Source: Promethearchaeota archaeon (GTDB lineage Archaea > Asgardarchaeota > Lokiarchaeia > Sigyniarchaeales > SOKP01). Taken from it: DNA of 18,549 nucleotides. Shown here in pieces: positions 1-18,549 of this stretch; position 1 is the first letter of the stretch, and each line of letters starts with the position of its first letter. The DNA lies in assembly GCA_048938895.1 (NCBI GenBank), contig JBHLLU010000067.1, positions 1 through 18,549 of the forward strand, given 5' to 3'. Made by a program: the position numbers and the translations under genes. Below the pieces are notes generated by a model. It had not been told where the DNA came from and did no database searches. It worked only from the letters and a program-made list of their open reading frames with translations.

Positions 1-1
1 T

Positions 2-865
2 CTTTCTTATAATTAATTTTTTATACATTATCGCTTTTAGATGAATTTTAATAATTCGAATAGGGCTTCTAATCATAAAATTCACATCATTTTGAGGAGA
101 CATTCTTAAGTTTAGAAAGTTTGAGAAAAAGTTCTTAGCTTTTTTCTGAGATCTGGGTTTTTCAAAAGATATAAAACGCTGAGTAATTTTTTCCAGCGAT
201 TCAGAATCCCTAAAACAATAAAAATTTGAGGCTTTTAATGCCCATTTTATTGCGGTTAACTGGTATTTGGTTGGATCAAGTGTCTTGAACAATGAAATCA
301 AAATAGAGAAAAAGGAAATCATCAGATTCATAATCGTACTCTTTATCATTTCGATAAATGTAATTTGTATTTTTGGTCTAATTTTTTCCTTTAAATCATT
401 TCCATACAGAACGGTACTATTTGTCAATACGTTACCTAAAACTATATTACGAGGTGCAAAAACAGCTGAAAATACTTTATTCACTCTAAAAATTTTATGG
501 AAATTTGCCGCTTCCCAATATTTAATTTTTGTTAAAAAATGACTAACAAAAATTCCTGTAGTTTGTTGAATTACTCCTAAAATTTTCTTAGGTAATTTAT
601 TATCATATTCTCTGAATTTATGTTTAATTTCCAATGCAATGAAATATTTTTCAATTTCCCTGATATGGTGATTTGACACCCGATTTTTAAAAATAATAAG
701 TAGATCGCAATCAGATACAGCAGTTGCCTCAATTTTTGCCCTTTGACTGCCAAATAAAAGGATGGATAAGATTTTATTTATTCCAACCTCCTTTCTAACG
801 AGAATTAATATATCCTTAATATAATTACGTGATTGTTCATTAATTGCATTAAGATTTCTCAACAT
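2..865 (-). CDS. Nucleotidyltransferase (DNA polymerase beta superfamily) domain protein, 3' end outside the window
   Basis: Not in the ORF track. My manual translation from ATG 865 is open to the window edge (288 codons): MLRNLNAINEQSRNYIKDILILVRKEVGINKILSILLFGSQRAKIEATAVSDCDLLIIFK... It carries the hhFGS-x10-SDxDhhhh NTase signature. An alternative in-frame TTG start lies at 913. Confidence 0.8.
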   Translation of the reverse strand, partial: MLRNLNAINEQSRNYIKDILILVRKEVGINKILSILLFGSQRAKIEATAVSDCDLLIIFKNRVSNHHIREIEKYFIALEIKHKFREYDNKLPKKILGVIQQTTGIFVSHFLTKIKYWEAANFHKIFRVNKVFSAVFAPRNIVLGNVLTNSTVLYGNDLKEKIRPKIQITFIEMIKSTIMNLMISFFSILISLFKTLDPTKYQLTAIKWALKASNFYCFRDSESLEKITQRFISFEKPRSQKKAKNFFSNFLNLRMSPQNDVNFMIRSPIRIIKIHLKAIMYKKLIIRK

Positions 866-989
866 CTTCTCTTCTATTTTATTAGTGCCCGTTATAATAT
901 GGGACTCATGCAATTCAAATCAATAGAGAAATGTTTATTATTTTTCAAAGAGCTTTTCTTAAATATTATCAATTAAGATATTTAAATAT

Positions 990-1010
990 GATAAAAAAGG
1001 AAAAAAAATT
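990..1010 (-). terminator. Oligo-T archaeal-type terminator candidate after the FadH-like gene
   Basis: The minus strand reads TTTTTTTTCCTTTTTT just after the stop at 1012. Confidence 0.4.
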
Positions 1011-1011
1011 A

Positions 1012-3045
1012 CTATTTATCTAGGTTATAGGCTATTTGAAATCCTTCATGTATTGCTTCCATCATCGTTCTTGGTTCTTTACTGTCTCCGATATTAAATA
1101 TTTTATATGATGGATTTGTAGTCTTTACTTTTTCATATAAATCAGTATTACTCTTCACACCAGTTGCAAGGATAAATGTGTCTACATTATCAATTGAATG
1201 GGTTTCTTCGTCTTGATCAGAGACTTTAGTTTTATATTCCAGTGATTTTCCCTCGAATTTTGTAATTTCTGCGCCCAATATTTCATTTATCTGTAATTTC
1301 TTTGAAATTCCTATTAAATATCCCCTTGTAGTACGTCCCACGTTTGTAGCTAGTCTTGGTAATACATCAATTATGGTGACATTTCGATTTCCTTTCAACC
1401 AACGTTTCATGATTTCTTCTTGGGGTATTAATTGATAGAAGCTAAGGAAATGAGCAATATCAGAATTAATGGCTCCTAATTCGGCAGCCCAAATTGCTGT
1501 TTCTAAGCCAGTTCCTCCCCCACCAACTACAACAACGTTTTTTCCAACAACATGATCACCTGCTAAAGCCTCATCCGCAAAGCAGATATCGCTTCCTGTT
1601 GAACCATCTATTCCTGGAATATCTGGTATAGAGAACTTTACACCGGTTGCAAATATAACTGCATCTGGATTAAAATCATCGATAAATTCTAGATTCGCTT
1701 CAGTTGCTAATCTCAACTTTATATGACGATGACGAATTTGCGCTTCATAATAACGCAACATTTCTGAGATATTTCTTCTACTATGTGGAACAGCAGCAAC
1801 TTTCATTTGACCCCCAATAGATTCACTTTTTTCTACTAATGTAACATCATGACCCAAAACAGCAGCGATTCGAGCTGCCTCAAGTCCACCAGGACCACTT
1901 CCAATGACTAATACTTTTTGAGGATTTTCAGTTGTTTTGCTTAAGTCAATATCTCCTTCTTTTGCTGTCATATAATTTCTCATACATACAACAGATCTAC
2001 CACTAAAGATTGTATCGAAGCATCCTTGATTACACGCAACACATTTCATGATATCCCAGAGTCGGTTTTCCCTAGCTTTGTTTGGAAGTTCTGGGTCAGC
2101 GATCAGCCCTCTTCCCATACTAATTGCATCTACTCTTTCATCTCGTAATATTTTTTCTGCAATTAAAGGATCATTTATCCGATTCGCCATAAAAACAGGG
2201 ACCTTCACTTCCTTTTTGATATTTTCACCAAGATATACATATGCCGCTTGTGGTACCATCATAGGAATTTGTGGTATTCTGGTTTCATGCCATCCTCCTG
2301 TTACATTTAGAAATTCTATTCCTGCTTCTTCATAATGTTTGGAAAATACAGGACTTTGTGTCCAATCATTAGAACCTGGAACAAAATCATCACCAGCAAC
2401 GCGCATTCCAACTATCATTTTTCCTCCAACTCTCTTTTTCATCAATTCTATTAGCTCAATTGGATATCTTAAACGATTCTCTAAAGACCCCCCATATTCA
2501 TCGGTTCTCTTATTAGTATTTGGACTTAAAAATTGAGTAATAAGATAGCCTGCACTCCCAAGTAATTCCACTCCATCGAAACCGGCTTTTAATAAACGTT
2601 CTGCAGCTACCGCATGATCTTCCTGTATTTGTTTAATTTCATCAATGGTTAATTCTTTAGGCACTAATCGAGTAAGGTTTGATCTCACAGCAGAAGCCGA
2701 TACCGCACCTTTACCCGCATAATATGCACCTGTATGCATTATTTGTCCCATAACTTTAGCACCATATTTATGTATTTTTTCAGCAAAAGCAGTAAATCCA
2801 GGAATATTTTTATCATCCCCGATATATGGTGTTCCTCCACTATTAGGACTAATTCCTAATCCGCCAATAATAATTAATCCTGCTCCACCCTTCGCTCTTT
2901 TTTCATAAAAGTTAGTGAAAACATCATTAATTTCTCCTTTAGGTGTATAACCCAAACCAAGAGCTGGCATGACAATTCGATTCTTTATCTCCAAATTTTG
3001 AATTTTTAGAGGTTCAAACAATTTAATTAATTTCATTTTTTTCAC
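1012..3045 (-). CDS. fadH: NADPH-dependent 2,4-dienoyl-CoA reductase-like flavoprotein (Old Yellow Enzyme TIM barrel + 4Fe-4S + FAD/NAD(P) Rossmann domains)
   Basis: OYE N-terminus (IKNRIVMPAL), GFDGVELLGSAGYLITQF and GGWHETRIP, which match the FadH catalytic Tyr and His segments. The Fe-S motif is CVACNQGC-x11-C, and there are two GxGxxG motifs (GSGPGG, GGGGTG). The start is GTG 3045 or ATG 3036. Confidence 0.85.
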   Translation of the reverse strand: MKKMKLIKLFEPLKIQNLEIKNRIVMPALGLGYTPKGEINDVFTNFYEKRAKGGAGLIIIGGLGISPNSGGTPYIGDDKNIPGFTAFAEKIHKYGAKVMGQIMHTGAYYAGKGAVSASAVRSNLTRLVPKELTIDEIKQIQEDHAVAAERLLKAGFDGVELLGSAGYLITQFLSPNTNKRTDEYGGSLENRLRYPIELIELMKKRVGGKMIVGMRVAGDDFVPGSNDWTQSPVFSKHYEEAGIEFLNVTGGWHETRIPQIPMMVPQAAYVYLGENIKKEVKVPVFMANRINDPLIAEKILRDERVDAISMGRGLIADPELPNKARENRLWDIMKCVACNQGCFDTIFSGRSVVCMRNYMTAKEGDIDLSKTTENPQKVLVIGSGPGGLEAARIAAVLGHDVTLVEKSESIGGQMKVAAVPHSRRNISEMLRYYEAQIRHRHIKLRLATEANLEFIDDFNPDAVIFATGVKFSIPDIPGIDGSTGSDICFADEALAGDHVVGKNVVVVGGGGTGLETAIWAAELGAINSDIAHFLSFYQLIPQEEIMKRWLKGNRNVTIIDVLPRLATNVGRTTRGYLIGISKKLQINEILGAEITKFEGKSLEYKTKVSDQDEETHSIDNVDTFILATGVKSNTDLYEKVKTTNPSYKIFNIGDSKEPRTMMEAIHEGFQIAYNLDK

Positions 3046-3217
3046 AATTGCTTTTATATTTATTAGATATTACTAGTTTTGAATTTTTAATGAGTTTTAA
3101 ATCTTATAAAAAAAAGAAAATTGTCAAAATAAAGCTTACAGCTAAATAATAAATAGAATTTTTCTATATTCATAGAAATAAAAAGAAAGAATATATTATA
3201 GATATATCATAGAAACT

Positions 3218-4009
3218 TTAGCGAAAGTAAGAATCTGTTCCTTTATCCTCTTGAGGAGGTTGCATGAAATGATCTGCTTGTTTTTTAAAAGACTCAAAAA
3301 CCTGCTCCATTTCTTTTATTTTTTCATTTAATTCCTTGAAATCCATATCTATTGAGAAATAATCCTTAAGTAGGGAAACAAGTGCTTTTGATGAACGTGG
3401 ATCTAGAGTCATAATTGGTAATGGTAAGGTTTCTGCTTGTAAACAAATTCCTGGAGCAAAATTATTTGCACCTGCATATGCGGGAAGAATTCCATTTGCT
3501 CCTGAAATAACACCCCCTTCATGTAGCTTTGTATTTTCAAATTCAAGAAACGAGTCGACAAGATTTTGATCCGTTCCACTTATATATATTAATGGGTCAT
3601 CATGAACAATGTCAGTAATCATCGCCCCGGTACTTAAATACATCTTTATTTTTCCCCCAGTTATTTTATCCATTTCTTCACAAAATATTTTTGAGAACTC
3701 AAAAATTCCTTCGGGGGTTTGAGGTTGATATGTTGCAGTGAGGATAAAAAAATCATTTCCATCTTCTTTTTCTGCGGGTTTATAAAACACTTGTGCTGTT
3801 GGAATTTCTAAAGAACCTTTTTCAACAACCGATTTTGCAGGAAAATCAAAATATTGGAGAGTTAAAAATTCCTCAGCTTTGATTGAATCCTTTATTGATG
3901 TAATAGCTAACTTTGCAACTAAAGCAATTCCTGGAAATCCAACGAGGACAATTGCATTTTTAATATTTTCTGGCTTCAAATCAAATTTTTTTTCGATTTT
4001 TATATACAT
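3218..4009 (-). CDS. PAC2 family proteasome assembly chaperone (PbaA/PbaB-like)
   Basis: N-terminal VGFPGIALVAKLA, ISGANGILPAYA, GICLQAET and DPRSSKALV, followed by a C-terminal coiled coil and an aromatic tail (SYFR). The length of 263 aa is typical. Confidence 0.85.
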   Translation of the reverse strand: MYIKIEKKFDLKPENIKNAIVLVGFPGIALVAKLAITSIKDSIKAEEFLTLQYFDFPAKSVVEKGSLEIPTAQVFYKPAEKEDGNDFFILTATYQPQTPEGIFEFSKIFCEEMDKITGGKIKMYLSTGAMITDIVHDDPLIYISGTDQNLVDSFLEFENTKLHEGGVISGANGILPAYAGANNFAPGICLQAETLPLPIMTLDPRSSKALVSLLKDYFSIDMDFKELNEKIKEMEQVFESFKKQADHFMQPPQEDKGTDSYFR

Positions 4010-4030
4010 TTTTTTTGCGATCCTCTAAAT

Positions 4031-5086
4031 TTATTCATTTAAGAATATAAAACTTTCTCCACAGTTTGGACAAAATTTCTTTGGAATGTGTATCTCATAC
4101 CCGCAAAATGGGCAATAAAATTTCTCAACATTTTGGTTATCAGACTGTTTCTCTGGAATGATAATATTAGATGTTCGAGGTGATGGTAAAAATACTGTAC
4201 CCTCCGATTGATACCTTCCCTGGTATTCATATCCTAGATCTTTTTTAGCTTTAGATGATGCGAATAAGGAAGTCAATAGACAGATAAATAACGGTGCAAG
4301 AAGGATATCAATCAAGTTCCTAAGAATCTGGTAAAGAATAATCATCACATAATTCCTAGTATCTGGTGATAACCATGAATTATAAAGATCTGAACTCGGG
4401 TTTAAGAATAAATCAAAAACTGAAAGATATATCGATCTAACTATGAAAATAATGATAAAATTGAGAACAAACGTAATTAGAATCTTCCAGAAATTTCCTT
4501 TAGCAATTCTACGAGCTTCTGAGATCGGTTTTTGAACATCGTTCATATTATATGTAAACACTAAGAAAATAAAAAAACCAAAAATTATAATTGCTGGAAT
4601 GAATAACATAAATACACTTAATGGTAGGCACACCCCGATTAATAAAATCACTAGGAATATCTTCTTATTGAATGCTGATTTAAATGAATCTCGAATATTC
4701 GTTTCATTCTGCATATATCTATTAAACAAATAATTACTAACCGAACACATTGCGATTGTAATAACAATCGCCCCTATTAGATTTTGAATAAAACCAATTG
4801 CTACAGTTATCAGCAAAAATTTAGTTAATGAATTAAATTCGCTTTCAGTAAGAGTTATATTGTCTAATAACTTTTCCATAATCTCTGCTACATCCACACC
4901 TAAAGAATCAGCATACCATCTTAGGTCTGTCAATGCAAAAATGTCTAAAACGATTAAAATAATTTGAAAAACAGCGAGGGGGATAATTAAGTTTACATAA
5001 TTTTTGGAAAATAGCCTAAATCCCTCTCTAATTATCTCCCCGAAACTTTTATTAGCACTATCAATTATTCTTTGAGATTTTTCCAT
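4031..5086 (-). CDS. Multi-pass membrane protein with C-terminal zinc ribbon
   Basis: About 5-6 hydrophobic segments. SFGEIIREGFRLFSKNY and ISEARRIAKGNFWKIL resemble GDPD-membrane-domain-like families. The C-terminus has CPFCG-x8-FCPNCG. It lies 21 bp upstream of the PAC2 gene with a GAGGA SD-like sequence in the gap, so the two are probably co-transcribed. Confidence 0.75.
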   Translation of the reverse strand: MEKSQRIIDSANKSFGEIIREGFRLFSKNYVNLIIPLAVFQIILIVLDIFALTDLRWYADSLGVDVAEIMEKLLDNITLTESEFNSLTKFLLITVAIGFIQNLIGAIVITIAMCSVSNYLFNRYMQNETNIRDSFKSAFNKKIFLVILLIGVCLPLSVFMLFIPAIIIFGFFIFLVFTYNMNDVQKPISEARRIAKGNFWKILITFVLNFIIIFIVRSIYLSVFDLFLNPSSDLYNSWLSPDTRNYVMIILYQILRNLIDILLAPLFICLLTSLFASSKAKKDLGYEYQGRYQSEGTVFLPSPRTSNIIIPEKQSDNQNVEKFYCPFCGYEIHIPKKFCPNCGESFIFLNE

Positions 5087-5104
5087 ATTAATCTGTAAAA
5101 AAAT

Positions 5105-5140
5105 AAGTTATTTATAATTTTTTAGATAAAGTTTTAATAA
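5105..5140. promoter_or_regulatory. Divergent archaeal promoter region (TATA-like boxes)
   Basis: On the minus strand, AAAAAATTATAAATAA lies about 25-30 nt upstream of ATG 5086. On the plus strand, GATAAAGTTTTAATAA lies upstream of 5205. The AT-rich background lowers specificity. Confidence 0.35.
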
Positions 5141-5204
5141 TCGATTTATTCATTACTATAGAAGGTATATTCTCAGATAAGAATTATTACATGTTTAAAA
5201 GTTT

Positions 5205-7091
5205 ATGTTTATTAAAAAGCAAGCATCTCGTCAAATTCCTGGAATAATCTCCTATCTCGATTTCTTTCAATCTAAAAAACTAGCTTACTCTACTTTTTTC
5301 GGCACTCCCGTTGTTTTAGGCCTATTATCCTTGCTTTTTAATTATATAATGATAAATGAATGGGATTTTTTACACTTTTTTAGATTCGTAGGATTATTTT
5401 TACTTATACCAGGACTAGCAGCAGTTTTTTCTATACTAGTTTATTCAAGAAAATCACCCATTTTACGATTACCTCCCTCAGGATGGTCGATCCAAATGAA
5501 TGCATATTTTGGTGCTGTAATTGAGGTAACCTTTTTGCTTGGACAAATAGTCGCAATTGTTCTACAGAATATCTGGTATCAAGAAATGTTTTTGATATTA
5601 GGAACCATCTTATCGTATATTGTGGCTTTTGTAATCTATTTCTCTTTCACTACAGTTGGACGCCCCGGGTATATAATTTTGGCCTTAGTTCAACCTGTAC
5701 TTACAATAATCCTCTATAGTCTTTATATTGGGCAATTTGATAGCGATTTTTTTCTAAGGGCGTTGATATTCTTTATTACATGTGCTCTTATATTTGCAAT
5801 CCCTTATAGAAGAGGATTATTTCAAGTAAGTAATGTCTATAAAGAAGTAACAGGAATGAGCGGGTATCCCTTTATCAGAGCTTTCATTCTTTCTATGATG
5901 ACAGAGGGTAATGATGATCTTATAGAGAGTTTCTTTGAGAAAGTTGGAGTAGAATCTGAGATAAGCATTCAATATATTGCAATAAGAAATATCTCTAATA
6001 AGAAGATTAAAGGATTATTTGTTGTCCCTAATGTTCATTTCGGGCCATTTAAGACCTGTGGGTCTTCTGATCTGCCTGAAAATATTTATAGAACATTTAA
6101 AGAAATTCCTGGAATAACTGTATATCATACAACAAATGATCATTCTCAAAATCTTACAACTCAAAAAGATGTAGAAATCGTGCTTGATCGAATAAAAAAA
6201 GATATACAAGTGATAAGCAACAGCAAAGAGATTAAGTGGACCCCTGAAATTAATAACTTTACAAGAAAAATATCGAATTCTGCTAAACTTCTTGGTACAG
6301 AGATTTCAAGTATCCCAGTTATATTTATAACTAGACACCCTCTTCCTTCAGACGATATTGAATCAGAAATTGGTGATTATATTAGAGAATATGCAAAATC
6401 ACGCGGATACCAAGATATTATAATTATTGATTCCCATAATTCAATTCTTACAGAAGAATTTTTAATTAAAAAAGAATCTATTGAAGCTTCAGATCTAATT
6501 AATGTTTCAAAGAAGTTCCTTAAGAGTAAAAAAATCGATAATTCTCAAAAAGTTCAGATGTTATATGGTATTGCTAAAGGCACATTTGGGAATTATTCAG
6601 AAAAACAGGGGATTGGTTTTGGGGGCATTGTTGTTCATCTATTGAAGAATTCAATAAACGAACAAACAACTGCCTTGATTCATTTCGATGCAAATAACGC
6701 TTATGTAGATATCCGATCAAATATCCTTAACATGTTACAGAATATAGGAATTGAAAGAGGAGAAGTAACAACTTCTGATTCACACACAGTAGCAAGACAA
6801 TTTTCTGCAAGGGGTTATTCTCCTATCGGTGATAAAATAAAAAATGAGGAAATTTTAGAAAAGCTAGATCTTCTAATCCAAGAAGCAGAATCTAATTTTG
6901 AACCTGTTGAATTCTGTTATTTCAGTTCTACAGAAGATAAAATCAAGGTTTGGGGGAATTCCTTATACTTTGATGCAATTATTGATACACTCAAAGAAGC
7001 TATAAGGGTATCACAACGTTTACTTACATTGAGTTTGATTGTACCTGCTTTCTTCTCATTGATAATTTTATTCTTTCTCTATAATATCTAA
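5205..7091 (+). CDS. DUF2070 family membrane protein (predicted metal-dependent lipid hydrolase, neutral-ceramidase-like)
   Basis: About six N-terminal TM helices, then the motifs HFGPF-x2-CGSSDL, HTTNDHSQN, IDSHN, FDANN and TTSDSH, then a C-terminal TM. The length of 628 aa is typical for archaeal DUF2070. Confidence 0.85.
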   Translation: MFIKKQASRQIPGIISYLDFFQSKKLAYSTFFGTPVVLGLLSLLFNYIMINEWDFLHFFRFVGLFLLIPGLAAVFSILVYSRKSPILRLPPSGWSIQMNAYFGAVIEVTFLLGQIVAIVLQNIWYQEMFLILGTILSYIVAFVIYFSFTTVGRPGYIILALVQPVLTIILYSLYIGQFDSDFFLRALIFFITCALIFAIPYRRGLFQVSNVYKEVTGMSGYPFIRAFILSMMTEGNDDLIESFFEKVGVESEISIQYIAIRNISNKKIKGLFVVPNVHFGPFKTCGSSDLPENIYRTFKEIPGITVYHTTNDHSQNLTTQKDVEIVLDRIKKDIQVISNSKEIKWTPEINNFTRKISNSAKLLGTEISSIPVIFITRHPLPSDDIESEIGDYIREYAKSRGYQDIIIIDSHNSILTEEFLIKKESIEASDLINVSKKFLKSKKIDNSQKVQMLYGIAKGTFGNYSEKQGIGFGGIVVHLLKNSINEQTTALIHFDANNAYVDIRSNILNMLQNIGIERGEVTTSDSHTVARQFSARGYSPIGDKIKNEEILEKLDLLIQEAESNFEPVEFCYFSSTEDKIKVWGNSLYFDAIIDTLKEAIRVSQRLLTLSLIVPAFFSLIILFFLYNI

Positions 7092-7101
7092 TTTTTTTTC
7101 C
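7092..7101 (+). terminator. Oligo-T terminator candidate after the DUF2070 gene
   Basis: TTTTTTTTCC directly after the TAA at 7091. Confidence 0.4.
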
Positions 7102-7175
7102 AAAAAGATAATTCAAGATTTATATAATTCATGCTCTTAATTTTTATTTATACAATAAAAAAAATTGGTAAACTC

Positions 7176-7901
7176 ATGTCATTAAGTTTTTTAGACACAT
7201 TAAATGGAATATTTTCACTAGTTTTTGTAGCCATCTCCTTATTTGTTGGTTTTATAATACTCTCTCGATATTTTAAATATAGGGAAAGGGTATATTTTTT
7301 AGTTGGGATTACCTGGGTGTTAATAGCATCCCCATGGTGGCCATCAACCATATCATTTATAGTAGCTTTATCAAATGATGTTGGAATTACCCCAGAGCTT
7401 TATTTTCTAATAGGAAATTTATTGGTCCCGCTAGCAGTCATCCTATGGTTATTGGCTCTAACCGAATTCCTTTACACAGAAAAACGAAAGTTGATTCTTT
7501 CAGTTTTTTTAGTAATTGGTTTAATCTTTGAGGTCTTATTTTTAACTTTTCTCTTCTTGAATTCAGATTTCATTGGGGAATTGAATGGACCTGTAGATGT
7601 AAATTATAAGTCTTTTATTATGATCTTCCTTATAATATTCCTTCTTATCGTTGTAGTTACTGGGTTTCTTTTTGCAAATCTTTCTTTAAAATCTGATGAT
7701 CCCGAAGTAAAATTAAAAGGTAAATTGCTAGTGATTGCCTATATAACCTTCTCCATCGGGGCATTATTAGACTCATCTATTCCTTTGAATGAAGCGTTAA
7801 TCATAATAACCAGGCTAATATTAATAACAAGTTCGTTCTGTTGGTATGCTGGCTTCTTATTACCAAGATGGTTAAAAAAATATCTATTGAAAAAGAGATA
7901 A
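7176..7901 (+). CDS. Stand-alone seven-transmembrane protein of unknown function
   Basis: Seven hydrophobic segments counted by eye, basic loops after TM1, TM3 and TM5, and a basic C-tail. ATG 7176 is preferred over 7131 because the extension is AT-rich, intergenic-like sequence. Confidence 0.75.
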   Translation: MSLSFLDTLNGIFSLVFVAISLFVGFIILSRYFKYRERVYFLVGITWVLIASPWWPSTISFIVALSNDVGITPELYFLIGNLLVPLAVILWLLALTEFLYTEKRKLILSVFLVIGLIFEVLFLTFLFLNSDFIGELNGPVDVNYKSFIMIFLIIFLLIVVVTGFLFANLSLKSDDPEVKLKGKLLVIAYITFSIGALLDSSIPLNEALIIITRLILITSSFCWYAGFLLPRWLKKYLLKKR

Positions 7902-7995
7902 TCTTCCTAATTTCGCTATATTACTTAGATATTATCTGGATTCTTATTATTTTTCAATCCATTGTTTCTTAATAATTCATTTAAAGTCATATATA

Positions 7996-8520
7996 GTGAT
8001 GCTAAGTACAGAAATCGATAAATTGGTGAAAATAACTCTTATTGGAAGCCCGGCTGTAGGTAAAACAACTATAGTAAAATTATTATCTGAAAACACATTA
8101 GATAGATTTTATATGCCAACTCATGGACTAGATTTAAAATCTATAAAATTAGATGAATATTTCTTAAGATTATGGGATTTAGGAGGACAAAATAGTTATT
8201 TAAGGACATATTCAAAGGATTATTTACTTGGATCCGATATCATTTTTATTGTAACTGATTCCACACCTAGTAATGTATTAAATTCAAGGGAGTTAATTAA
8301 TTACGCATGTCATTTTGTGGGAAAAGAATGTCCAATCATCGCGATCGCAAACAAACAGGATTTAAAAGATGGTAGAATGAATGCTAAAAGGGTTGAGGAT
8401 CTATTGCATGTAAAAACATATGGACTAACAGCTATAGATCCAGCGGAAAGATTGAAATTAATGAATATCATCAAAAATGAATTAGAAAAAATTGCCATTA
8501 GGAGGGGATTAAATAAATGA
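7996..8520 (+). CDS. Small GTPase of the Ras superfamily (Arf/Rag/Roc-like, Asgard type)
   Basis: G1 GSPAVGKTT, G2 PTHG, G3 WDLGGQ, G4 NKQD and G5-like LTA. The start is GTG 7996 or ATG 7999. There is no N-terminal MG myristoylation motif and no C-terminal CAAX. Confidence 0.92.
   Translation: MMLSTEIDKLVKITLIGSPAVGKTTIVKLLSENTLDRFYMPTHGLDLKSIKLDEYFLRLWDLGGQNSYLRTYSKDYLLGSDIIFIVTDSTPSNVLNSRELINYACHFVGKECPIIAIANKQDLKDGRMNAKRVEDLLHVKTYGLTAIDPAERLKLMNIIKNELEKIAIRRGLNK
8500..8507 (+). promoter_or_regulatory. SD-like site for the translationally coupled 8517 gene
   Basis: AGGAGGGG about 10 nt upstream of the ATGA start/stop overlap at 8517-8520. Confidence 0.45.
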
Positions 8521-9077
8521 ATTTTAATGAAAAGGAATTATTTGGGGCTGCTTTAATTGGATTTGATATGATTGATGGCCCCTTTCTTAAATGGAAAAAG
8601 GAGTATAATAAAACAGAAGACATGGTAAAGTTAGATGATTTTGCGATGAATTTTTATCTTGCTTTCCGTGGGGGCAATGCCTCAGGAAAGAAACCTAGAG
8701 CCATATTATATGATAATTTTTATATTGTCGCTTTTCCAAGGGATTTAGAATTATGTTGTCTCTTCATGAAACCTCAAAACCTTGATGAAAATATTAAACA
8801 ATTGAATAAAGTAGCTTCAAGGATAATCACAGAGATGGAAATCAAGGAAAAACCTGAAGCTGAAGTACCTCCAGAGTCAGATGAAAACACCATAGAAGAA
8901 ATAATGAGACTGATTCCAAACATATTAGCAGAAGCTAAAATGTCAACTCCAGAATTGAGAAGATATTTTAAATTGAGTAATTCTCAAATTTGGAAAATTA
9001 TGTCTGAATTAGAAAATGCTAAAAAAGTTAAACGTGCAGACAAGAAGGGTCGTTCAGTTATGTGGACTGCAGTATAA
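8517..9077 (+). CDS. uDENN/longin-like domain fused to a C-terminal winged helix-turn-helix
   Basis: The N-terminal AALIGFDMIDGPFLKW matches the hhhhF-x4-GP hairpin of uDENN/longin proteins. An acidic Pro-rich linker (EKPEAEVPPESDE) follows. The C-terminal MSTPELRRYFKLSNSQIWKIMSELENAKKVKR...GRSVMW has a wHTH pattern. The gene overlaps the GTPase stop (ATGA). Confidence 0.65.
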   Translation: MNFNEKELFGAALIGFDMIDGPFLKWKKEYNKTEDMVKLDDFAMNFYLAFRGGNASGKKPRAILYDNFYIVAFPRDLELCCLFMKPQNLDENIKQLNKVASRIITEMEIKEKPEAEVPPESDENTIEEIMRLIPNILAEAKMSTPELRRYFKLSNSQIWKIMSELENAKKVKRADKKGRSVMWTAV

Positions 9078-9115
9078 AACTTAGATTCTCTTCCATTTAT
9101 CTATAATTTTTTATT

Positions 9116-9931
9116 TTATCTTGTTCTATGATCCCAACCGTGTTCTTTTGTATAAAGACGAGAAAACATAATATAACAGATGTCAGGCAACTCTTTTTCT
9201 AAATTATTTACAGTTATAAATCGAAGAATATGATTTAATACAAAAATACCTATAAATTCAGCATGATAACTTCCCAAATTGGTTTCTAATTTTTCACCAT
9301 AGAATTTTATATCTAAACCATTTTCTTTTTCCCAAGTAATTTCTATAAAGATTTTTGGAAAGATTTCTCTTTTTATGCGCCAGCCATTAACAGTCTTCCA
9401 TACTTTAGCTCCAATGAAACTCTCAAGCTTTTCTTTATCTTCTTCTTGTAAGAATTTGAACGGACTAGCTCTCTGTAATAATACTTTTTGCATCAATTCT
9501 GATTTTGAATCATAGTTTTTCTCAAAGGGTTCTTCTCCTTTTAGTTTTCTTTCAATAAAATCTATAACTATATCGATAAATGTTGCACTATCTTCACCAG
9601 GAACCCAAGTAACATGCTTTCCTGTAAAATAAAACTTAAATTCTGCCTTAATGCCATCTCCGAATTCGTCGCCAAAATAAGAATAAGTCATATGTATATT
9701 TACTTCGGGAAACATTTCCATTGTAATAGTCCAATCCTCGTTGAATCCAATATTTTCAACCTTTCCTCCCAAATAATTGTTTACAATTGCCTCGAGAGTC
9801 TTTAAATCAATATTCATGAAGCTAGAATATTTAGCTTTACTAATATCCTCTAACTCTTTCTCATGGGGTCCTCTTACACCCGTAGCATCAATTTGACCTA
9901 TGGTAAAGAATTTTCTATTTTCAATTGTCAT
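9116..9931 (-). CDS. Hypothetical protein with internally duplicated DUF3786-like domain
   Basis: MFPEVNIHMTYSYFGDEF...FKFYF resembles the DUF3786 'FPxVP..W.GDEEF..ILF' segment. A second copy reads IFPKIFIEITWEKENGLDIKFY. Confidence 0.55.
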   Translation of the reverse strand: MTIENRKFFTIGQIDATGVRGPHEKELEDISKAKYSSFMNIDLKTLEAIVNNYLGGKVENIGFNEDWTITMEMFPEVNIHMTYSYFGDEFGDGIKAEFKFYFTGKHVTWVPGEDSATFIDIVIDFIERKLKGEEPFEKNYDSKSELMQKVLLQRASPFKFLQEEDKEKLESFIGAKVWKTVNGWRIKREIFPKIFIEITWEKENGLDIKFYGEKLETNLGSYHAEFIGIFVLNHILRFITVNNLEKELPDICYIMFSRLYTKEHGWDHRTR

Positions 9932-10052
9932 TTAAAATAGTTCACATAAATTATAAGTATATATTATTATTTCCCTTTTTTTTTGAATTTTCCTATGTAA
10001 AATCCTTAAGTGTATTGGACTAAAGGAAATAATCTTCCAGTTTCAGGTAAAT

Positions 10053-10080
10053 TAATAAAAAAATAGAAAAAAATAAAAAA
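10053..10080 (-). terminator. Oligo-T terminator candidate after the 1121-aa gene
   Basis: The minus strand reads TTTTTTATTTTTTTCTATTTTTTT, starting about 10 nt after the stop at 10090. Confidence 0.45.
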
Positions 10081-10089
10081 TTATAATAC

Positions 10090-13000
10090 TTATTGAATTT
10101 CTACGGGAATTATCATCCCTTTTCTCTTTAAAGAGATGATAGTACTAATAATTTCATCTCTAGAAGCTTTTCTCCCAGCTAAACCAAAATTCAAAAGACT
10201 TGAGACAAAAAAGAATTTTCTCTCTTTCTGTATTTGCTCAGCCACTTCTGTTAGATCCTTTTCTAAACCTTTCAACTTTATTACTCCATAATGTTTTCCT
10301 AATTGAAGGGGATATACAAAGGTTACATTGAAATATTTTTCAATTAAATCATCAGTTGTTCTAAATTCAGTAATGTCACCACTAAAGGATTCCAAACTAG
10401 ATTTATATCTACTTTCAAAAGATTCGGTAAAAGCAATTTGACTTTCTTTCAACTTTTCAGAAGGAGTACCATCCAATATCAACGCAACTCGTACATAATC
10501 TCCATCATTAATTATGATCTTAAAATCATAATAATCCATTTCAAAACCTTTACCTTTCTCTGTACTTACTGACCCTTTTTTAATTTCTGTTCGAAAATGT
10601 GAGATCGCCTGTAAAAATCCTGAGATTAAATCAGAATCAATACCTTCTAAAGAAATCTGTTTATCATATATAGAAACACCACTATTCTTTTCGATGATCA
10701 TAATATATGCTATCTTTAGAAGATCATCCAAAATTTTGGCTTCCCCTGCCCAGAATCTTCTCTGTCGAGAATGTTTAACCGATCTTATAGATACAATTGC
10801 TACGACTGCAGTTACACCTCCTATTATATAGGGTAAATATCGCATTAATGAATCCATGAAAAGAGTATATTCTGATACAACCTTTATATAATCCGATAAA
10901 ATTTCTGCGCTGGTGTATATTCCCGCTTCTGCATATCTTACACGTATAGTAAAGTGTTTACCGGTATTCTCAAATTTTAATTGAACTGTAGCAATTCCCT
11001 GATCATTTGTTATAGAAGTCGATTCATATATTGTCAAATTATTTGCATTTAACACTTCAAAAATAATCTCAATATTATCTAATGGTACTCCGCCTGATTC
11101 AAACGCTCTAACTAGAAAGGATCGAGTACCTGTCATATACTGTTTTGCAGGACTTTCTATAAATTCCAGGAAAGGTTGAATTTTAAATAATTCATAAGTA
11201 CCATTGACGTCAAAACGTATGGAATGCCATTTTGATGTCACATTAAATTCGAAAAATCCTTGAGAAATGTCAGCATAATCGATATCAGCTTCCCATATTC
11301 CTTTGCCAATTCCATTGTCAATTACATTAACTCCAAAATTTTGTAAACCTATATCTGACGCGGTTAATGTATTACTATTGATACCTAAACCAAGTGATGA
11401 AGAAATATCTGAGGATATTGCATTTTGAATGTACATGTTAACGCTAAATTCATTAATTGAAACATTAAACTGATAATCAGCAGATTCATTTGTAAGATAA
11501 ATTAACACAAAATTAGCTTCATTATTTAGCGACTCATTTAATATATTTAAAAAAATCCATGTGAAACCAGCATCAAAAGGAAGAACAATTGTTGTCTCAT
11601 TCTCAAGTTCAAATTCTCTATAATCACTCATTAAGATCCAATCCCCTTTATTTGTTTCCTCGTCAAGAATATCAAATTGGATATCACCTTTATAAAGGGC
11701 TAATGCCGCAAGAGTAAGATTATTCTGGACACTTACATTTGAGGTAAGCCTTATATCCATTAAGGGTAAGATAGGATTTGGATAGGATGCAATCCAATCA
11801 TAATAATCCACATCCCAAAGAGAACTATCTAGATCCTCCAGAACATTATACGTAAAGAAAAATGTCAGATTGTTGCTTAAGGCTTGCGCCTCATAATAGA
11901 CTTCATCATTAAATTGGAGAGATTCAATAGTTTGGCTCCCAAATGGAACAGTTGTACCATTTATAATATTTACGTTATTAGAAAAATATAATTCTTGAAT
12001 GAGAGGATCATGGGGTTGAATTGTATCAAGATTTGCTAATTCTCCCACCTCGACTTTAAACTGATTTATTGATACATTAAAATCGTTTCCAGTACCTAGA
12101 TATTCAAGTTTGAATTTAAGTGTATTATTTTGTGCAGGATAAAGTGGATTATTACCCATATATGAAAGGATAATAAATTTCTCCAATGGGTCCCTAATAG
12201 AGAAATAGATAGTTGTCTCTGCATCGTCAATAATGTCATATTGAAGAGGTATCCACTTAGGATTCAAGCCGATGGCTTTATAATTATATATTGAAATATT
12301 GGCAGATTTTATTATTGCTTCATTACTCACATTTATAGTAAGATAAAAGTCAAAACTAAAAATATATTTATAATGATCAAACCACCAATTAAAATCTGGT
12401 TTGCCAATAACTGGATAAAATTGTTTGTAGATTTCTCGAAATAACTCCCAATATGTATAAGGTGAATTTTTTAATTCTTGAAGTTCGAAAGTAACTTCAA
12501 TTGTAGCATTATTTGCATCACCAGCAATATACCTATCACTATCAATGTTTTTGAAGGAGTTAGTATCACCTTTATAATAAGTCCCATTTGTCGTTGATGA
12601 GCTTATTACATTATTTACAGTATAATCGTCAAAATAGAAATCTGGTGAAATTGCGAATGTAGCACCTTCTCCAATGTCACTTGTATCTTCACCATCTGGG
12701 TTAAAGTAAAGAAACTTTGGTCCACCACCGCTAATTGAATCATCCTGAGGTATTTTTATTCTAAATGCAAACCAATATTTCTCTGTACCATGCTCTATTG
12801 TTATATTAGTATTTGAAGTATCTAAGTAAATTGGACCTGAACCAGAATTTTTAAAATCAAAGACTTCCCAGTGAGCAGCATAGACGAGTGGATGTGGTTT
12901 CACGAGAATTCCCAAGATTTCTTCTGTATTGGGTGTACCTGTATTTGTACAATTCACAATTGCAACTTCCCATGAATTTTCATCAGTAAAAGAAACAGGA

Positions 13001-13455
13001 TTATTAATATCTTGAATAAGAACACTAACATTGTTGATATATTGATTAATTTCTACAGAAAATTTTTGAAAAATATATTTTGGACCCTCTCCAGAGCTAG
13101 TTATAAATTCTGAGAAATCATCTTCTATATATCTTGTATAATTAATCGCTGTTATGTTCTCAAAAGACATTTTCGCATGAGATATGTTATAATTAGGAAT
13201 ATAAATTTCAGGTTGAGTATTTAATCCTGGAAGTTCTCTATTTATATAGCAGTCTTCATTGATAAGGGTCGTGTTACTAAAAATTTTTCCTGTTCTGTTG
13301 ATTGCTTGAGGATAGAGAATGTGATTGTCATCCTGCGAATAAGAACCTTTGAAACTGAGTATACTGGAGGTATAAATAGGTGCAATTGAGAACGTAATAA
13401 GAAAAATCATTAATAGAACTCTATTCCTAAAAGAAATCATTTCCTTAGACCTCAT
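10090..13455 (-). CDS. Large single-pass cell-surface glycoprotein with cytoplasmic longin-like domain and C-terminal wHTH-like tail
   Basis: N-terminal signal/TM (RNRVLLMIFLITFSIAPIY), then about 840 aa of beta-rich ectodomain with more than 20 N-x-S/T sequons. An Ig-like (Big_1-type) segment GVPLDNIEIIF...TNDQGIATV precedes the TM YLPYIIGGVTAVVAIVSI and a basic stop-transfer. A longin pattern follows (IMIIEKNSGVSIY...DSDLISGFLQAISHF...F..RY...L..F.GDITEF), ending in IISTIISLKRKGMIIP. Confidence 0.8.
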   Translation of the reverse strand: MRSKEMISFRNRVLLMIFLITFSIAPIYTSSILSFKGSYSQDDNHILYPQAINRTGKIFSNTTLINEDCYINRELPGLNTQPEIYIPNYNISHAKMSFENITAINYTRYIEDDFSEFITSSGEGPKYIFQKFSVEINQYINNVSVLIQDINNPVSFTDENSWEVAIVNCTNTGTPNTEEILGILVKPHPLVYAAHWEVFDFKNSGSGPIYLDTSNTNITIEHGTEKYWFAFRIKIPQDDSISGGGPKFLYFNPDGEDTSDIGEGATFAISPDFYFDDYTVNNVISSSTTNGTYYKGDTNSFKNIDSDRYIAGDANNATIEVTFELQELKNSPYTYWELFREIYKQFYPVIGKPDFNWWFDHYKYIFSFDFYLTINVSNEAIIKSANISIYNYKAIGLNPKWIPLQYDIIDDAETTIYFSIRDPLEKFIILSYMGNNPLYPAQNNTLKFKLEYLGTGNDFNVSINQFKVEVGELANLDTIQPHDPLIQELYFSNNVNIINGTTVPFGSQTIESLQFNDEVYYEAQALSNNLTFFFTYNVLEDLDSSLWDVDYYDWIASYPNPILPLMDIRLTSNVSVQNNLTLAALALYKGDIQFDILDEETNKGDWILMSDYREFELENETTIVLPFDAGFTWIFLNILNESLNNEANFVLIYLTNESADYQFNVSINEFSVNMYIQNAISSDISSSLGLGINSNTLTASDIGLQNFGVNVIDNGIGKGIWEADIDYADISQGFFEFNVTSKWHSIRFDVNGTYELFKIQPFLEFIESPAKQYMTGTRSFLVRAFESGGVPLDNIEIIFEVLNANNLTIYESTSITNDQGIATVQLKFENTGKHFTIRVRYAEAGIYTSAEILSDYIKVVSEYTLFMDSLMRYLPYIIGGVTAVVAIVSIRSVKHSRQRRFWAGEAKILDDLLKIAYIMIIEKNSGVSIYDKQISLEGIDSDLISGFLQAISHFRTEIKKGSVSTEKGKGFEMDYYDFKIIINDGDYVRVALILDGTPSEKLKESQIAFTESFESRYKSSLESFSGDITEFRTTDDLIEKYFNVTFVYPLQLGKHYGVIKLKGLEKDLTEVAEQIQKERKFFFVSSLLNFGLAGRKASRDEIISTIISLKRKGMIIPVEIQ
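11432..12630 (-). repeat. Two diverged ~190-200 aa tandem domains in the ectodomain
   Basis: Unit 1 runs NNVISSSTTNGT...SFKNIDSDRY...FKLEYLGTGNDFNVSINQFKV. Unit 2 runs NNVNIINGT...SLQFNDEVYY...FVLIYLTNESADYQFNVSINEFSV. Confidence 0.6.
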
Positions 13456-13582
13456 TTTTTTATTCTTTTTCTTTAAATTAAATAATAACTTTAGTTACAA
13501 ATGAAAAAATGCACTTTTAAAACTAGTTTTTCTAATGTAATAGAGGATGTGGAAAATAATTAAACTATATATACTAAATTCG

Positions 13583-14842
13583 TCATTTATGAAAATCCTT
13601 ATACTGCTTCACAGTTTTTCTTATTAAATCTTCTAGATCTTCTTCAGTGATGAATTTATCCTTAATAACTATAGAATGAACTTCTCTCATAATTTCGTCG
13701 ATATAAGTTTCATAATTAGTTAACTTCATCTGTTCACATTTCATCTTAATAGCATCACCATGAAGCGTAGTAGGACCAAAAATAATTTGTTCCTTTTGAC
13801 CAACGATTTCTGGTTTATATGGTGTAAAGCACATCCAGTACTTATCTTTTTCTAAAGCACTCATAACGTGAAGTTCGCTTTCATGTATAAAGGTATTCCG
13901 CCCTACGATTGGCTTATTATATGGGAGAGGAACTCCTGAAATTTTCTCAATATATTTACTAAGATCATATAGTTTAGAAAGATCTATTCCTGTGTCTATT
14001 CCATATAACATTTCTAAAGTCACAACTACTTCCTCAAATGATGTATTCCCAGCTCTATCTCCTAATTTATTAACTACGAGATCCATATATGAGGCTCCTT
14101 GTTCAACAGCAACTATGGTGGAAGCAGTACCTAATCCAAAATCATCATGAACATGGATGCCAAGCGGGATGTCATCTGCAATCGGTATAAGTTGTTTAAT
14201 GAGAAATGAAATTGCAGATACATTACACGCACCCACAGTATCATAGAGCATTATCATTTTTACCCCATGTTTTTTTCCTTGTTCGATTGCTTTCTTTACA
14301 GTTGCTATATCAGATCGGGTTGCATCAACGCAGTCCAAAATGGCATTAGCACCTAATTTTTTGATTCTACTTAACATAGAAGGAATTAATGAGACAATAA
14401 CTTCAGGTGTTATTTTAGTATCTCCTGTAAATAGTTGTAATTGCCATTCTGTTAAAACTATTCCAAAGCCAATATAATCTATTCTTGCTTCTATTGATTT
14501 TTCAATTTCAGCCGTCCATCTTGTAGGATTCGAACTGAGATGAGAATATGTCTTTAGATTAAGTCCTAATTCTTTAATTTGATATGCTAGATCCCATTGA
14601 TCTTGAACTTGTCCAATATACCCACAATCTACATGTCTAATTCCAATATCTTCTAATTTTTCAACAATTTTAGTCTTTTGATCTAAATTGTAATAGACTC
14701 CAGGTGTTTCTTCACCTTCTCTTATGGTTGAGTCTCTTACATAGACCTTTTCAGGTAGATTGAAAGATTGGAGCACTTCCTCCTCATAATTAAAAGGTGA
14801 GATCCACCATTTATTGTTAAACCATTTTGTTTCTTTTTTCAT
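13583..14842 (-). CDS. DRE-TIM metallolyase, LeuA/homocitrate/citramalate synthase family, without C-terminal regulatory domain
   Basis: RDSTIREGEETPGV (active-site helix), LYDTVG, metal-binding HVHDDFGLG, LGDRAGN and PIVGRNTFIHESELH. The length of 419 aa is too short for the LeuA allosteric domain. Confidence 0.85.
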   Translation of the reverse strand: MKKETKWFNNKWWISPFNYEEEVLQSFNLPEKVYVRDSTIREGEETPGVYYNLDQKTKIVEKLEDIGIRHVDCGYIGQVQDQWDLAYQIKELGLNLKTYSHLSSNPTRWTAEIEKSIEARIDYIGFGIVLTEWQLQLFTGDTKITPEVIVSLIPSMLSRIKKLGANAILDCVDATRSDIATVKKAIEQGKKHGVKMIMLYDTVGACNVSAISFLIKQLIPIADDIPLGIHVHDDFGLGTASTIVAVEQGASYMDLVVNKLGDRAGNTSFEEVVVTLEMLYGIDTGIDLSKLYDLSKYIEKISGVPLPYNKPIVGRNTFIHESELHVMSALEKDKYWMCFTPYKPEIVGQKEQIIFGPTTLHGDAIKMKCEQMKLTNYETYIDEIMREVHSIVIKDKFITEEDLEDLIRKTVKQYKDFHK

Positions 14843-14892
14843 TTTCGGAGCGTTTTTTTATTTTATTAACTTATAATGCTTGTATTGCATAA

Positions 14893-14910
14893 AAAACTAT
14901 TAATAGTTTT
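14893..14910. promoter_or_regulatory. Perfect 18-bp palindrome between divergent genes (bidirectional BRE-TATA promoter or operator)
   Basis: AAAACTATTAATAGTTTT is its own reverse complement and is centred about 60 bp from both start codons (14842 and 14965). Confidence 0.55.
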
Positions 14911-14964
14911 CTAAGATTGACTCTCAATATGAGGAATAATACTATTCTAAAGGAGTAGATTATT

Positions 14965-15723
14965 ATGTGGTTGATTTTATTAATTTGGATTGTTATCATA
15001 TTTGTTTCTACAATTTTTATAAGTCAGTATATCAAAATTCAAAAAAGAGAAGATGTCGCAATAGCTTTTTATGTTTTATTTCTAGCAATGTCTCAAATCC
15101 TAGCTGCTAAAATTGGAGATTTTAGCATTGGGAATTACACAATAACTGCACCAGTGGCAGTTCTCATATTTCCCTTCACATTCCAAATAACCGATATAGT
15201 AAACCAAAATTTTGGTCAAAAGGCAACTCATAGGATGATTTTCATTGCCTTTATTACCCAAATATTTATGACAATTTTTATCTGGTTCGGTATTGAAGTA
15301 AGAAGTGCTCCTTTTTGGGGATTTGATTTTGGAAGTGATCCAGTCGAAGCTCAGAGATTTTGGACCAACTTTCTTGGTTCCACAGTAAGAATAACTGGAG
15401 CATCTTGGATTGCATTCCTAATAACAGAAAATCTTGATGCTTTATTATTTGCTAAATTAAATAAGTTTACGAAAGGGAAGCACTTATGGTTCCGAAATAT
15501 ATTTAGCGATGTTCCTACTTTAGCATTAGATAGTCTAATATTCGTATCGATTGCATTTGGGGGTGTATTTCCTATATGGGAGGTTATATGGGGTCAAATT
15601 TTAACAAAATGGTTTTTTGGGGTTGCTGATACTCCTTTTATGTACTTATCTAGAGCTATAACTAGTGATAAAATTCACATTTTAGAAAATTTGTTTGGTT
15701 TACAAAAAGCAAAAAGTAATTAA
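14965..15723 (+). CDS. yhhQ: Queuosine/7-deazaguanine precursor transporter (YhhQ/VUT family)
   Basis: SQILAAKI, LIFPFTFQITDIVNQNFG, RITGASWIAFLITENLD, LWFRNIFS, LDSLIFVSIAF and DTPFMY all match YhhQ-family motifs. An SD-like AAAGGAG lies at 14949-14955. Confidence 0.88.
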   Translation: MWLILLIWIVIIFVSTIFISQYIKIQKREDVAIAFYVLFLAMSQILAAKIGDFSIGNYTITAPVAVLIFPFTFQITDIVNQNFGQKATHRMIFIAFITQIFMTIFIWFGIEVRSAPFWGFDFGSDPVEAQRFWTNFLGSTVRITGASWIAFLITENLDALLFAKLNKFTKGKHLWFRNIFSDVPTLALDSLIFVSIAFGGVFPIWEVIWGQILTKWFFGVADTPFMYLSRAITSDKIHILENLFGLQKAKSN

Positions 15724-15751
15724 AAAAAAATATTAGTTATTTTATTCTAAA

Positions 15752-16621
15752 TTATTTTCTTTTCATAATAACATAAATAACGCAAAATATAGCTCCAAAA
15801 CTGATACCCAAAAGGATTGGAATCTCAAAGCCTGGTATTTGAGCTTTAGATGGAAGAGATACTTCAAACTGATAAATTGTTGCACTTTCATTATCCTTTA
15901 AAGTATATCTTATAAATGCTCCATAAACACTGTCATATTCCCAAGTTGCACTATAATCATTAATAAAAACAAGTCCATCAGGTGGACCATCATATGTGAT
16001 TTCTAATCCGCTAACAGACCAATTTTCATCCCAAATCATATCAGCCAAGTAATCTGCGGCATCTACTGGTAATTGAGTAAGATAATCAGCAGCCGCGTGA
16101 TACTGTAAAGTACCAAGATCCTGCCAAATAGCATACATAGAAACATTCATTCCAGGTACAAATACTGGACCAGGAATATAATAACCAAGACCGCATAATA
16201 TTTGAAGATGAGACGGATTGTATAGTGTGGTAACATTAATAGCGGCAATATCTGGTGTATTACTAAATGAACCAGCAGTCCAATCCCAGTATTTTGTTTC
16301 TACTATAAATGCATTCATATCCCCAGCACCTACATTAATCGTTTCGTTTGGATATACACCAATTATTACTGCTTTATTTCTCGCTCCAGTAACATTACAT
16401 CCCACTCCAAAACTTGCTTCTAGACTATCACTCCAACTCGCACCCATGGTTTTAACCAAACCATCAGGATCTACAGTTGTAACTTTGAGTATTTTTGAAC
16501 CGCCTAAAGTAGCGGCACATTGAAATGTGGGGTATTGAGCCTTCGTAATTGGATTAATTGCAAAAATCATTAAAAAGAAAAATCCAATCACTAAATATTT
16601 TGATTTCTTCATAATTTTCAT
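15752..16621 (-). CDS. Exported surface protein with IPGF-TM-basic C-terminal sorting signal (PGF/Loki-CTERM type)
   Basis: Signal peptide MKKSKYLVIGFFFLMIFAINPITKA and C-terminus IPGFEIPILLGISFGAIFCVIYVIMKRK. Confidence 0.8.
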   Translation of the reverse strand: MKIMKKSKYLVIGFFFLMIFAINPITKAQYPTFQCAATLGGSKILKVTTVDPDGLVKTMGASWSDSLEASFGVGCNVTGARNKAVIIGVYPNETINVGAGDMNAFIVETKYWDWTAGSFSNTPDIAAINVTTLYNPSHLQILCGLGYYIPGPVFVPGMNVSMYAIWQDLGTLQYHAAADYLTQLPVDAADYLADMIWDENWSVSGLEITYDGPPDGLVFINDYSATWEYDSVYGAFIRYTLKDNESATIYQFEVSLPSKAQIPGFEIPILLGISFGAIFCVIYVIMKRK

Positions 16622-16797
16622 CTAATTTTTTTTGATCAGTAATTATTAATAGATTTAACGATTGATATTATTATTATATGAATATATAAATGTTATTCAA
16701 TAATTCAAGGATTCTATATAATAATCTGTTAAGAACGAATAATTAAGTTATAATTGATTAATATATTTAATATAAGATTTTAATTTTTGATACAATA

Positions 16798-17574
16798 ATG
16801 GAATATTACTCCTCCGAAAAAGATTTTAAAATTGCCTATGATATAAGTGGTGATGAGAGTAAACCGAAAATGGTTTTAATTCATGGCCTTTTTTTAAATA
16901 GTGATTGTTGGCGAGATCAGCTTCCAATATTGAGAAAAGATTTCTATATACTTCGTTATGATCTTAGAGGTCATGGAAGAACCACAAAACCAAAAAAAAG
17001 ATTTACAATAAGAAATTATGTTGATGATTTATACGCCTTACTTAATCATTTAGATTGGATAAGAGATTTATATTTAGTTGGACATTCATTGGGAGGCATG
17101 ATAGCCTTAGTTTATGGACTTGAGAACCCATCTCAAGTAAAAAAGATGGTAGTTGCAGATAGTTTTTGCTTTATTAGTCAAGAAGCGATTACCGATGTCT
17201 TAGGAAGGATTAACAGTAGTAAATTGGAAAAATTTGCGCTTGGAATTAGTATAAGAGGATTAAGTCCCTATAATGAAGAAACAGCTCAATTTGTAGCTAG
17301 ATTAGTTACAGATCATATGAACAAAAATGATTGCTTGAGAGCAACTGCTGCTTCAGCAGGTTTCAATATATGTGAAAATTTGAAATCCCTCCAAATTCCG
17401 GTTCTTGTTTTAGTAGGAAAGAAAGACATAACTACTCCAGTATGGGCCAGTGAAATGATCCATGAATGGTTACCTCAATCAGAATTAGTTATTCTACCTG
17501 ATGCAGGACATTTAACCATTTTTGATCATGCAAGACAATTTAATGAACTAACACTCTCTTTTTGGAAAAAATAA
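16798..17574 (+). CDS. Alpha/beta hydrolase (PcaD enol-lactonase/esterase-like)
   Basis: LIHGL oxyanion loop, YDLRGHG, nucleophile elbow GHSLGG, acid in GKKDITTP and His in AGHL. Confidence 0.9.
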   Translation: MEYYSSEKDFKIAYDISGDESKPKMVLIHGLFLNSDCWRDQLPILRKDFYILRYDLRGHGRTTKPKKRFTIRNYVDDLYALLNHLDWIRDLYLVGHSLGGMIALVYGLENPSQVKKMVVADSFCFISQEAITDVLGRINSSKLEKFALGISIRGLSPYNEETAQFVARLVTDHMNKNDCLRATAASAGFNICENLKSLQIPVLVLVGKKDITTPVWASEMIHEWLPQSELVILPDAGHLTIFDHARQFNELTLSFWKK

Positions 17575-17616
17575 AATAATATTAACTTTTTGTATTAACT
17601 ATTTTTCAATATAATT

Positions 17617-18549
17617 TTAACCCCATTTGATCACACCAGCATTCCAAGCCCACCCTATTCCTGCTGACACAATTACAACAATATTTCCAGCTTTAATTTT
17701 CCCATTTCGAACCCCATATTCAATAGAAATAATTCCATCATTTTGACCATTGTGACCAATATCTTCAAAATATGTAGATTGAGTATAAGGATTCACACCT
17801 ACAGTTTTTGCTACATACTCAAATGCACTTCTTTTCATATGAAGAAGAGCTAAGTAATCTATATCCTCCCTTGTATAACGACTTTGTTTTAAAGCTTGAT
17901 CGATTACTTCTACAAATGAAGTCATAGAATATTTATCTAATCGTTCTTTTAAGCCTTCAGGATCTGGAACATCTAAATATATTAAATCCTCCTCAAGCGC
18001 TTTTACTGTAAGTGGTTCAATTGTACCTCCTGCAGGAACGTATACATCATCTACAAAACGTCCATCTGTAATCGCACTAATACCTAAAATTTTATTTTTA
18101 TTATAATCTCCTCGAATTATTGCGGCAACTCCACTAGCAGCTAAGCTAATCATAAACCTGGAACGAGGATTTTTATAGTTAATTAAATCACAATTTCTAT
18201 AACCGCTTGCTACCAAAATTCTTTCTATTTTTGGATGCGTTTGAATTAAACTTTTTCCTATCATTAATCCAACCAAAAATGTTCCACATCGTTGATTTAC
18301 ATCAAAAGCCCATGCTTTCAATGGATTTCCCAATAATTGTTGCAATTTTATCCCATTTACTACCAATGGATGTTCAGCATAGACTTCTCCAGCCCAAATT
18401 ATTACGTCAAGATCATCAGGAGTTAAATTTGCTCTGTTTAGTGCTTGAATACTTGCTTTTGCACCCATAGCCACAGTGTGGTCTTCTAAACTGGGGATAC
18501 TTTTACTTTTAAGACCAAACTTCTCTTCAATAATATCTTTTGGAATTCC
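17617..18549 (-). CDS. 3-oxoacyl-ACP/CoA synthase III (FabH-like) family protein, 5' end outside the window
   Basis: The frame stays open beyond the track start to the edge (GIPKDIIEEKFGLKSKSIPSLEDHTVAMGAKAS...). Catalytic Cys in DVNQRCGT, His in LLHMKRSA, GHNGQND, and C-terminal SAGIGWAW. Confidence 0.88.
   Translation of the reverse strand, partial: GIPKDIIEEKFGLKSKSIPSLEDHTVAMGAKASIQALNRANLTPDDLDVIIWAGEVYAEHPLVVNGIKLQQLLGNPLKAWAFDVNQRCGTFLVGLMIGKSLIQTHPKIERILVASGYRNCDLINYKNPRSRFMISLAASGVAAIIRGDYNKNKILGISAITDGRFVDDVYVPAGGTIEPLTVKALEEDLIYLDVPDPEGLKERLDKYSMTSFVEVIDQALKQSRYTREDIDYLALLHMKRSAFEYVAKTVGVNPYTQSTYFEDIGHNGQNDGIISIEYGVRNGKIKAGNIVVIVSAGIGWAWNAGVIKWG

Follow-up and report, generated by a model that had tools for sequence, protein, structure and literature searches.

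A small GTPase gene of Lokiarchaeia is translationally coupled to a conserved longin-winged helix partner that may act on DNA

In the window, which is the whole 18,549-nt stretch of DNA that was analyzed, a small GTPase gene runs directly into a second gene. The question raised by this locus is what the second protein does for the GTPase and whether it acts on DNA. Both genes were identified as open reading frames on the forward strand. The Arf-like GTPase gene (7996..8520) encodes 174 aa from a GTG start, the next codon being ATG, and the partner gene (8517-9077) encodes a 186-aa protein with a longin domain and a winged helix-turn-helix (wHTH). The partner's ATG lies over the TGA of the GTPase in an ATGA start/stop overlap (8517..8520) of the kind that gives translational coupling, and the SD-like word AGGAGGGG lies on the same strand within the end of the GTPase gene (8500..8507), 9-16 nt ahead of the partner start codon. 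A first-pass annotation of this DNA had described the overlap and an SD-like site, and direct reading of the sequence confirmed both. Of 80 related loci, 75 had an NTGA start/stop overlap, the first four nucleotides of the partner gene being ATGA in 45, TTGA in 28 and GTGA in two, and an SD-like word was found ahead of the partner start in 74. The GTPase and its partner are a two-gene, translationally coupled module. A T-rich spacer (9078..9115) is likely the end of the two-gene transcript, where it may act as a terminator. It leads to a convergent gene (9116-9931), a 271-aa ORF that was kept in 77 of the 80 loci and matched no NCBIfam family.

The conservation of the pair was surveyed in other genomes. 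In 79 of the 80 related loci, which are mostly close kin with wide shared synteny, a same-strand GTPase ortholog immediately preceded the partner gene, and the lone miss was at a contig edge. The two genes were adjacent in 118 of 121 loci that hold the partner; these loci are not independent (96 unique partner sequences, with some genomes counted twice). At distant homolog loci, the GTPase was directly upstream in 10 of 14, and none of the other window neighbors was found within ~3 kb, supporting that the gene pair is kept well beyond local synteny. Within the same family, 122 of 134 genomes carried the locus, as did 7 of 7 genomes from the class's other families; some of these carriers are closed genomes in a single contig from the same order. 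The pair is nearly universal in Lokiarchaeia, and its conservation in related genomes, which the first-pass annotation had set as a condition, was borne out. The gene is single copy in its own genome, its syntenic position is stable and both proteins are very highly conserved. The second gene encodes a dedicated partner of the GTPase. Fused, longer forms of the partner were found in 0 of 385 candidates, which is weak evidence by this kind of search. The C-terminal 236 aa of a neighboring 1121-aa protein appeared longin-plus-wHTH-like by eye, and hhalign against the partner family gave no sign of a relationship (prob 0.2).

All the GTPase motifs were found to be intact: GSPAVGKT (17-24), T42, DLGGQ (61-65) and NKQD (119-122), as expected from the G1-G4 set reported earlier. 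Pfam Arf matched with 67.4 bits (cut-off 22.3; E 1.4e-18), Roc and Ras also matched, and the best solved relatives were Arl3 (3.6e-15), Arl2, Arf1 and the Asgard Arf GTPase 8oul (6.6e-11). G22, K23, T42, D61, G64, N119, K120 and D122 were present in all 91 unique orthologs, W60 in 90 and the catalytic Q65 in 89, which gives the WDxGGQ G3 motif of the Arf family. The switch I residue R37, present in 65 of the 91, is not conserved. Judged from its sequence, the protein was thus shown to have a complete catalytic set, including Gln65, without a conserved intrinsic arginine. By the same alignments and matches, it is classed as Arf-like, not Rag-like, which does not favor the Rag-type logic that had been suggested for this locus. 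An N-terminal amphipathic helix is the defining feature of the Arf family (bioRxiv 10.1101/2024.02.28.582541). The GTPase here has only 11 residues ahead of strand 1, and its distant orthologs L114, L123 and L124 have almost no extension.

The N-terminal domain of the partner (aa 1-111; 8517..8849, forward strand) was assigned to the longin/roadblock fold through AF2 models and structure comparison. In two AF2 models, DSSP gave strands at 8-17 and 21-29, a helix at 39-51, strands at 62-64, 69-75 and 78-84 and a helix at 89-111. This is the bb-a-bbb-a topology of the core longin/roadblock (MglB/LC7) fold, in a domain modeled with a pLDDT of 81.6 and a pTM of 0.74. VIA matched it to MglB (1j3w_C, Z 10.3, rmsd 2.9 over 105 aa), TRAPPII (7u05_D, Z 10.1) and a Loki longin (8yqg_B, Z 9.7). 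All 50 of the 50 matches listed belonged to the longin/roadblock superfamily, with Z 8.5-10.3 across 92-105 residues, and the top ones among them are all known GTPase-binding platforms. Together with Foldseek, these models agree with the longin assignment made from the sequence alone. Profile searches did not reach the fold. Pfam longin, Robl_LC7 and Sybindin-type families did not match the window partner at E up to 0.1, and longin, Robl_LC7, NPR2 and folliculin were absent among the 25 families listed for 20 partner members at E up to 10. A PDB sequence search with the partner family profile gave nothing significant (best LmuA at 0.015 and an Lrs14-like wHTH at 0.11), and no NCBIfam family matched the partner.

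Partner residues 8-26 read ...LFGAALIGFDMIDGPFLKW, and the most conserved surface of the domain is made of the FD-x3-GP hairpin and the GG...KPR loop. The GP motif, G21-P22 (8577..8582, forward strand), is found at the beta1-beta2 hairpin, at the start of strand 2, in all 96 unique partner sequences; D17, Y47, F50, G53 and P60 are also invariant in the 96. The GP motif of FLCN, NPRL2, SMCR8 and C9orf72 is described as lying at or before the start of strand 2 (PMC12290439), the position it has in the partner, and as far as this motif goes the likeness to these proteins seen at first held up. Arg61, in the KKPR loop ahead of strand 3 (8697..8699, forward strand), is a candidate arginine finger with a putative catalytic role, and the GP motif together with this frequent arginine would match the description of GP-motif/Arg-finger GAPs and Asgard longins in PMC12290439. 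R61 was found in 88 of the 96 sequences, with L, M, K, Q or V in the other eight, and R51 in 87, with replacements in nine. Such substitutions are unusual for a catalytic finger and count against that role.

The closest system in layout is the MglA-MglB operon, in which a Ras-like GTPase is encoded with its roadblock partner and GAP. MglB also tops the structural neighbors of the N-terminal domain, both on its own (1j3w_C, Z 10.3) and in the structure with MglA (3t12_C, Z 10.2). The GTPase here differs from MglA in being Arf-like, with WDxGGQ, the catalytic Gln and a switch I R37 in just 65 of 91 orthologs. The partner differs from MglB in its GP motif, its fused wHTH and the lack of the MglB N-terminal helix. 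The common fold and the logic of a dimer platform for small GTPases are also seen in Ragulator-Rag, TRAPP-Ypt1/Rab1, Mon1-Ccz1-Ypt7 and Fuzzy-Inturned-Rab23. Those eukaryotic platforms are GEFs or scaffolds in multi-subunit complexes, in contrast to the partner, and have neither the GP motif nor the wHTH.

Next to the longin domain is an acidic linker (aa 112-122; 8850..8882, forward strand), assigned from its composition and its low AF2 confidence. The pLDDT was below 50 at residues 111-120, and residues 111-125 have a pI of 4.05 with six D/E and one K/R. The protein ends in a basic wHTH (aa 123-186 and the stop codon; 8883..9077, forward strand), which was assigned from the AF2 model, fold matches and Pfam matches in relatives. 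The model has three helices (123-139, 144-151 and 155-167) and a beta-hairpin wing (171-177 and 180-185). Its VIA matches were PH1932 (2cwe_A) and DNA-bound NolR (4omy_A), each at Z 10.1 (rmsd 1.6-2.2 over 60-62 aa), and further structural matches were HlyU, SmtB and Zalpha. Among 20 partner members, Pfam found HTH_11 in seven (best 7.3e-8), HTH_DeoR in three (1.3e-7) and ArsR HTH_5 in two (1.1e-7). The C-terminal wHTH read in the window at first was thus corroborated by the model and the relatives. The window partner's own wHTH did not reach any Pfam cut-off, the only match being FtsK_gamma at E 0.01 and 16 bits versus 30.6. The domain has a pI of 10.1. In one other Asgard family (L114), a poly-Arg tail is found in place of the wHTH, with the GTPase still adjacent.

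The region upstream of the operon was examined in 77 loci. The motif GATATTATCTGGATTCTTAT (7928..7947, forward strand) is conserved across them and is a candidate operator or upstream activating site. Its 21-nt consensus, GATATTATCCAGATTCATATT, was found with at most six mismatches in 65 of the 77 loci, 17 of them perfect, and its start has a median position of -68 from the start codon; the flanks farther upstream are without conservation. The motif can also be written GATATTATC..GATTC. The window's own genome has one perfect copy, and this single copy makes the motif a candidate private operator of the GTPase-partner operon. Sites with up to three mismatches numbered 90 in the genome, and the reversed control gave 48. 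In 10 distant operons, the 120-nt upstream regions together had eight GATAWTAY words versus 0.54 expected, a count reached by 0 of 2000 shuffles, with a pattern that was widened after inspection of the tested sequences and with two close kin among the 10 loci. Inverted repeats at 7880-8010 were only two 9-nt AT-rich pairs, with no clear meaning. Closer to the GTPase gene, TTTCTTAATAA (7965..7975, forward strand) is likely a BRE/TATA element, ~21-31 nt ahead of the start codon, and would serve as the promoter. TTTCTTAA, TTCTTAAT and CTTAATAA are recurrent words, seen in 23-28 of the 77 upstream regions at a median of -31 to -28. No SD-like word was seen ahead of the GTPase start in the sequence read. 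The BRE/TATA spacing suggests a leaderless or short-leader mRNA.

The reading that we favor, tentatively and at slightly below even probability, is a GTPase-bound longin platform with a DNA-binding wHTH. The longin/roadblock domain, which probably forms a homodimeric platform like those of MglB, Ragulator, TRAPP and GATOR1, would bind the switch face of the GTPase. There it could either stimulate hydrolysis, GAP-type, through an Arg61 finger or read the nucleotide state. The basic wHTH, tethered by the acidic linker, would bind DNA, most likely at the conserved motif that precedes its own operon by ~68 nt. The state of the GTPase would then be coupled to the occupancy of DNA, and the module would be autoregulated.

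A different output, which is rather unlikely by our estimate, is that the longin domain acts on the co-encoded GTPase as its GAP or GEF and the wHTH is a protein-protein or dimerization module, so that the pair regulates the GTPase without an effect on DNA. The linkage and fold evidence serve this possibility equally well. The wHTH domains of NPRL2/3, ESCRT-II and the cullins bind proteins, not DNA, which counts against an output on DNA. The partner also shares with Npr2/Npr3 the order of longin then wHTH (PMC3521125), and Foldseek aligned its two-domain model over 183-193 columns to the GATOR1 chains 9o5a_C, 9o5d_C/D and 9o5a_H (prob 0.95-0.99, E 3.5e-3 to 1e-2, rmsd ~17). The family members, on the other hand, match the prokaryotic DNA-binding wHTH profiles HTH_11, DeoR and ArsR; the wHTH is strongly basic, and one lineage has a poly-Arg tail instead of it; and an operator-like conserved motif goes with the operon.

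How far the likeness to NPRL2 goes was examined from both sides. NPRL2/NPRL3 (GATOR1/SEACIT, the GAP for RagA/Gtr1) are described as having a GP-motif longin followed by a winged helix (PMC3521125; PMC12290439), and they also have an arginine ahead of strand 3; both domains of the partner were aligned to GATOR1 chains by Foldseek. The partner is, in contrast, 186 aa long with no intervening domains and with a single wHTH versus the triad described in PMC3521125. Its GTPase is Arf-like instead of Rag, it is presumed to be a homodimer as opposed to a heterodimer with DEPDC5, and its wHTH resembles prokaryotic DNA-binding families. Pfam NPR2 (PF06218) did not match the partner, 20 relatives or the window's own genome. 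Across 400 genomes of the phylum, it gave 0 matches above the cut-off and three weak ones, in a search where long profiles miss weak matches. An atlas cluster lead for the partner had NPR2 in 19% of the cluster members, at a weak score of 0.79. Among the matches that Foldseek and VIA listed for the two models, GATOR1 9o5a_C ranked 4-5 by Foldseek (E 3.5e-3 to 7.3e-3), tied with LAMTOR and AP-3, and no folliculin, SMCR8 or C9orf72 chain appeared, which is not an exclusion of these proteins. MglB and TRAPP longins, and not GATOR1, lead the structural neighbors of the modeled domain by Z-score. Of the NPRL2-like architecture claimed in the first-pass annotation, the order of longin then wHTH, as in Npr2/Npr3 (PMC3521125), was retained, and a profile link to NPR2 or folliculin was not found.

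Contact between the two proteins was addressed by predicting a complex of two longin domains and the GTPase with GTP and Mg. The median score was 0.53 (runs of 0.53, 0.57 and 0.45), compared to 0.00 for the best of three controls. The runs shared at least 88% of their contacts, with a partner pLDDT of at least 83. Of 80 solved complexes, 58 reach the pass mark, as do two of 110 mismatched pairs. The score falls in a weak band, as passes at or below 0.60 include only seven of the 80 solved complexes, yet both of the passing mismatches. Since MglA-MglB and TRAPP-Ypt1 complexes are already solved, the pass may also reflect memorized structures. The prediction lends weak support to binding of the partner to its co-encoded GTPase, and the earlier proposal that the longin domain binds the GTPase stands to that extent: the score separates from the controls, and it stays in the weak band.

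The weak score leaves some room for a one-component transcription factor, in which the longin/PAS-like domain would sense a small molecule or another protein and the GTPase would be merely co-transcribed, without contact. The GTPase would then be a regulated target or an unrelated neighbor. The longin fold is placed in a PAS-like/profilin-like ligand-binding class (PMC3521125), and N-domain-only homologs without an adjacent GTPase were found in four other Asgard families. We regard this as improbable given that the start/stop overlap is conserved, the pair survives the loss of all other synteny, every close structural neighbor among the matches listed is a GTPase platform and the controls of the complex prediction scored 0.00.

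In two of those four families, the GTPase ortholog instead adjoins an OB-fold protein and a PCNA-like ORF; the small OB-fold neighbor matched Pfam RMI2 at 1.2e-6 and the tRNA_anti-codon OB family at 6.7e-7. This neighborhood follows the best GTPase ortholog in these families and could point to a nucleoid or replication positioning module, in which the GTPase would be an MglA-like or ParA-like spatial switch and the longin-wHTH protein a DNA anchor with no role in transcription. The very high conservation of both proteins and the ability of a poly-Arg tail to substitute for the wHTH would fit such an anchor. The OB/PCNA neighborhood was seen in two loci only, with the PCNA identity judged by eye, and autoregulation is a better fit to a private motif in the promoter of the operon itself, leaving this explanation a low probability, marginally below that of the one-component factor.

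A role in defense against mobile elements, of the MglA/MglB-like/wHTH type, is very improbable: profilin-longin-like-wHTH fusions and MglA + MglB-like + wHTH-ABC are candidate immunity systems (Li, Burroughs and Aravind, bioRxiv 10.64898/2026.10.19.760177), whereas the gene here is single copy in a stable syntenic position, is present in 122/134 genomes of the family and 7/7 of the class's other families, and has PADLOC matches only at E 0.004 or weaker. The ParA-wHTH systems described in that preprint also join a longin-like domain to a wHTH in a protein that is encoded alongside a P-loop NTPase. They differ in that the NTPase is ParA (SIMIBI) with a proposed role in immunity, versus an Arf-like GTPase of the TRAFAC class in a locus that is core and vertically inherited.

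The favored reading, a GTPase-bound longin platform with a DNA-binding wHTH, also has a bolder form that we consider improbable. The module could be a minimal, homodimeric forerunner of the GATOR1/folliculin GAP, whose partner binds its own operator and a small regulon in one GTPase state only. If this is true, NPRL2/NPRL3 would have kept their winged helices as relics of an ancestor whose output was DNA binding.

Parts of this picture are already published, namely operons of a GTPase with a roadblock/longin protein and, in Asgard archaea, NPRL2-like and GP-motif longins. Liu et al. described Asgard asCOG longins similar to NPRL2, one family of which has an NPRL2-like C-terminal domain and is found in most Thor and a few Loki MAGs (bioRxiv 10.1101/2020.10.19.343400). 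As these and the GP-motif longins are in print, the novelty first suggested for the pairing is reduced. Compared by description, no GTPase operon is reported for the NPRL2-like asCOGs in the portion of that preprint consulted. The FLCN/SMCR8-type Asgard longins of PMC12290439 (2025; 15 sequences) have a GP motif, like the partner, and a nearby arginine, for which R61 is the partner's candidate. By the description given there, they differ from the present case, where a conserved operon names the GTPase and the longin carries a wHTH. Set beside the published Asgard longins by description, the longin-wHTH and Arf-like GTPase pair is an unannotated variant.

In a cultured Lokiarchaeon, small GTPase genes are generally not in operons with roadblock/longin genes, which makes pairs hard to assign (PMC10933270). 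The locus described here is a clear exception to this pattern, with a translationally coupled, single-copy and highly conserved pair. The identity of the partner GTPases of Asgard GP-motif longins is a question posed by PMC12290439, and the locus is valuable mainly for assigning a cognate GTPase to a GP-motif longin. It provides a small, expressible and matched pair (174 + 186 aa) for asking whether GP-motif longins were GAPs before eukaryotes. The pair also allows one to ask what the longin-wHTH fusion does and whether the promoter motif is its target.

The GTPase gene (7996-8520, + strand, 174 aa) and its partner (8517-9077, + strand, 186 aa) form a conserved, translationally coupled pair. 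The first-pass annotation had reported that the two ORFs overlap by ATGA and that an SD-like site precedes the second; both were seen directly, with AGGAGGGG lying on the + strand 9-16 nt upstream of the partner start. The window DNA is AT-rich and Asgard, and related records carry the titles Promethearchaeota or Promethearchaeia.

The 174-aa protein is an intact Arf-like GTPase. All of the G1-G4 motifs described earlier for this small GTPase are intact, and Arf was the top Pfam family (67.4 bits; cut-off 22.3), ahead of Roc and Ras. The closest solved structures were Arl3 (3.6e-15), Arl2, Arf1, and the Asgard Arf GTPase 8oul (6.6e-11). Since Q65 is kept in 89 of 91 sequences and a switch-I arginine is not conserved (R37 in 65/91), the GTPase looks GAP-dependent from its residues.

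For the partner, Pfam, NCBIfam, and PDB sequence searches gave no noteworthy match. Its homologs are many in number and narrow in range: 493 proteins were found at E <= 1e-3, and at 50% clustering the family has only 28 representatives among 1.8 billion proteins. The best 120 of the 493 have lengths of 183-189 aa and identities of 73-97%; every one is annotated as hypothetical or, in one source, as biotin operon repressor. The AF2 model (pLDDT 79.8) has three parts, namely an N-terminal domain (E8-17, E21-29, H39-51, E62-64, E69-75, E78-84, H89-110), an acidic, low-confidence linker (pI 4.05), and a C-terminal domain (H123-139, H144-151, H155-167, E171-177, E180-185). Modelled alone, the N-domain reached pLDDT 81.6 and pTM 0.74, and its structural neighbours by VIA were all longin/roadblock GTPase platforms. 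MglB led (1j3w_C, Z 10.3, rmsd 2.9, 105 aa; 3t12_C, complexed with MglA, Z 10.2), followed by the TRAPP longins 7u05_D and 3cue_A (Z 10.1 and 9.9), roadblocks of the cultured Lokiarchaeon (Z 9.5-9.9), and the Lokiarchaeal longin dimer 8yqg_B (Z 9.7); synbindin, LAMTOR, and Fuzzy-Inturned were also among the neighbours. Foldseek gave weak E values (best 5.4e-3) within the same superfamily, including the GATOR1 chain 9o5a_C. The models thus settle the longin-type fold that had been proposed for the N-domain, and the Z-scores, tied within 1, settle the fold and not the subfamily. The C-domain is, by its model, a basic wHTH (pI 10.1), as had been read from the sequence; VIA gave Z 10.1 both to PH1932 and to DNA-bound NolR, and Pfam HTH_11 was found in 7 of 20 family members (7.3e-8), while others matched DeoR and ArsR.

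Among 96 unique family sequences, D17, G21, P22, Y47, F50, G53, and P60 are invariant; 88 of the sequences have R61 and 87 have R51. The partner therefore carries an invariant GP hairpin, G21-P22, with which strand 2 begins; this is exactly the position of the GP motif described in PMC12290439. According to that paper, the motif sets the catalytic longins of folliculin, GATOR1, and C9orf72-SMCR8 apart from other longins, and some Asgard longins also carry it together with an arginine finger. The natural arginine-finger candidate would be R61, which lies in the loop preceding strand 3, though this residue is not invariant. Of the NPRL2-like architecture suggested in the first-pass annotation, the longin fold, the GP hairpin, and the wHTH were borne out.

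Linkage was examined in 80 loci from species-representative genomes. In 78 of them, a GTPase ortholog (57-93% identical) precedes the partner with a gap of 0-17 nt, and in another the gap is 68 nt; the only locus lacking an upstream GTPase is at a contig edge. Synteny among these loci extends beyond the pair (the convergent 271-aa ORF in 77, DUF2070 in 67, others fewer) and, therefore, the count alone is not independent evidence. In a profile search over 400 genomes of the phylum, the partner turned up in 122/134 genomes of its own family, 18/19 of the order's other families, and 7/7 of the class's other families. It was also present in the Asgard families f28 (3/5), f29 (1/1), f10 (1/1), f11 (3/4), f20 (5/5), and f21 (5/6), and most remaining families had no partner or weak matches. 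Fifteen distant loci were examined, 14 of which contain a partner homolog. The GTPase is directly upstream in 10 of these 14, and no other window neighbour was detectable at those 10 loci. This pairing without shared synteny argues more strongly than anything else for a functional pair. The remaining four homologs (f11, f20, f21, f32) consist of the N-domain only (112-150 aa) and have no GTPase adjoining. At the f10 locus L114 (1462-1857, - strand), about 10 arginines replace the wHTH after the N-domain and the GTPase is still directly upstream. The L114 partner also adjoins a PF0610-like wHTH/zinc-ribbon protein (Pfam 3.3e-12 and 5.7e-12), and L113, from a sister family, shares this neighbourhood but lacks the GTPase.

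Several related loci (L007, L008, L013, and others) share 74-84% identity and the same synteny with this locus, which is of Lokiarchaeia type, yet are labelled Thorarchaeota, Hodarchaeota, Hermodarchaeota, or Odinarchaeota. L047 is labelled a Nanopelagicaceae bacterium despite the same identity and synteny. Such taxon labels look unreliable.

Upstream of the GTPase gene, cross-locus comparison identified a 21-nt motif (7928-7947; consensus GATATTATCCAGATTCATATT) that is conserved and private to the operon. Allowing <=6 mismatches, 65 of 77 loci carry it (17 perfectly), with a median start of -68, and conservation does not extend further upstream; in most of the other 12 loci, a related variant occupies the same place. 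Within the motif lie a palindrome, GATA-T-TATC, and two AGAT words spaced 11 nt apart. The word TTTCTTAATAA at about -31 to -21 would fit a TATA box and a leaderless mRNA. The organism's own genome has one perfect copy, and 90 sites at <=3 mismatches compared to 48 for the reversed control. In the 120 nt upstream of 10 distant operons, GATAWTAY words were seen 8 times with 0.54 expected, for a pattern widened post hoc, after the sequences had been seen, and with two of the loci being close kin. The motif is a candidate operator, and we hypothesize that the wHTH binds it.

Two copies of partner residues 1-115 were modelled together with the GTPase, GTP, and Mg, giving a median score of 0.53 (runs 0.53, 0.57, and 0.45), against 0.00 for the best of three controls; at least 88% of contacts agreed between runs, and partner pLDDT was at least 83. 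The score mark was reached by 58/80 solved complexes and 2/110 mismatched pairs, and passes at 0.60 or under comprised only 7 of the 80 solved complexes and both passing mismatches. The run used custom alignments and riding ligands, unlike the calibration set, and since similar complexes have already been solved, the pass may reflect memory. The prediction lends weak support to partner-GTPase binding.

As we picture it, the longin domain, probably dimeric, would bind the GTPase and work as a GAP-type regulator or reader of its state. The wHTH would bind DNA, with the operon's own motif as the simplest target, and DNA occupancy would thereby be coupled to GTPase state. From the transcription switch put forward earlier, the coupled pair, the longin fold, and the wHTH were borne out; the switch itself we infer, and we give the whole proposal slightly less than an even chance. 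The partner could instead be a pure GTPase regulator with the wHTH as a protein module, which we regard as unlikely. A one-component regulator making no contact with the GTPase seems improbable, and a nucleoid- or replication-linked anchor a shade more so. The anchor draws on two other Asgard families, at L132 (1498-3229) and L133 (1501-3419), where the best GTPase ortholog (161-162 aa; profile E 3e-60 and 8e-59; VTDSTPKNVL and NKQD kept) does not adjoin the longin homolog. Downstream on the same strand are a small OB-fold protein (Pfam RMI2 1.2e-6; tRNA_anti-codon OB 6.7e-7) and then a PCNA-like ORF of 254-258 aa, its likeness judged by eye. A defence system is very improbable, given a distribution that is core, single-copy, and syntenic.

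The window also holds other genes. The convergent 271-aa ORF (9116-9931, - strand) has a weak DUF6985 match (E 0.011) and no Pfam or NCBIfam family; it adjoins the pair in 77/80 related loci and was not found at distant loci. Upstream of the operon and on its strand, 5205-7901 (+) encodes a DUF2070 membrane protein (Pfam 1e-89) together with a multi-TM protein of 256 aa, found in 67/80 and 46/80 related loci. The multi-TM gene is missing from one subgroup, and no link of either gene to the pair was seen at distant loci. A 1121-aa protein (10090-13455, - strand) combines a signal or TM segment at the N-terminus with a large, presumably extracellular part, which is rich in N-x-S/T and weakly matches the Ig-like Big_1 family (2.1e-5), then a TM helix and some 230 aa of cytoplasmic tail. 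To the eye, this tail resembled a longin plus wHTH; it showed no relationship to the partner family by hhalign and gave no Pfam match.

The pair is unannotated, and the kind of system is already known. MglAB operons of GTPase and roadblock are long known and common across archaea, and Npr2/Npr3 combine a longin with winged helices (PMC3521125). NPRL2-like longin families are reported in Asgard archaea (Liu et al., bioRxiv 10.1101/2020.10.19.343400), and the account of Asgard GP-motif longins in PMC12290439 leaves their GTPase partner open. In the cultured Lokiarchaeon, GTPase genes are generally outside operons with roadblock or longin genes (PMC10933270). No description of the pair turned up in searches of article main texts on Asgard and archaeal longins, roadblocks, NPRL2, ArfR, GTPases and GAPs, and wHTH proteins. 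Its value is as a compact, matched set for experiment.
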